Numbered from the stretch's first letter, positions 1 to 64,000 are shown. The stretch: 64,000 bases of DNA from an uncultured Gemmatimonadales bacterium (GCA_963707505.1 CAVPQB010000006.1:672001-736000), one strand, 5' to 3'. Made by a program: numbers and translations. The notes: generated by a model not told the origin, from the sequence alone.

Positions 1-559
1 GTTGCACGGTACCGGAGGTGACGGCGATTCATTGCTTCAACTGGGCTACACACTGGCACCAGGCGCCACGCTTCTGAGTCCTGCAGGGAAGGTGCTGGAG
101 AACGGTGCGCGGCGCTTCTTCAAACGAGTGGCGGAAGGTGTGTTCGATCAGGAGGATCTGGCGCTACGCACGCGAGAGCTGGGCGAGTTCATTCGCGACG
201 CCGCACGTGCGTACGACCTCGATCGGCATCGAATCGTGGCTGTCGGCTACTCCAATGGAGCGAACATCGCCACCAGTCTCATGCTGCGACAGTCGGATGC
301 ACTTGCCGGCGCCGTGCTGTTCCGGCCGATGGTACCGTTCACGCCGGAGTCACGCGTGCTGTTGAGCGGGGTTCCGGTTCTGATCTGTGCGGGCGAGATG
401 GATCCGCTGCTGCCATTCGGCGACACGGAACGTCTTGCGGAAATTTTCCGGTCGGCCGACGCGGATGTGACCGTGCACATCGAGCACGCCGGTCACGAGC
501 TTGCAATGGGCGACGTGATCGCAGCGCGCGACTGGATTACGCGGAACTACGACGTCTAG
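1..559 (+). CDS. Alpha/beta hydrolase, phospholipase/carboxylesterase family (5' truncated by window edge)
   Basis: LHGTGG, GYSNGA nucleophile elbow, downstream Asp (MDPL) and His (AGHEL). Confidence 0.85.
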   Translation, partial: LHGTGGDGDSLLQLGYTLAPGATLLSPAGKVLENGARRFFKRVAEGVFDQEDLALRTRELGEFIRDAARAYDLDRHRIVAVGYSNGANIATSLMLRQSDALAGAVLFRPMVPFTPESRVLLSGVPVLICAGEMDPLLPFGDTERLAEIFRSADADVTVHIEHAGHELAMGDVIAARDWITRNYDV

Positions 560-579
560 CGTGCACGAGCGTCCTGGCG

Positions 580-1356
580 TCAGGGCTCGCACGCCGTCGT
601 GAGGCGATCCACCACGCGCTCCACGAAACGCTCAATCGGCAGTGGCTCGCGGATCGCCGCAACCGAAAGCCCGCTGACAGCGATACATTGCTGCCGTAAT
701 GCACGCTCCGAGCTCAGCCCAACCGCTCTGGCGACGTCGAGTAGGGTGAGGCTTCTGTCGGTGAGCACGTCGTAATTCCTGAGTAGTGTGAGCGCCGCCA
801 CGAATCCTGACGGAGATGCGATTCCTGCGTTCCTGAACTGGCGCGACAGAGCCCAGCGCGTGATGCCGCAGATGCGGGCGAGCCTTTCGACCGAGTCGAT
901 TCTGTGCCCATCGTCGCTCACATGATCGATGCAACTGCACAGCGCCGATGGGACGGTCTCAAGTCGGCGCGACAGAGCGGTCACGAGCAACTGAGCCCGC
1001 GTGGCCCGTGACTGGCGTCGCAGAATGTCAGCAAACGTCGTTGGATCGTCGTTGTATCCATAAGTGACGATCTCTCCGATGCCGAGCTCGCGAATGAGAT
1101 CGATCGATGCCTGCGCGTACTCCGGCGTGAGCAATATGTACAGTACGGTGCCGAGGTGCGCGCGAGACAGCGAGCCGGGAATGCCGCGATCGCGCTCTGC
1201 AAGCATGGGGTCCACGACAGCCACATCGGACGATCCACGCGTTACGGCATCGATGAAGTCAGCCGTACCTGATCGTATCGTCACCGATCCCGGAGGCATC
1301 ACAGCCGCGCGTGCGCGGTCGTGAAACGGTCTCCGGAGCATTGCCAGCGCTCTCAT
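580..1356 (-). CDS. AraC-family regulator with receiver-like N-terminal domain
   Basis: C-terminal double HTH (SVERLARICGITRWALSRQFR ... LLDVARAVGLSSERAL); N-terminal DVAVVDP. Confidence 0.75.
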   Translation of the reverse strand: MRALAMLRRPFHDRARAAVMPPGSVTIRSGTADFIDAVTRGSSDVAVVDPMLAERDRGIPGSLSRAHLGTVLYILLTPEYAQASIDLIRELGIGEIVTYGYNDDPTTFADILRRQSRATRAQLLVTALSRRLETVPSALCSCIDHVSDDGHRIDSVERLARICGITRWALSRQFRNAGIASPSGFVAALTLLRNYDVLTDRSLTLLDVARAVGLSSERALRQQCIAVSGLSVAAIREPLPIERFVERVVDRLTTACEP

Positions 1357-1405
1357 CGAACGCCGTGCGCCCTTTGCGTCAAGAAGATCCGTCCTCGCGT
1401 GTCCC

Positions 1406-2755
1406 CTACAGTGCAGTGCTCATGGCAGCGCTCATCGGAGCGCTCGTATCGACGCCGTGTCCGGCTGCCATGATATCGAGCGACTCGGCAACGTGGCGAA
1501 TTTCAGACGGCACGCTGTCCCAGCCAATCGAAATTGCGGACGGGTTAGGCATCACATCGTCACTGACGGCGACGGTGTTCGAACGGGACCGCTCCGAACG
1601 CGGTGGTATCTCGCTGGGAGCGTTCTCCAGTGCCAGCAGGATATCACTCAGCTCTGTCTCTGCCTCGAACACAAGCTGAAAGTGCTGGTACTGATTTGCG
1701 AGCTCGATCGCCCTTTCCGCAGCCGATCTGGCCTCAGCAAGTCGGTTGAATCGCCGACATCCCTGTGCGATGAACAGCGCATATTGTGCTTGCTGGCGAG
1801 GTGTCAGTCGCTCGTCAGCGAGCTCAGCGCGGAGTGCGTCGAACCGCGGCATGCCTTCGTGATGTGCAGCGAGAAAGAACAGATTGAGCGTCGCATGACG
1901 TCTGACGTGTCTGTCGGGCGCAGCTTTCTGTACGACACGAAGCGCAGCCGATGCAACTGTGGGGAGTCCATAGTCACTGAGGAAGGATGCGAGATCGACC
2001 AGCGTCTGGTACTTGAGCTCGTCGTCGTCGTCCAACGTATCGAGGATACCGAACGCGAGGGAGATCGCCTGTTCGTACTCGCCACTCATGTTCGCGACCC
2101 CTGCGAGTGCAAGGGTGACTCTCGGAACGACCGAGGGGCACGATAGACGCGCCCGCTTGCCAATACCCGTGAGACGTAGTCGCGCCGCCTGCAGATTGCC
2201 GCGGCTCCACAGCAGGTTCGCCTCGCCGATCTGCGCGCGGAACGCGATGGACAGGTCGCCCGCTTCCCGGCCAAGCTGGGATGCGCGACGGTAGGCGATC
2301 TGCGCCATCTCCCAGTCTGCACACATGCGGTACGCGCGTCCCATCAGCAAGCGCGACTCCGCCGCGAGCCACGTCTCGCCGTCGAGCTCGGTATCCATGC
2401 CTGCGAGTGCGAATACCGTTGCGGCCATTGCCCACTCGCCCTCGCTGACAAGCGCCTGTCCGTACATCAGAAGCGAAGTGTACGTCGCCTTTCGTCCCAC
2501 GCGGATCGGTCCTGCACTCTCCCAGAAGTGAAGTGCGCAGATCATCGCTTCGAGCGCCGTGCGCAGCTTCGGCGAAGCGTCGATGCCTGCCACATCGGCT
2601 TCGACCTTGCGGAGGGCATCGAGCTGGAACGAATTCATGCCGTTCGTCTTGACGCTGTCGTAAATCTGCAGGATGGTGAATCCTGCGGCCGTGCGCGCGA
2701 ATTCAGCATCCGATCGTGCTGTAGCGAGATGCTGGAGGAACGAGATCTCTGTCAT
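1406..2755 (-). CDS. TPR-like alpha-helical repeat protein (449 aa)
   Basis: Ala/Leu-rich paired helices with TPR-like spacing (LMGRAYRMCADWEMAQIAYRRA, LAGVANMSGEYEQAISL); ATG overlaps the upstream AraC stop (ATGA, 2752-2755). Confidence 0.7.
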   Translation of the reverse strand: MTEISFLQHLATARSDAEFARTAAGFTILQIYDSVKTNGMNSFQLDALRKVEADVAGIDASPKLRTALEAMICALHFWESAGPIRVGRKATYTSLLMYGQALVSEGEWAMAATVFALAGMDTELDGETWLAAESRLLMGRAYRMCADWEMAQIAYRRASQLGREAGDLSIAFRAQIGEANLLWSRGNLQAARLRLTGIGKRARLSCPSVVPRVTLALAGVANMSGEYEQAISLAFGILDTLDDDDELKYQTLVDLASFLSDYGLPTVASAALRVVQKAAPDRHVRRHATLNLFFLAAHHEGMPRFDALRAELADERLTPRQQAQYALFIAQGCRRFNRLAEARSAAERAIELANQYQHFQLVFEAETELSDILLALENAPSEIPPRSERSRSNTVAVSDDVMPNPSAISIGWDSVPSEIRHVAESLDIMAAGHGVDTSAPMSAAMSTAL

Positions 2756-3657
2756 GGCTTGGTTACCGGTTCGCCGGACGCCTTGAGGCGTACGTGTCGG
2801 GGGCGAGGTCTGCCGTGGATGAGTGTCAGCGACGGCTTGGCATCTTCTGCGGGACTGCCGGAAACGTTCGATTTCTGACGCGGCTTCCGTTCCGTCAGCC
2901 GCAGCGCGAGTGTGTCCGCCGCCTCGGCGGCCCTGAGCGGTCGAGCGCGGAGCTTTCCGCTCGTGGTGTCGAGGAGCAAGGTGAATTGCGCATCCATCGT
3001 TCTCTGTGACTTGTATCCAAGCAGCGAGGCGATGGTGGTGAGCGGAATGCGAGATCTGGTAATCGTTCTGTAGGCAGACGTGAGGTGCGTCGCCTCGACC
3101 AGTTTTCTCGCCGACACGAAGCCAGCATCGGCGATATAGCGATCCATGCTGCGCCGCGGCAGCGAGACGGCCGCCGACAGCGCGTCGGGGGAATGGGGGC
3201 CATCGCCGGTGCGGAACATCGCGAGCAGTCTGTCGCGGATGACAGGCGGTAGGAGATTCAGGTTGCTATCCAGCCTGGACACGAGCGCGGTCCAGAACTC
3301 AGCGTCAGGCGTGAGAAGGAGGGCGCGCTCGAGCAACGAGCGCTCGTTCGCGGTACCTCTGAAGACAAAGCGGGCAGGGGTTCGTTGCGCCAGGATCACC
3401 GAGCTTTCGAGCGCTGCGGTGCTTACCGAACTGAAGGCGACCACGGGCCGCGGAAACTGCGCAAGGCTGGCCGCGATCGACTGCGCGATGCCCGCAGTAA
3501 CGAGTGCTGGATCGAATACGAGGCAGTCGTCATTTGGAAAGGCGAGCGCGGCCAGAAGCTGACGCGTGTCCGGGATGGAGTCGATGATACCGTATCCACC
3601 CAGGGCTGCGTACACGTAGCCCATCGCCTGTGGCGCCAGAAATACGATGTACCTCAA
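2752..3657 (-). CDS. AraC-family regulator with receiver-like N-terminal domain
   Basis: Double HTH (SPDALSAAVSLPRRSMDRYI ... LTTIASLLGYKSQRTM); N-terminal DCLVFDP; TTG start uncertain. Confidence 0.75.
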   Translation of the reverse strand: MRYIVFLAPQAMGYVYAALGGYGIIDSIPDTRQLLAALAFPNDDCLVFDPALVTAGIAQSIAASLAQFPRPVVAFSSVSTAALESSVILAQRTPARFVFRGTANERSLLERALLLTPDAEFWTALVSRLDSNLNLLPPVIRDRLLAMFRTGDGPHSPDALSAAVSLPRRSMDRYIADAGFVSARKLVEATHLTSAYRTITRSRIPLTTIASLLGYKSQRTMDAQFTLLLDTTSGKLRARPLRAAEAADTLALRLTERKPRQKSNVSGSPAEDAKPSLTLIHGRPRPRHVRLKASGEPVTKP

Positions 3658-3756
3658 TCAAGCCCCGCTGATGCACCTGCTGTCTGCGACATGGCACTCC
3701 TTCCCCGAGCGACGAGAACCCTTCAATAAGGTAGCGTCCGCCCGGTGCCGCCGAAA

Positions 3757-3792
3757 TGCGATTTTCGGCCAAGCACTGCGATTTCCGGCCAA
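3757..3792. promoter_or_regulatory. 16-bp direct repeat pair, candidate AraC-type operator
   Basis: TGCGATTTTCGGCCAA (3757-3772) and TGCGATTTCCGGCCAA (3777-3792), 20-bp period, about 100 bp upstream of the 3657 start. Confidence 0.5.
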
Positions 3793-3811
3793 CCCGGGAA
3801 CGTGGGGTGAG

Positions 3812-3840
3812 CTGGTCGTAGCCTGGTCGTAGCCTGGTCG
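3812..3840. repeat. 11-bp tandem repeat (CTGGTCGTAGC x2.6)
   Basis: Read directly from sequence. Confidence 0.8.
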
Positions 3841-3855
3841 GGGGGGGCCAGCCGC

Positions 3856-3886
3856 GAGCGGGTGCCTGGACCGCAGGCACCCGCTC
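3856..3886 (-). terminator. Perfect 13-bp stem-loop downstream of the peptide gene (no U-tract)
   Basis: GAGCGGGTGCCTG-GACCG-CAGGCACCCGCTC, about 15 nt past the stop at 3902. Confidence 0.5.
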
Positions 3887-3901
3887 AAATCCACAGTCCG
3901 G

Positions 3902-4090
3902 CTAGGGGCGTGCGACCTTGACGATGGCGGCAGACTGGGAGGTGCTGTCGGAGCCGCAGCGATCCCAGCCCTGGGTTCCGCCGCCGCTGCACAGGGCGTT
4001 GGAACGGGGGGCGGTCGGTTCTGCGCAAGCGACAGCGAGCGCGGCTAGGACTGCACCAAGGATGGTGATGTATCTGGTCGTACTGCGCAC
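3902..4090 (-). CDS. Small secreted lipopeptide precursor (62 aa) with Cys-x10-Cys loop
   Basis: Basic N-terminus, hydrophobic core, lipobox LAVAC, then CSGGGTQGWDRC; GGAG RBS just upstream of GTG; stem-loop downstream. Confidence 0.7.
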   Translation of the reverse strand: MRSTTRYITILGAVLAALAVACAEPTAPRSNALCSGGGTQGWDRCGSDSTSQSAAIVKVARP

Positions 4091-4427
4091 ATGATCTCCG
4101 GCAAGGGGGTTGAGCAGGGAGATTTACAGGGAGTTTCCCCAGTACGAAATGCTCGTTTGCGCCAATTACCTGCGCTTTTGTGCGGGTCGCTCCGATTGGC
4201 TGGAATTCGCAGTTCGTGGCTTGAATGCGCACTTGTCCGATCGCTGTCGCCGAGCAAATGTATGCTGTATGGCTGCGCTATGCGGAATCGACCGGACAAT
4301 GGCATGTGGCATCGCTCGAAGAATGAACTCAGCCAAGCGCCTTAAGGAATGGGCGGGGTCACATGCCAGTTTCCGCCTGCGAAGCCGGATCTTAGCCACT
4401 TTCCATCAGCATTGAACACCATAAGTC

Positions 4428-4649
4428 ATGCTCGACTCAGTTGTTACGTTTGATGTCGCCTCCCGGGTACGCGAGCTCGAGCTATCGATTGCTCGGCGCG
4501 TTCGCCAGGAATTGCGCCCCTACATTTGCGACGAGACGGAGTTGGAGCGCGCCACGAGCGAAGTCCTGATGATCAGCAGGGACTACGCCGGATCATTCCA
4601 TGCGATCAATGATCGGGCGCGTATAAGGCGGGAGCGGGACGTGGAGTAG
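4428..4649 (+). CDS. Hypothetical protein (73 aa, charged, helical)
   Basis: ATG ORF filling the gap before the TonB receptor; no recognisable motif. Confidence 0.4.
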   Translation: MLDSVVTFDVASRVRELELSIARRVRQELRPYICDETELERATSEVLMISRDYAGSFHAINDRARIRRERDVE

Positions 4650-4693
4650 GCTGGGCCCACAGCGGTCCGACCAGTGCGGCCCGAAATTAGCAT

Positions 4694-6967
4694 ATGAAGG
4701 CCGCCATTACGCACGTCACCCTATCACAGATTGTACGAAGGAGTCACGGCCACCCTGCTGCGCATTCGGCGGCGATTGTCCTGGCGGTGTCGACGCTCTT
4801 TCTCATTCCCGTTACGGCGCAAGCGCAGCGGCGCACGTCCGCGCGCGATACGATCCCGTCCGATAGCTCCGCAAGACACAATGCGCATGCGGATACGGCT
4901 CAGCGGCTAAGGGGTGAGGTAATCACCGGTACGCGTCTCTCTCAGGCGGCTGACCGCACCGCTGCGCGTGTCGATCATCCGGACCTGACCAACGTGCCGC
5001 CCGGCCCTGCGGCTGCGGCCGACATACTCGCGCGGCTTCCCGGTGTGAGCAGCATCGATGATCAGGGCAGCCGCATCCAGCCAACGCTCACGCTCCGTGG
5101 ATTCACGCTCTCACCCGTCGTTGGCGTCCCGCAGGGAGTGAGCGTCTTTCTCGACGGCGTGCGAATCAACGAGCCGGATGCGCAGGAGCTGAACTTCGAT
5201 CTGATCCCGATGGAAGCGGTAACGAGCGCTTCGTTGATTCGCGGCCCGGCAACGCTTTTCGGCAAGAATACACTCGCTGGCGCACTGCTACTCACCACCG
5301 AGCGCGGCGATACGACGCCGCACGCATCGGCAACAATTGAAGACGGTGCATTCGGCTTCCGCAGCGCCACAGCAACGGCGAGCGGCGTCGCACCTGCACT
5401 TGGCGGGATCGACGGTTACATCATGGGTCGCGCGAGCAACGAGCGCGGCTGGCGCGATGCTACGCAGGCGCGGTCGCGAATGCTCTTCGCCAACATCGGT
5501 AAGAAGACTGATGCAAGTGATGTCACGCTAACCGCAATGTACGCGCACGACGCAGCATTTCTCGCGGGCTCCCTGCCGGAAAGCTGGATTACCGTGGATC
5601 CACAGGCGAATTATACCGACGGCGATTTCTTCGAACCAGAATTGCTTCATCTGGCGCTTCGCGGCGAGCGTGCTCTCTCACTGGGCGCAATACGCGCGAA
5701 TCTGTTCTTTCGCCGCAATAACGTTCAACAGTTCAACGCCAACATAGATGCGCCGAGTACACGTGCGTTCGTGGATAACAGATCTGCTGGCGGAACGGTG
5801 GAATGGTCGGTGCCGACGCACATCGGACGCCATGATCTCGCGTTCACACTGGGTTCGGAGTACAGCAGGAACGACGTGGATTATCACATCTTCGATGAGA
5901 AGACTTCCGCAGCTGCTGACTTGCCAACTGATTGCGACCAGATGTCCGGGTTGTGCGATAAGGTTCATGTTCCGGAAGATGACGCGTCGCTGTATGCACA
6001 GGGAATGCTGGCGGTATCTTCAAAGCTGTCGCTGACGGTGGCTGCGCGAGCGGACTATGTGCGCATTCCGTTCCGCGATCTGCGGGATCCGTCCAACGAC
6101 GGAACCAGTGTCTTTCGCCAGATGTCGCCGCGTATCGGAGCAACGTACCAGCTCGATGCGCGCACGAGTGCGTATGCGTCTGTGGGCACGGGCTTTCGCG
6201 CGCCTGCTGCGCTCGAGCTCGCCTGCGCGGATGTGAATGCACCGTGCGCGCTTCCGTCTGCGCTCGGCGACGACCCTCCGCTCGAGCCGGTTACCGTCCG
6301 CAGCTACGAAGTTGGCTTGAGTCGGGAGTTCGCGCACGAGGCGCGATTCGGGGTCAGCGCATACCGGACCGACGTGCGGGACGAGATTGTGTTTGTCGCG
6401 TCGAGCGTTACAGCGGGCTTCTTTCAGAACATCCCGCGCACGCGCAGGCAGGGGATCGAGATTACCGGTGAAGCAGGCCTCGGTGCCGGCTTCACCCTCG
6501 ACGCATCGTATAATTATCTCAACTCGACGTACGAGAGCACTGTCGCGCTCGCGTCGGAACTGGCCGGCAATGTGGTGCATCCGGGAGACAAATTTCCATT
6601 GTCGCCCGACAATCAGGCGAGCTTCTCCATCCAGAACACGCGCGCATTTCGCACTTCGGTTCTGCATGCACAGCTATCGATCCGGGGCGTTTCGAGTCAG
6701 TTTCTGCGCGGTGACGAGGCGAATCGCGAGCGGCAGCTCCCGGGCTACGCGACTACGGATGCGCGGGTTGAGTGGCAGGCGCATGAGTTCACTTTATCCG
6801 GCTATGTAACCAACCTGCTGGATCGGAGTTACGATACCTTCGGGGTTTTTGGTGAGAATCCGAAAGGGCCGTTGGGCGGTACACCTCCCGCCGCGCCGAC
6901 GCCGGAGCGGTTTCTTACACCGGCATATCCCCGCGCACTGACGGTGTCGTTGGCGATCCACATGTGA
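4694..6967 (+). CDS. TonB-dependent receptor
   Basis: Signal peptide, TonB box-like EVITGTR, plug motifs (LPGV, LRGF, LDGVRIN, LIRGPATLFG), barrel strands. Confidence 0.9.
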   Translation: MKAAITHVTLSQIVRRSHGHPAAHSAAIVLAVSTLFLIPVTAQAQRRTSARDTIPSDSSARHNAHADTAQRLRGEVITGTRLSQAADRTAARVDHPDLTNVPPGPAAAADILARLPGVSSIDDQGSRIQPTLTLRGFTLSPVVGVPQGVSVFLDGVRINEPDAQELNFDLIPMEAVTSASLIRGPATLFGKNTLAGALLLTTERGDTTPHASATIEDGAFGFRSATATASGVAPALGGIDGYIMGRASNERGWRDATQARSRMLFANIGKKTDASDVTLTAMYAHDAAFLAGSLPESWITVDPQANYTDGDFFEPELLHLALRGERALSLGAIRANLFFRRNNVQQFNANIDAPSTRAFVDNRSAGGTVEWSVPTHIGRHDLAFTLGSEYSRNDVDYHIFDEKTSAAADLPTDCDQMSGLCDKVHVPEDDASLYAQGMLAVSSKLSLTVAARADYVRIPFRDLRDPSNDGTSVFRQMSPRIGATYQLDARTSAYASVGTGFRAPAALELACADVNAPCALPSALGDDPPLEPVTVRSYEVGLSREFAHEARFGVSAYRTDVRDEIVFVASSVTAGFFQNIPRTRRQGIEITGEAGLGAGFTLDASYNYLNSTYESTVALASELAGNVVHPGDKFPLSPDNQASFSIQNTRAFRTSVLHAQLSIRGVSSQFLRGDEANRERQLPGYATTDARVEWQAHEFTLSGYVTNLLDRSYDTFGVFGENPKGPLGGTPPAAPTPERFLTPAYPRALTVSLAIHM

Positions 6968-6977
6968 ATCCGGTGCC

Positions 6978-7934
6978 ATGTCAAATCGAATTCCAATCGC
7001 AGCAATAATCGCTGGCTGCTTCATGATCGCGTGGGCACCGGCGACTGTCGATGCGCGCAACATGCCAGCACGAACGGTCGTCGCAGCCCAACCCGCGCTC
7101 GCGGACAGCACCGTTGTCGTGATGCTCGGTGTCGGAATGCCGAGGCCGGATCCAGATGCGTCCGGTCCGGCGACAGCTGTCCTGGTTGGGTCTCGCGTTT
7201 TTCTCTTCGATGCAGGTCCAGGCATCATGCGCCGGATGGCCGCTGCGCATCTTCCGATAAATGGCGTAACGGCTCTGTTCATCACCCATCTACATAGCGA
7301 TCATACGCTCGGACTTCCGGACCTGATCTTCACGTCATGGGTGATGGGGCGCAGGAACGCACTCGAAGCTTACGGGCCGCACGGATTGCAGGAGATGACC
7401 ACGCACATTCTGGAAGCGTGGAAGATCGACGAAGACGTTCGCACCAACGGACTGGAGCACGAACCGGCGAATGGCTACGCGGTGAACGTGCACGAGATCC
7501 AGCCGGGTGTCGTTTACGACAGCGGTGGCGTGCGCATCACGGCGATCCCGGTGCTGCATGGCAGTCTCAAGGAAGCGTACGGATACCGGATCGACACACC
7601 GACGCGCTCTGTCGTGATTTCGGGTGACACGCGGCCGTCGGACGCGCTGCTTGCCGCTTCGCGCAACGTGGACGTGCTGGTGCACGAAGTGTATTCGGCG
7701 GCGAAGCTCGCGCCCGAGAAGCGGCCCGGCGGCGACGCGTGGCCGCGCTATATGCAGGAGTTTCACACTTCCGACGTCGAGCTCGGGAAGATCGCCGCGG
7801 AGGCGAAGCCGAAGCTGCTGGTGCTCACCCACATCATAAGGATGGGGAGCAGCGACGAGGATTTGATCCGCGGCGTGCGCGCCGGTGGGTTTGGTGGGAA
7901 GATCGTGGTTGGCCGAGATCTGGCCCGATATTAG
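6978..7934 (+). CDS. Secreted MBL-fold metallo-hydrolase (RNase Z/AtsA-like)
   Basis: THLHSDH, ISGDT, VLVHE, LVLTH motifs; signal peptide. Confidence 0.88.
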   Translation: MSNRIPIAAIIAGCFMIAWAPATVDARNMPARTVVAAQPALADSTVVVMLGVGMPRPDPDASGPATAVLVGSRVFLFDAGPGIMRRMAAAHLPINGVTALFITHLHSDHTLGLPDLIFTSWVMGRRNALEAYGPHGLQEMTTHILEAWKIDEDVRTNGLEHEPANGYAVNVHEIQPGVVYDSGGVRITAIPVLHGSLKEAYGYRIDTPTRSVVISGDTRPSDALLAASRNVDVLVHEVYSAAKLAPEKRPGGDAWPRYMQEFHTSDVELGKIAAEAKPKLLVLTHIIRMGSSDEDLIRGVRAGGFGGKIVVGRDLARY

Positions 7935-8237
7935 ATGGGTTCTGGCTATACCGAGAACGTCCTGCCCCTACCATTGCTACGCCTTCGGAGTTGACGTAGA
8001 CTGGGCCTCGTATCGTGTCACTGCGCGTCGCGGACACCGGCTTGAGACTGCCACAAAAGGTATAATACGCGCTGCTGTGCGCCGACGTTGCGGTTCTTAA
8101 TACAGGCCGCCGGCGCGATGTCGGATTCGGAATAGTTAATATTTTATCCGATCTTGACAGCCCGGGGCCCACCTTTATGTTCGCTTGACATCACTGGCCA
8201 GCTGCTTCGTGCAGGGCCAGCCCGGTACAGCGACCCC

Positions 8238-9688
8238 ATGAAGATGAAGCGCCTCGCACTGTTGTTCCTGTCTCTCGTCACCACGGGTCTTGCGGCTGCG
8301 CAGAATGCGCCTCAAGAGCGTGACGTACTCGTAACTGGCGGATGGCTGTTCGCATCGACAGGCAACGAGCGAGTTCGCAATCCCGGCATTCTCATCCGCG
8401 CCGGCAAGTTCCTGCGCGTCGGCGGCGATCTCTCCATCGCCGCGGCGGACGCCGAGCGCGTTCAGCTCGCCGATACGGAGACGGTGATTCCCGGCCTGTT
8501 CGATCTCCACGCGCATTACGCGATGGATCTGTTCAACGCGGGCCGCAAGGACGAGACGACCGCGTATCCGTCGCTCTTTCTCGCGAACGGTGTGACGTCG
8601 ACGTTCCCGGCTGGCGAGATGAATCCGGACGTCGATGCACGACGCTGCGCATCAGGATCGATAATGGATTGGAGCCCGGGTCCGCGGCTGCTGAACTCCG
8701 GACCGTACTTCGGCACCGCACGACCCGAGTGGGATCGCAACATCATCGGTCGACACAGATCTACGCCGAAGTCGATCACTGGGCGGAGCACGGCGTGCAG
8801 CGGATTCAAGGCAAAGGGCATCACGCCAGACGCAGCTACGCGCGCTGATCGAGCGCGCGCACTCTGCACGGACTCACGGTGACCGGCCATCTCGATTCCG
8901 GCAATCGGCGAATCAGCGTGAATCCGCGCGACGCGATCCTTATGGGCATCGATCGCATCGAGCACTTCATGGGCGGCGACGCGTTCACGGCGGACAGTTC
9001 GGCGTACGCGTCGTACGAGCACATGACGTTCGACACGCCGGCGTTCAAGCGGATCGCCGCGCTGTACAAGACGCAACACGTCTACTTCGACGCGACGTTG
9101 AGCGCGTACGGTTACTACGGCAAGAAGGATCCCGCAGTCTACACCTACTTCACGGACGAGAGAGCGCTTCCTCACGCCGTACATGCGCTCAGTGATCGCC
9201 GCGCGGCCGCCACGCCCGGTGAATCAGCAGTTCGAGAACATCTACTGGACCAAGCGAAAGGAGGTCAAGGCGTTCTACGACGCTGGCGGCGGCGATCTCA
9301 TCACGCTCGGCACCGATCATCCGAGCTGGGGCGAGTTCTTCACGCCGTTCTCGGTGCACCGCGAGTTGTTGTCGCTTTCGCTGTCGGGCATTCCGAACGC
9401 GGCGGTGCTGCGCATCGCGACGATCAACAGCGCACGCGCGATCGGACTTGGCGACCGACTCGGGATCGATCGAAGCGGGGAAGTGGGCTGATCTCGTGGT
9501 CGTGCGCGGCAATCCGCTGGCTGACATTCGCCGAATCACGATTGCCGCGACTCGTGATCAAGGCCGGGACGGTCTACGACCCGCAGGCGTTGATGAAGTC
9601 GGTAGAGGGAAAGATCGGACCGGCGAGCGCCGCCGATACCGCCGTGTGGGCACCGACCCCACGCCAGCCGCGCCGCACGGTACGCTGA
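8238..9688 (+). CDS. Secreted amidohydrolase family protein (multiple apparent frameshifts)
   Basis: PGLFDLHAH, IEH, LGTDHP, GSIEAGKWADLVVVRGNP motifs spread across ORFs 8154, 8342, 8879, 9183 and 9448. Confidence 0.8.
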
Positions 9689-9719
9689 CGGCGCTCGATT
9701 CAAACAGGGCAGTTACATC

Positions 9720-11777
9720 ATGAGATTCATCGTTCGATCCGTAGCCGTCGCGACCGTTCTGGTCGTGACCACCGCGGCGTCGCTCACAGCGCAACAGGCC
9801 GCGGGGCTTGCAAGCACGGATATCTCGGCGCTGCGCGGCCTTGGAGACGTTCAGGTTTCACCGGACGGGAAGCACGTTGCGTACGCCGTAACGCGGCGCG
9901 ATACGCCGGGCAGGCCGCGTAGCGAGACGTGGATTCGCGATCTCGCGACCAACGCCGAGTCGCGGCTTGGCACCGACGCAACTGGCGCATCGAGTCCGCA
10001 ATGGTCGCCGGATGGCCGCGCGATCGCATTCTTCGGCCGCGTTGGGGACAGCAGCGGTGTAGCGATCGCGAACGCTGATGGCTCCAATGTCCGATTCATC
10101 GCCTCGGTCAAGGGTACCAATCACGTACTTCCGTCAGTCGGCGAGCGTCTCGCGTGGTCGCCGGACGGACACCGGCTCGCATTCATATCGAGTACTCCGG
10201 GGCCGGAGGTCGACGCGAACGGTGATCCGATGATCATCACGCGGTATTCGTACAAGCCGACAGCGAGTGAAGGGCTGACGCGCTTCAACGACAATCGTCG
10301 GCTTCACATCTTCGTCGCCGACGTCGCCACGAAGCACGTGACGCAGCTCACGACTGGCAACTATTACGAGCACAGCATCGAGTGGTCGCCATCGGGCGCG
10401 GAGATCATGTTCGTCTCGAATCACGGTGCCGATCCGGATCGTGTCTTCAATTACGACGTGTTCGCCGTCAACGTGACGTCCGGCGCGCAGCGTCAGATCA
10501 CGAAGACTGCGTCGCCCGAGTACCAGCCTGTCTGGTCGCCTGACGGGCGCCGCATCGCGTACCTCGGCACCAAGCGGTCGCTGACGTCGTCCGAGACGAC
10601 GATGGAGGACACGCACGTCTGGGTAATGAACTCCGACGGATCGAATCGCCGAGAGGTCGGGATATCCGTCGACAATCGTCAACGTGCACCGCGGTGGTCT
10701 CGCGACGGTACTTCGCTCTACACCGTGGTGCAGGTGCACGGCGACAGCAAACTGTATCGCGTCCCGGTGGATGGCGGCTCGCCGCATGTAGTCGTGGGCG
10801 ATGAGGGCCAGATCGGATCGTGGTCGCTCATGTCGAACGGCGGGCTGATCTATGCCTTCGCCGCGCCGACCGAGCCGGCAATGCTTCGCGAGATGAATGC
10901 GTCGGGCGTCGCTCACGACATCGTTCGGCTCAACACGGCACTACTCGCGAAACGCCGTATCGCACCGGTCGAGCGCTTCACGTTCAAGTCGCGTGATGGT
11001 CTGCAGGTCGAAGCGTACTTCACCGCGCCGCTGGATCGCACAGCAAGGTCGAAGTATCCACTGATCGTGCAGATCCATGGTGGGCCGCATGGTGCGCAAG
11101 GATCCGCATTCAACGACAAGGCGCAGGTGTACGCGGCGCACGGGATGGCGACGTTGATGGTGAACTACCGCGGCTCGACCGGATACGGCCAGAAGTTCGC
11201 GGACGCGATCTTCAACGATCAGGACGGCAGCGAAGCTGAGGACGTGATGGCTGGCGTCGATGCTGCGCTTGCGCGTTATCCGTGGCTCGACTCCACGAGA
11301 ATGGGCGTGGAGGGAACGAGCTACGGGGGACAACTCACCGACTGGCTGATCACGCGCACCAACCGCTTCAAGGCGGCGATTCCAACTGCCGGCATCTCCA
11401 ATCTGGTCAGCTTCAACTACATGTCGTACTACCACGACTATCTCGCCGTGGAGTTCGGTACGTACCCGCACGAGGGTGCGTTGATGGACACGCTGTGGAA
11501 GCGTAGCGCGCTGCGTTACGTCTCTCGCGTGAAGACGCCGGTGATGTTGGTGCACGGTGAGAACGACAACGATGTGCCGATCGCCGAGGCGGAGCAGTTC
11601 TACATCGCACTGAAGGACGTCGGTGTGCCTATGGTGATGATTCGTTATCCGCGCGAAGGGCACGGAGTGCGTGAGACGAAGCACGTCATCGATTTCATCG
11701 ACAGGAGTATCGCGTGGTACAACCGCTGGTTTTCTCATTCGGGCCCAAGGGAGGGTCGATGTGAAAAGATCAGGTAG
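9720..11777 (+). CDS. S9 family peptidase (acylaminoacyl/dipeptidyl peptidase)
   Basis: WSPDG (PD40) propeller repeats, IHGGP, GTSYGG, HGENDNDVP, REGHG. Confidence 0.92.
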   Translation: MRFIVRSVAVATVLVVTTAASLTAQQAAGLASTDISALRGLGDVQVSPDGKHVAYAVTRRDTPGRPRSETWIRDLATNAESRLGTDATGASSPQWSPDGRAIAFFGRVGDSSGVAIANADGSNVRFIASVKGTNHVLPSVGERLAWSPDGHRLAFISSTPGPEVDANGDPMIITRYSYKPTASEGLTRFNDNRRLHIFVADVATKHVTQLTTGNYYEHSIEWSPSGAEIMFVSNHGADPDRVFNYDVFAVNVTSGAQRQITKTASPEYQPVWSPDGRRIAYLGTKRSLTSSETTMEDTHVWVMNSDGSNRREVGISVDNRQRAPRWSRDGTSLYTVVQVHGDSKLYRVPVDGGSPHVVVGDEGQIGSWSLMSNGGLIYAFAAPTEPAMLREMNASGVAHDIVRLNTALLAKRRIAPVERFTFKSRDGLQVEAYFTAPLDRTARSKYPLIVQIHGGPHGAQGSAFNDKAQVYAAHGMATLMVNYRGSTGYGQKFADAIFNDQDGSEAEDVMAGVDAALARYPWLDSTRMGVEGTSYGGQLTDWLITRTNRFKAAIPTAGISNLVSFNYMSYYHDYLAVEFGTYPHEGALMDTLWKRSALRYVSRVKTPVMLVHGENDNDVPIAEAEQFYIALKDVGVPMVMIRYPREGHGVRETKHVIDFIDRSIAWYNRWFSHSGPREGRCEKIR

Positions 11778-14700
11778 CCGTTGGCTACTGTTCGCGATGT
11801 TGTCATTTACGGGGGTAGGCGTTGCCGGAAGTGTTGCTGGAGCACAGGCCGGCGTGGCGTCACAGGGAACTGCAACGATCACGGGAACGATTACCGACTC
11901 GGCGGGACATGCACCGATCGCCGAAGTTCAGGTCTCTGCGGGTCCGGCTGGCGTTACATCAGGCACGGTGATAAAAGGTGGACTGACCGCGCCAAATGGA
12001 CGATTCACGATCACCGGAGTCGCGCCTGGTGCAGTGACAGTTCGAGCACGCTCTGCTCGGCTTCGCCCCGGTCACGAGGCAGGTTACCGCGACCGCCGGA
12101 GCTGTCACCACGGTCGACATCGCGTTGATGCACCAGACCGCATTGCTCGATCAGGTCGTTGTGACGGGTACAGCAGGTGCGACGCAACGTCGCGCGGTCG
12201 GCAACGTGATCGAGAGCATCAAGGCGACCGACATCCTAACCGTTGCGCCCGTCACCACGGTCGACCAGCTGGTGGAAGGCCGCACGCCGGGTCTCGTGGT
12301 GCTGCCTTCATCCGGACAGGTCGGTACCGGATCGCAGCTTGCGCGTGCGCGGTGTGAGCAGTCTTTCGCTGACCAACGAGCCACTGATCTACATCGATGG
12401 CGTGCGCATGGACGGCGAACGCCAGTCGCGGTCCGTCACAACGTGGTGGCATCGGGTACCAGCGCACTCGACGACATCAATCCGGAAGACATCGAGAGCA
12501 TCGAAGTCATCAAGGGGCCGGCGGCCGGAACGCTGTATGGCACCGAGGCGTCGAACGGCGTTATTCAGATCATCACCAAGCGTGGCAGGAGCGGCAAGGC
12601 ATCGTGGAACTTCAGCCAGCGACAGGGCACCAACTGGCTTGCGAATCCAGCGGGACGGGCCGGCACGCTGTACTCCAAGGATCCCACGACGCAGCAGCTG
12701 GACAGTGTCAACTGTACATCCACGAGGAACAGTCCGGCAACGGGCCGATCTTTCAGAACGGCATGCTCGAAGGCACCAATCTGAGCCTGGCGGCGGCTCG
12801 GATCTCGCCAGGTACTTCACGTCGGTGAATTACGACGATGACGTTGGCGTCGTGCCGTGGAACGTGGCCAAGAAGCTGGGTGCACGCGCGAATCTCGACC
12901 TGCTCGTCGGCAACAAGCTGAAGATTACGACGAACATCGGCCTACCTGCGCAACCGGATCCGGCTCGCGCAGGGCGCGATCGACATCGATCCATTCAGCA
13001 ATCTGATCTGGGGCAATCCGCTCACGCTCACCAAGGGGCAGCGCGGCTTCAATACGTCGCCACCGGAAGAATGGTCGACGGTCGAGAACCACGCCGACGT
13101 GGATCGGACGACGTCGAACCTTACCCTGAATTACACGCCGATTTCGTGGTTCACCAATCGACTCATAGCCGGACTGGATGCGAGCACCGAGAACAACTGG
13201 GTGCTGTATCCGCGCCAGCCGAACGGCAACCTGGACTTCCTGGGCAACAACGGCCTCGGCTCGAAGACAGTCTCGCGCGCGTTGCACAATTTCATAACGC
13301 TCGACTACTCTGGCTCTGCCAAGTATCATCGCGGTGACAATCTCGACTTCACAAGCAGCATTGGACTGCAGTACTACCATCAGGATCTGAACACGATCAC
13401 TGCAACTGGTTCGAACTTCCCGGCGATTCCGATCACGACTGTCAGCGGCGGAACGACGCGCACTGGCGCCGAGACGTATACGGGAAATGCGACGGTTGGT
13501 GTTTTCGGTCAGGAAGAGATGGCGTGGCGTAACCGCGTCTTCCTCACGGTCGCGCTGCGCGGAGACGATAACAGCGCGTTCGGCAAGCAGTTCAAGGCCG
13601 CCTACTATCCCAAGTTCAGCGGATCGTGGGTGATCGGCGAGGAGCCGTGGTTCCACGTACCGCTCGTCAACAGTCTGCGGTTGCGCGCTGCGTACGGCGC
13701 GTCAGGCACACAGCCTGGTGCCTTCGACGCATCGCAGCTGTACGCACCGTCGGTCGGTTATGCGGATCAGCCTGGTCTCGTACCGAATGCATTCGGGAAT
13801 CCTGCGCTGCGTCCGGAGCTCAGCAAGGAGCTCGAAATGGGCTTCGAGAGCACGGTGCTCGGCGGCAGCGACAGACCTCAGCTACTCGCACTATCATCGC
13901 AACATCACGGACGCGATCGTGAACTCGCCGCTTCCGCCGTCGACCGGTTTCCCCGGTTCGCAGATCGTGAACATCGGTCGCGTTACTGGCTGGGGTAACG
14001 AGCTCGCCATCAATACGCGACTCATCACGCGGCGACAAGTTCTCGTGGGCAGTCGGAACGTCGTACTCCAAGAACGGGAATCGCATCGAGGACATGGGCG
14101 GGATTCCGTTCATCACGATTGCGGGTGGTCAGGCACAGAATCGCGTCGGATTCGGAATCGGCGACATCTTCATGTACAAGGTTCTGTCTGCGACCATCGA
14201 CTCGGCTGGCTTCGTCACATCGGCGACGTGCGATGGCGGCACTGGCAAGCAGGGGTTGGAGATGGGTGGCAAGCCCGTTCCGTGCGCGCAGGCACCACGT
14301 GTACGCTGGGGCCCGTCGCAGCCGACGTGGCAGCTTGGTGTGAACACCACGGTCACACTGTTCAAGCGGCTGACTCTGTACGCGTCGGCTGACGGTAACG
14401 GTGGCAACTATCAGTCTGACACCGAGATTCGCGCGTTGCACAATCTCGGGCTCACCCGTGCAGTGATCGAGCGCGACGATCCAATTCTTCAGGAATACCG
14501 CAGCATCGAGAACGATGCGACCGGTACCTTCCTCGCAAGCTTCGTTCGACTGCGTGAGCTCTCGGCGACGTACAGCCTGCCGGATCATTTCGCGGGCCGG
14601 ATCGGCGCGCATGGCGGATCGTTCAGTCTTGCGATGCGCAATGTTGCGATGCTCTGGACTGGCGCACAGGGCTGGAATACGTCGCGTGACGGTCTCGTGT

Positions 14701-14828
14701 ATGTGCCTGTCGCCAACCAGCATGTCTGGGACGCGGAGACTCGTGCCGCAGGCCAGCTCTCACAAGGCTATCAGACCATTCTGCCTCCAGCAGCCAGCCT
14801 CACGGCGACGCTGCGGCTCTCCTTCTAA
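11761..14828 (+). CDS. SusC/RagA-type TonB-dependent receptor (multiple apparent frameshifts)
   Basis: Carboxypeptidase-like N domain, LDQVVVTG, EPLIYIDGV, DINPEDIESIEVIKGPAAGTLYG, GNPALRPE, terminal Phe; pieces lie in several frames. Confidence 0.85.
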
Positions 14829-14846
14829 CGTTACGGGAATCCTAAG

Positions 14847-16130
14847 ATGCAATATCACAACTCAAACGGCAGCCGGAGAAAACCGTTCGGTCGAGGCGTC
14901 GCAAGATCGGTTCTGGTACTCGGTCTTGCGGCCGCAACCGCTTGCAGCAGCCTGCTCGACGTTACCAACCCGGGCGTTGTAAAGAGCAGCGATCTCGCCG
15001 ATCCCGCGCTGGCTCCGACTCTCGATGCAGCAGCACTCGGCAGCTTCAACTGCGCATTTGCGCAGTACGTGGCGACGGCCGGCGTGCTGTCTGGAGAATA
15101 CATAGTTTCCAACTCGTTCGTCGATGCGAATCAGTGGGGTTGGCGCGGAGTGGAAACCAAGACTCAGCCTGGAACGTGTCCTACGAGTCGCGCGACGACG
15201 TCGCTGGGTTTCTACACGCCGTTGCAATCGGCGCGCTTTCAGGCCGAGGATGCTGCGAAGCGCATCACCGCGTTCACCGATGCACAGGTGCCGACGCGCG
15301 CAACCATGCTGGCCGAGCTCACGACATACGCTGCATACACCTACGTTCTGCTCGGCGAGGGAATGTGCAACATGACAGTCGACAACGGGCCGCTCATAAC
15401 GCGTGACAGCACCTTCAAGATCGCAGTTGCCAAATTCACCGCGGCGCTGGCTCTTGCGCAGACGGCGAACTATGCGGCGATGACCAACATGGCGCTCGTG
15501 GGTCGAGCTCGAGCGGAGCTCGATCTTGGGAATCTGACGGCTGCGAAAGCGGATGCGCAGGCAGTGCCGGCGGGCTTCGTTCGCAATGCGGAGTATTCGG
15601 AAACCACGGTTGCACGTGAGAATCGCATCTACAATCTCACGATCAGAAACGACTTCCTGTCGGTTGGTCCGGATTACCGTAATCTCACCGTTGGCGGTGT
15701 GCCCGATCCCAGGGTGCCGGCGTTGAACACGGGTCGTTTCGGAAACGATGCAGTCACTCCGCAGTGGCAGCAGCGGAAGTTCATTGGAACCGGCGCGGTG
15801 CCGATGCCGATAGCGTCGTGGGCCGAAGCGCAGTTGATCTACGCGGAAGCTGCTGGTGGACAGGAGGCGAAGGACGCCATCAATCGCGTGCGCGCGTCGC
15901 GTGGCGTCGCGCCGCTCAACGGCAGCGAAGGCTCGGACATAGAGGCGATAGTGCTCGAAGAGCGCCGGCGCACGCTCTTCAGCGAGGGACAACGTCTTGG
16001 AGACATGCTGCGGACGAATATTCCGTTTCCGTCCGGCGTGAATCACAAGGGGCAAACGTACGGTCCGACCACGTGCGTACCGTTGCCCGATGTCGAGACA
16101 CAGAACAATCCGAACCTGCGCGGCTCGTGA
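14847..16130 (+). CDS. RagB/SusD-family lipoprotein
   Basis: Lipobox ATAC, EAQLIYAEA, INRVR, ERRRTLFSEGQRLGDMLR; follows SusC. Confidence 0.9.
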   Translation: MQYHNSNGSRRKPFGRGVARSVLVLGLAAATACSSLLDVTNPGVVKSSDLADPALAPTLDAAALGSFNCAFAQYVATAGVLSGEYIVSNSFVDANQWGWRGVETKTQPGTCPTSRATTSLGFYTPLQSARFQAEDAAKRITAFTDAQVPTRATMLAELTTYAAYTYVLLGEGMCNMTVDNGPLITRDSTFKIAVAKFTAALALAQTANYAAMTNMALVGRARAELDLGNLTAAKADAQAVPAGFVRNAEYSETTVARENRIYNLTIRNDFLSVGPDYRNLTVGGVPDPRVPALNTGRFGNDAVTPQWQQRKFIGTGAVPMPIASWAEAQLIYAEAAGGQEAKDAINRVRASRGVAPLNGSEGSDIEAIVLEERRRTLFSEGQRLGDMLRTNIPFPSGVNHKGQTYGPTTCVPLPDVETQNNPNLRGS

Positions 16131-16149
16131 TTTTGTAGAGTTCACCTGG

Positions 16150-16190
16150 AATCCCCCTGTCATTGTCCTGAGATGGCAGGGGGATTTTTT
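16150..16190 (+). terminator. Rho-independent terminator
   Basis: AATCCCCCTGTCAT...ATGGCAGGGGGATT stem followed by a T-run, between convergent genes. Confidence 0.85.
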
Positions 16191-16257
16191 GTTCAGTGCT
16201 GCATACGTGGAACCGTGCCCGTGGATATCATCTGAATCGCAGCTGGATCGCTGTCAT

Positions 16258-17706
16258 CTACATGTGTGCAGACGGATCCATGACCCGCGGACGCGGACGC
16301 GGACGGAGACGCAGAAATACTGTGGCGCCTACTGGCGTGCGCGTGCCGTATGTGTCTCGCAGGGTGGATGGGACCATGTTGATCGTACCGGCGGCACCCA
16401 GTCCCAGACTCCCACCGTGCACCGCTGCGAGCTCGCGCACGTAGCCCAGCGTGAGTTCACCGACATCGTACTGAATCGACGCCAGTGGTTTCGTGATTAC
16501 GATCGCGCTTGCGCGTGTCCCTTGTGTGAGTGAAGCGGCAGGTGCCATCACGCCTGGAACCGGGAGATCTTCGGGGCCCTTCTGCACGAATTCTGCGCGA
16601 GTGAAAACAGCGTTATTCCGGTCGAGCGTAAGATTGCTCTCGGCTAGCAGGCTATTGGACAGACTGCTCTGGCCGGTGTGCTTGTTGGCCCCATAAATGA
16701 GTGCGCTGGACCAGTCACTGGATGTACCAGAAGCAAGCTCGTACAGCACTGATGCGCTGATACGATGCAGCGACTCCTCGGGATGCAACTGTTCCGGGCT
16801 TTTGAGGTAAGCATACGATCCTGAAAGACTCCAGTTATCGGCAGGATTTACAGTGATACGTCCCGCGTAGGAATCCAGACTGCGTCCCTTGTAGTCGAAG
16901 TTGGTGCGAGTCTCATCCGGCTCCCGGCCGTTGAAGATCGAGCCTTCCAGTCGCACCGTGCGTGTATAGATACCGCCGGTGAGCACGCCGAATGAGATAT
17001 GCGTCGCATCCTGCCAGTGATGTCCGATCGGCGCGAGCGGGTCATTGGCTGCACTTGGGCGATGTGGGAATGCAACGGGGCCGATCGCTGGCTCACCGAC
17101 GGGCGCCGCATAAAGCGACAAGGCGAGATTGTCGCCGATCGCCTGATCGTAGATCGCCGCGATCTCCATGAAGAGATCGTGTGGATGTTGTCGATCGTAG
17201 AGCGGTTGACCGTGGTACGACTCACCCGATTGCAGAAGCAACGGATAGCCATGCGAGCCAATTGTGAACGGTTCGGCACTTACCATTCCGCGCAGGTTGA
17301 GACGACCACCGGCGAGATCGTGTCCGGCCATCAGCATTCCCCAATTCACGCTGCCGAATTGTCTGTCGCCGCGCCTTGTGCCCTGGTCATCGTACTGCAT
17401 AAAGGCGACGCCGTGCAGCATCACATCCCACGCGCCGAGCATTGTGTGAGATGCATGCATCGTCGTCACGTCCGGCAGCCACGATGTGCCCGAGCCCATG
17501 CGCTGCATGGGAATGCCGAGCGGCGCCGAGCTCATGGACATCCCGCGCATGGAAGCTTTCCCCGAGCTGTCGCGCGCGGGATTGTGATGAGCGGAATCAG
17601 CCTGCGATGGATGCGTGTGCTGGGCGAACGCCAGCGGAGCCGCGAAGGTCGTCGCGAGAGCTGCGACGAAGAGCGTGCATGCGTGGGAGCGTAATAAAAG
17701 CGACAT
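16258..17706 (-). CDS. Putative outer-membrane beta-barrel with His/Met-rich N-terminus
   Basis: Signal peptide, QHTH/HH/MRGMSM segment, GSGTSWLP, DRQHPHDLFMEIA, HHWQDATHI, amphipathic strands. Confidence 0.7.
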   Translation of the reverse strand: MSLLLRSHACTLFVAALATTFAAPLAFAQHTHPSQADSAHHNPARDSSGKASMRGMSMSSAPLGIPMQRMGSGTSWLPDVTTMHASHTMLGAWDVMLHGVAFMQYDDQGTRRGDRQFGSVNWGMLMAGHDLAGGRLNLRGMVSAEPFTIGSHGYPLLLQSGESYHGQPLYDRQHPHDLFMEIAAIYDQAIGDNLALSLYAAPVGEPAIGPVAFPHRPSAANDPLAPIGHHWQDATHISFGVLTGGIYTRTVRLEGSIFNGREPDETRTNFDYKGRSLDSYAGRITVNPADNWSLSGSYAYLKSPEQLHPEESLHRISASVLYELASGTSSDWSSALIYGANKHTGQSSLSNSLLAESNLTLDRNNAVFTRAEFVQKGPEDLPVPGVMAPAASLTQGTRASAIVITKPLASIQYDVGELTLGYVRELAAVHGGSLGLGAAGTINMVPSTLRDTYGTRTPVGATVFLRLRPRPRPRVMDPSAHM

Positions 17707-17843
17707 CTATAAATCCGGAAGCAATCGTCGCGGCGCAGTTGCCTGTGACGATCAAACGGTATTGGTCATCGGTGTCAGCTGTGGCACCGGGGAGTCTCCG
17801 CGAACAGTGCGTGACTCTGAGCGCCGCGGATCGCGGCGGAGGG

Positions 17844-18236
17844 CTACGCCTTGGGCGGCGGCGGCTCTGGCGCGACTGCCAGTGCGATCGGCGGCTCCTG
17901 ATACGCGGCATGTACCGATGTCACGATCGCCGTCGTAGCCTGAGGTGTAGCGACTGTTGATGGGAGCGCGATGGCGCTGCATCCTGTAACTGCGGGACAG
18001 CAGTTCGTGCCCGTGGAATTGTCGCACGGAGCATGTTTGTGCTGATCGAGTGGAGCTTTGGCCGGATCGTTGTCGGCGCGACGCGCGTGGTGTTGTGACG
18101 TAGGGGGCACCGCGCGAGTTGATGTGCCGGGCATCGCTGCCGACTGTCCCATCGCCGTGCACGGCGCCATGCCGATCCCTGTCAACACAGGGATCAGCAG
18201 AACGCTTAGCAGGATCCGGACGATGCGACTGGCCAT
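17844..18236 (-). CDS. Small exported Cys-rich protein with C-terminal poly-Pro (DUF2946/CutF/CruR-like leader)
   Basis: Hydrophobic N-terminus, HKHAPC-x7-CC-x5-C, ends PEPPPPKA; directly upstream of the barrel gene. Confidence 0.65.
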   Translation of the reverse strand: MASRIVRILLSVLLIPVLTGIGMAPCTAMGQSAAMPGTSTRAVPPTSQHHARRADNDPAKAPLDQHKHAPCDNSTGTNCCPAVTGCSAIALPSTVATPQATTAIVTSVHAAYQEPPIALAVAPEPPPPKA

Positions 18237-18473
18237 GATGAGAAATGTAAGTGGCAAATCACGCGCCGTTACTGGGGCAGCTGTCCGCCGACGCGTCACT
18301 GTCGCCCTGGCTGGTTTGCGATCGATGGCATGATCCGACGATAATCCGGGGGATACGGGAGCGGCATGGGGGCAACGGGATCGAGACATCATCTGACGGT
18401 CCGACGTATGCGTCTCACTTTCAGTCTCGATTCGAATTCCAGGCCGACGACTCCCTACACTGTAAGGTGCAAC

Positions 18474-19241
18474 ATGCGCGCAACGACAATTCGTAACAGG
18501 CCGGAGCGCTTCGGCCTGCCGCGGCGGCCCGCCGGCTCCATTCTCCTACTCATCGCGGCAGGAGCGGTCCTCGGCTGCTCGAAAGGCGGCACGTCTTCCT
18601 CAGCGGGCATGTCGGGAACTCCATCGGACTCCAGCGCGATGGCGGCGCCGTCGGCTGCACAGTCCAATCTTTCGCCCGTTCGCGGCACCATAGCCAGCGT
18701 CACCGACAGCATGCTCACGGTATCCTCGGACAGCGGTGCCGTGAAGGTGATGATTGCGGCGCCGCTGCAGGTGTACTCTCGTGTGGCGGCCAAGCTAGCC
18801 GATGTAAAGGAAAACTCGTTCGTGGGCGTTACGTCGGTGGCGCAACCCGATGGGTCGCAACGTGCGACCGAGATCCATATTTTCCCGGACCAGCTGCGCG
18901 GAACGGGTGAGGGCAGCTACCTCATGACGCAACAGGCCGGTGCCACTGGTCGTAACAGAAGCACAATGACCAATGGTACAGTTACGGGCTCGCAGATGAC
19001 CAATGGTACTGCGAGTGCTCCACGCATGACGAACGGCACGATCAGCGGGCAGGCCGGCGGAACGCTTACCGTGCAGTACAAGGGCGGCACACAGACAATC
19101 ACTGTTCCTGCAAACGTCTCCGTCACTGCAATCGCACCTACGCAGACCAAACTGGCAGTGGGCTCGAAAGTCATTGTTCTGGCGACCAGACAGCCGGATG
19201 GCACACTCAAGGCGTCGGCCGCGATGCTGCAGCGTGGCTGA
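18474..19241 (+). CDS. Lipoprotein, DUF5666-like OB-fold
   Basis: Lipobox VLGC, VRGTI, ATEIHIFP..RGTGEG, three MTNGT repeats. Confidence 0.65.
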   Translation: MRATTIRNRPERFGLPRRPAGSILLLIAAGAVLGCSKGGTSSSAGMSGTPSDSSAMAAPSAAQSNLSPVRGTIASVTDSMLTVSSDSGAVKVMIAAPLQVYSRVAAKLADVKENSFVGVTSVAQPDGSQRATEIHIFPDQLRGTGEGSYLMTQQAGATGRNRSTMTNGTVTGSQMTNGTASAPRMTNGTISGQAGGTLTVQYKGGTQTITVPANVSVTAIAPTQTKLAVGSKVIVLATRQPDGTLKASAAMLQRG

Positions 19242-19314
19242 TGACATCGGCGCGACGGATTCGTTCCGATGCTCGCTGGTGCGGCCGTTTTCCACCCAAA
19301 TCGCCAGAGGCGTC

Positions 19315-20415
19315 GTGGGGACTCATTCGGTTATCAGACAGTCGGTCAGTTCGCTCATCGGTGTAATTCTGGCGCTTGCTTCGACGAGCGCGTCGCTCCA
19401 CGCCTTGCAGAACAAGCCGGCGTCATGTGCAGCAACGCTGACGTCACTGACGCCTGAGAATTATCGTCGCGTACTTCCGTCGACGCGCGCGCCGGCAAAT
19501 TCCGATCTCCGCGTCGTCACGGAGTTGCCACTACCGGGATCGGCCAACCGATTCGATTATCAGAGCTTCGATCCGATCACTCACAAGTTGTACATGAACC
19601 ACATGAACGCTGGAGAGACGCTGGTCTTTTCGACTGATAGCGGTCGTATCGTTGGGCGAATCGCGGGAGTGCCGCGCGCGACGGGCGTTCTGGCAATTCC
19701 GTCTCTCCACCGGGTGTATATATCGGCGGCGGGCGCTCACGAGGTTGTAGGAGTGGATGATCGAACCCTCAAAGTCGTTCAACGAACTGGCGACATTCAG
19801 TTTCCCGATGGGATCGCGTATGATGCAGACGCGGGAAAGCTTTTCGTATCCGACGAATCAGGTGGTGCGGACGTCGTCATCGATGCGGTCACGGGTAAGA
19901 AGCTTGCCATCATCGCACTCGGCGGTGAGGCCGGCAATACACATTACGATTCTGTCTCTCACTGCGTTCTGGTAGCGGTGCAGACGCGGAATCAACTCGT
20001 GGCGATCGATCCTGTAAGCGAGCGGATCGTCGGCCGGTATGATTTACCTGGATCGGAGCATCCTCACGGTTTCGCACTCGACCAACCCGGCCGGCTTCTG
20101 TTCATGTCGTGCGAAGGAAATGCAAAGTTACTGGTGCTGGATCTCACCACGATGCGCGTCATCGGATCGCATGACGTAGGGAACACTCCCGATGTGCTGG
20201 CATGGGATGCGGCGCTGCGCCGACTGTATGTCGCGTCCGAAGGCGGTTTGTTGTCGGCGTTCTGGGCAGATGGAACCACGCTCCGGCCGGCTGGTGAGTA
20301 CCGTGCGCCGCATGCACATACGGTCGGACTCGATTCACACAGCCACCGTCTGTACCTTCCGCTTCAGGATATTGGTGGTCGCCCCGTGCTTCGTGTTCTC
20401 GCGCCTTCGAATTAG
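19315..20415 (+). CDS. YncE/YVTN-like beta-propeller protein
   Basis: RFDY, FPDGIAYD, HPHGFALD, TPDVLAWD blade repeats; start chosen at the GTG behind AGAGG. Confidence 0.75.
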   Translation: MGTHSVIRQSVSSLIGVILALASTSASLHALQNKPASCAATLTSLTPENYRRVLPSTRAPANSDLRVVTELPLPGSANRFDYQSFDPITHKLYMNHMNAGETLVFSTDSGRIVGRIAGVPRATGVLAIPSLHRVYISAAGAHEVVGVDDRTLKVVQRTGDIQFPDGIAYDADAGKLFVSDESGGADVVIDAVTGKKLAIIALGGEAGNTHYDSVSHCVLVAVQTRNQLVAIDPVSERIVGRYDLPGSEHPHGFALDQPGRLLFMSCEGNAKLLVLDLTTMRVIGSHDVGNTPDVLAWDAALRRLYVASEGGLLSAFWADGTTLRPAGEYRAPHAHTVGLDSHSHRLYLPLQDIGGRPVLRVLAPSN

Positions 20416-20464
20416 CGCAACATCGGAGCCTCCCGCCGCGTCGGCGACGTCGGCGGCGCGGGTG

Positions 20465-21304
20465 TCAGTGACGTGGCGCCGGAAAGCCGGGAATCCGGCC
20501 GACATTATACGTGAGTCCCGCGTACGCAGCATTGCCTCCCATGTGCTGCACGTTCAGGATCACTCCCGCATCGAACACTAGCCACGGTCGGACTTGCAGT
20601 GTGGGACCCGCGAGGAAGCCAACTTGCGGCGGCGCGCCCGACGCTCCACTGGTCCCCGGATAAGTAAATAGCTCGACGACCGCGCCCACAGGGCCGTGAA
20701 TCGGCGCACCGAAAGATGCGGTGAGGAGCGTGGCGTCGATTGGAGCCGTAGTTCCATTGCCCGAGCGGCGCGTGTAACCCGCATTCAGATCGAGCTCTCC
20801 GCTACCGATCGGGCGGCTGGAGATAGCCAGCAGCGATACATCAGTTGTCCCGGTACTGATTCCGTCCGATCCGGTTGCGAACTTGATCGACCCCTGTACC
20901 GAAAAATCATGCACGAGAGGCGCGGCATCCAGCACACGTTGCTTGAGTGCTATCGCCATATCACTCGCACCTGCATCGCTGGTACGTGGTGGCCCTTGCG
21001 TGATATTGCGTGCGTAACCGCCCTGCAGTTCCAGCTGCAGACGCGGAACAATGCCGAGTTTGATGACCACCGGAATGGAGAATTGCGAACTGGATCTGGG
21101 CTGCATGTCTTGCGCGCCAATTTCAACCTCGAGATATCCCGGCGCGACTGTGTACGCGTGCGTCGCCACTGTAGGCCGCTCTGGCTGCGCGGCGTGCGGA
21201 TCGGTCGCGACGGTCTGGCCGGATACATGAATCGGCGCCAGCATCGTGAGCCATGCCAGGCATATGGCGCTGGCCGATCGTGGATACGCCTGGGCTCGCT
21301 TCAT
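20465..21304 (-). CDS. Putative outer-membrane beta-barrel (MetA-pathway/SphA-like transporter)
   Basis: Signal peptide, PERPTVATHAYTVAPGYLEVE, alternating strands, GLTYN near C-terminus. Confidence 0.65.
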   Translation of the reverse strand: MKRAQAYPRSASAICLAWLTMLAPIHVSGQTVATDPHAAQPERPTVATHAYTVAPGYLEVEIGAQDMQPRSSSQFSIPVVIKLGIVPRLQLELQGGYARNITQGPPRTSDAGASDMAIALKQRVLDAAPLVHDFSVQGSIKFATGSDGISTGTTDVSLLAISSRPIGSGELDLNAGYTRRSGNGTTAPIDATLLTASFGAPIHGPVGAVVELFTYPGTSGASGAPPQVGFLAGPTLQVRPWLVFDAGVILNVQHMGGNAAYAGLTYNVGRIPGFPAPRH

Positions 21305-21464
21305 CACAGCTGTCCCGATTCTACGGTGTAATTGCGCGACCGACTTGCACGAGTGACCTGACGCAGCGGCGACATGAAATCCAGAGCCTGGATAGTTTTG
21401 TGAAGGAGACCGACTCATCCAGTCGTTCTGCATCAAAAGTACAGCTCACAATCCGGGGGCACCA

Positions 21465-21662
21465 TTGCAGACGACATCGGTACTTACCTGTCCCGAATGC
21501 GCCCGCGCCGAGGCGTTGGAGATGCCGACCGACGCATGCGTCTTTTTCCACGAGTGCGCAGGCTGTGGGAAAGTGCTTCGTCCCAAGGCGGGTGACTGCT
21601 GCGTTTACTGCTCGTACGGATCGGTGCCGTGTCCGTCCATGCAGTCACAACGTACCCGTTAG
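21465..21662 (+). CDS. GDCCVxC domain-containing small protein
   Basis: CPEC, MPTDAC, CAGC, GDCCVYCSYGSVPCP signature; TTG start. Confidence 0.85.
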   Translation: MQTTSVLTCPECARAEALEMPTDACVFFHECAGCGKVLRPKAGDCCVYCSYGSVPCPSMQSQRTR

Positions 21663-21696
21663 CGGGGTCAACTTCGACACGTCAGACCGAGCTGGC

Positions 21697-22533
21697 TTAC
21701 CGGGGCATCTTCCTACCGGTGAGCGAGTACGCTTCCTCCTCCCACGGTTGATGCTTGTACGGAATTTCAGGGGTGATTAGCTGGGCAAGCGCGGGAATGA
21801 GCAGGCCAACGTCCAGATGGCGTGTAAAGCGACCACCAAGCTGCGTCTGCTCCAGAAGTCCGCGCTCGATCGGCAAGCCGATCGCGTCGTTGGCGAAGTC
21901 CTCCTGCAGAACGTGAATCGTTTCGTGAGCGAGTACATCAGCCCGCAGACGTCGGCTTGGCCCAAGTGCATCGGGTGCAAGCCGGATCGTACCGAGTCCC
22001 TCGGCGCCAGCGAGCTCGAATTTGCCCGACTCACCAAAATGCCAACGCCGGTCGCGATAAACCGGCGCGCCGGCTTGCAGCGATCGGGAAAGATCCAGGC
22101 GTGTATTGGGAGACATCATCAGACCGATGGTCGATATGCTTTCGGCGACATTCAGGCGCCAATCCAGCTGCCGGTTGGGCAGAATTACAATCGTCGCAGG
22201 ACCAACCGGAAGCAGATACACCACGGTTGAATCGCCGCCAGCCGCAACGAGCGAAATTCCCACGCCCGACAGCTCTCGTCCTACAAATCCCGCGCTCTGA
22301 AATCGAAAGTCAACAACCTGTTTTCCAGCAGCTATGACGAGGCCGCCAACCGAGCCACGTCGCACGCCTGTCCATACCGACGTGTGATGCATTGTCGCGG
22401 AGAGTGCGCCGGCAACTCCTCCAATTGCAACGTTCACGAGAGCATTTGATGCGCGCGAGTGCATCGGCACCTGCGCCCTGACCTGTGCAGCGCCGATCAA
22501 CGACGCGAGAGCGATCGGGGCTGCGAGGCGCAT
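21697..22533 (-). CDS. Hypothetical exported/membrane protein with HExxH motif
   Basis: Signal peptide, Gly-rich hydrophobic helices, LAHETIHVLQE and PWEEEAY. Confidence 0.55.
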   Translation of the reverse strand: MRLAAPIALASLIGAAQVRAQVPMHSRASNALVNVAIGGVAGALSATMHHTSVWTGVRRGSVGGLVIAAGKQVVDFRFQSAGFVGRELSGVGISLVAAGGDSTVVYLLPVGPATIVILPNRQLDWRLNVAESISTIGLMMSPNTRLDLSRSLQAGAPVYRDRRWHFGESGKFELAGAEGLGTIRLAPDALGPSRRLRADVLAHETIHVLQEDFANDAIGLPIERGLLEQTQLGGRFTRHLDVGLLIPALAQLITPEIPYKHQPWEEEAYSLTGRKMPR

Positions 22534-22697
22534 CGGCAAATGGACAAAAAGTCTCACGCTACAAGTTCCCGCCGATCGCATCGATGTGGTGAACAAAATT
22601 TCACTGTGCGAATCTGGACAGTGCTGCCAGTGCGCACTAATATGGGCGCACCGGCGCCCGATCGCGTCACGGCGGTCATCCCCAACAGGAGCATAGT

Positions 22698-24308
22698 GTG
22701 TACGCAAGACCAGGGAACCAGCGGCTCGTCACATCCGTGTGCCTCGCGCTTCTGGTCGCGGCATGCGGTGGTGGTGGTGACGGACCGACGGCGCCTGGTC
22801 CTGGTCCCAGCCAGCCCGCTCGCAATGCGCCCGGCGTGCATGCCGTGCTCGGGGCTGGTATTACCGACACCATCGATGCGCAGCCTTTACAGGCGCTCGT
22901 CGTCGAGGTGCGGGGTCCTGACGGACAGCTGGCAACCGGAGCCGTCGTTCGGTTCCAGGCACAACCGCCTGCCGACACGACGCGCCGGAATGAACCCGCG
23001 GTGTCCGTATGCGCACTCACCGCACCGACGTGCGGGCAGTCTGGCTCCGTCTCGCAGTTTACGACTGATACCACGGATGCCCAGGGGCGCGCCAAAGCCA
23101 GTGTGAGGCTGGGACACGTTGCTGGCCGAGCCGTGGTGCAGCTGACCGTGCCGGAATTCGGAATGGAGGATTCCGCGACTTTCACTGTCCTGCCAGGAGT
23201 GGCCGCGCGCGTGCGCGCTCTGGCCACCGATACAGCGCTGGCCATCGGTGCCACAGCGAACCTGCGCGGCCACGTCGTGGACCGTTACAATAACAGCCGT
23301 CCGGAAACCGCCGTTCTCTCCGCGGGTCCCGGCAACGCGCTGACGATCGATGCCACTACTGGCGTTGTTACAGGTCGAGACATGGGTACTCAGTGGGTGT
23401 TCATGCACGCCCTGCAGTCCTCCGTTGACTCGACGAGGGTGCGTGTACTGCCAAGCGGGCGGCTGGTGGTATGGTCATCCAATGAGGCCGCGGTGCGACT
23501 CGTGAACTTGGATGGCAGCGTGCCGCGCACCCTCGTTACCAGCGTCGCGAGCGATCTGGGCGCTTTCCCGCGCTTCGACGCGGCGCGGAAGGCCATCACA
23601 ATGCATGACGGGTCACAGTTCAATGGCGGGGCGCCGAATAGCGTGATCGTGATCGACACGACCGGATCACCGCGTCGCGATGTCGGACCCGCTGTCGGGT
23701 TCGCTACCGTCATCGCAACTCGGCAACTTGCCGATGGCACGCTGCTCGTCGTGGGAAGTACCGTTGCGGGCGCGCCATGCGCGGGGTTTGCGCTATATCG
23801 CGTCGCGGCGGACAATTCACTTACGTGCGTGGCCGCCCTTCCGGGATTGGGCGCCACCTATGGCGCCGCGGACATCTCACACGACGGCACGCGCGTCGCA
23901 TATGTCGGCACCGATGCTTCGCGGCCATCCTCGTCGTTCGAGCTGCGCGTCCTCGACGTTGGCACCGGCGCGACGACAGTGCTCGAGCCCACTGCCAGCA
24001 CACCTCGCTGGTCTTCAAAGGACGATCGCGTGGCGTACCTCGTACCCAATCCGGCTGTATACAACGGCATCGATGGCTCGGCGGTGATCATCAATGCGGA
24101 TGGAACCGGACGCCAGACGTTGGGCACCTTCATCTTCAGTCCGGGCCTCGCGTGGTCGCCCGACGGAACGTACATCGTTGGGCGGAACAGCGGAACGTCT
24201 GACACTGCGCTGCGCGTGATACGCATCAGCGACGGCGCTGATGTGCTGCTGCGATTCCGGACCGCCACGGGTACTACTGCGGATTACTACCAGCCCGACT
24301 GGCGCTGA
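22698..24308 (+). CDS. Lipoprotein with Ig-like domains and TolB-like propeller
   Basis: Lipobox LVAAC, TTDAQGRA Ig motif, ISHDGTRVAY and WSPDG repeats. Confidence 0.75.
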   Translation: MYARPGNQRLVTSVCLALLVAACGGGGDGPTAPGPGPSQPARNAPGVHAVLGAGITDTIDAQPLQALVVEVRGPDGQLATGAVVRFQAQPPADTTRRNEPAVSVCALTAPTCGQSGSVSQFTTDTTDAQGRAKASVRLGHVAGRAVVQLTVPEFGMEDSATFTVLPGVAARVRALATDTALAIGATANLRGHVVDRYNNSRPETAVLSAGPGNALTIDATTGVVTGRDMGTQWVFMHALQSSVDSTRVRVLPSGRLVVWSSNEAAVRLVNLDGSVPRTLVTSVASDLGAFPRFDAARKAITMHDGSQFNGGAPNSVIVIDTTGSPRRDVGPAVGFATVIATRQLADGTLLVVGSTVAGAPCAGFALYRVAADNSLTCVAALPGLGATYGAADISHDGTRVAYVGTDASRPSSSFELRVLDVGTGATTVLEPTASTPRWSSKDDRVAYLVPNPAVYNGIDGSAVIINADGTGRQTLGTFIFSPGLAWSPDGTYIVGRNSGTSDTALRVIRISDGADVLLRFRTATGTTADYYQPDWR

Positions 24309-24374
24309 AGCGGCGCGTTTGCGTCGCATAACTGCGCGCTACTCCCGCGTCACTTTCAACATATATCCCACCCG

Positions 24375-24393
24375 GGGGCTTGCGGCAAGCCCG
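24375..24393 (+). promoter_or_regulatory. Rifamycin-associated element (RAE)-like palindrome
   Basis: GGGGCTTGCGGCAAGCCCG; perfect 8-1-8 inverted repeat GGGCTTGC-G-GCAAGCCC; 17/19 match to the RAE consensus as I recall it (GGGGCTTGCGGCAAGGCCC); about 65 bp upstream of a Rox-like gene. Confidence 0.75.
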
Positions 24394-24457
24394 GGGCCTC
24401 GTCGCAGATTCGTTGGCCGAAGCCAAAACCTTATCTGCGGAAAGCGAGGCACTAGAC

Positions 24458-25957
24458 ATGACTGAACATGCGGTGGTGATTGCCGGAGCCGGCCCGACTG
24501 GACTGATGCTGGCGGGCGAACTCGCGTTGGCCGGCGTCGACGTCGCGATTGTCGAGCGGCGCGCGAGCCAGGAGCTCGCCGGTTCGCGTGCAGGCGGTCT
24601 GCAGTCGCGCACGATCGAGGTGCTCGATCAGCGTGGCATTGCGGATCGGTTTCTTTCGGAAGGACAGATCGCGCAGGTCGGAGCGTTCGCGTCGGTAAAG
24701 TTGGACATCAGCGACTTTCCCACGCGGCACCCGTATGGGCTCGGGCTGTGGCAGAACCACATCGAGCGCATCCTCGCCGGCTGGGTAGATGAGCTGAATG
24801 TGCCGATCTATCGCGAACGCGAGGTGACGGGATTTGCGCAGGACAATACCGGCGTCGCCGTTCAACTGTCCAACGGCGAGTCGCTGCGGGCGGAATACCT
24901 TGTCGGGTGCGATGGAGGACGCAGTGTGATCCGCAAGACAGCCGGCATCGAGTTCCCCGGATGGGATCCGACGATGAGCAGCCTGATCGCCGAGGTCGAG
25001 ATGACCGAGCAGCCGGAATTGGGCGTCCACCGCACGGCCGCGGGCATGTACGCGTTCGGCAAACTGGAGTACGAGATCCGCGATGGCGAGATCATCTACA
25101 AGGATGGCGGGTCGATACGCGTAATGGTGCCCGAACCGCATGTAGGGAGCACCAGCGAACCAACGCTTGGCGATCTCAGCGCGGCGCTCATCGCCGTATG
25201 CGGGACGGATTACGGATTGCGCAGTGCCACGTCGATCTCCCGATTCACCGACATGACGCGCCAGGCCGCAACTTACCGCGACAGACGCGTGCTGCTGGCC
25301 GGAGACGCCGCGCACGTGCACTCGCCAGTGGGGGGACAGGGCCTCAACACCGGTGTGCAGGACGCGGTGAACCTTGGATGGAAGCTGGCCCAGGTCGTCA
25401 GGCGGACATCACCGGCAACACTGCTGGATACTTACCACGCCGAGCGCCATCCTGTCGGGGCACGCGTGCTGCGCACCACGATGGCACAAGTTGCGCTGCT
25501 CCGCACGGACGACCGCACCACGGCATTGGGCGATGTCGTCGCCGAGCTGCTCAGGATGGACGAGCCGCACAAGCGGTTCGCAGCGAGGATGTCCGGGCTG
25601 GACATCCACTACGACTTTGGGCCGGGGCACCCGCTGCTCGGACGCCGCATGCCCGATCTCGATCTGGTCACCGCCAACGGCACGTTGCGCGTCTTTACCC
25701 TGTTGCACGATGCTCGAGCCGTGTTGCTCAACCTCGGTGAGTCCGGCGGCTTCGACATCACTCCATGGGCGGATCGGGTGCAGTTGATGGACGCCAAGTA
25801 CGATGGTGTGTGGGAGCTTCCGGCCATTGGGGCGGTCACGGCGCCCACCGCAGTTTTGATCCGGCCTGACGGATATGTGGCGTGGGTGGGAGAGCTGACG
25901 CAGGTGGGACTCGTTGACGCGCTAGCCACCTGGTTCGGAACAGCGGACGCGGCGTAA
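24458..25957 (+). CDS. FAD-dependent monooxygenase, rifampin monooxygenase (Rox)-like class A flavoprotein
   Basis: GAGPTG, VGCDGGRS, LAGDAAHVHSPVGGQGLNTGVQDAVNLGWKLA, GHPLLGRRMPD, LIRPDGYVAW; layout resembles Rox/PgaE-type hydroxylases. Confidence 0.85.
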   Translation: MTEHAVVIAGAGPTGLMLAGELALAGVDVAIVERRASQELAGSRAGGLQSRTIEVLDQRGIADRFLSEGQIAQVGAFASVKLDISDFPTRHPYGLGLWQNHIERILAGWVDELNVPIYREREVTGFAQDNTGVAVQLSNGESLRAEYLVGCDGGRSVIRKTAGIEFPGWDPTMSSLIAEVEMTEQPELGVHRTAAGMYAFGKLEYEIRDGEIIYKDGGSIRVMVPEPHVGSTSEPTLGDLSAALIAVCGTDYGLRSATSISRFTDMTRQAATYRDRRVLLAGDAAHVHSPVGGQGLNTGVQDAVNLGWKLAQVVRRTSPATLLDTYHAERHPVGARVLRTTMAQVALLRTDDRTTALGDVVAELLRMDEPHKRFAARMSGLDIHYDFGPGHPLLGRRMPDLDLVTANGTLRVFTLLHDARAVLLNLGESGGFDITPWADRVQLMDAKYDGVWELPAIGAVTAPTAVLIRPDGYVAWVGELTQVGLVDALATWFGTADAA

Positions 25958-26018
25958 TGACGTCGCTGCAGTGGCGGACCACGAGTATCGTGACTGCCGT
26001 CGTCGCCACACGTACATT

Positions 26019-26768
26019 ATGACGATGCCAAGCCGCCATTCATCCATCATTGCACCACTCGTACTCGCGACGTTTCTGGCTCTGGGCTGTGCTACAAGCA
26101 CAGCTACCAACGGGACGACTGCTGATCACACGGTCAACGATGTCAACACGCCTCGCAGTTCCGCGGCCATCCTGCTCGACCCGACGGATCCCGAGTGGCG
26201 GCGCGCGGCGCCCGCCAGGTCGCATCTCCGCTTCGAGACGACCAAGGGGGTGTTCGTGCTCGAGCTGGTGCGCGCGTGGGGACCCATCGGCGCGGACCGC
26301 CTCTACAACCTTGCTCGGCTCGGCTACTACGACGATGCGCGCTTCCATCGCGTCGTACCCGGTTACATCGTGCAGTGGGGGATCAACGGAAGCCCGGCAG
26401 TCAACGCGGCGTGGAAAGACCAGCAGATCGTCGACGATCCACCCCGCTCGCACAACGTGCGTGGCACGTTCGCTTTCTCGCAGTTTCCGCCGGGGCCGGG
26501 TCATGCGAATACCCGCAACACGGAGATCTACATCAACCTCCGGGACAATCCGCGCAGCGACGCCGAGCCGTTCACGGTGCTGGGGACGGTGATCGAGGGG
26601 ATGAACGTCCTCGACAGCCTGTATTCAGGCTACGGCGAGAAGTCAGGCGGCGGTGTGCGGCAGGGCAAGCAGGGTCCGCTGATGGATGGAGGGAATGCGT
26701 TCATGGATCGGGAATACCCGCGGCTTGACCGGATATTGAGCGTGACGGTGACGCCGGTAGAGCGCTGA
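26019..26768 (+). CDS. Cyclophilin-type peptidyl-prolyl isomerase (lipoprotein)
   Basis: FETTKGVF, FHRVVPGYIVQWG, NVRGTFAF, GTVIEGM; lipobox LALGC. Confidence 0.88.
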   Translation: MTMPSRHSSIIAPLVLATFLALGCATSTATNGTTADHTVNDVNTPRSSAAILLDPTDPEWRRAAPARSHLRFETTKGVFVLELVRAWGPIGADRLYNLARLGYYDDARFHRVVPGYIVQWGINGSPAVNAAWKDQQIVDDPPRSHNVRGTFAFSQFPPGPGHANTRNTEIYINLRDNPRSDAEPFTVLGTVIEGMNVLDSLYSGYGEKSGGGVRQGKQGPLMDGGNAFMDREYPRLDRILSVTVTPVER

Positions 26769-26868
26769 GCGAGCGGCCTACGCCGCAGATTCGTGTGGCA
26801 CTTAGATCGCATGTTGCAACACCGGGAAAACACAGCCGGTGCGGTGTTGAACGACTGCTCCACCAAAG

Positions 26869-27750
26869 TCACGTTGAGTGGATCGCGTTATCCGCTGCGT
26901 GCGCCGCATGAGTAGTTGCGGCGCCTCTCCATGCACCGATCGTGTTGCCGCGCTCGTTAGTGTAGTAACCCTGAATGGTGTAGAGCCCCGGGTTTGTCGG
27001 CGGACCCCATTTCAAGAGTATCCACGCTTCCAGGTCGCCATTTTCCTCGCCATCGTCAGCAACCCAGCCCTGACCGGGAACCTTGTCGGTGGCGGCTTCG
27101 GCTAATTCGTGAGCGTAAACGGCGGTGAAATCCCCGATCAATCCGCCACATCCCTGACACTTGGTAGAGGGAAGCACCGCGTACGCGACGGACGTGCCCA
27201 CATGGGTGAAGGCATCATGGTAACCGCAAAACGAATCACACGACTTGGATCCGTCGCTGTCGAACTCGGACGTCACGCCGTTCGGCAGAATCAGCATGAA
27301 CAACGAGTTGTCGTCAGCGTGCAGGATACCGGCATCGATGAGCTGTGCAACCGTCTGCTGAGCCTGGGAGTCCTTGAAGATTTTCTGTCCTTTTAGTGAA
27401 GGACCGTCGATGGAGCCGAGATACTTTCCCGACCCGGTTCCGTAGTGGAGTTGGTGGAGAGGATCGAGATAGCCGTTCTCCACGATCGCCTTGCTGAATC
27501 CCTCGACGAAGGCACGATTGCCCCAGAACGGGCCGAGATACACGTTCGTGGTATGCGGTTCCCCGATTTGACTCCCGGCGACGTTGTGAAATCCCTTGGC
27601 GCCCCCCGGCCCGGTTGGCGTCTGCAGCGGCCTGTTCGCCAGATCGGCGGCGTCGTCGTCGTGCAAGAGGTGCGGCCTAACGGAATTGCGCGTCGGCACG
27701 ATCTGAACGACGTTCCGCGGACCGATGCCAACCAGAGGATTCCGTGACAT
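26869..27750 (-). CDS. Hypothetical protein, Phi-1/EXORDIUM-like
   Basis: FCGYHDAF, YAVLP, AHELAEAATD, GEENGDL; GGAGG RBS. Confidence 0.55.
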   Translation of the reverse strand: MSRNPLVGIGPRNVVQIVPTRNSVRPHLLHDDDAADLANRPLQTPTGPGGAKGFHNVAGSQIGEPHTTNVYLGPFWGNRAFVEGFSKAIVENGYLDPLHQLHYGTGSGKYLGSIDGPSLKGQKIFKDSQAQQTVAQLIDAGILHADDNSLFMLILPNGVTSEFDSDGSKSCDSFCGYHDAFTHVGTSVAYAVLPSTKCQGCGGLIGDFTAVYAHELAEAATDKVPGQGWVADDGEENGDLEAWILLKWGPPTNPGLYTIQGYYTNERGNTIGAWRGAATTHAAHAADNAIHST

Positions 27751-28084
27751 TGCAGCCTCCTGATCTATCGCCGGGTTATCCGACCTTTATGTCGCAGCAA
27801 GCCGCAAATGTCAGGAAGCGGAAACGCTGCGCGCGGGACTCAGGGTCGGAGATGACAGCTGCATCAAGAATCGTGCGTTACGCAATCAGCTTGAGCACTT
27901 TGACGAACGGCTTCGAGGACCAACACGACTTTTGGATCAGCCTTCGGGGCTCACGTCATTGCCATCGCTATTCGACCCGGAAGATCCGCGGGCTACCTCG
28001 AAACACTAGACGGCGCAGTTACAGCTGTATTCGGTTAAGTGTGGAACCGGTGGTCGGCGATCGACCAGGAGACTTAGGGATCCA

Positions 28085-28783
28085 TTAGGGGAGCCCCGTC
28101 CGCGCAAGACTACGGCCGTTTCGCCGACTCATGCCGTGAATTACATCGCTCGGCTTCGGGTGCGCACCTCGCTCTAGCGAGTCACGGACGGGGGCGCAGA
28201 GGAAGGCCGCGACCAGGGATCGCGGTATTACACTCGTCCGGTCGCGGACATATACGTCACGAACGAACTCCACCGTATCCACGTGGACGCGCACGGCGAT
28301 GCTATCCGGCATCGCATCAGTAACGGGATCGCTGAAGTAGACTCGCCCGCCCGCGGCCCAGTATCGGCCCTCGCTCGGTCCCCCATCCAGCGTGTTCGGC
28401 ACTCGTCCTGTGGAGTCGACTAGATCGGCGCAGCTCATAATCTTATAGATCCTGTCCGGCGTCAGGTACAGCCAGCCGGCGAGGACACGCTCGTATGAAT
28501 CGTAGGCTCCGCGCGGTTTGAGATCAGCTGGAAGTGGCACACCTTTGGCCAGCCGGAGCACATAGACGCCCGGTTCGGGGAGGCGCACCGACTGTGGCCT
28601 CGACTGTGGTACTGCTCGGGACACCGACTGGGGCTGGTCGACGGCCCCAGTCGGTGCTTGTGTGGTGGCTGGCGGGCGGCACGACGAGAGGAATATGAGC
28701 GATCCGAGCAATCCGCCAATCGCTCGTGCAACACTCCGACGCGTCGCTGTCCCAGTGAGCCACATCGCATTGCTCCTCATCAT
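28085..28783 (-). CDS. Hypothetical lipoprotein
   Basis: Lipobox FLSSC after a hydrophobic stretch. Confidence 0.55.
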   Translation of the reverse strand: MMRSNAMWLTGTATRRSVARAIGGLLGSLIFLSSCRPPATTQAPTGAVDQPQSVSRAVPQSRPQSVRLPEPGVYVLRLAKGVPLPADLKPRGAYDSYERVLAGWLYLTPDRIYKIMSCADLVDSTGRVPNTLDGGPSEGRYWAAGGRVYFSDPVTDAMPDSIAVRVHVDTVEFVRDVYVRDRTSVIPRSLVAAFLCAPVRDSLERGAHPKPSDVIHGMSRRNGRSLARTGLP

Positions 28784-28807
28784 ATGCCAAACCCACTCAA
28801 CGACAGG

Positions 28808-30913
28808 TCAACTGCAGAAAAAGAGATTGCACATCCATACCGTACGCACGCTAGGGTCATAGCCGTTTCGTTGCGGTATTGCTCCCCACGACCACTGGAC
28901 CGGGACCGGGTCGAATGGTCCGCGTAGCCCTGCGAACTTGCTGCGCTCATCCGGTGTGATGTTGGGGGAATAATATCCAGGTATTGGCTGGCAGCCTGGT
29001 GGCCCTGTGTTTGCCGGCGACGCTCCCGATGTTGCAGCGGGTGCTGTCGCTGCCGATGAGGCCGACGCTGTTGTCGGCGATCCAGTCACACTATATATAC
29101 ACGCACTGTTATAACTGGCAGGCTTCTCCATACAGTACATCAAGTAGTCAATGCCGTCAGCTGGGATGAAGGTGTTGTCTGCCCGGGTCACCGTGCAATC
29201 GCGTATTGCGGTCGCGACCGTAGCGTGCGTGAATGCGACGTTGTCGCTGTAGTACTGGTAGCCGGGTCCGCTGCGGTACACCGTCCGCTGCCCCGTACCG
29301 TCGCCCAGGTGCAGTAGCGTCGACGCGATCGCGCCTTCCGTGCTGGGGCCGATTGGCGTAAAGCCCGTGCCGACTGGCGGTCCGGCGAAATCACCGTTGT
29401 TGAACTCCGGATACAGAGTGTCACCGAGCGTGGCACCCCAGAGAGCAACAGCCTGGTAATCGGCGACTCCTTCGCGTAAGGCGCATTGGTAATTCGTCAC
29501 CAAGGTGTAACTGTGGTGCGCGCAAGAGTATTGGTTGGCATTGGCGTCCGTGATGCGTATCCGTCCCAGAGCCTTCTCGTGGACAGCGTGCCCATATTCG
29601 TGTGCAGCTACAAAGAGGCCGTACGAGCCCGTGGCGTAGCCCTCGTGGATCGTGATCGAGTCGGTGCGTGGATCATAGTTGGCCAGAGTAGTGTCCTGTG
29701 GTCCGTCGACGAAATTGACACCAATCGCGCCTCTCGAAACCGCGAACACCTGCCGCGACCTGCTCACAGTCTGGCTCAAGTTGTCGAAGGTCTCTGCCTG
29801 CGATGGGGCGCCGACCCAGTAACCCCCGGTATATGTCCCGCACATGTCAACGGCAGCATTGGCTTGGTCGGGCCAGTAACCAAGATCCGCTTGCGGCATC
29901 GAGGGCCGGTTCGTTACCAGCACTGTCACAACCAAGTTGGTGGTGCTTGCCGACATCTGGAGATAGCCGCGCTCGTACGAAGGCGGGCAGTTCAACGTGA
30001 AGTTGCCGTTGGCGTCGGTCTGTGTCACCGAATTGAACCCGCTCCCTCGCGTGTCGAATATCCCGACCTGCGCGTTGGGAAGGCTCACGGAGTAGCCGGC
30101 GCGGGCGTTGTAGTACATGAGCGTCCCCGAGAATTGCGAGGGTGACGGGCCTGGTGGCGGTGGCGGGTCGCAGGTCGGGTCGTTCGGATCGCAGATTGGA
30201 ATCAGTGCCGGCTGCGCTGAGAGGCCAGCCGCAGCAGATGGAGCTGCTGCGTACTGAAGCACCGGGTCGACCGTCTTGTTGGCCTTCCGAAAGACTTGAA
30301 GATCACCGAGCGAGTTGATCACCTCACCACCGGTACTCGTCACATTTACCCATACGACCTTCGTAGCCGCGGTGTTCTGTATCATGCCATCGGCATCGAT
30401 TTCGGGGTCGTCGCTGGTGACTGATGCGCGCACGTAGTACAGCCCAGGCACAGGGAACGTCACACTCACAGCCCGTCGAACCTGCCTCGGTCCCTGCTGT
30501 GCTGCGCCGCGCCAGGACAGCTGCACACCTGGATTACGCCGCGCGGAGCTATGCATTCCGTGCGTCGAGCGATAGGCAATCTCGGTGATCGCTGGCACCT
30601 CGAGCTCGGCATGCGCACGCGTGGTCGAGATGTTCACATCGGCTGATACTTCAAGCGTGACCGGCGTTCCAACCCGAACGGCAGAGACCGCGTTGACACT
30701 GATCGGGCCGAACCGTTGTCGGACCGGCGGCTCGATGATGATACCTGCTTGTACCTGCGCGGCGGGGGAGATCGCGAGGTCAGCGCGCGCTCCGGGCACG
30801 TTGTTCGGAGCAACTGGAGAATCTTTCGAGCAGCTAGCTATCAGAACGCCCGCGATTATGGCAATCCCAGCTAGAGGCAGGCGGGTCAAGCATTTCCCAA
30901 ATATGCTTCGCAT
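28808..30913 (-). CDS. Secreted lipoprotein zinc metalloprotease (zincin/gluzincin-like)
   Basis: Lipobox LIASC, Pro linker, AHEYGHAVHE and downstream REGVADY. Confidence 0.7.
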   Translation of the reverse strand: MRSIFGKCLTRLPLAGIAIIAGVLIASCSKDSPVAPNNVPGARADLAISPAAQVQAGIIIEPPVRQRFGPISVNAVSAVRVGTPVTLEVSADVNISTTRAHAELEVPAITEIAYRSTHGMHSSARRNPGVQLSWRGAAQQGPRQVRRAVSVTFPVPGLYYVRASVTSDDPEIDADGMIQNTAATKVVWVNVTSTGGEVINSLGDLQVFRKANKTVDPVLQYAAAPSAAAGLSAQPALIPICDPNDPTCDPPPPPGPSPSQFSGTLMYYNARAGYSVSLPNAQVGIFDTRGSGFNSVTQTDANGNFTLNCPPSYERGYLQMSASTTNLVVTVLVTNRPSMPQADLGYWPDQANAAVDMCGTYTGGYWVGAPSQAETFDNLSQTVSRSRQVFAVSRGAIGVNFVDGPQDTTLANYDPRTDSITIHEGYATGSYGLFVAAHEYGHAVHEKALGRIRITDANANQYSCAHHSYTLVTNYQCALREGVADYQAVALWGATLGDTLYPEFNNGDFAGPPVGTGFTPIGPSTEGAIASTLLHLGDGTGQRTVYRSGPGYQYYSDNVAFTHATVATAIRDCTVTRADNTFIPADGIDYLMYCMEKPASYNSACIYSVTGSPTTASASSAATAPAATSGASPANTGPPGCQPIPGYYSPNITPDERSKFAGLRGPFDPVPVQWSWGAIPQRNGYDPSVRTVWMCNLFFCS

Positions 30914-30971
30914 TACAGAACTCCGCGTCCAGGGTGGTTGATTAACTACTCCATCAACGACAACCGCAGCT

Positions 30972-31003
30972 TCGGATGATTCTCTACGCTCGGATGATTC
31001 TCT
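30972..31003. repeat. 14-bp perfect direct repeat upstream of the zincin gene
   Basis: TCGGATGATTCTCT at 30972 and 30990. Confidence 0.7.
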
Positions 31004-31466
31004 CTTGCGCCAGACAGTAAACAGAGCCCGCAGAGCACGAGTTCGGTTCTGGAAGGTCCCCCCAAACGCGAAAATGCGCCAGACAGGGTGTCTGCGCAAG
31101 ATGGCGTCGGGATTGGTTGGTAAACGCTTGAATAGCGCCGGCATTCAGAGCAAAAATGTTCGAGGCTCAACGCGCAAACTTTCCGCGGACGATCCGGGGA
31201 AGTTTGGAAGGCATCCTCATCATCCACGTCGCCATTCTCGGATTACAGAATTGTGGAGATGCGCCAGAGTGCTTGCGACTTTCGCATGGCGCGAGTCGAA
31301 GTCATTGCGAATGGTCGGTTCTTGGCCAAAGACGATGCGAACAACAGGCTCTGCGCGTACGCACGCGTCGTTCAGCCCGTCGCAGTGCCTTTGGCTGTAG
31401 TCGCAGCAACTTAGACCAATTCGCATCCTCTTTGTCATCCGACACCCCCGTAAACATCTGCCGCAA

Positions 31467-31482
31467 GCAAGTGCCCACTTGC
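31467..31482. promoter_or_regulatory. Candidate TetR operator
   Basis: GCAAGTG-CC-CACTTGC palindrome about 33 bp upstream of tetR. Confidence 0.55.
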
Positions 31483-31515
31483 AGAAATGAACACGCGTCC
31501 ATTTAATTCTTCCCC

Positions 31516-32103
31516 ATGGAAAGGCGCGAAGAACTCCTCCGGGCTGCCGCCCGAGTCTATGCTCGGCACGGATACCGGGGCTCGACCACCCGACGCATCG
31601 CCGACGAGGCGGGGGTCAATGAGATAACCATTTTCCGGCAATTCGGGACCAAGGATACGCTCATCCATGAGGCCATCGCCTCGTCGGGGATGAGTGGTCC
31701 GCTAGTCGAGCTTCCCAAAGTGCCGGTTGATCCCCAACGTGAGCTGCAGGAATGGGCGGCTGCGCTCCGCTCTCATATATGTGCCTCCCGTTCACTCATG
31801 CGACGCTGCATGAGCGAGCGCGAGGAACACCCCCAGTTGAGCGCTTCAGCCAATCGTGGTCCGATGCGTGCGGCGGCCGCTCTGCAGGCATACTTCGGAC
31901 GGCTTCAGCAGCACGGCTTCATCAAGGGCGACGTCAATGCCCGTGCGGCGGCGGCGATGTTGATCGGTACGATCTTTTCCGATGCAATGGGCCGAGATGT
32001 GATGCCGGACATCTATCCGAGCACGCCCGCGGCCGCCGCTGAACAGTACACGGCTCTCATTCTAAGAGCGATCGGTCTCTCGCCGCGCACTGCGGACGCA
32101 TAG
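31516..32103 (+). CDS. TetR/AcrR family regulator
   Basis: GYRGSTTRRIADEAGVNEITIFRQFGTK HTH. Confidence 0.93.
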   Translation: MERREELLRAAARVYARHGYRGSTTRRIADEAGVNEITIFRQFGTKDTLIHEAIASSGMSGPLVELPKVPVDPQRELQEWAAALRSHICASRSLMRRCMSEREEHPQLSASANRGPMRAAAALQAYFGRLQQHGFIKGDVNARAAAAMLIGTIFSDAMGRDVMPDIYPSTPAAAAEQYTALILRAIGLSPRTADA

Positions 32104-32136
32104 TCAGACACAAAACCAGATTCATTCGACAACTCG

Positions 32137-33880
32137 ATGATACCTACTACGGCCACAATCACCCGCACAAACCGGATTCAACGCGCGCTGGCCGGCGGTC
32201 TGCTTGCATCGTCTGCGCTCGTCGCAGCGGCGATGCCAGTAACGTTGCGCGCGCAGCAGCCGATCACGCACGCAGACTCCAACGCGGCGACGCCGGCGCG
32301 ACCACTGTCGCTCGGCGATGCCGTCGATATTGCGCAGAGGCAGAGTCAGGTCGTGCACATCGCCAACAACGCGATACAGCGCGCACAGGGTGGCCAGTAT
32401 CAGGCGCGCAGCGGTCTCTTCCCGCAACTGAACGCAACCGCGAACTACACGCGCACGCTTGCGTCACAATTTTCCAAGGCGTTCTCATCTTCACCGAGCA
32501 CCGCACCAAGCGGTCCGGCGGGCCCGTGTAATCAATACCTGTTCAACGGCGACTCATCCGAGCTGGCGCGCGTCGCTGGTCTCGAGAATTACGCGCGGTG
32601 CACGGTCGCGGGCCATAGCGCGAGCGATGCTTCCACCGGCGGAATCGATTTCAGCAAGGTCGGTTTCGGTTCCGTGAACGGCTACACGCTCGGCCTCTCA
32701 GGCTCGCAGAACATATTCACTGGTGGTCGTCTCTCAGGTCAGATCCAGGCGGCCAATGCAACACAACGCTCGGCGCGCATCGAGCTCACCGCACAGCAGG
32801 CGCAGCTTCGTCTCGACGTGACGTCGGCGTACTATGACGCTGCATTGTCGGATCGTCTGCTGGCCATCGCGCAATCGACGCTGAAGCAGACACAGGCCCT
32901 GCTGGCGCAGACTCAGCTGCAACAAAAAGTGGGCAACACCAGCGAGTTCGATCTGTTGCGTGCGCAGGTTTCGGTGAGTAATCAGCTTCCTGTGGTGATC
33001 CAGGCTCAGAGCGCGCGCGAGGTTGCATATCTCAAGCTCAAGCAGCTGCTGAATCTTCCGTTCGAGCAGCGACTCGCGCTCACCACGTCGGTCGAGGATT
33101 CCACAGCTGCACCGCCCGGCGTCGATCTCGCCCGCGCATCGTCGCCGGATACGCTCACGGATCATCGCGCGCCTGTGCGGGAAGCCGTCGAGGCTGTTAC
33201 GGCCCAGAAGGGACAGTTGAAGGTCGCGCGCTCGGAGCGGATTCCGACGCTGCAGCTCTCGACTGCGTACAGCAGAGTCGCATATCCCAGCATCCGGGCT
33301 CCCGTCGCTGGCGGATTTCAGCCCCAACTGGACGGTAACGCTGTCGACGTCGTTCCCGATCTTCCAGGGCGGACGCATTCACGGCGACAAGATGGTGGCC
33401 GAGTCGAATGTGCGAGATGCACAGGCGCGCCTGGAGCAGGCACGCGAGGGTGCTGCGCTGGACTCGCGCGTCGCACTCAACACACTGCGCCAGGCTGAAG
33501 CAACTTTCGAAGCAAGCGCTGGCACCGCATCACAGGCGCAGCGCGCTTATGAGATTGCCGAAGTGAGATACAAGGAAGGGATCTCGACGCAGCTCGAGTT
33601 GAACGACACACGGAATCAACTTGCGCAGGCGCTGGTGAACAGGGCGCAGGCATCACGCGACGTACAGGTCGCGCGCGTGCGACTCGCACTGTTGCCGGAT
33701 CTGCCGGTGCAGACTGCGACAGCGGGGCAGACCAATCTTTCACAACAGCAACAGCAACAGCAGCAGCAAGCGCAACAACAGACACAACCGCAGACGACGC
33801 AGCCGGCGGGGGCGCCGGGTCAGAGCACACCAACCGCGGCCGGCACATCGCCGACTGGACAATCAGGGATCAATCCATAA
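32137..33880 (+). CDS. TolC-family outer-membrane efflux protein (apparent frameshift near 33290)
   Basis: OEP repeats (LSLGDAV, FPQLN, IFTGGR; YKEGISTQLE in second frame); poly-Gln tail. Confidence 0.85.
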
Positions 33881-35020
33881 ATGCGACGCACTTACACATA
33901 TCTCCCACTTGCCCTGGCAACGGTTACGCTCGCGACAGGCTGCAAGCGCAAGACGGCTGAAGCGGCAGATACAGTTCAGCAGCTGGTCGTCGGCACCGAG
34001 AACATCGCGATCGCGCGACACGGATCGGTGACGAACGGACCCGCGATCTCGGGATCGCTCGACGCCGAGCTGAACGCGACTGTGCGCGCGCAGATCGCGG
34101 GCTCGATCATCTCCACCGACGCCGACGTTGGACAGTCCGTCCGAAAGGGTCAGCTACTCGGCCGCATCGACGCGTCCGGTTTGCAGGACGCATATCTGAG
34201 CGCCAAGTCGGCCGTTTCGTCGGCCGAAGCAACGGCAGCTGTTGCGCAACGCAATCTGCAGCGCAGCCAGACGCTGCTGCAGGCCGGTGCGATCGCGCAG
34301 CGGGATCTCGAGACTGCTCAGACTCAGGCGTCGAGTGCACAGGCCGCACTCGAAGATGCAAAGTCCCGGCTCGCAACCGCGCAGAAGAATTTCGATAACA
34401 CGCGGATCACCGCCCCGTTCGACGGCATCGTGAGTCAGAAAAGTGTGAGCCCCGGGGATGTAGTGCAGCCGGGCGGTGCACTGTTCACCGTCGTCGATCC
34501 GTCGACGATGCGGCTCGTCGCAGCGGTTCCCTCGGATCAGCTGTCGATGCTTCGCGTAGGCACCGACGTGACGTTCACAGTGACCGGATATCTCGGTCAG
34601 GAATTTCACGGCAAGGTGACGCGCGTGAGCCCGGCCGTCGACCCGACGACGCGTCAGGTGCAGATCATCGTATCGATTCCGAACAAGAGCCACACGCTCA
34701 TCACGGGACTCTATGCGGATGGCCGCATCTCCAGCCGGACGGAGGAAGGAATCGTCGTTCCGCTTTCGGCGGTCGATACGCGCATGCAGCGTCCCGCGGT
34801 CGTCGAGATAAAGGGTGGCAAGGTTACACGCGTCGACGTCGCGCTCGGGATGCGCGATCCGACGAGCGAGACCGTGCAGATCACAAACGGAGTCGCAGTT
34901 GGGGACACGCTGCTGATTGCGGCTGCCCAGGGCATCACGCCAGGTACACCGGTACGCGTGCAGCCACCGCCATCGGATCAGAGCGCGCAAACCAACACCA
35001 CGCCAAACAGCGGTCGCTAG
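33881..35020 (+). CDS. RND efflux periplasmic adaptor (MFP)
   Basis: Lipobox ATGC, VRKGQLL, ITAPFDGIV, VDPTTR. Confidence 0.92.
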   Translation: MRRTYTYLPLALATVTLATGCKRKTAEAADTVQQLVVGTENIAIARHGSVTNGPAISGSLDAELNATVRAQIAGSIISTDADVGQSVRKGQLLGRIDASGLQDAYLSAKSAVSSAEATAAVAQRNLQRSQTLLQAGAIAQRDLETAQTQASSAQAALEDAKSRLATAQKNFDNTRITAPFDGIVSQKSVSPGDVVQPGGALFTVVDPSTMRLVAAVPSDQLSMLRVGTDVTFTVTGYLGQEFHGKVTRVSPAVDPTTRQVQIIVSIPNKSHTLITGLYADGRISSRTEEGIVVPLSAVDTRMQRPAVVEIKGGKVTRVDVALGMRDPTSETVQITNGVAVGDTLLIAAAQGITPGTPVRVQPPPSDQSAQTNTTPNSGR

Positions 35021-35030
35021 AGGCTTCACG

Positions 35031-38000
35031 ATGTTCATCTCAGACTTCGCGATCAAGCGTCCCATTGTCACAGTGGTGATAATGGTCGCGCTCGTGATCT
35101 TCGGACTGTTCTCCGCGTTCAATACGGACGTGGATGAGCTACCCGACATTCAGCAGCCGATCGTGTTCGTTGCCGTTCCGTATCCCGGCGCGTCGCCGGA
35201 TCAGGTCGAGCGTGAAGTGGTCGATCGAATGGAAGAGGCGTTCCAGGGTCTCAACGGTATCGATCAGATCACATCGACGTCAACGGACGGCTTCGCGCAG
35301 ATCATCGTGCAGTTCGTTTACTCCAAGCCGACCGACGAGGCGGCGCAGGATGTACGCGATGCGATCTCCGGAATTCGCGACAAGCTCCCGGTCGAGATGA
35401 AGGAGCCGATCATCAAGAAGTTCGATCCGGCTGATCAGCCGATCGTGTCGCTCACTCTTTCGTCCAACACGCTCAAGCCGAACGAGCTGACGATTCTGGC
35501 GGACCCGGACATCACGCGCCAGCTTCAGGGACTGTCAGGAGTGGCGCAGGTGACATTGTCGGGTGGCGTCGACCGCGAAATTTCGGTCGACGTGATTCCA
35601 GCCCGTCTCAATGCGGCGAAGGTGAGCGTGTCGGACGTCGTCAACGCACTCAACGCGCAGAATCTCGCGGTTCCGGTCGGCATGATCACGGGTTCGCTGG
35701 AAGAGCGCTCGATCCGGCTGCGTGGGCGTATCGAGGACGCAAGAGACTTCGGTCAGCTCGTCGTCGCGCAACGGGGCGGGCAGGTGATCCGTCTCGCGGA
35801 CGTCGCGAACGTATATGACGGATCCGCGGAGCAGCGATCGCTCGCTCTATTCAACGGCGTCGAAGGTATCGGTATCGACATCACGAAGTCGAAGGGGAGC
35901 AGCACGACGCGCGTGAGCGATGAGATCAACGAGCGCGTAAAGGAGATAAGAAAGACCCTGCCGGCGGGCGTGACACTCGACGTCGTGCGCGATGCGGGGC
36001 CGCGCGTGACAAATTCGGTGCGGAACGTCGAGGAGGCGCTCGTCGAGGGCGCAATCCTTACGGTGATCGTCGTGTTCCTCTTCCTCAACTCGTGGCGTTC
36101 GACCGTGATCACCGGTCTTGCACTGCCGGTTTCCGCGATCTCGGCGTTCATCGCAGTCCATGCCTTCGGGTTCACGCTCAACACGATGTCGCTGCTCGGC
36201 CTTTCGCTCGCGATCGGAATACTGATCGACGACGCGATAGTAGTGCGAGAGAACATCGTGCGGCACATCGAGATGGGTGAAGACCATTTCACGGCTGCGC
36301 ACACGGGTACCGACGAAATCGGTCTCGCTGTAACAGCGACGACGCTGTCGATCATGGCGGTGTTCGTTCCGATCGCGTTCATGAGCGGCATATCCGGACA
36401 GTGGTTCCGGCCGTTCGCGCTGACGATTGCATGCGCAGTTCTTGTCTCGCTCTTCGTCTCGTTCTCGCTCGATCCGATGCTCTCGGCGTACTGGCCCGAT
36501 CCCGCGATCGAGGCGCACGAGCATCGCAGCTGGATCTCGCGCAAGCTGGACACGTTCAACAAGTGGTTCGACAGACAGGCGGATAACTACAAGGGCGTGA
36601 TTGCGTGGGCGCTGGATCATCGCGCCGATATGGTCGCGATCTCGATTGGTGTGTTCTTCGCGAGCATTCTGATTCCCGCGAAGGGGTTGTTCGCGGCGCT
36701 GACGCTGCTCGCCGGCGTACTGCTGATCGTATGGTTGATGTCGTTCAACTATCCGAAATCAGCCCTTGGTACCACTCTCAAGAGCGTCATCGCCGTCGGC
36801 GTGTTCGTGGGCTCTCTGGTGTTCGGTCTCACACTGCCAGAGCCCGGCTGGGCCAAGCTGGGGGGCGGTTTCATTCCTGATTCGGACAACTCCGAGCTGA
36901 ATGTCTCGGTCGAAGCGCCGCCAGGATCGAACATCGATTACACGCACATAAAGGCCGAGGAGATCGGGCGCATCATTCGCACGCACAAGGAAGTTGCATA
37001 TACGTACACGACTGTTGGCACTGCGACGGGTTCGGGCGAGGTGGATGTCGGGAGCATCTACGTCAAGCTGGTTCCCAAGAATGAGCGATCCATATCGCAG
37101 GGCGACCTGAGCAACATCATCCGTGCAGAGATTTCCCATGTCGCCGGTGTTACCGCGTACACGTTCAACAGCAGCTTCGCCGGTAATCAGAAGCAGATTC
37201 AGGTTCAGATTCGCGGCAACGATGCCGCACAACTGAATGCGGTAGCGGAGCAGATGGAAGTCGAGGTGCGGAAGGTTCCGGGGGCGGCCGACGTGGGACT
37301 GTCGACGAAGGGCCTCAAGCCGGAGCTCGACGTGCAGCTGAATCGCGGTCTCGCCGGAACACTCGGCATCACCGTTGGGCAGCTCGCGCAGGCGCTGCGG
37401 CCGGCGTTCGCCGGTGTGCAGGCTGGCAGCTGGGTGGATCCAACAGGAAAGACGCGCGACGTTACGGTTCGTCTTCCAGCGGCTTCGCGACAGAACGCTT
37501 CGGATCTGCGGCAGTTGCCGATCAGTGTGCCGGCCGCGAACGGCGCCTCTTCGGCACAGTCGTCCACCGCTGCTGCGACTCCGATCAATTCGGGACCGCA
37601 GACGATTCCGCTCGGCCAGATCGCGACCGTGCGTCTGACAACCGGGCCGGCGCAGATCGACCATCTGGACGAGGACAAGGTCGTCACGGTGGGTGTCAAT
37701 CCGCAGGGACGTCCATTGAGCGAGGTGTCTGCTGACGTGAATCGCGCGATCGCGAAGGTTCCATTGCCGCCCGGCGTGCACCTGTCGCAGGGCGGGCAGG
37801 TGAAGGATCAGAACGAGGTGTACGGCGCGATTGTCGCCGCGCTCGGCCTCGCGATTCTGTTGATGTATCTCATTCTCGTGGTGCAGTTCGGATCGTTCCT
37901 GGATCCGCTTGCGATCATGTTGTCACTTCCGTTGTCGCTGATCGGAGTCGTGCTCGCGTTGCTTGTAACAGGCGGCACGCTGAACATCATGTCGATGATC

Positions 38001-38441
38001 GGTGTGATTCTGTTGATGGGAATCGTCGCGAAGAATGCGATTCTGCTGGTGGACTTCGCCAAGTGGACGCGTGAATCGAAGAAGATCACGTTGCGCGAGG
38101 CGCTCATCGAAGCTGGCAGGGTACGTCTGCGTCCGATTCTCATGACGACGTTCGCGCTCATCGCTGGCATGATTCCGGTAGCGCTCGGAATCGGCGAGGG
38201 CGCCGACTTCCGTGCGCCGCTGGGACGTGCGGTGATAGGTGGCGTCATAACGTCGACGTTGCTCACGTTGATCGTCATCCCGACGTTCTACGAGATCCTC
38301 GACGAATGGCGCGAGAAGCTCGTGCATGCGTTTGGGCGTGGGACGGAGGGTGAGCACGAGCATGTGCCGGAGCACGCGCCGCGGGCCGAGCCTGGCATGG
38401 GAGCGCCGCCGAGACCAGCCATGGGCGAGCCGACACCGTAG
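35031..38441 (+). CDS. RND efflux permease (AcrB/HAE1-like)
   Basis: MFISDFAIKRP, GILIDDAIVVRENI, KNAILLVDF, RLRPILMT. Confidence 0.95.
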   Translation: MFISDFAIKRPIVTVVIMVALVIFGLFSAFNTDVDELPDIQQPIVFVAVPYPGASPDQVEREVVDRMEEAFQGLNGIDQITSTSTDGFAQIIVQFVYSKPTDEAAQDVRDAISGIRDKLPVEMKEPIIKKFDPADQPIVSLTLSSNTLKPNELTILADPDITRQLQGLSGVAQVTLSGGVDREISVDVIPARLNAAKVSVSDVVNALNAQNLAVPVGMITGSLEERSIRLRGRIEDARDFGQLVVAQRGGQVIRLADVANVYDGSAEQRSLALFNGVEGIGIDITKSKGSSTTRVSDEINERVKEIRKTLPAGVTLDVVRDAGPRVTNSVRNVEEALVEGAILTVIVVFLFLNSWRSTVITGLALPVSAISAFIAVHAFGFTLNTMSLLGLSLAIGILIDDAIVVRENIVRHIEMGEDHFTAAHTGTDEIGLAVTATTLSIMAVFVPIAFMSGISGQWFRPFALTIACAVLVSLFVSFSLDPMLSAYWPDPAIEAHEHRSWISRKLDTFNKWFDRQADNYKGVIAWALDHRADMVAISIGVFFASILIPAKGLFAALTLLAGVLLIVWLMSFNYPKSALGTTLKSVIAVGVFVGSLVFGLTLPEPGWAKLGGGFIPDSDNSELNVSVEAPPGSNIDYTHIKAEEIGRIIRTHKEVAYTYTTVGTATGSGEVDVGSIYVKLVPKNERSISQGDLSNIIRAEISHVAGVTAYTFNSSFAGNQKQIQVQIRGNDAAQLNAVAEQMEVEVRKVPGAADVGLSTKGLKPELDVQLNRGLAGTLGITVGQLAQALRPAFAGVQAGSWVDPTGKTRDVTVRLPAASRQNASDLRQLPISVPAANGASSAQSSTAAATPINSGPQTIPLGQIATVRLTTGPAQIDHLDEDKVVTVGVNPQGRPLSEVSADVNRAIAKVPLPPGVHLSQGGQVKDQNEVYGAIVAALGLAILLMYLILVVQFGSFLDPLAIMLSLPLSLIGVVLALLVTGGTLNIMSMIGVILLMGIVAKNAILLVDFAKWTRESKKITLREALIEAGRVRLRPILMTTFALIAGMIPVALGIGEGADFRAPLGRAVIGGVITSTLLTLIVIPTFYEILDEWREKLVHAFGRGTEGEHEHVPEHAPRAEPGMGAPPRPAMGEPTP

Positions 38442-38451
38442 ATTTCGCCGG

Positions 38452-39330
38452 GTGAGGTCAGCCACCAGCCGCGCGATGCGCGCGGCGCAGGCCGGAATGG
38501 CGGTGAATCTGATCCTCGCGGTCATCAAGCTGATCGCGGGGATCATCGGCCATGCATACGCGCTAGTGGCCGATGCAGTCGAATCGACGGCTGATATTTT
38601 CTCGTCGCTCGTCGTATACGGCGGTCTGCGGATTGCCGCGCAGCCTGCAGATGAGGACCATCCGTACGGTCATGGGCGCGCCGAGGCACTCGCCGGCGCG
38701 TTCGTGGCATTGATGCTGCTTGCTGCGGCGCTCGGAATTGGGATCGAGGCAGTGCGTGAGATAAGAACTCCGCATCACACGCCGAGGGCATGGACGCTCG
38801 CGGTGTTGGTCGGGGTGATCGTCATCAAGCAGGTGATGGCGAGCAAGGTATTCCGGATCGGTTCGGAGATCGGAAGCACGGCGGTGATGGCCGACGCGCA
38901 GCATCACCGCAGCGACGTGATTACATCGACAGCCGCGTTCATCGGCATCAGCATCGCCGTGATCGGCGGTCCGGGCTGGGAGCAGGCAGACGACTGGGCG
39001 GCGCTCGTGGCGTCGCTCGTGATCTGCTACAACGGCGTGAGGATGTTGCGGCCCGCGGTGAACGATCTGATGGATCGCATTCCGGATGACAGCGTGGTGC
39101 AGGGCATAGCGAGCGCGGCGACGAGCGTACCGGAAGTCTGTGCGATCGAGAAGCTCAAGGTACGCAAGGTGGGCTTGCAGTACGCGGTCGATCTGCACGT
39201 TCAGACAGACCCGCAGATGTCACTTCACGACGCGCATATAGTGAGCGGCAAGGTGAAGGGCGCGATACGAGCGGCGATGCCGTCGGTGGATGGAGTGCTG
39301 ATCCACATGGAGCCGTACGACCAGTCGTAG
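38452..39330 (+). CDS. Cation diffusion facilitator (FieF-like)
   Basis: ADAVES..D, HPYGHGRAE, HHRSD, IHMEP; start is GTG 38452 or ATG 38476. Confidence 0.9.
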   Translation: MRSATSRAMRAAQAGMAVNLILAVIKLIAGIIGHAYALVADAVESTADIFSSLVVYGGLRIAAQPADEDHPYGHGRAEALAGAFVALMLLAAALGIGIEAVREIRTPHHTPRAWTLAVLVGVIVIKQVMASKVFRIGSEIGSTAVMADAQHHRSDVITSTAAFIGISIAVIGGPGWEQADDWAALVASLVICYNGVRMLRPAVNDLMDRIPDDSVVQGIASAATSVPEVCAIEKLKVRKVGLQYAVDLHVQTDPQMSLHDAHIVSGKVKGAIRAAMPSVDGVLIHMEPYDQS

Positions 39331-39333
39331 GGG

Positions 39334-39610
39334 TCAGAGAATCGCGCGAAGCACCGGCGTCCGTCTGAACACTGCAGCACTGAGCGCGAACGACGCGATG
39401 CACGCCACGATCGTGAGGAGCGCGAACTTGAACAGAGGGGCGCCCGTGATCGGATGAAGCATGCGCGCGCCGAGTATGACGAAGGGCGGATGAAAGACGT
39501 ACACGCTGAACGCGTTATCCGACATGAATTTCTCGAAACGCCCCTGCGTGAACAGGGCGTCGACCGTACGGCCAGCAGCGGACGAATAGAATGCCCCCGC
39601 CGATCGCATC
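39334..39610 (-). pseudogene. C-terminal remnant of an acyltransferase-3 family membrane protein
   Basis: FMSDNAFSVYVFHPP and terminal RRTPVLRAIL; no room for the N-terminal part. Confidence 0.6.
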
Positions 39611-39805
39611 CAACAGTACGCGTGACGTCCGGTCTGATACAAGATTGGTCAGGTCCAACGGGGGAAAGGTTCATCTGGCGAGCGACCGCGTCGCCGCCGA
39701 CCGGACTACGGGCAAGGAGAGCGGGTCCAGTTGTGCGAGCATCATTTATGCACGCAAGCTGTACGTTTGTGTACGCAATCGTCATCATCAATCCGGAGTG
39801 TCCCC

Positions 39806-40117
39806 GTGTATCTGATTCGAGAGATCATGTACTGCAAGCCGGGCAAGGTACGGCCGATGGTCGAGAAGTTTCTTACCATGTCCAAGCTTGGCGAGAAGTC
39901 GGGCATGCCTCGCATGCGCATCATGACAGACTTCAGCGCGGAGCGCTACTGGACTGTCGTAGCGGAGATGGAGGTTCCCGACCTCGGCGCGTTCGAGAAG
40001 ATGATGTCCGCTCCACCGGGATCAAACGATGACATGAAACAGATGGAAGAGATCATGAAGGACTATCACGAGCTCGTCGATCACGGCAAACGGGAGATCT
40101 ACAAGATCGAGGGTTGA
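39806..40117 (+). CDS. Small dimeric alpha-beta barrel (NIPSNAP-like) protein
   Basis: IREIMYCKPGK...YWTVVAEMEV...GKREIYKIE; GGAG RBS. Confidence 0.6.
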   Translation: MYLIREIMYCKPGKVRPMVEKFLTMSKLGEKSGMPRMRIMTDFSAERYWTVVAEMEVPDLGAFEKMMSAPPGSNDDMKQMEEIMKDYHELVDHGKREIYKIEG

Positions 40118-40322
40118 TTGACCGGCACCTCCGCGCCGTGGCAAGCTGTCCATGCCACCCGGTCTTACGCTCGCGGGCAGCAGCCGCTATCCTTTGCACC
40201 GTTCGATCCGATCGAGTTTCGGAATCCGCGCGCGCACCTTCAGTTGAATGATGCAGACGCCGCCGCGCTGACGGCGGCCGCAATTCTCATCTGTTTGAAC
40301 TCTCAACTCCAACGAGGACAGA

Positions 40323-41180
40323 ATGCGCAGTGTCGGTGCGGTGATACCGCTCATGGCAGGAATCGCGATGATCTCCAGCGCGATGCGTCACTCCACCGTT
40401 CCAGCGCCTTCGACGACCATGTCAGCGCCGTCGGCGACTCGCACTCTCGTCGTCACTGCGAACGACTATGCGTTCACCGGAATGACCGCACGCGTTTCAG
40501 CTGGCTGGGTGACGATCCGGATGATCAACGCCGGCAAGGAGCTGCACATGTTCGCGAGTGCGGCTGTTCCGCACGGCATGACGACTGCCGGCGTGCTCGA
40601 TTCGCTCACGAAGGATCGGGTCCCGAAGAACTTAACGGAGTGGGGCGGTCCGAATGCGGTTGCACCAGGCGACACCAACGCGATAACTCTGTTCCTGCCC
40701 GCGGGATCCTACGTCGTCGGTTGTTTCGTCGTGAGCCCGGATGGAAAGACCCATTTCATGAAGGGGATGATGGGCTCGTTCGAGGTGGTCGCGGCAAAGG
40801 ATACCGGTACTGCACCGGTCAGCGACAGAAATATCCTGCTCTCGACGTACCACATCGCGATGGATGGTGGTCCGCTAAGCAAAGGACCGCACGTCTTCAT
40901 GGTGCGCAATACGGTGAAGCAGACTCACGATTTCGTGATCCTCAAGGTGCTGCCCGGGCACACGGTCGCGCAGGCACTCAAGTGGTTCGGGAATCCGCCG
41001 GTTGGAGCGCCAGCCGCGGAACCGATAGGTGGTACTACGGGGCTGCATCTCGATGAGCAGGGCTATGTGACGGCGCGATTCACTCCCGGCACCTACGTTC
41101 TTGTTTGCTGGATGCAGACAGACAACAAGCCACACTTCCAGATGGGCATGGAGAAAGTGTTGACGGTTCCCGCTACGTAA
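40323..41180 (+). CDS. Secreted tandem cupredoxin-like protein
   Basis: Two repeats, each with an upstream His and a C-x8/9-H-x4-M motif. Confidence 0.7.
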   Translation: MRSVGAVIPLMAGIAMISSAMRHSTVPAPSTTMSAPSATRTLVVTANDYAFTGMTARVSAGWVTIRMINAGKELHMFASAAVPHGMTTAGVLDSLTKDRVPKNLTEWGGPNAVAPGDTNAITLFLPAGSYVVGCFVVSPDGKTHFMKGMMGSFEVVAAKDTGTAPVSDRNILLSTYHIAMDGGPLSKGPHVFMVRNTVKQTHDFVILKVLPGHTVAQALKWFGNPPVGAPAAEPIGGTTGLHLDEQGYVTARFTPGTYVLVCWMQTDNKPHFQMGMEKVLTVPAT

Positions 41181-41233
41181 CTACGTGAGGGCTGGCTAGC
41201 GCGTCCGGCTCATCGGGCAGCCGCGATGTGACG

Positions 41234-42190
41234 TCAGCCCGCGTCGATCCACGGGTCGTGTGTCATCCAGTTGCTGTCCGGTGCAAACAGGAACACCAGC
41301 CCGCCATTCGCGAGCTTGGGTAGCAACTGCCTGGCGCGCGTAGTTTCCATCGCTGGACAACCCTCACTCCGTCCCGCACGCGTGGATGTGACGTACGGTG
41401 CGCCGTGCGCGACAACTCCACGCGCTCGCGCGTTGTTGTTGAAGTCGCCCGAGACGCCCGCGAGCCTCAAGCCGACCGAATGGTACGGTTGGCCGCCCGC
41501 GTGACCGGTGAAAGCGTAAAGCTCCTGCGCCACGTAGAGGCCGAGCGAGGTCGTGGCTGCACCGAAGGCATTGGAGAATCGCTTCGGGACGCCGGCCGAG
41601 TTGGCGGCAGATCCGCGGCCGTGCGCTACCATGAATGGTCCGTCGACTATGGAGAGCGCATCCATGTCGAAGACGTATCCGCGCGGCTGAGTGCTGGGTA
41701 GGCCGTAGTCGACGAAGTACAGATACGGCTTGCGCACCTTGTCTGGATGCGCGGCCCTGAACGCGAAATAGCTCTCGAATGCGTCAGGGAGCGCGCGCGA
41801 GTTGCTGAGTGGCCGTACCGCGGACGCGAGTGCGCCGAGTGCGTTCCGGGTGCTGGTCTCGATCTCCTCGTTGTTGTGGGCAGCAGGGTTCAGCGAAACG
41901 CGGCCACTGAATACGGAGCCGATAGCTGCGCTCACACTCCCCGTACGCATCGATGCCAGCGTCGTTGCGGAGCGGAGCACTCGGCCGTTCCGGCGCGATG
42001 CGGAATACGCGGGATTGGCGTTCGACCCCACGTACGCGACCGCGGTGGCTGCAATGAGCAGCGTAGGGAGCAGGTTCAGGTATTTGCGTGATGCCATGCT
42101 GATTCCAGAAGCGCGATCGGGCCCGCGACCGACTGTCGGGGCAATAGGAACGGTTGCCGTCAGGGGGATGACGACCGAGGCCTCATTCAT
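41234..42190 (-). CDS. L,D-transpeptidase catalytic domain protein (YkuD_2-like)
   Basis: VDYGLPS, VAHGRGS, VVAHGAPY, GRSEGCPA; true start may be near 42097. Confidence 0.85.
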   Translation of the reverse strand: MNEASVVIPLTATVPIAPTVGRGPDRASGISMASRKYLNLLPTLLIAATAVAYVGSNANPAYSASRRNGRVLRSATTLASMRTGSVSAAIGSVFSGRVSLNPAAHNNEEIETSTRNALGALASAVRPLSNSRALPDAFESYFAFRAAHPDKVRKPYLYFVDYGLPSTQPRGYVFDMDALSIVDGPFMVAHGRGSAANSAGVPKRFSNAFGAATTSLGLYVAQELYAFTGHAGGQPYHSVGLRLAGVSGDFNNNARARGVVAHGAPYVTSTRAGRSEGCPAMETTRARQLLPKLANGGLVFLFAPDSNWMTHDPWIDAG

Positions 42191-42359
42191 ATTACACCGC
42201 GGAGTGGGGATGGTCCAAGACCCTGAAGGTGGGGGCTGAGCTGGAGGCTGCCCGACGCGGCAAACCGCATTCTTTTCTTGACACTATCTGTACGCGGCCG
42301 TACTGTAGGTACTGACAGGCCGGTCCAGAGGCTCAATCACCACTGCAAAGCACGACTGA

Positions 42360-45300
42360 ATGCAAATCCATCCGTCGCTGCTTCGGTTTGCGATAGCCCT
42401 GATCCTTGCGGTTCCCCTCCTTCTGGTTGCAAGACCCGCTGCAGCCCAGCAAGCGGACGTCATTCGCGGCCTCATTACAGGGCGGGACGGTGTTGCGATC
42501 GCCGGCGTTCGAGTGACTGTGACGTCGGTCTCGGGAAACGTCAGCCGCACTGCTCGAACGGACAACAGCGGGCGCTTCACGGTGATCTTTCCCGGTGGCG
42601 AGGGCGACTACTTCGTTGGCCTCGCGATTCTCGGCTTCGCCCCGAAACGGTTCGAGATCAAGCGCTCGGCTGACGAAGAGATTCTCATCGCCGACGCGAC
42701 GATGAACACCGCCGTCACGCAGCTCGACACGGTACAGGTCGGCGCCGGCCGCAAGCCACCGCCACGCGGCGTTGCGACGCCGGACATCAGTGGCACCGAG
42801 CATAATGTCGACGTCCGGAACGTCGATCCTGCGCAGCAAGGCGATCTGGCGGCGATGGCAGCCAGCATTCCGGGTGTAACACTCGTCCCGGGTGCGGACG
42901 GAGACCCGTCCGGCTTCTCCGTACTCGGACTCTCGCCCGATCAGAACGCCACGACACTCAATGGGATGTCGTACAACGGGTCGAACGTTCCGCGCGATGC
43001 CGGGATCTCCACGTCGGTCGTGACGAATCCGTACGACGTGTCGCGCGGTGGCTTCGCAGGCGCGCAGCTCAACGTGCGCTCGCAGCCTGGCTCCAACTAC
43101 ATCACACGCTACACCAGCGCGAATGTGGACGCACCAGCGCTCCAGTGGACCGACGCGTCCGGCCGCGCGCTGGGACAACAGTACGGCAACGTGTCACTTG
43201 GCGGCCGGGTGTCCGGGCCACTCGTCTTCGACAAGGCGTTCTATAATCTTGCATTTCAGGCGGGGCGAAGAGCGAGCGACCTGCGCTCACTGATCAGCAC
43301 CGATGCGCTCGGATTGCAATCAGCAGGCGTGAGTCTCGACTCGGTAACGCGTCTCGTCAGTCTGTTGAATCGGGCCGGAGTGCCGCTCGCCGCGCCTCAG
43401 ATCGGTTCCAGCCGCGAAACGGATCAGGCTTCTCTCTTCGGATCCTTCGACTTCGCTCCGCCAAGCTCCACTCGCGGGACGGCGGTCAACGTAACGGTGA
43501 GCGCCAACCTGACGAGTCTGTCACCCGCGAGCGCAATGAATACGGAAGTGCCGGCGCACGGCGGCGATCGCAAGTCCGCGCAGGGCGCGCTGCAGGTGGG
43601 ACACAGTACGTATTTCGGTGTGGGTGTTCTGTCGGAAACGCAGGCAAGCGTCTCGACGTCCGCCAATCACGGTGACCCATTCACAGCGTTGCCCAGTGCG
43701 AGCGTGCTCGTGGGATCGACGTTCGCCGATGGGAGCAGCGTAGTCCGTAACATTGGCTTCGGCGGGAACCCGTTCCTCGGTACCCGCCAGTCCACGACGA
43801 CTGCGGGACTCATGAATCAGCTCTCGTGGTTCAGCACGAACAACAAGCACCGCATCAAGCTCACGAGCGAGCTTCGCAACGACGCCTACTCGCAGGACCA
43901 GACGACGAACGCGCTGGGCACGTTCACGTTCAATTCGCTCGCCGATCTCGATGCGAATCAGCCGACATCTTTCACGCGTCAGTTGTCGCGACGCGTGAGA
44001 AGTGGCAACGATCACATCGAAGCGTTGTCGCTGGGCGATGCGTACAGGCCGAGCACCACGTTGCAGTTGCAGTATGGATTGCGTCTCGATGCCAACCAGT
44101 TCAACACGCAGCCCGTCGCAAACCCCGACGTCGCGCGAATTTTCGGAAACTCGAACGATCACGTTCCGAGTCATGCGTATGTGAGTCCGCGGCTCGGCTT
44201 CTCGTGGGCATATGGAACCGGAGCGCAGATCGCGGCTTTCGCCGGAGCAGCGCGTGGACCACGCGCGGTTGTCCGCGGGGGCGTTGGAGTATTTCAGGGC
44301 GTTCCGCAGGCGACGCTCATCGGTGCTGCGCTGGACAACACCGGCCTGCCGGGAAGCGTTCAGCAGGTGTTCTGCGTGGGCCCTGCGACGCCGGTACCCG
44401 ACTGGTCCGCGTACATCGCGAGCATCAACAGCGTACCGACCGCATGTGCAGACGGTACGAGCGGCACCCCGTTCGCGAACACGGCGCCGTCGGTGACGCT
44501 ATTCGATAGAAGCTACACAGCGCCGCGCAGCGTCCGATCGAATCTGCAGTGGAACGGCGCGGTGTTGAACAACCGCTTCAACGCGAGCTTCGAAGGCGTC
44601 CTGTCGGTCAATCAGCGTCAGCCGAGCTTCGTGGATCTGAATTTCAAGGGTGTACAGCAGTTCGTGCTGCCTGGAGAGGCGAACCGCCCGGTGTATGTGT
44701 CGCCCGCGAGCATCGTCGCAAGCACGGGGTCCATCGGTGGAACGGACGGACGTGTGTCGCCGCTGTTCTCACGCGTGACAGCGCTTCGCTCCGATCTGAC
44801 GTCACAGAGCCGGCAGTTCACCGTACGGTTGTCGCCGGTCGGTTTCAATACTCATTTCGCCTGGAGCCTCGCATACGTTCTCTCGGATGTGCGGGAGCAG
44901 GCGCGCGGATTCACAAGCGCGTCGGGTGACCCGCGCGACGTCGAGCAATCCCGGTCCACGTTCGACTCGAGGCATCAGATCACGTACAGTTTCGTGTATA
45001 ACGCGCTCGACTGGGTGCGCATGACCTGGTTTGGTAATCTTCGCTCGGGGACGCCATTCACTCCGCAGGTAGCTGGAGACATAAACGGGGATGGATACTC
45101 GAACGACCGTGCATTCATCTTCGATCCTGCACGGAGCACCGATCCTGTAGCGGCCGCGATACACTCGCTTGTCACGAGCGGGTCGAGCGAGGCCCGCCGT
45201 TGCCTTGTTTCGCAGCTGGGTCAGATCGCGCGGAGAAACAGCTGCGAGGGGCCGTGGACTTCGACGGCATCGCTCTCGTTCGCGTTCAATCCGCTGAAGG

Positions 45301-46088
45301 TGAGACTTCCGCAGCGCGCGCAGCTGTCGTTTGCAGTCTCGAATCCACTCGGCGCCGCGGATCTGCTGTTGCACGGCGAGAACAACCTGCGCGGTTGGGG
45401 GCAGTTGGCAATACCGGATCAGACGTTGCTCTATGTCCGCGGCTTCGATCCGGTTTCGCGCAGTTACAGGTACGACGTCAATCAGCGCTTCGGCGCGACG
45501 AATGCTGCGTTCTCCGCGATCCGCGCGCCCGTTACGTTGACCGCGATGCTACGGGTGGACATCGGTCCGTCGCGTGAGCGCCAACTCCTTACGCAGCAGC
45601 TCGACCGTGGACGAACGCAGCCAGGCCAGAAGGTGAGTGAGACGATCCTCAAGATCACTCATGGAAGTAGCGATGTCCCCAACCCAATGACGTCGATACT
45701 CCAGCAGGCCGATACGTTGCATCTCACGGGGCGCCAGGCGGACAGTCTCGCCACTTTGAATCGCTGGTACTCCATAAAGCGTGACTCGATATGGAATCCC
45801 GTGTCGATATATCTGGCAGCGCTGCCCGATCACTACGACCAGGGCGAGGCCTATGCGCATTATCGGCGGGCACGCGAGGCTTCGGTGGATCTGCTGGTTC
45901 CACTGGTTCCGAAGGTTCGGGGCGTACTCACAGCGGCGCAGCTGCGATTGCTGCCGGACTACATACGCGCTTATCTCGACACTCAGTATCTCGCATCGAT
46001 TCGCTCCGGAACGATGGGAGTTGGTGGCAATGCCAGTCTCTTTCCATCGCCGCCGGGCGGTGGTCAGCAGACCTTCATCATGCGATGA
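42360..46088 (+). CDS. Oar-like TonB-dependent receptor with carboxypeptidase-regulatory N domain
   Basis: Signal peptide, TDNSGRF, IPGV, YDVSRGGFAG, SPRLGFSW, GDINGDG. Confidence 0.85.
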   Translation: MQIHPSLLRFAIALILAVPLLLVARPAAAQQADVIRGLITGRDGVAIAGVRVTVTSVSGNVSRTARTDNSGRFTVIFPGGEGDYFVGLAILGFAPKRFEIKRSADEEILIADATMNTAVTQLDTVQVGAGRKPPPRGVATPDISGTEHNVDVRNVDPAQQGDLAAMAASIPGVTLVPGADGDPSGFSVLGLSPDQNATTLNGMSYNGSNVPRDAGISTSVVTNPYDVSRGGFAGAQLNVRSQPGSNYITRYTSANVDAPALQWTDASGRALGQQYGNVSLGGRVSGPLVFDKAFYNLAFQAGRRASDLRSLISTDALGLQSAGVSLDSVTRLVSLLNRAGVPLAAPQIGSSRETDQASLFGSFDFAPPSSTRGTAVNVTVSANLTSLSPASAMNTEVPAHGGDRKSAQGALQVGHSTYFGVGVLSETQASVSTSANHGDPFTALPSASVLVGSTFADGSSVVRNIGFGGNPFLGTRQSTTTAGLMNQLSWFSTNNKHRIKLTSELRNDAYSQDQTTNALGTFTFNSLADLDANQPTSFTRQLSRRVRSGNDHIEALSLGDAYRPSTTLQLQYGLRLDANQFNTQPVANPDVARIFGNSNDHVPSHAYVSPRLGFSWAYGTGAQIAAFAGAARGPRAVVRGGVGVFQGVPQATLIGAALDNTGLPGSVQQVFCVGPATPVPDWSAYIASINSVPTACADGTSGTPFANTAPSVTLFDRSYTAPRSVRSNLQWNGAVLNNRFNASFEGVLSVNQRQPSFVDLNFKGVQQFVLPGEANRPVYVSPASIVASTGSIGGTDGRVSPLFSRVTALRSDLTSQSRQFTVRLSPVGFNTHFAWSLAYVLSDVREQARGFTSASGDPRDVEQSRSTFDSRHQITYSFVYNALDWVRMTWFGNLRSGTPFTPQVAGDINGDGYSNDRAFIFDPARSTDPVAAAIHSLVTSGSSEARRCLVSQLGQIARRNSCEGPWTSTASLSFAFNPLKVRLPQRAQLSFAVSNPLGAADLLLHGENNLRGWGQLAIPDQTLLYVRGFDPVSRSYRYDVNQRFGATNAAFSAIRAPVTLTAMLRVDIGPSRERQLLTQQLDRGRTQPGQKVSETILKITHGSSDVPNPMTSILQQADTLHLTGRQADSLATLNRWYSIKRDSIWNPVSIYLAALPDHYDQGEAYAHYRRAREASVDLLVPLVPKVRGVLTAAQLRLLPDYIRAYLDTQYLASIRSGTMGVGGNASLFPSPPGGGQQTFIMR

Positions 46089-47440
46089 CGCGTACCGTCA
46101 TCGCTCACTGGAGCTCGATCATGTCGATCCATTCACGCTTCTTCATCACGCTGACGCTGGCTGGCGGTCCTCTTGTTGCGCAGAGTACGCTGCCGCCGGT
46201 ACGGCCACTCGGACAGATTACTGTGGCATCTCCGTCGGAGTTTGCGAGCATATCGTCGGTGCGCGCGTTATCGGATGGAAGCGTACTCGTGAACGACCTG
46301 ACTGGGCGCAAGGTCACGCTGCTCGATCCCACGTTCGCACACAGCACTGTCATCGCCGATTCGACGAGCGCAACATCGATGGCATACAGCTCCCGACTCG
46401 GCGGCCTCATCGCATATCACGGTGACACGACGCTGTTCGTGGATCCGCAATCCATGTCGATGCTGGTGCTTGACGGAGCTGGCAAGGTTGCAAGAGTGAT
46501 GTCGGTGCCGAAGGCGCAGGACGCAACATTTCTGATCGGCGGACCATTCGGCAACCCGGGCATGGACCCTTCAGGGCGCCTCGTGTATCGCACGATGCTG
46601 CGGCCGAACTTCGCGCCGCCGGGTCCTGACGGCAAGGTCGTTGCGCCTGTGTCGATAGACTCCGCGCCGATAATCCGGTTCGATCTCAACGAGCGGCGCG
46701 CGGACACTGCCGGTTACATCAAGGTTCCTGCACCTCGCGTGAGCATCAACTCCAGCGAAGGGAGAATGCGGGTAACGATGCAGATGAACCCGCTGAGCGT
46801 AACAGATGAGTGGGCGCTTCTGCCTGATGGAAACATCGCCGTCGTTCGAGGTGCGGACTTTCGCATCGACCTGTTGAAGTCGGATGGCACAGTGGTGAAG
46901 GGAGAGAAGATACCGTTCGAATGGCAGCGCTTGAGCGACTCGAGCAAGCAGGCGATTGTCGATTCCACACGAAAGATCGTCGAAGAGGCGCGCACACGGC
47001 AGCTCGCCATCATGCAGGGGAATGCGTCAGCGACAACGGGATCGGCGAGCAGCGCAGCGCCGTCTGGAGGAGCCGTGTTCCAGATGCGCGTCGAGGGTGG
47101 GCCGCCGGCGGCGGGAGCTCCGGCGACGCGGTCAGGTGGAACATCGATCGAAATCCCACCAGTTGAGTTCGCGCCACTGTCGGAGATGCCGGACTACCGG
47201 CCTGCGTTCTCCGCTGGCGCGGTGCGCGCAGATGCGGATGGTAACCTCTGGATCCGTACCTCCAGCGTGTTCAACGGGGCACAGGTCTACGACGTGGTGA
47301 ACAGCAGCGGGCAGCTCGTCGACCGCGTCCAGCTTCCAGCCGGTCGCACGATCGCTGGGTTTGGCAAGGGAGGTTTCGTTTACCTTGCCGTGCGCGACGG
47401 AACCGCCGGCGTGAGACTCGAGAAGGCGCGGACGAAGTAG
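46085..47440 (+). CDS. Secreted beta-propeller-like hypothetical protein
   Basis: Overlaps the receptor stop (ATGA); LSDGSVLVND, ADADGNLWIR blades; start may be 46121. Confidence 0.7.
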   Translation: MTRTVIAHWSSIMSIHSRFFITLTLAGGPLVAQSTLPPVRPLGQITVASPSEFASISSVRALSDGSVLVNDLTGRKVTLLDPTFAHSTVIADSTSATSMAYSSRLGGLIAYHGDTTLFVDPQSMSMLVLDGAGKVARVMSVPKAQDATFLIGGPFGNPGMDPSGRLVYRTMLRPNFAPPGPDGKVVAPVSIDSAPIIRFDLNERRADTAGYIKVPAPRVSINSSEGRMRVTMQMNPLSVTDEWALLPDGNIAVVRGADFRIDLLKSDGTVVKGEKIPFEWQRLSDSSKQAIVDSTRKIVEEARTRQLAIMQGNASATTGSASSAAPSGGAVFQMRVEGGPPAAGAPATRSGGTSIEIPPVEFAPLSEMPDYRPAFSAGAVRADADGNLWIRTSSVFNGAQVYDVVNSSGQLVDRVQLPAGRTIAGFGKGGFVYLAVRDGTAGVRLEKARTK

Positions 47441-47506
47441 CGAGTTGCTCCGACTGGGCCTGATTGAATTATCGGTGTTTCCGTTTTGTAGGGTTGCGTG
47501 TGGACA

Positions 47507-47863
47507 TTACTTGGAGCGTTCCCGCGATAAAGCGACTGCAACGCGGCCGATGAGGTCGTAAGGGATTGGCGCGTCCAGGGGAAATTTGAGATTGCCCTTC
47601 TCGCCGCGGTACGGAAGTAGCGCTTTCTGGAGCTTGGTATCTCCCTTTAACGGCGGGTAAACGCCAATGTGCTTCTTGAACGCGGCAAAATAGATGAATA
47701 CTTCGTTCAACCTGAACGCTGGCAACTGATAACTGATAGTCTCAATCGCTGCCGGAACCCTGGCTTTCACGATCTGTCGGATCTCTTCGATAATGATTCG
47801 CGAAGCGTGAGGCAGCGATGCGAGATAGCCATCGATGGTAGTGAACCTGGGTTGTTTTTCCAT
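47507..47863 (-). CDS. DUF1801/YdhG-like protein
   Basis: TIDGYL, ETISYQLPAF, FAAFKKHIGVYP, PIPYDLI. Confidence 0.85.
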   Translation of the reverse strand: MEKQPRFTTIDGYLASLPHASRIIIEEIRQIVKARVPAAIETISYQLPAFRLNEVFIYFAAFKKHIGVYPPLKGDTKLQKALLPYRGEKGNLKFPLDAPIPYDLIGRVAVALSRERSK

Positions 47864-47896
47864 GAGCTCTCTTTCGATGTATGGCGCCGGACGGCG

Positions 47897-49795
47897 TTAC
47901 TGCGTACTGCCAACCACCGGCAGCACGATGTGCGACGGCAGCGCCTGCGATACATACACACGCTGCGTCGCCTTTTGAAAATCGTTTTCCTTCGCGTCGT
48001 AGATACTCGATACGAAACGCTGCGGGTTGCGGTCGATGAGCGGGAACCAGGTCGACTGCACCTGAACCATCAGACGATGCCCCTGCTTGAACACGTGGTC
48101 GCGGTCGCGTAGCGGGATCTTCCATTCCACGGGCTTGTTTGCCGGCAGCGCGCTCGGGTGCTCGTAGCTCGTGTTGTACCGCCCGCGGCGAACTTCCATC
48201 GCGATCGGCAGCTCGTAACCGTTCAGGGACTGCGCGTATGCACGTGGCGCCGGTCCAGCATCGGGGTTCCACGCATTCGGCTGCGCGTTCTCCGGAAAGA
48301 CGTCGATCAGCTTGACGACGAAGTCGGCGTCCGTCCCGCTCGTCGAGGCGAAGAGATCGGCAGCGACGGCACCGGTGATCGTGAGATCGTGTTCGAGCGG
48401 CGCGCTCGTGAACGTGAGCACGTCGGGTCGTCCGTCCACGAACCGCTGGTCGGCAACTTCCCACGTGCGCCAGTCACCCGCGGGATACGTCGGCGAAATC
48501 GGTCGCGCGCGGTATGGCACGGGGTTCGCCGGATCGGAGACGTACTCGCGATATGCTGCCGCTCCAGCCGCGGGAGCGGTGAACGATAGCGTGCCGTCGG
48601 CGTGCAGGTACAGATTGGTGTTCCGCGCGCCAGGCGCCGGCCAGGTCGCATAAGTTCGCCAGCTATTCGATCCCGACTGGAACGTCGTCGCCTTCCACGT
48701 TGGTTTCGCGCCTTCGCCGTGCAGGTAGTAGCGGAAGAACGGCGCCTCGATGTTCTCGCGAAATTCGCGCGCGGTTTCGTGTCCGCCGAGCGGGATGGCG
48801 CCGATGCTGTCACCCCTTGGCGACTGCCATTCGCCGTGATACCACGGACCTGCGACGATGAAGTTGGTGTTGTCCGGATCGTGCTCCGCTGCATGGCGGA
48901 ATATCTGCCACGGGCCCCACGGATCTTCCTGATCGAAGAAGCCGGCGACGTTCAGGTTGGGGACCGTAGAAGCGTGCAACTGATTTACCCACGCCTCACG
49001 CTTCCAGAACGCGTCGTAGTCGGGGTGCTTGACGACGTCGTTCCAGTATGGAATGGAGCCGTGCAAGTACTTCGCGTTGATGTTGGAGATCGGGCCGAGA
49101 TTCAGGTACCACGAGTAGCCGTCGTAAGTATCGAAGTCGAAATGCGTATTCTTGAACTTGTCGGCCTGCTCGTAGACAGCATATTCGAATGCGTAGCTCA
49201 GTCGCAGCGCACCGTAACGGTGGTCATCGTCGTTCATCCACTGGTCCACGGGCGATGCCTGCTCGCTTATCGCCTTGAGCGCCGGATGCGGATGCAGCAG
49301 CGCGAGCGCCGCAGTGAGTCCGTCGTACGACACGCCGTACATTCCAACTTTCCCGTTGTTGTTCGGCACGTGCTTGACGAGCCAGTCGATGCTGTCGTAT
49401 GCATCGGTGGTCTCGTTCGTCGCTCTGGGATCGTTCAGGTCCACCTGCGACGAGAGGAGAAAAGTGCCCTCCGACTTGAATCGGCCACGCAGGTTCTGGA
49501 TGACGAAGATGTACCCATCGTGCGCGAGCTCGCGAAGGTTTGCGGGCAGCTGCCGGTACGGACCGTCGGGCACACCGTAGGGTGTACGCCGGAAAAGAAT
49601 CGGCAGCGGGCCGCTCTGATTTGCCGGCGCGAGGATAACGGTCTGCAGATGCACACCGTCGCGCACGGGGATCATCACTTCCTGATACGTGAATGGTGCG
49701 TCGGCGTTGGTATTCTGCGCGGCCAGCGAGCCGCACGGAATAGCCAGTAGCACAGCGAGAAGCGACGGGACGATCGTGCGGACGGGGAGGCGCAT
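47897..49795 (-). CDS. CocE/NonD family hydrolase (alpha-amino acid ester hydrolase-like)
   Basis: RDGVHL, RTPY, RGRFKSEG, GVSYDG, GPWYHG. Confidence 0.92.
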   Translation of the reverse strand: MRLPVRTIVPSLLAVLLAIPCGSLAAQNTNADAPFTYQEVMIPVRDGVHLQTVILAPANQSGPLPILFRRTPYGVPDGPYRQLPANLRELAHDGYIFVIQNLRGRFKSEGTFLLSSQVDLNDPRATNETTDAYDSIDWLVKHVPNNNGKVGMYGVSYDGLTAALALLHPHPALKAISEQASPVDQWMNDDDHRYGALRLSYAFEYAVYEQADKFKNTHFDFDTYDGYSWYLNLGPISNINAKYLHGSIPYWNDVVKHPDYDAFWKREAWVNQLHASTVPNLNVAGFFDQEDPWGPWQIFRHAAEHDPDNTNFIVAGPWYHGEWQSPRGDSIGAIPLGGHETAREFRENIEAPFFRYYLHGEGAKPTWKATTFQSGSNSWRTYATWPAPGARNTNLYLHADGTLSFTAPAAGAAAYREYVSDPANPVPYRARPISPTYPAGDWRTWEVADQRFVDGRPDVLTFTSAPLEHDLTITGAVAADLFASTSGTDADFVVKLIDVFPENAQPNAWNPDAGPAPRAYAQSLNGYELPIAMEVRRGRYNTSYEHPSALPANKPVEWKIPLRDRDHVFKQGHRLMVQVQSTWFPLIDRNPQRFVSSIYDAKENDFQKATQRVYVSQALPSHIVLPVVGSTQ

Positions 49796-49927
49796 GACGA
49801 CCGGAGTTTGGGTAATTGTGATAATATCCGCGCCGCCGGGATGATTGGTAAGAACTGTGCCGCTACGTTATCATCTGGCGGCGTTTGGCAACTCGCTCAA
49901 TCGTCGACGGACACGCGCAGCGCGCGC

Positions 49928-52900
49928 TTACTTCGCCGTCGAAACTCTCGCCAGTCGCTTCCTTACATCCGCTACCTGCGGCTGGAGATCGGGATCGGCG
50001 TTCTTCCAGAGATCCACGAACGCGGCATAGTGTGTAGCGGCGCGCGCACGATCGCCCCTGGCCTCGTACAGCTCGCCCAGCCGCCGCTGCACAAGGGGTA
50101 AATTCACCATGTCGTTGCCAAGCCGCTCGATGGTCTGGCAATGAAGGTATTGCTCGAACGTCGCTATGGTGGAGTCGGGCATGTTTGCCCTGTCAAATGC
50201 GCGGCCGGTATTGTACAGGACAGTCGACGGATCCTCGTTCACCGGCCCATCGGGAAGGTTATCAGCATTCCGGAATTCCGTGACTGCATCGCGCGCTCGA
50301 TTCTCCGTGAGCGCAATCTCGGCCTGGATCCGATGCGCATCTGGCTGACGATTACGCCGGGTGACCGTGTCTGCGATCTGCGCGATCTGAGCAAGCACAG
50401 CTCGCGCGCGATCGGTGCGTCCCAACGCAGCGTACGCGACGCCCAGGTCGCCGTATGGACGGTCCAGCTCGGGCAGTGATGCAAGGGGCAGCGCGGCAGT
50501 TACCGCGTCCAGTCGCTTCAATGCGCGATCGCGCTGTCCGCGCAGCCACCAGTCCATCATCGCGAAAGAGATCGAGTCCGTGAGCGGCGCGGTCGTGGAG
50601 AGACCGGCTTCGTGTTGCATCGCAGTGGCCTCGCCGTACAATCGTTGTCCCTCCGCGAGTCTGCCGTGAGTGATTGCAAACACGGACCTGTAGTTCCGCA
50701 TGGACTGCCGCAGCTCCGGACTCGCTGTAACACGGTCGACGCTGTCGGCAAGTCTTTCAGCGGCCGCGGCGTTACCCTCGGCGTACTTCGTCATTACCAT
50801 CGCCGAGAGTACTCCGGGTCCCGATGGGCTTTTCTCCAACGCGGTGGCCAACGCCGAATCCGCAGCAGAATTCTTGCCCTCCACGGCCAGCACGAACGCG
50901 AGGTTCGTTGCCGGGAGCGAATTGTTTGCTGCCTGGCGTACGGCTAAGCGAAACACCTGCTCCGCCTGCGCAAACTTGCGGAGGCCGTTGTAGTTCACGC
51001 CGAGGTTGTTCAAGGCGTACGACGAATCGCCGGTCGCGAGCAACGCCTGATACGCGGTGATGCTCTTTGGCCTGTCCATTCCTGCACCGGACCCGTAGTA
51101 GGTCCCTTCGGTCATGTACCGTTCCTGATCCGTGAGGCGTGACCGTAGTTGGAATGCCTTGAGAATTGCGGACGACATCGCCGATGGCGGGTATCCACCG
51201 TTGCCATAGGCCATGGCGAGTTTCCGCCAGGCCATCGCGAAGCCTGTATCGATGGTCACCGCCTGACGCAGGAGAGGAATCGCCTTCTGATAATCCTGCT
51301 GATCGTCAAATACCCGCGCACCCTCGGTGTACGCCTTGAGCGCGTCATATGAGGCAGTCGTCACCTGAGCAAGTGGCGGGCTGTTCTGTACACTTTTCAG
51401 TGACTCGCCGATCTTGCCGCGCAGCTTGCGCGTAACTTCGTCCACACCGCTGACGAGCTGAGACGGACCGTCGACGGTTGTCTGATACGACGCGAGCACA
51501 TCGCCGGAATCTGCGGAAACGAGCCGCAGCGCGATGACGAATCCATTGCCGAGTCCCGTTACGTCGCCGGTGACGATCGCCTTGATTCCCTCGCGTGCCG
51601 CAAGCTGGCGTGCCAGCGGTGGTGTCAGCGGTGCGGTGGGCGGCAGCTGCATTCGCGCGAGCGCCGAAGTGACACTCGCCGGACTGAAAAGAGTTATCGA
51701 GTTCGACTGACTCAGATTCTGCCGTACGCCCTCGGCGACGACGTGTCCCACACTCGAATCGGTGTGGCTCGTGGCGAAGTCCGCGATGAGAACGGGGTCG
51801 CGTTGAGTAAGCCGGCCCTCGGCGAGCAGCGATCCGACCGGTCCGATTCCGAACGCACGCATCACCATGAATGCGACCACGAGCACGGCGAAGGTACCGA
51901 GCGCGTACACACCGCCGCGTGTCGTACGCTGCCACGAAACGTGTGGGCTCGCGCGCAGTGCGATCGTTGCCATGGTTCCGTGCGCTTCCTGGCCGCCGCC
52001 AGGCGTGACCGCGGGCGTCGTCGTGAGCGCTCGACGCGTCACGCGCTGCACGTATCCCGTGAACAGTATCACCGGAAGACCGAGCGCCATCACGGCGAGC
52101 GCGCCCGGCATGACCCAGTCGGGCAGACCGATCGTGATCGTCGCGGCTCGCACGACAACCGTGACTACGATCACCGCAACCGCGTACGCAATGAGTGCGC
52201 GCCGGAACGCGCCTGGTCCTTGCAGCAGCACTGGCGGAAGCGACGGCACTCCCCACCCGCTGGTAACCACGTTCAGCGCGAGTATCACTTCAGCCGCGCT
52301 CTGCGGCCTGCCGTCGGCGTCCTTCGCGAGACAGCGCATCACCAGATCGCACAGTGCAGCCGGTGCATCGGGTCTGAGCGACGCGATGGGTTTCGGCGTC
52401 TCGCTGATCTGCGCTGCGAGCACGCGTTGCGGCGCGCGATCGTGAAATGGAGGATGACCCGCGAGAAGCTCGTATGCCATGCAGCCGAGCGCGTAGATGT
52501 CCGCGCGCGCATCGGTGTCCGGATCGCCGACCGCCTGTTCTGGCGCCATGTATGCTGGCGTCCCCATCGACGTGCCGAGCTGCGTGAGCGTCGCACCTGC
52601 GCCGCCCGTGCGCGATGCACTCAATGCCTTTGCGATTCCGAAGTCGGTGACGACCGCCGTGCCGCCAGATAGAAGAACGTTATCGGGCTTGATGTCGCGA
52701 TGCACGACCCCGCGCTCGTGCGCATACTGAAGTGCGCGCGACACGTCGCCAAGAATTCGTACGATGTCGAGTATCTGGAGCGCAGGCTGATGCCCGAGTC
52801 TGGCGCGCAAGGATTCGCCTTCGACGAACGGCATCGTATAGAACGGTAGCCCGTCGGTGTCGCCGGTCGAGAGCAGCGGTACGATGTTCGCCTGCTGCAG

Positions 52901-53107
52901 CGACGCCGCCAGTCTGATCTCCCGCTCGAATCGCTCGGCGCTGATCCCCGCTGCGAGCTCGGGCGAGAGCACCTTGACGACGACCTTTCGACCCAGCCGG
53001 AGCTCGTCGGCGAGGAAGACTTGCGACATTCCGCCGCCGCCGAGCTCGCGTTCGAGGACGTAGGAGCCTGCGAGGGTCGTCTGTAGTCGGTCGAAGATGT
53101 CAGCCAT
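49928..53107 (-). CDS. Membrane Ser/Thr protein kinase with C-terminal TPR region
   Basis: LGGGGMS, HRDIKPDN, DFG, YMAPE; TM helices; TPR repeats. Confidence 0.93.
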   Translation of the reverse strand: MADIFDRLQTTLAGSYVLERELGGGGMSQVFLADELRLGRKVVVKVLSPELAAGISAERFEREIRLAASLQQANIVPLLSTGDTDGLPFYTMPFVEGESLRARLGHQPALQILDIVRILGDVSRALQYAHERGVVHRDIKPDNVLLSGGTAVVTDFGIAKALSASRTGGAGATLTQLGTSMGTPAYMAPEQAVGDPDTDARADIYALGCMAYELLAGHPPFHDRAPQRVLAAQISETPKPIASLRPDAPAALCDLVMRCLAKDADGRPQSAAEVILALNVVTSGWGVPSLPPVLLQGPGAFRRALIAYAVAVIVVTVVVRAATITIGLPDWVMPGALAVMALGLPVILFTGYVQRVTRRALTTTPAVTPGGGQEAHGTMATIALRASPHVSWQRTTRGGVYALGTFAVLVVAFMVMRAFGIGPVGSLLAEGRLTQRDPVLIADFATSHTDSSVGHVVAEGVRQNLSQSNSITLFSPASVTSALARMQLPPTAPLTPPLARQLAAREGIKAIVTGDVTGLGNGFVIALRLVSADSGDVLASYQTTVDGPSQLVSGVDEVTRKLRGKIGESLKSVQNSPPLAQVTTASYDALKAYTEGARVFDDQQDYQKAIPLLRQAVTIDTGFAMAWRKLAMAYGNGGYPPSAMSSAILKAFQLRSRLTDQERYMTEGTYYGSGAGMDRPKSITAYQALLATGDSSYALNNLGVNYNGLRKFAQAEQVFRLAVRQAANNSLPATNLAFVLAVEGKNSAADSALATALEKSPSGPGVLSAMVMTKYAEGNAAAAERLADSVDRVTASPELRQSMRNYRSVFAITHGRLAEGQRLYGEATAMQHEAGLSTTAPLTDSISFAMMDWWLRGQRDRALKRLDAVTAALPLASLPELDRPYGDLGVAYAALGRTDRARAVLAQIAQIADTVTRRNRQPDAHRIQAEIALTENRARDAVTEFRNADNLPDGPVNEDPSTVLYNTGRAFDRANMPDSTIATFEQYLHCQTIERLGNDMVNLPLVQRRLGELYEARGDRARAATHYAAFVDLWKNADPDLQPQVADVRKRLARVSTAK

Positions 53108-53336
53108 ATGGCGACAGCGGATTTTGGGGAGCCAGCCTAGACGAATCTACGGGTTAATGCGGTGCGCGCCAGAGAGAAACGTCGAGCGCCGAGACCGCAC
53201 ATTTCTCGCGAAATCACGCTCGTGGCACCGGCGTATGCCCGGATGTGGAAGTCTACGTCGGGCATGCGACCCCGTTTCATCCATGCGATCCCACAGGATG
53301 CGGATAGCCCTTAACCCCGGCGTGAGGGTCTTGGTT

Positions 53337-53432
53337 GGGGTCAGGTCTTGCGCCGTGCGCAGCAGCCGGTCATTGCTGCCTTTCGCTACACCGTGCGTTG
53401 CTTTGACAGCGCACGGGGCAAGACCTGACCCC
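53337..53432. repeat. 96-bp REP/MITE-like hairpin element, copy 1
   Basis: 24-bp terminal inverted repeats GGGGTCAGGTCTTGCGCCGTGCGC (one mismatch). Confidence 0.85.
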
Positions 53433-53444
53433 GCAGCTGTCTTC

Positions 53445-56124
53445 TCATTCTGTTCTCAACGCAATCACGGGATCGACGCGGCTGGCCCGTGTGGCAGGCA
53501 CCCACGCCGAAAGACAGGCGATCACCACGAGCGCCGTCGTCATGACGACGAAGGTTCCTGCGTCCGCCGGTGTGACGTCATAGAGCAATTGCGTCATCAG
53601 CCTTGTGAGCACGAGCGCGCCGACGACGCCCAGCGTCACTCCTACCGCCACCGCCGGCATCGCTCGGCGCACCGTTTCACGCACGACAGTCGCCCCACTC
53701 GCGCCCAGCGCCATTCGCACGCCGATCTCACGCGTACGTTGGCCCACAACATAGCTCATTACGCCGAACACACCGATGGCAGCCAACACAAGCGCGAGGA
53801 TCGCGAACGACGCCAACAGCAGCATCGCGAACCGTTGATCGGCCACCGACTGTCCCATGATCCGTTCCATGGATGTGAATTGGCGAACGGGGAGATACGG
53901 ATCGATGTCGTGGAGCTGCCGGCGAACACCGGCAGCGAGGCGGCCAGCGTCGATGCCGGGAGCCGTTTTCGCAACGATGGCCATGTCGGTGACGGGGAAC
54001 TGTGCGTGCGCCAGGTACACGGTCGGCCGCGGCGCCGATTGGAGCTGGTCGTCGTGCACGTCGTGAACCACACCGATGACTTCTCCCCCCGCACGCCCGC
54101 GACCGAGGCCGAAGCTCGTGCCAATCTCCATCGTGCGGCCAACGGGATCGACGCCCCTCCACAGCAGTTTGGCAGCAGTCTCGTTCACCACCACAACGTT
54201 CGGGGCGCCATGCCGGTCCGTTTCCGCGAACGTCCGCCCCGCCAACACCGAAATGCCGAGCGTCTGGAAGTAGCCAGGTGTGGCCACGCGTATCTGCGTC
54301 GACGGCTGGTCCGCGTCGGGAATGACCTCTCCGTCGATTGAACGCGTGGTGATGGAATAGTCGTATCCCGAGAGCGGAAGTCCTGAAATAGCAGCCGCCG
54401 TCCGCACGCCGGGCAGTTGCCGCACGCTGGCGAGCATGCGATCGAAGAAGATCCCCGACTGCTCCGGTGTGTGATACCGCGCCTCGGGAAGCGACAGGCT
54501 GAACGCCGCCACGTTCGACGCGTCGAACCCGGTCGGGACGTGCTGCAGTCTCGCGAAGCTGCGGATAAGCAGCCCCGCTCCTGCCAGCAGAATCATCGCC
54601 AGTGCGAGCTCGCCCGCAACCAGCGCTCCGCGTACCCTCCACCCGCTACGCCCGATGGTGCCGCCGCGTCCGCCGGCCTGCATCGTACCACTCAGCGTCG
54701 ACAGCCGCGCCGACTGGACAGCGGGCGCGATGCCGAACAGCAGTCCGGTGACGAGGCTCAGAACGAAGGTGAAGCCAAGCACGTGAAGATCGATACCGGC
54801 GGTGCCGAACTGATCGAGCGACGGCGGACGGATGGCGTGCATTGCACGCGTAGCGGTGAAACCGACCAGAACCGCTGCAGCGCCACCCATCAGGGCGAGC
54901 ATCAGGCTCTCCACCATCGCCATGCCGATGAGGTCGCGAGGTCGCGCGCCCAGGGCAGTGCGAACCGCGAATTCCCGTTGGCGCGCGGCACCGCGGGCCA
55001 GCAGCAGATTGGCCACGTTCACGCACGCGATGAGTGCCACCAATGCCACCGCGCCAAGCAGTATCAGCAACGCAGTTCGCGAAGACCGACCCACCAGCGA
55101 ATCGCGCAGCGGAATCGCCCTGGCGCCGTGGTCCTTATTCACTCTGGGAAAGGTCACCGCCAGTCGCCTGGCCAACCCATCGAGGTCCCGGCTCGCTGCA
55201 TCCAGCGAGATCACCCGGCTTGAGCCGCGCCACCACATCCAGATAGTGGGCCCCACGCTGAGTGCTCAGCACGGTGTCGCTGAATGCGAGCGGCAGCCAC
55301 AACACGCTGCGGTCGGGATACGCGAAGCCAGGCGGCATGACGCCGGTGACGCGTCGCGTCCTTCCATCGATCTGCACGTTCTGGCCGATTATGTCGGTGC
55401 GCGCACCGAACAGTCTGCGCCAGATTCCGTCGCTAAGAATCACCGCGTCGGTCTGACCATACGTCGTCTGGGCGGGCGTAAAGGGATAGCCGAGTGCCGG
55501 ATGTACACCGATCGCATCGAAGAATCCCTGCGTTACGTACGCACCGGAGAGCGGTAAGGGGTCACCATGTCCGGTTAGTGTCGGTGTGTCCTCATACATG
55601 GCGCCCATTGCCGAGAAGGCGTGCGTGTACCGGGTCCAATCGACGAAGTTCGGGGGCGACGTCACGTCATCGCTGCCGCGTATGCGCTCATACAGCTTCA
55701 CGATCCGTGTCGGGTTGCCGTACGGCAGTGGCCGGAGCAGCGTCGCGTTCACGACGGTGAACACGGCGGAGTTGGCGCCGATGCCCAGCGCAAGCGTGAG
55801 CACCGCGGCAGCGGTGAATCCGGGCTGATGGAGCAGTTTGCGCGCTGCGAGTCGCGCGTCGAAGGCCATCGTCCGCCACCAAACGATGCGCTCCGCTCGC
55901 CTGCGCGCTCGGGTGGAACCGCGTCGCATTCTCTTCCGTGCACTCTCGACGCTTCCGAACTGTGCGCGCGCAGCGCGCGCGGCATCGTCCGCGCTCATCC
56001 CGCGCTCACGAAAGCCGCGCTCGAGTTCCTGGAGGTGAAAGCCGATCTCGTCGTCAGCATCGGCGCGAGGGTCGGCGCCGAGGAATCGGAGATAACGCCG
56101 CCACAGCGGTTCGTCGTGACTCAT
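53445..56124 (-). CDS. ADOP-family duplicated ABC permease (apparent frameshift near 55250)
   Basis: [55 protein letters not shown]; start overlaps padR stop. Confidence 0.88.
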
Positions 56125-56483
56125 GGACAGGCGCCCGCGGGCTGAATGATCATCGGAATCTCGAGCGCCGCGAAGATCGCGTGCGCGTAGCGCGTCCAGC
56201 TGACTGTCTCCTCGCGCAGGCGCTTCGTGCCGGCGGCCGTGAGTGCATAGTATTTGGCGCGCCGGCGATCGTCGGTCAGGCGCCACTCGGCGACGATAAG
56301 CCCGCGCTCCTCCAGCCGGTACAGCGCCGGGTAGAGCGACCCATCCTCTATGCGCAGCGCGTCGCCGGTGGCCGACTCGACCCAGCGGGCGATCTGATAG
56401 CCGTGGGCAGGCGTGGCACTGACCGCTTTGAGGACCAGGAGGTCGAGGGTGCCGCGGAGGATCTGCTGTTTGAGGTCAGGCAT
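56121..56483 (-). CDS. PadR-family regulator (Acidobacteria-type)
   Basis: [33 protein letters not shown]. Confidence 0.93.
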
Positions 56484-56489
56484 TTTAGT

Positions 56490-56542
56490 TGTCCTAGGAA
56501 GTCTAGGACAGAGAATTGGATGCCTGACCTAGAAAGTCAAGG
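56490..56542. promoter_or_regulatory. Candidate PadR operators
   Basis: TGTCCTAG-GAAGT-CTAGGACA palindrome (56490-56510) and degenerate copy CCTAGAAAGTCAAGG (56528-56542). Confidence 0.65.
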
Positions 56543-56545
56543 GTT

Positions 56546-56641
56546 GGGGTCAGGTCTTGCGCCGTGCGCGGTCAAACCAACGCATGGTGTAGCGAACGAC
56601 TGCAACGACCGGCTGCGGCGCACGGCGCAAGACCTGACCCC
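56546..56641. repeat. 96-bp REP/MITE-like hairpin element, copy 2 (inverted relative to copy 1)
   Basis: Perfect 24-bp TIRs; interior is a diverged reverse complement of copy 1. Confidence 0.85.
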
Positions 56642-56743
56642 CAGCAAGCTCCCACAAGCTCCCACCAGCTCGAACGACGCTGTCCCGTGGCACGTATGTT
56701 TTTCAGGGCAGTCATCCACCCTTCACCTCTCCATGAGACTTAA

Positions 56744-58541
56744 GTGAGCCATCGCTCCATTTCCCGAGGCGCCGCGGCATTGTCCGTGGCCTTCGCCCTC
56801 GCCGCGCCCACACTGGCGGCGCAGCAAACCTGTCCGGCGGTCGAGCCGGGCGCCACCATGCCGCTCAAGTATCAGGGCGGTCCCACGGTCGCCGCCATCA
56901 CTCCGTGCGACCTCATGACGCGCCTGTACATCTACGCGGACGACTCGCTCCGCGGTCGCGAAGCCGGAACTCCCGACGCAATGCGCGCGACGGCGTACAT
57001 CGAACGCGAGGTGCGGAAGCTGGGTCTCAAGCCGGCTGGCGATCATGGATCCTACTTCCAGAACATGCCGGTTACGGCGCGCAGCGTAACACCGGCGTCG
57101 ACGATGACGGCCGGTGGCAAGACCTTCCACGCTGACAGGGACTTCGTCCTCTCCGCTCCGCCAGCTGACCACAAGGTGTCGGCGGCAGTCATCTTCGGTG
57201 GAACCCTCGGCGACACGACGGCCGAGCTCACCGCCGATCAGGCGAAGGGGAAGATCGTGGTGATGATGGCGCCAGCCGGCGGCAGTCGCGGCTTTTTCCG
57301 GCGCGCGCCTGGCAGCGCAAATCCGCTGGCCGACGCGGCGGCGATCGTTACTGTCACGGAGACACTCGCGAAGCCGCGCTTTCAGCCGACGCTGAATGAC
57401 ACCGTGCAGAACACGGGACGGGAGGCGTACGCTGCCAGCCATCCGAACGAAGGCAACGCACGTGGTGGCCGCGGTGGATTCGGCGGCGCCGGTCTCAACA
57501 TCACTGTCACGCCGCAGGTCGCCAGCGCACTGCTTGGAAAATCAGTAGAAAGCGCTGCCCTCGGTGATGCGGGACCGTCGGCGACGATCGACATTCACGT
57601 GAAGACAGCAGCCGCGCCGACGCGGAGCGTCGTCGCCATTCTGCCCGGCACCGATCCCAAGCTCAGCAAGCGAGTACATCGTTATCGGCGCACACGCGGA
57701 TCACATCGGTGTTTCGGGCGCGCGTCCCGTCGTCGAGCACGATTCACTCAAGGCGTACAACGAAGTTGCGCGCGTCGAAGGTGCCGACACTCGGACCGCG
57801 CCGGAGCCGACGGCGGAGCAGTGGGTGCGCATCAATGCGATCAAGGATTCGCTACGCAAGATCTATCCGCCGCGGCTCGACTCGATCAGCAACGGTGCGG
57901 ATGACGACGGCTCGGGCTCCGTGTCCATTCTCGAGATCGCGCGAGGCGTTCGCGAAGGGACCGGTCAAGCCAAAGCGGTCGCTGATCTTCATCTGGCAGA
58001 TGGGCGAGGAGAAGGGACTCTGGGGCTCGGAGTGGTTCACCAACCATCCGACGGTTCCGCGCGATTCGATCGTCGCGGATCTGAACCTCGACATGGTCGG
58101 CCGCGGCGCTGCGACCGACGTCACCGGCAAGAACAAGGACGGCGAGGAGCTGAAGGGCGCGAACAACTATCTGCAGCTCGTCGGCTCGCGTCGTCTGTCT
58201 ACCGAGCTTGGTGATATCGCCGAGCAGGTGAATAGCAGTCAGAGCCGATGCCGTTCACGTTCGATTATTCGATGGACGCGAACGGGCATCCGCAGAACAT
58301 CTATTGCCGCAGCGATCACGCCAACTATGCGCGGTACGGCATCCCGGTCATCTTCTTCACGACGGGCGGTCACGCGGATTACCACCAGGTGACGGACGAA
58401 CCGCAGTACATCCAGTACGAGCACATGGCTCGCGTCGACAAGCTCGTGTTCGACATCGCGATGCATGTCGCGGATCTCGATCACCGCGTCGTCGTGGACA
58501 AGGCGAAGCCGGACAGTCCGTTTGCGCGGTGTCAGCAGTAG
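56744..58541 (+). CDS. M28 family metallopeptidase with PA domain (multiple apparent frameshifts)
   Basis: DDSLRGREAG, NGADDDGSGS, GEEKGLWGS, LNLDMVGR, RSDH, DYHQVTD across frames. Confidence 0.85.
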
Positions 58542-58571
58542 AGACGTCAGCCCGGTAGTAACCGCTGCAAA

Positions 58572-58613
58572 AAGACAGCTCCGGTATCGAGATCTCGATA
58601 CCGGAGCTGTCTT
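58572..58613. terminator. Perfect 42-bp palindrome, probable terminator
   Basis: AAGACAGCTCCGGTATCGAGA|TCTCGATACCGGAGCTGTCTT, 30 nt after the M28 stop. Confidence 0.6.
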
Positions 58614-58681
58614 GCTTGGCGTTTTGGTTGTGCACCTCATGGATGTTGCTGCACGAGCGCACTCGGGCATAAGTTACAGAT

Positions 58682-59176
58682 ATGAAACTGACCGCAGGCA
58701 CCCTGGCGCCGGACTTCGAGCTCGAAAGTACCGCGGGTACCGTGTCACTCGCCGGACTGCGTGGCTCGCGAGTGGTACTCTACTTCTATCCGAAGGATGA
58801 TACGCCCGGTTGCACGCGTGAGGCATGCTCGTTCCGCGACAGCATGAGTCGTCTCCAGGGTCACGGCGCCACGATAATCGGCGTCTCCAGGGATTCGCTG
58901 AACTCACACCACCGCTTTCGCGAGAAGTACGGTCTTCCGTTCGCACTCGCGTCGGATCCCGAAAACACCGTCGCGAAGGCCTACGGAGCCTTCGGTAAGA
59001 AGATGATGTACGGCAAGGAGGTTAGCGGAACCATCCGGTCCACGTTCCTCATCGATCCGCAGGGATACATCGAGCGGGTCTGGTCACCGGTGAAAGTTGA
59101 TGGACACGTGGACCAGATACTTGCTGCACTCGATGAAACTGCTTCGTCGGCGAGTGGAACGAAGACAGTGAGGTGA
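58682..59176 (+). CDS. bcp: Thioredoxin-dependent peroxiredoxin (BCP/PrxQ)
   Basis: YFYPKDDTPGCTREACSFRD, RSTFLID. Confidence 0.93.
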   Translation: MKLTAGTLAPDFELESTAGTVSLAGLRGSRVVLYFYPKDDTPGCTREACSFRDSMSRLQGHGATIIGVSRDSLNSHHRFREKYGLPFALASDPENTVAKAYGAFGKKMMYGKEVSGTIRSTFLIDPQGYIERVWSPVKVDGHVDQILAALDETASSASGTKTVR

Positions 59177-59368
59177 CGCTCAATCGCGCCGTACTCCCGA
59201 GGGACTGAGCTATGCGCTGGCCCGGGAGCGCTATCGATTAATTCTGAGCGTCCGGAATTATTGCAGGTCCCGTGCGTGCACCTCGTGTAGCGTGGTGAAC
59301 ACTCTATACCGATATTCAGGATCGGCACGCTGGTGATTCTCAACCTCCGCGACTATGACACGGCCAGA

Positions 59369-60370
59369 ATGGACGACTTCGATTCGTTGAAGAAGCATCA
59401 TCGCGCATTCATCACTGCGCGATCCGTCATCGCGATTACTCTGGCATCCTCGCTTGCTGCGTGCGCATCTGCCGGAAGTCGCGCGACGCCGGTGACATCG
59501 TCTCCGATATCGGTCGCTGTGCCGACGTCAGGCTATCGGATCATTTCGCCGGCCACGCGAAGCGACGTGACGATGCCGCAGATGCTCGACCGGCTGTCGC
59601 GCGCCGACGTGGTGTTCTTCGGCGAGCAGCATGATGATCCGGAAACGCACCGTGCCGAGGCGGAGATGCTCGAGGCGATCGGCCGGCTCGGGCGACCGGT
59701 CGTGCTTTCGCTCGAGATGTTCGAGCGTGATGTGCAGCCGGTGCTGGACGATTATCTCGCCGGCCGCATCGGCGAGTCCGAGTTTCTTGCGCGCAGTCGG
59801 CCGTGGCCCAACTACAGTACTGGTTACCGGCCGCTGGTGGAGCTGGCCCGCGCGCGTCACTGGCCGGTGATCGCGGCGAACGTTCCTCGGCCGCTCGCAT
59901 CGGCGGTGGCGCGAAAGGGGATTGTTGCGCTCGACACGCTCACACCAGTCGAGCACCTGACCGCGGCGCGCAAGATCGTCTGCCCGGCGGACGACTACTA
60001 CGCGCGCTTCATGGATGAGATGCACGCGCATTCCACCGGCTCGGGCGGCGCGGCCGAACCCGGCGATTCACTTCCGACGGCGATGGCCGAGCGTTTTTAC
60101 GTGGCCCAGTGCGTAAAGGATGAGACCATGGCCGAGTCGATCGTGATGGCGAAGGGTAAGGCGCCGCGCGACGCGATCATCGTTCACTTCGATGGCGCTT
60201 TCCATAGCGATTATGCACAGGGCACCGTGGCGCGTGTGAAGCGACGTGAGCCGTCGTGGGACGTAGTCGTGATCAGTGCCGTCCCTGTCGCCGATCCGTT
60301 GGTGGCGCCGATCGCGCCGGAAAGCGGCGTCGCGGATTTCGTCATTTTTACGAAGCGGGCGTCGCACTAG
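59369..60370 (+). CDS. ChaN-family lipoprotein
   Basis: Lipobox LAAC, FFGEQHD, SLEMFERD, KDETMAESI, GAFHS. Confidence 0.85.
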   Translation: MDDFDSLKKHHRAFITARSVIAITLASSLAACASAGSRATPVTSSPISVAVPTSGYRIISPATRSDVTMPQMLDRLSRADVVFFGEQHDDPETHRAEAEMLEAIGRLGRPVVLSLEMFERDVQPVLDDYLAGRIGESEFLARSRPWPNYSTGYRPLVELARARHWPVIAANVPRPLASAVARKGIVALDTLTPVEHLTAARKIVCPADDYYARFMDEMHAHSTGSGGAAEPGDSLPTAMAERFYVAQCVKDETMAESIVMAKGKAPRDAIIVHFDGAFHSDYAQGTVARVKRREPSWDVVVISAVPVADPLVAPIAPESGVADFVIFTKRASH

Positions 60371-60658
60371 TCACTCGTTCGGCTCGATGGACAGGCGCCC
60401 GCCGCCTGAATGATCATCGGAATCTCCAGTGCCGCGAAGATCGCGTGCGCGTACCGCGTCCAGCTCGCCGTCTCCTCGCGCAGGCGCTTCCTGCCCTCGG
60501 CTGTAAGTGCATAGTATTTGGCGCGCCGGCGATTGTCGGTCAGCCGCCACTCGGCGTCGATGAGCCCGCGCTCCTCCAGGAGGTACAGCGCGGGGTAGAG
60601 CGAGCGATCCTCTATGCGCAGCGCGTCGTCGGTGGCCGACTCCACCCAGCGGGCGATC
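60367..60658 (-). pseudogene. 5'-truncated padR duplicate
   Basis: 60387-60658 aligns without gaps to 56123-56394; lacks the N-terminal helices; EDGSLYP changed to EDRSLYP. Confidence 0.8.
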
Positions 60659-60778
60659 CTGGCCGGACTGCGCGCGGGCGGGGGCCGCACCTATGAGAGT
60701 AGCCGCGACGGCGGCGACGAGGAGGTGTGATCGCATGGACCAACGGTACTTCCCCGAACGAGGTGATCACCAGTCCGG

Positions 60779-60821
60779 TCGACCCATCCGTCCGTCGCGT
60801 CCATAATTGGCTTCGTTCATC
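60779..60821 (+). repeat. Diverged copy of the 63014-63056 promoter segment
   Basis: 36/43 identity by manual alignment; TCGACC-N17-CATAAT. Confidence 0.75.
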
Positions 60822-60851
60822 GCTGGCCGTGTGAACCCGGGTGCGGGGATC

Positions 60852-62849
60852 TCACGGTTTTCTTCGCGCCTTCACATCGCTCGCCGTAATCCTCTTGCTG
60901 TTGTTTCCCCACGATGATCGTTCGTGGTTGATGATGTCTGCGATCTGTGTGTTGTTCAACAGCCCGCTGAATGGAGGCATCGCGCCTGGATAGACTGTAC
61001 CGCCGATGTTCTGCCCCTGAAGTCCGTGCAACACCACATCGATTTGCTTGGCGGGATCAGCGTCCAGCACGACGAGATTTCCCTTGAGCGGCGGGTATGC
61101 ACCCGTTATCCCCATGCCGGTAGTCTGATGGCACGCGGAGCACGTGGTTGCGAAAGCCGCGGCGCCTCGCGCTGGATCGTAACTATACGGGCCCGGCGGC
61201 TCTGGAGGCGCCGAGCTCGCGACGGCGGTCGTTGTGTCGAGTGCCGGCGTTGCGGCGACGGGAGCCGCGACTCTCGACGAGCCGACCGGGCGAACGTCGA
61301 TAACGCCGAGTGCACCGACCATGAGGTGCGCCATGTCGTGATCAACGAAGGCGTACTTGCCCGGCTTGGGAATCACCACATCGAATACGGCCCCCGCACC
61401 GGGCCCGACGGTGTACGTGGATACGCCACTCAGTGCATGCGACGCATCCCCATCGGGATAGACCTTGTCGAACATGGAACCGATGACGTGAAACGAAGTC
61501 CACAGGTTCGGGCCGCCGTCGATAAGGTAGATGCGAATGCGATCGCCCGCGATGGCGACAAGTGGACGGTCACGGTACTGGAACGCGACGCCGTTGAAGA
61601 CCACTTCGTCGGGGCGCTCGGCCAGCATCCGGTCGTAGTTCGCGGTCATGAGATGTCCGGACGCCTGCTGTGTGTACCACTCGCTCTGCAGGATCACGAA
61701 ACTCTCGTCCGCTGGTGGAAGCGGGGTCGCCGGATCCACGATCAGTGCACCATACATTCCGTTCCCGACATGCAACAGAATGGGCTGCGTCTCGCAGTGG
61801 TAGATGAACGCGCCAGGCACGTTCGCAACAAACGAAAACTTGAGCGACTTGTTTGGCTCGACGTCGATGTAATTCAGATTCGGTTCTGTCTCGGCGGCAT
61901 GAAAGTCGATGGAATGCTTCATGTTGCCGTGATTGGTAAGCGTCACGTTTACCGTCTGTCCCTGGCGCACGTGAATGATCGGACCGGGGACGGTGCCGTT
62001 ATACGTCCACGCCTGATACTCGACGCCGTTCGCGATGGTAACCGATTCATCCGTGACGACAAGATGCAGATCGACGCTGTTGCCGGTACCGAGAAGCGGC
62101 GGCAGGTGTGCATCGCGAGCCTTCGCGATCGGTTCCTGCAAGGCAAGCGAGAGAGGTGACACTGCGGCAGCGGCTGCGCCAGGCGATGGCGACCTCACGT
62201 TGAACGCGCTGTGCAGGCCGCCGATCAGCATCACGAGCAGAGCCAGAACGCCGAGCATCGCAAAGATCTGGATGCGCCATGGAAGGCGCTCGGGTTCGGA
62301 CGCGAGCGTATCCGCCGTGCCCCACTCCGCGAACCGGCGCCAGCGCGGCCACCGATTCTCGATGTGATAGTCCAGACTGTAAGGGCTGCGTCCGCCGCGG
62401 CTGTTGATGGCGATGAGTGCGACGAAGATCAGCACGTAACTGATCGCAGTGCCCATGTTCGTCGCACCGACCGTGTACGGTCCACCGAACCCCTCAGCGG
62501 TGCTCCAGATCAGTAGACTGAACAGCCCGCCCACGATGTAAAGGATCTTTCGCGCGAAGCCCGTGAGCAACGCCACGGCGATCGCGGTTTCAATGATGCG
62601 CGTGAGCCATGTGAAGAGGAGGGCGTGCGGTGTGACCAGCGCGATCCACATCGAGAACCAGCCGGCCAGCCAGGCGGGCTGTCCCTGTGCGGCATTGTGC
62701 AGATAGCCCACATAATGAACCGCGAAATCCGGTGACCACGTCAGCGCTGCACCAACCGCCCATACGACGCCGAAGGCTACACGCAGCCCTGCGGCTGCTA
62801 CTGCCGGCCAGGTCCTGTGCGTGTGTACGTCAATTTGCGTTTGTGACAT
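60852..62849 (-). CDS. nirK: Copper nitrite reductase fused to N-terminal DoxX/DoxD-like membrane domain and C-terminal cytochrome c
   Basis: HSIDFH, YHC-x7-H-x4-M, SFHVIG, FVDH give the T1/T2 Cu ligands and catalytic Asp/His; CSACH...GAMP haem motif; LRVAFG..W, E...LLTG..R and YSLD DoxX-type motifs. Confidence 0.85.
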   Translation of the reverse strand: MSQTQIDVHTHRTWPAVAAAGLRVAFGVVWAVGAALTWSPDFAVHYVGYLHNAAQGQPAWLAGWFSMWIALVTPHALLFTWLTRIIETAIAVALLTGFARKILYIVGGLFSLLIWSTAEGFGGPYTVGATNMGTAISYVLIFVALIAINSRGGRSPYSLDYHIENRWPRWRRFAEWGTADTLASEPERLPWRIQIFAMLGVLALLVMLIGGLHSAFNVRSPSPGAAAAAVSPLSLALQEPIAKARDAHLPPLLGTGNSVDLHLVVTDESVTIANGVEYQAWTYNGTVPGPIIHVRQGQTVNVTLTNHGNMKHSIDFHAAETEPNLNYIDVEPNKSLKFSFVANVPGAFIYHCETQPILLHVGNGMYGALIVDPATPLPPADESFVILQSEWYTQQASGHLMTANYDRMLAERPDEVVFNGVAFQYRDRPLVAIAGDRIRIYLIDGGPNLWTSFHVIGSMFDKVYPDGDASHALSGVSTYTVGPGAGAVFDVVIPKPGKYAFVDHDMAHLMVGALGVIDVRPVGSSRVAAPVAATPALDTTTAVASSAPPEPPGPYSYDPARGAAAFATTCSACHQTTGMGITGAYPPLKGNLVVLDADPAKQIDVVLHGLQGQNIGGTVYPGAMPPFSGLLNNTQIADIINHERSSWGNNSKRITASDVKARRKP

Positions 62850-62857
62850 CTGTCACA
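62842..62857. promoter_or_regulatory. TGTGA-N6-TCACA palindrome over the nirK start codon (CRP/FNR-family or Rex-like site)
   Basis: TGTGACATCTGTCACA. Confidence 0.55.
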
Positions 62858-63013
62858 CACTCCGTGATACTCGGGCCGCCAACAGGGTCGCCGGTCCCGG
62901 TAACCGATGCGCGCGATCGTATGTGATCAAAGTACAGATAATCCTGCAGCTTCGTTGCAGCTGGAGCGGCTGGCGCATTGCGCGCACCGAAGCCCGCTCG
63001 CCATCCCTTCGTA

Positions 63014-63042
63014 TTGACCCACTCTCCCGGCGCGTCCATAAT
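63014..63042 (+). promoter_or_regulatory. Sigma70-type promoter of the S10 peptidase gene
   Basis: TTGACC-N17-CATAAT, then GAGG RBS and ATG at 63076. Confidence 0.7.
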
Positions 63043-63075
63043 TGGCCTCGTTCATCACCAACGAGGAAGCAAGGC

Positions 63076-64000
63076 ATGAGTGCAACACGAATGGCGATCG
63101 GCGCCCTGGCGGCTCTGCTCGTCACGGTACCGGCAGGCGCACAGCAGCGGGGACGGGGACGTCCCGGCAACTCGACGACGACGGATACAACGACGTCGGA
63201 CACGACAATCTCCCAGACTACGCCTCGGGGCGTGGTCCAGTCCGCGCAGACGATTACGCGGACCACGACAGCCATGCCCTACAAGCCGATGCCGCCGATT
63301 GACACTACCGTTGTCACCCAGCACACGGCGACCATCGGGGGTCAGCAGATCCACTATACGGCGACCACCGGCACCTATGTGGTTCGCGACGATTCCGGCG
63401 CCCCGAAGGCGACCTTCTTCTTTGTGGCGTACACGAAGAATGGCGTGCCGGACGTCGCGCGTCGTCCGATCGCTTTCGTATATAACGGCGGACCCGGCTC
63501 GGCGTCGCTGTTCACGCACATGGGGATGGGACCGAAGAAGGTGGTGTTGACGCCCGATGGACACGGCATGCCGGCGCCGTACCGCATCACCGATAACTCG
63601 GACTCGTTTCTCGACACGACCGATCTCGTGTTCGTCGATGCGATCTCGACGGGGTACAGCCGCCCCGCACCGGGCCAGAAGCCGGCGCAATTCTACGGTG
63701 TCGTCGAGGATGCGACGTGGTTCTCAGACTTCATCTATCAGTACGTAACGCGCAACGAGCGGTGGAATTCGCCCAAGTTCCTGATTGGCGAGAGTTACGG
63801 CACCACGCGCTCTGCCGAGCTGTCGGGCGTGCTGTTGAAGCGTCACGAGATGTACCTGAATGGAATCGTGCTGCTCTCATCGGTCGCGTTCGCGCAGTGG
63901 GGCGATGACGACCGTACCGAATTCTTCCTGCCGGGCTACGTCACCACGGCATGGTATCACCACCTTTTGGCGCCGGATCTTCAGCAGCAATCGCTCGAGC
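63076..64000 (+). CDS. S10 family serine carboxypeptidase (3' truncated by window edge; absent from ORF track)
   Basis: My translation: signal peptide, Thr-rich linker, YNGGPGSAS, DLVFVD..STGYS, IGESYG. Confidence 0.9.
   Translation, partial: MSATRMAIGALAALLVTVPAGAQQRGRGRPGNSTTTDTTTSDTTISQTTPRGVVQSAQTITRTTTAMPYKPMPPIDTTVVTQHTATIGGQQIHYTATTGTYVVRDDSGAPKATFFFVAYTKNGVPDVARRPIAFVYNGGPGSASLFTHMGMGPKKVVLTPDGHGMPAPYRITDNSDSFLDTTDLVFVDAISTGYSRPAPGQKPAQFYGVVEDATWFSDFIYQYVTRNERWNSPKFLIGESYGTTRSAELSGVLLKRHEMYLNGIVLLSSVAFAQWGDDDRTEFFLPGYVTTAWYHHLLAPDLQQQSLE

What the first reader, a model, noticed from the sequence alone, without database searches (positions are those of the whole stretch)
24375..25957. 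RAE-like rifamycin-response palindrome ahead of a divergent Rox-like monooxygenase outside Actinobacteria
Seen: GGGGCTTGCGGCAAGCCCG about 65 bp upstream of a class A flavin monooxygenase; its TTGCGG is -35-like, with CAGATT 19 bp downstream. Established: the 19-bp RAE marks rifamycin-inducible resistance genes (rox, rgt, rph, helR) in Actinobacteria. Inference: a rifamycin-inducible inactivating enzyme in a diderm host, so either the RAE circuit is broader than described or gene and element moved together.
Basis: partly seen in the sequence, partly recalled or inferred. Interest (0 to 1): 0.85.

Follow-up and report, generated by a model that had tools for sequence, protein, structure and literature searches.

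The report
Portable rifamycin switch outside Actinobacteria
A Gram-negative-type bacterium carries the DNA element known to switch on rifamycin-resistance genes in actinomycetes, in front of an uncharacterised flavin enzyme that likely inactivates rifamycins, and the element looks like two back-to-back promoters that probably let drug-jammed RNA polymerase itself act as the sensor.

Summary
Confirmed. Window 24375-24393 matches a published rifamycin-associated element (RAE) 19-mer at 18 of 19 bases and is the only such site in the genome. The host is very likely Gemmatimonadaceae, and the locus is syntenic in same-genus genomes.

The enzyme is not Rox. It passes NCBIfam PRK06834 and fails rif_monoox (459 vs 800 bits). 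PRK06834 was the commonest gene behind 112 metagenomic RAE cores (32, against helR 14, rph 8, rox 7, arr 6). In the window's phylum the element also precedes rph- and rgt-like genes.

The element is about 65 bp long, not 19. It has -10-like hexamers at 19-bp spacers on both strands (84 of 112 cores). Published M. smegmatis start sites at arr fall where this mirror predicts (-28 outward, +38 inward), and at helD the two sites are 67 nt apart.

Best reading: a mobile, rifamycin-inducible inactivation module whose sensor is probably RNA polymerase trapped on the outward promoter. Enzyme activity, induction and mechanism are untested. About 40-50% of orthologues lack the element.

This scan reported the same ideas earlier on other genomes (three notes); I tested them separately here.

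The parts
24345..24425 (.). Extended RAE module (mirror promoter pair)
   Evidence: Conservation profile of 45 orthologue sites; 67.7 bits vs next 1.6 in the genome; 50-59 of 80 bases identical to 6 rox modules
24375..24393 (.). 19-bp RAE palindrome GGGGCTTGCGGCAAGCCCG; 11-bp core at 24379-24389
   Evidence: Sequence; 18 of 19 to a published RAE 19-mer
24380..24385 (+). -35-like TTGCGG of the inward (gene-facing) promoter
   Evidence: Sequence; RAE overlaps the -35 of M. smegmatis helD P2 per PMC10719064
24405..24410 (+). -10-like CAGATT of the inward promoter, 19-bp spacer
   Evidence: NAnnnT at spacer 19 in 90 of 112 cores, at most 12 of 112 at other spacers 13-25
24417..24417 (+). Predicted inward transcription start (core+38)
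   Evidence: Inferred from M. smegmatis arr, where the start is 31 nt before the start codon and the core 69 nt before it
24383..24388 (-). -35-like TTGCCG of the outward promoter, overlapping the inward -35 by 3 bp
   Evidence: Sequence
24358..24363 (-). -10-like TATGTT of the outward promoter, 19-bp spacer
   Evidence: Reverse NAnnnT at spacer 19 in 90 of 112 cores, TAnnnT in 81; present in 6 of 6 rox loci
24351..24351 (-). Predicted outward transcription start (core-28, G)
   Evidence: G at this position in 74 of 83 two-armed sites; mapped M. smegmatis start 1290484(-) equals core-28
24446..24449 (+). Shine-Dalgarno-like GAGG, 8 nt before the ATG
   Evidence: Sequence
24458..25957 (+). Class A flavin monooxygenase, NCBIfam PRK06834/NF005303 family, 499 aa
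   Evidence: Pfam FAD_binding_3 and Rng_hyd_C; NF005303 890.6 bits vs cut-off 625, NF033145 458.6 vs 800; model ties OxyS and RIFMO at Z 45.5-45.7
22698..24308 (+). Upstream gene with no Pfam or NCBIfam hit; the outward promoter would fire antisense into its 3' end
   Evidence: no terminator-like site found in 24200-26900
25971..26768 (+). Downstream cyclophilin-type PPIase; kept only in close relatives, probably not part of the system

Best explanation
The window holds a genuine rifamycin-associated promoter module in front of a PRK06834 flavin monooxygenase, likely acquired with the gene by horizontal transfer, and it likely works as a rifamycin-inducible drug-inactivation unit sensed by RNA polymerase itself. 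Step 1 (sequence; start sites mapped in M. smegmatis only): the palindrome supplies overlapping -35 boxes for two back-to-back promoters with 19-bp spacers. Step 2 (inferred from sequence): the outward promoter is the stronger, high-traffic one and makes no useful mRNA, while the inward promoter is weak. Step 3 (inferred, untested): at low rifamycin a drug-bound polymerase is trapped on the outward promoter, cannot escape, and acts as the activator that lets a drug-free polymerase fire the suboptimal inward promoter. Step 4 (inferred by association): the induced enzyme uses FAD, NAD(P)H and O2 to hydroxylate the rifamycin naphthalene core, as Rox does. My odds per step: real RAE 0.97; inducible in this host 0.7; enzyme acts on rifamycins 0.75; polymerase-trap sensing 0.5. 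The confidence below is for the inducible-inactivation module, not for the sensing step.
For: Family association: among 112 metagenomic cores found by a 17-mer alone, a PRK06834, other monooxygenase or known rifamycin gene follows 73 of 84 two-armed sites but only 1 of 16 armless ones. PRK06834 follows 32 of 112, six of them behind an rgt-like piece; 11 passed the NCBIfam cut-off. Phylum breadth: in 301 genomes of the window's phylum the mirror pattern hit 20 loci in 18 genomes; 13 precede PRK06834, 3 rph-like and 1 rgt-like genes. One genome labelled Gammaproteobacteria has the module before PRK06834 and before two arr-like genes. Both arms are present in 6 of 6 rox loci and 27 of 30 mycobacterial arr loci. 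Mapped starts: M. smegmatis has 1290484(-) at arr, exactly core-28, with the inward start at core+38, and 2250780(-) and 2250847(+) at helD. Arm asymmetry: TAnnnT in 81 outward vs 10 inward; discriminator GC 0.45 vs 0.83; initial transcribed purines 0.83 vs 0.56. Core variants keep CTT...AAG while the centre changes, including a symmetric CTTCATGAAG form. No neighbouring gene family is shared by more than 5 of about 93 orthologue loci, so no regulator travels with the module. Precedent: B. subtilis senses rifampicin by trapping polymerase on an antisense promoter that also has a 19-bp spacer (PMC12802891). The host RpoB rifampicin pocket reads as wild type (comparison from recall).
Against: There are no activity or expression data for this locus, and none of my literature searches found any for a PRK06834 protein. 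The enzyme fails the Rox model and forms a separate clade. Only 6 of 14 listed RIFMO pocket residues are identical by my reading of the alignment; H46 is Q here, V93 is G and P97 is W. 36 of 89 orthologue loci lack the element, including S. meliloti SMa1939 and 6 of 8 loci labelled Chloroflexota. Known rifamycin genes can also lack it: the matrix found no site at 15 bits or more in 24 arr-like loci from one other actinobacterial order, and a site at only 1 of 3 HelD_MYCSM loci. The two -35 boxes overlap by 3 bp, so two polymerases may exclude each other and a trapped one could repress instead; in B. subtilis, moving the promoters close enough to clash abolished induction. M. smegmatis helD has a much stronger extra sense start at 2250785. 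The arr inward 5' end is listed as ambiguous in Martini Table S14. The window's outward arm has no terminator hairpin.
Confidence: 0.6

Rival explanations
1. Same resistance module, but the palindrome is the operator of an unknown dimeric, rifamycin-responsive activator (for example a MerR-like protein that untwists a 19-bp spacer). This is the assumption in the literature.
For: 19-bp spacers are typical of MerR-activated promoters (recalled). A common regulator is proposed in bioRxiv 2021.05.10.443476, PMC10719064 and PMC12802891. Deleting half the RAE abolishes complementation.
Against: It does not explain why a consensus outward -10 and +1 G are kept where the outward arm leads into a short terminated RNA or the tail of another gene. 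No regulator gene travels with the module. The centre of the core varies. The half-RAE deletion also removes the -35. No RbpA over cut-off and no stand-alone CarD were found in this 83%-complete genome.
Confidence: 0.25
2. The element is a real RAE but a passenger. The monooxygenase acts on another aromatic polyketide or xenobiotic, and the promoter serves as an ordinary or silent promoter in this host.
For: OxyS is the best sequence hit (383 vs 351 bits for Rox) and ties Rox in structure. The pocket differs from RIFMO. About 40-50% of orthologues have no element.
Against: PRK06834 is the most frequent gene behind RAE cores. Both arms are kept in scattered lineages of several phyla. The other classified genes behind the element are rifamycin-resistance families.
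Confidence: 0.15
3. The outward promoter acts through its RNA or through transcription-driven supercoiling, and rifamycin relieves that repression.
For: A short hairpin-plus-U-run terminator follows the outward start in 4 of 6 rox loci and 22 of 78 two-armed metagenomic sites.
Against: It is absent in the window and in 28 of 34 PRK06834 loci. Sub-inhibitory drug binds few polymerases, so simple loss of outward transcription would hardly give the 15- to 50-fold induction reported for S. venezuelae.
Confidence: 0.1
4. The palindrome is a chance GC-rich hairpin or the terminator of the upstream gene, or the segment is misassembled from an actinobacterium.
For: It lies 66 nt after the upstream stop codon on the same strand and folds at -16.3 kcal/mol. 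The assembly has stops inside rpoB.
Against: There is no U-tract and the folding z-score is -0.57. The site is unique at 67.7 bits, syntenic in same-genus genomes, and has GC3 like its neighbours.
Confidence: 0.02

Closest known systems
[quoted passage not shown]
   Same: 18 of 19 bases; overlaps the -35 of the gene-facing promoter; flanks and spacing match true rox loci.
   Different: The host is outside Actinobacteria; the target gene family is not among those described; the conserved unit is a mirror promoter pair of about 65 bp rather than 19 bp.
Rox/RIFMO rifamycin monooxygenases (S. venezuelae 5VQB/6BRD; N. farcinica 5KOW/5KOX; NF033145)
   Same: Class A FMO of the PgaE-like three-domain fold (Z 44-46, rmsd 1.8-2.4 A); sits behind the same element.
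   Different: 41-46% identity; fails the equivalog cut-off; separate clade; pocket residues replaced, mostly by smaller ones; activity untested.
OxyS anhydrotetracycline hydroxylase (4K2X) and PgaE/CabE/MtmOIV polyketide hydroxylases
   Same: Best sequence hit and tied best structural hit.
   Different: Those are biosynthetic enzymes; this gene has no biosynthetic cluster among the neighbours scanned and sits behind an RAE.
B. subtilis PhelD/Panti-helD dual-promoter rifampicin alarm (PMC12802891)
   Same: An opposed, stronger promoter with a 19-bp spacer, a short antisense RNA, and polymerase as the sensor.
   Different: Those promoters are convergent, 39 bp apart, and work by relief of interference. 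Here they are divergent with shared -35 boxes, so relief of collision cannot be the mechanism.

Membership tests
RAE | 19-bp palindrome with CTTGCGGCAAG core | tested here: met
   18 of 19 to a published 19-mer
RAE | Intergenic, shortly upstream of a start codon, over the -35 of the gene's promoter | tested here: met
   Core 79 nt before the ATG; same -10 spacing as M. smegmatis arr
RAE | Same flanks as RAEs of established rifamycin genes | tested here: met
   67.7 bits with a matrix trained on rox/rgt/rph/helR/arr sites
RAE | Confers rifamycin-inducible transcription | not testable with these tools
   Needs a reporter or RNA data; no RNA run listed
RAE | Described host range: Actinobacteria | tested here: not met
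   Closest named locus labelled Gemmatimonadaceae; BamA- and LpxC-like hits, both below cut-off
Rox (NF033145) | Score over the equivalog cut-off | tested here: not met
   458.6 vs 800 bits
Rox (NF033145) | Nested in the Rox clade | tested here: not met
   Separate clades, each with SH-aLRT 100; a joint Rox+PRK06834 clade is not rejected, AU p 0.32
Rox (NF033145) | Rifampicin-pocket residues | tested here: inconclusive
   6 of 14 identical, 4 conservative or similar, 4 different; several positions vary within Rox and the R201 region aligns poorly
Rox (NF033145) | Hydroxylates and linearises rifamycins | not testable with these tools
   Needs an enzyme assay
PRK06834/NF005303 | Score over the subfamily cut-off, full length | tested here: met
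   890.6 vs 625 bits, residues 1-497
Class A flavin monooxygenase | GxGxxG, DG and GD motifs and the PHBH-type fold | tested here: met
   GAGPTG, CDGG and LAGDAAH; Pfam; model pLDDT 90; fold matches
B. subtilis-type convergent dual promoter | Promoters face each other with separated footprints | tested here: not met
   Arms point away from each other and share the -35 region

The most novel reading that the evidence does not exclude
The RAE is a regulator-free antibiotic sensor: a back-to-back promoter pair in which a rifamycin-jammed RNA polymerase on the outward promoter is the activator of the resistance gene. That makes it portable across phyla, and its commonest cargo in environmental DNA is PRK06834, a large, unannotated second family of rifamycin-destroying monooxygenases.
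Probability: 0.35. Interest if true: 0.9.

Novelty: new variant of a known kind. Interest (0 to 1): 0.75.

Why it matters
How the RAE senses rifamycins has been open since 2014. A January 2026 paper still calls it unresolved and supposes an unknown transcription factor (PMC12802891). The mirror anatomy, with matching start sites already in published M. smegmatis data, gives simple tests: mutate the outward -10, use a resistant rpoB, or reconstitute in vitro. The RAE also controls arr and helR, which blunt rifamycins in non-tuberculous mycobacteria. Separately, if PRK06834 proteins inactivate rifamycins, a widespread family now labelled 'hypothetical protein' or 'FAD-dependent monooxygenase' is a missed part of the environmental resistome, including in Gram-negative phyla.

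Tried and rejected
Expression evidence
- Sequencing runs: no RNA holder listed, best DNA share 0.18; no reads were laid.
- S. meliloti 1021 as a test case: SMa1939 has a start site 207 nt upstream but no element, so it is a counter-example.
- S. avermitilis and S. lividans supplements: no hit for the motif or for rifampin/rifamycin.
- M. smegmatis sequence: not obtained. G475 is a close relative with different spacing, so the arr geometry comes from oligonucleotides in PMC7882622 and the helD geometry from the review text plus that relative.

The element as an RNA or ordinary promoter
- Structured RNA or terminator: Rfam gave one match at E 0.43, far below threshold; folding z-scores were -0.71 to +0.35.
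- The promoter scan (16-18 bp spacers only) does not see the site.
- A conserved sense P1 promoter like M. smegmatis helD's: the upstream columns are pyrimidine-rich with no TAnnnT, so it is not general.

Gene content and phylogeny
- Other rifamycin genes in the own genome: no arr, rgt, rph or helR found by tblastn (genome 83% complete).
- Whether Rox and PRK06834 arose independently: unresolved.
- Six monooxygenase hits ('mono3') were too short to place.

Literature
- Ten searches. None of the papers I opened describes an RAE outside Actinobacteria, an outward RAE promoter or a function for PRK06834.
- The 2014 PNAS paper is not held. The final Mol Cell versions, theses and bioRxiv supplements were not seen and may bear on novelty.

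Full report
Observation. The palindrome is at 24375-24393, TTGCGG at 24380-24385 and CAGATT at 24405-24410, and the likely monooxygenase start is the ATG at 24458. It matches published RAE query 19-mers at up to 18 of 19 bases (bioRxiv 2025.08.06.668190, passages). The core occurs three times in the genome, but only here with RAE flanks. I trained a matrix on 43 metagenomic sites before rox, rgt, rph, helR or arr; it gives 67.7 bits here and 1.6 for the next site. Its core columns are partly circular; its flanks are not.

Host. The closest named locus (L031, 90% amino-acid identity, sharing the downstream cyclophilin) is labelled Gemmatimonadaceae. Same-genus loci L002, L003, L004 and L028 align to the window at 80-89% over 1.9-3.8 kb across gene boundaries, and the gene's GC3 (0.77) resembles its neighbours. 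A chimera is therefore unlikely. BamA-like (E 2e-67) and LpxC-like (E 9e-35) matches lie together on contig C5, both under their cut-offs. No arr, rgt, rph or helR was found in the 83%-complete genome, and the RpoB rifampicin pocket reads as wild type (comparison recalled).

Enzyme. It is a class A flavin monooxygenase of NCBIfam PRK06834 (890.6 bits, cut-off 625) and fails rif_monoox (458.6, cut-off 800). OxyS is the best PDB sequence hit and Rox the next. The AlphaFold model (pLDDT 90) ties OxyS and RIFMO at Z 45.5-45.7. On trees, PRK06834 and Rox are separate, fully supported clades, and a joint clade is not rejected (AU p 0.32). One search used 46 of the 95 rows. Of 14 RIFMO pocket residues listed in PMC11375879 (passages), 6 are identical by my reading of the alignment, and several others become Gly or Ala. 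The protein alone therefore does not show rifamycin activity.

Association. I fetched orthologues from 61 related genomes and the best 80 of 565 GTDB hits. The element lies upstream in 43 of 90 loci by matrix at 15 bits or more (includes the S. meliloti locus; duplicates and short or partial loci dropped). A looser rule written after seeing the data of 89 (shuffles 0.2). By that rule the counts are Gemmatimonadota 12 of 14, Acidobacteriota 6 of 6, Gammaproteobacteria 4 of 5, Alphaproteobacteria 4 of 5, Actinomycetota 24 of 48 and Chloroflexota-labelled 2 of 8. Named isolates include Mesorhizobium kowhaii, Bradyrhizobium spp. and Dyella silvatica, the last three with variant cores; the Mesorhizobium and one Bradyrhizobium site score below the matrix threshold. 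S. meliloti SMa1939 lacks it.

The converse test started from the element. A 17-mer scan of a 2/64 sample of the metagenome collection gave 119 loci, 112 after dropping 6 edge cases and 1 duplicate. Downstream lay PRK06834 in 32, helR 14, rgt alone 10, rph 8, rox 7, arr 6, unplaced monooxygenases 6 and nothing assigned 29. Reference classes were checked with NCBIfam on 40 of the 102 ORFs listed; some calls rest on short fragments. In 301 genomes of the window's phylum the mirror pattern hit 20 loci in 18 genomes (reversed control: 4 hits). Thirteen precede PRK06834, including this one, 3 precede rph-like and 1 an rgt-like gene, and 3 look like chance. A genome labelled Gammaproteobacteria has it before PRK06834 and two arr-like genes. 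Phyla are intermixed on a poorly resolved gene tree, and no neighbour family recurs in more than 5 loci. This fits a small mobile module without a linked regulator.

Anatomy. Conservation across 45 sites is mirror-symmetric about the core centre, at A+27/T-17 and T+31/A-21. Among the 112 cores selected on the 17-mer only, NAnnnT lies at spacer 19 in 90 forward, 90 reverse and 84 on both sides. Other spacers from 13 to 25 give at most 12, except reverse 25 (49). Both arms occur in 6 of 6 rox loci and 27 of the 30 best mycobacterial arr loci (of 78 matches). They were not found at 15 bits in 24 arr-like loci from another actinobacterial order, nor in 14 of 15 helD loci, most of which are not of the mycobacterial HelD type. 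The outward arm has the better -10, an AT-richer discriminator, G at +1 in 74 of 83 and a purine-rich start. A short terminator follows it in 4 of 6 rox loci, 22 of 78 metagenomic sites, 6 of 34 PRK06834 loci, and not in the window.

Published start sites. PMC7882622 (passages) places the M. smegmatis arr core 69 nt, the CACAAT 43-38 nt and the start site 31 nt before the start codon. That is a 19-bp spacer and core+38. Martini 2019 (PMC6448022, supplement rows) lists a high-confidence minus-strand start at 1290484, exactly core-28, assigned there to the divergent gene MSMEG_1220; the plus-strand 5' end at 1290550 is listed as ambiguous. At helD it lists 2250780(-), an orphan start, and 2250847(+), 67 nt apart, plus a stronger sense start at 2250785. 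PMC10719064 (passages) puts the RAE about 20 bp after that start and over the -35 of the second. A start within 2 nt on a given strand has a chance of about 0.002 per locus at genome-average density (genome length recalled), higher in intergenic DNA. The outward promoter is thus active in uninduced M. smegmatis. For the window it is inferred.

Mechanism. B. subtilis senses rifampicin without a regulator by trapping polymerase on an opposed promoter with a 19-bp spacer (PMC12802891, sections 45, 48, 49 and passages). The RAE pair is divergent, so relief of collision cannot apply. S. venezuelae shows 15- to 50-fold induction at 1/16 MIC (bioRxiv 2021.05.10.443488, passages), which suggests that a rare drug-bound polymerase is captured and amplified. 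I therefore favour the trapped polymerase as activator of the long-spacer inward promoter (0.5), ahead of an unknown dimeric activator (0.3) and RNA- or topology-based relief (0.2). The main objection is steric: the -35 boxes overlap by 3 bp, and clashing promoters lost inducibility in B. subtilis. In the Tn-seq preprint on M. abscessus (passages) the word 'regulator' does not occur in the main text; its supplements were not visible.

Literature and verdict. The passages I read describe the RAE as actinobacterial and its mechanism as unknown; the bioinformatic surveys among them covered only Actinobacteria, or Actinobacteria and Firmicutes. PMC7283461 was read as one passage and PMC3616915 as supplement rows. 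Ten searches turned up no account of the outward promoter or of PRK06834 function, but the 2014 paper, final journal versions and theses were not available. The scan noted all three ideas before on other genomes. My reading was recorded before that look-up, and the tests here are separate. Verdict: a real RAE module outside Actinobacteria before a non-Rox monooxygenase that probably inactivates rifamycins; a new variant of a known kind; interest 0.75.

Noticed in passing
L155, L166, L202, L232, L246, L261 (also L164, L203, L210, L211): A short rgt-like 5' piece often sits between the element and the next gene (PRK06834, rph or helR), as if the module was reused by deleting rgt.
   Followed up: partly
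L075, L091, L100 (similar in L033, L058, L063, L069, L082): Variant core CTTCATGAAG, a perfect 10-bp palindrome with both arms kept; exact RAE searches would miss it.
   Followed up: partly
L154, L177, L201, L206, L230, L241: Possible third monooxygenase type behind RAE cores; fragments too short to classify.
   Followed up: partly
L151, L208, L220: Cores with NAnnnT on both arms before a chloramphenicol-phosphotransferase-like gene, an unassigned ORF and an ABC ATPase: candidate new cargo genes, or chance.
   Followed up: no
L115, L126 (G064): Two arr-like genes with full mirror modules in a genome labelled Gammaproteobacteria.
   Followed up: partly
L309 (S. meliloti pSymA, SMa1939): 75%-identical orthologue on 42 Sinorhizobium plasmid records; the one checked lacks the element, and a small RNA start is annotated just upstream.
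   Followed up: partly
L352 (G704): The PRK06834 gene behind a full module is split across two reading frames.
   Followed up: no
G000:C3:393600-398123: rpoB match contains in-frame stops, suggesting indel errors in this assembly.
   Followed up: no
window 31516-38441: TetR regulator followed by TolC-like, RND adaptor-like and AcrB-like efflux genes; only TetR was confirmed by Pfam, the rest are read from the translations.
   Followed up: no
window 28811-31144 (-) and 26872-27750 (-): 778-aa and 293-aa ORFs with no Pfam hit; the first has a signal-peptide-like start and an HEYGH zinc-protease-like motif.
   Followed up: no
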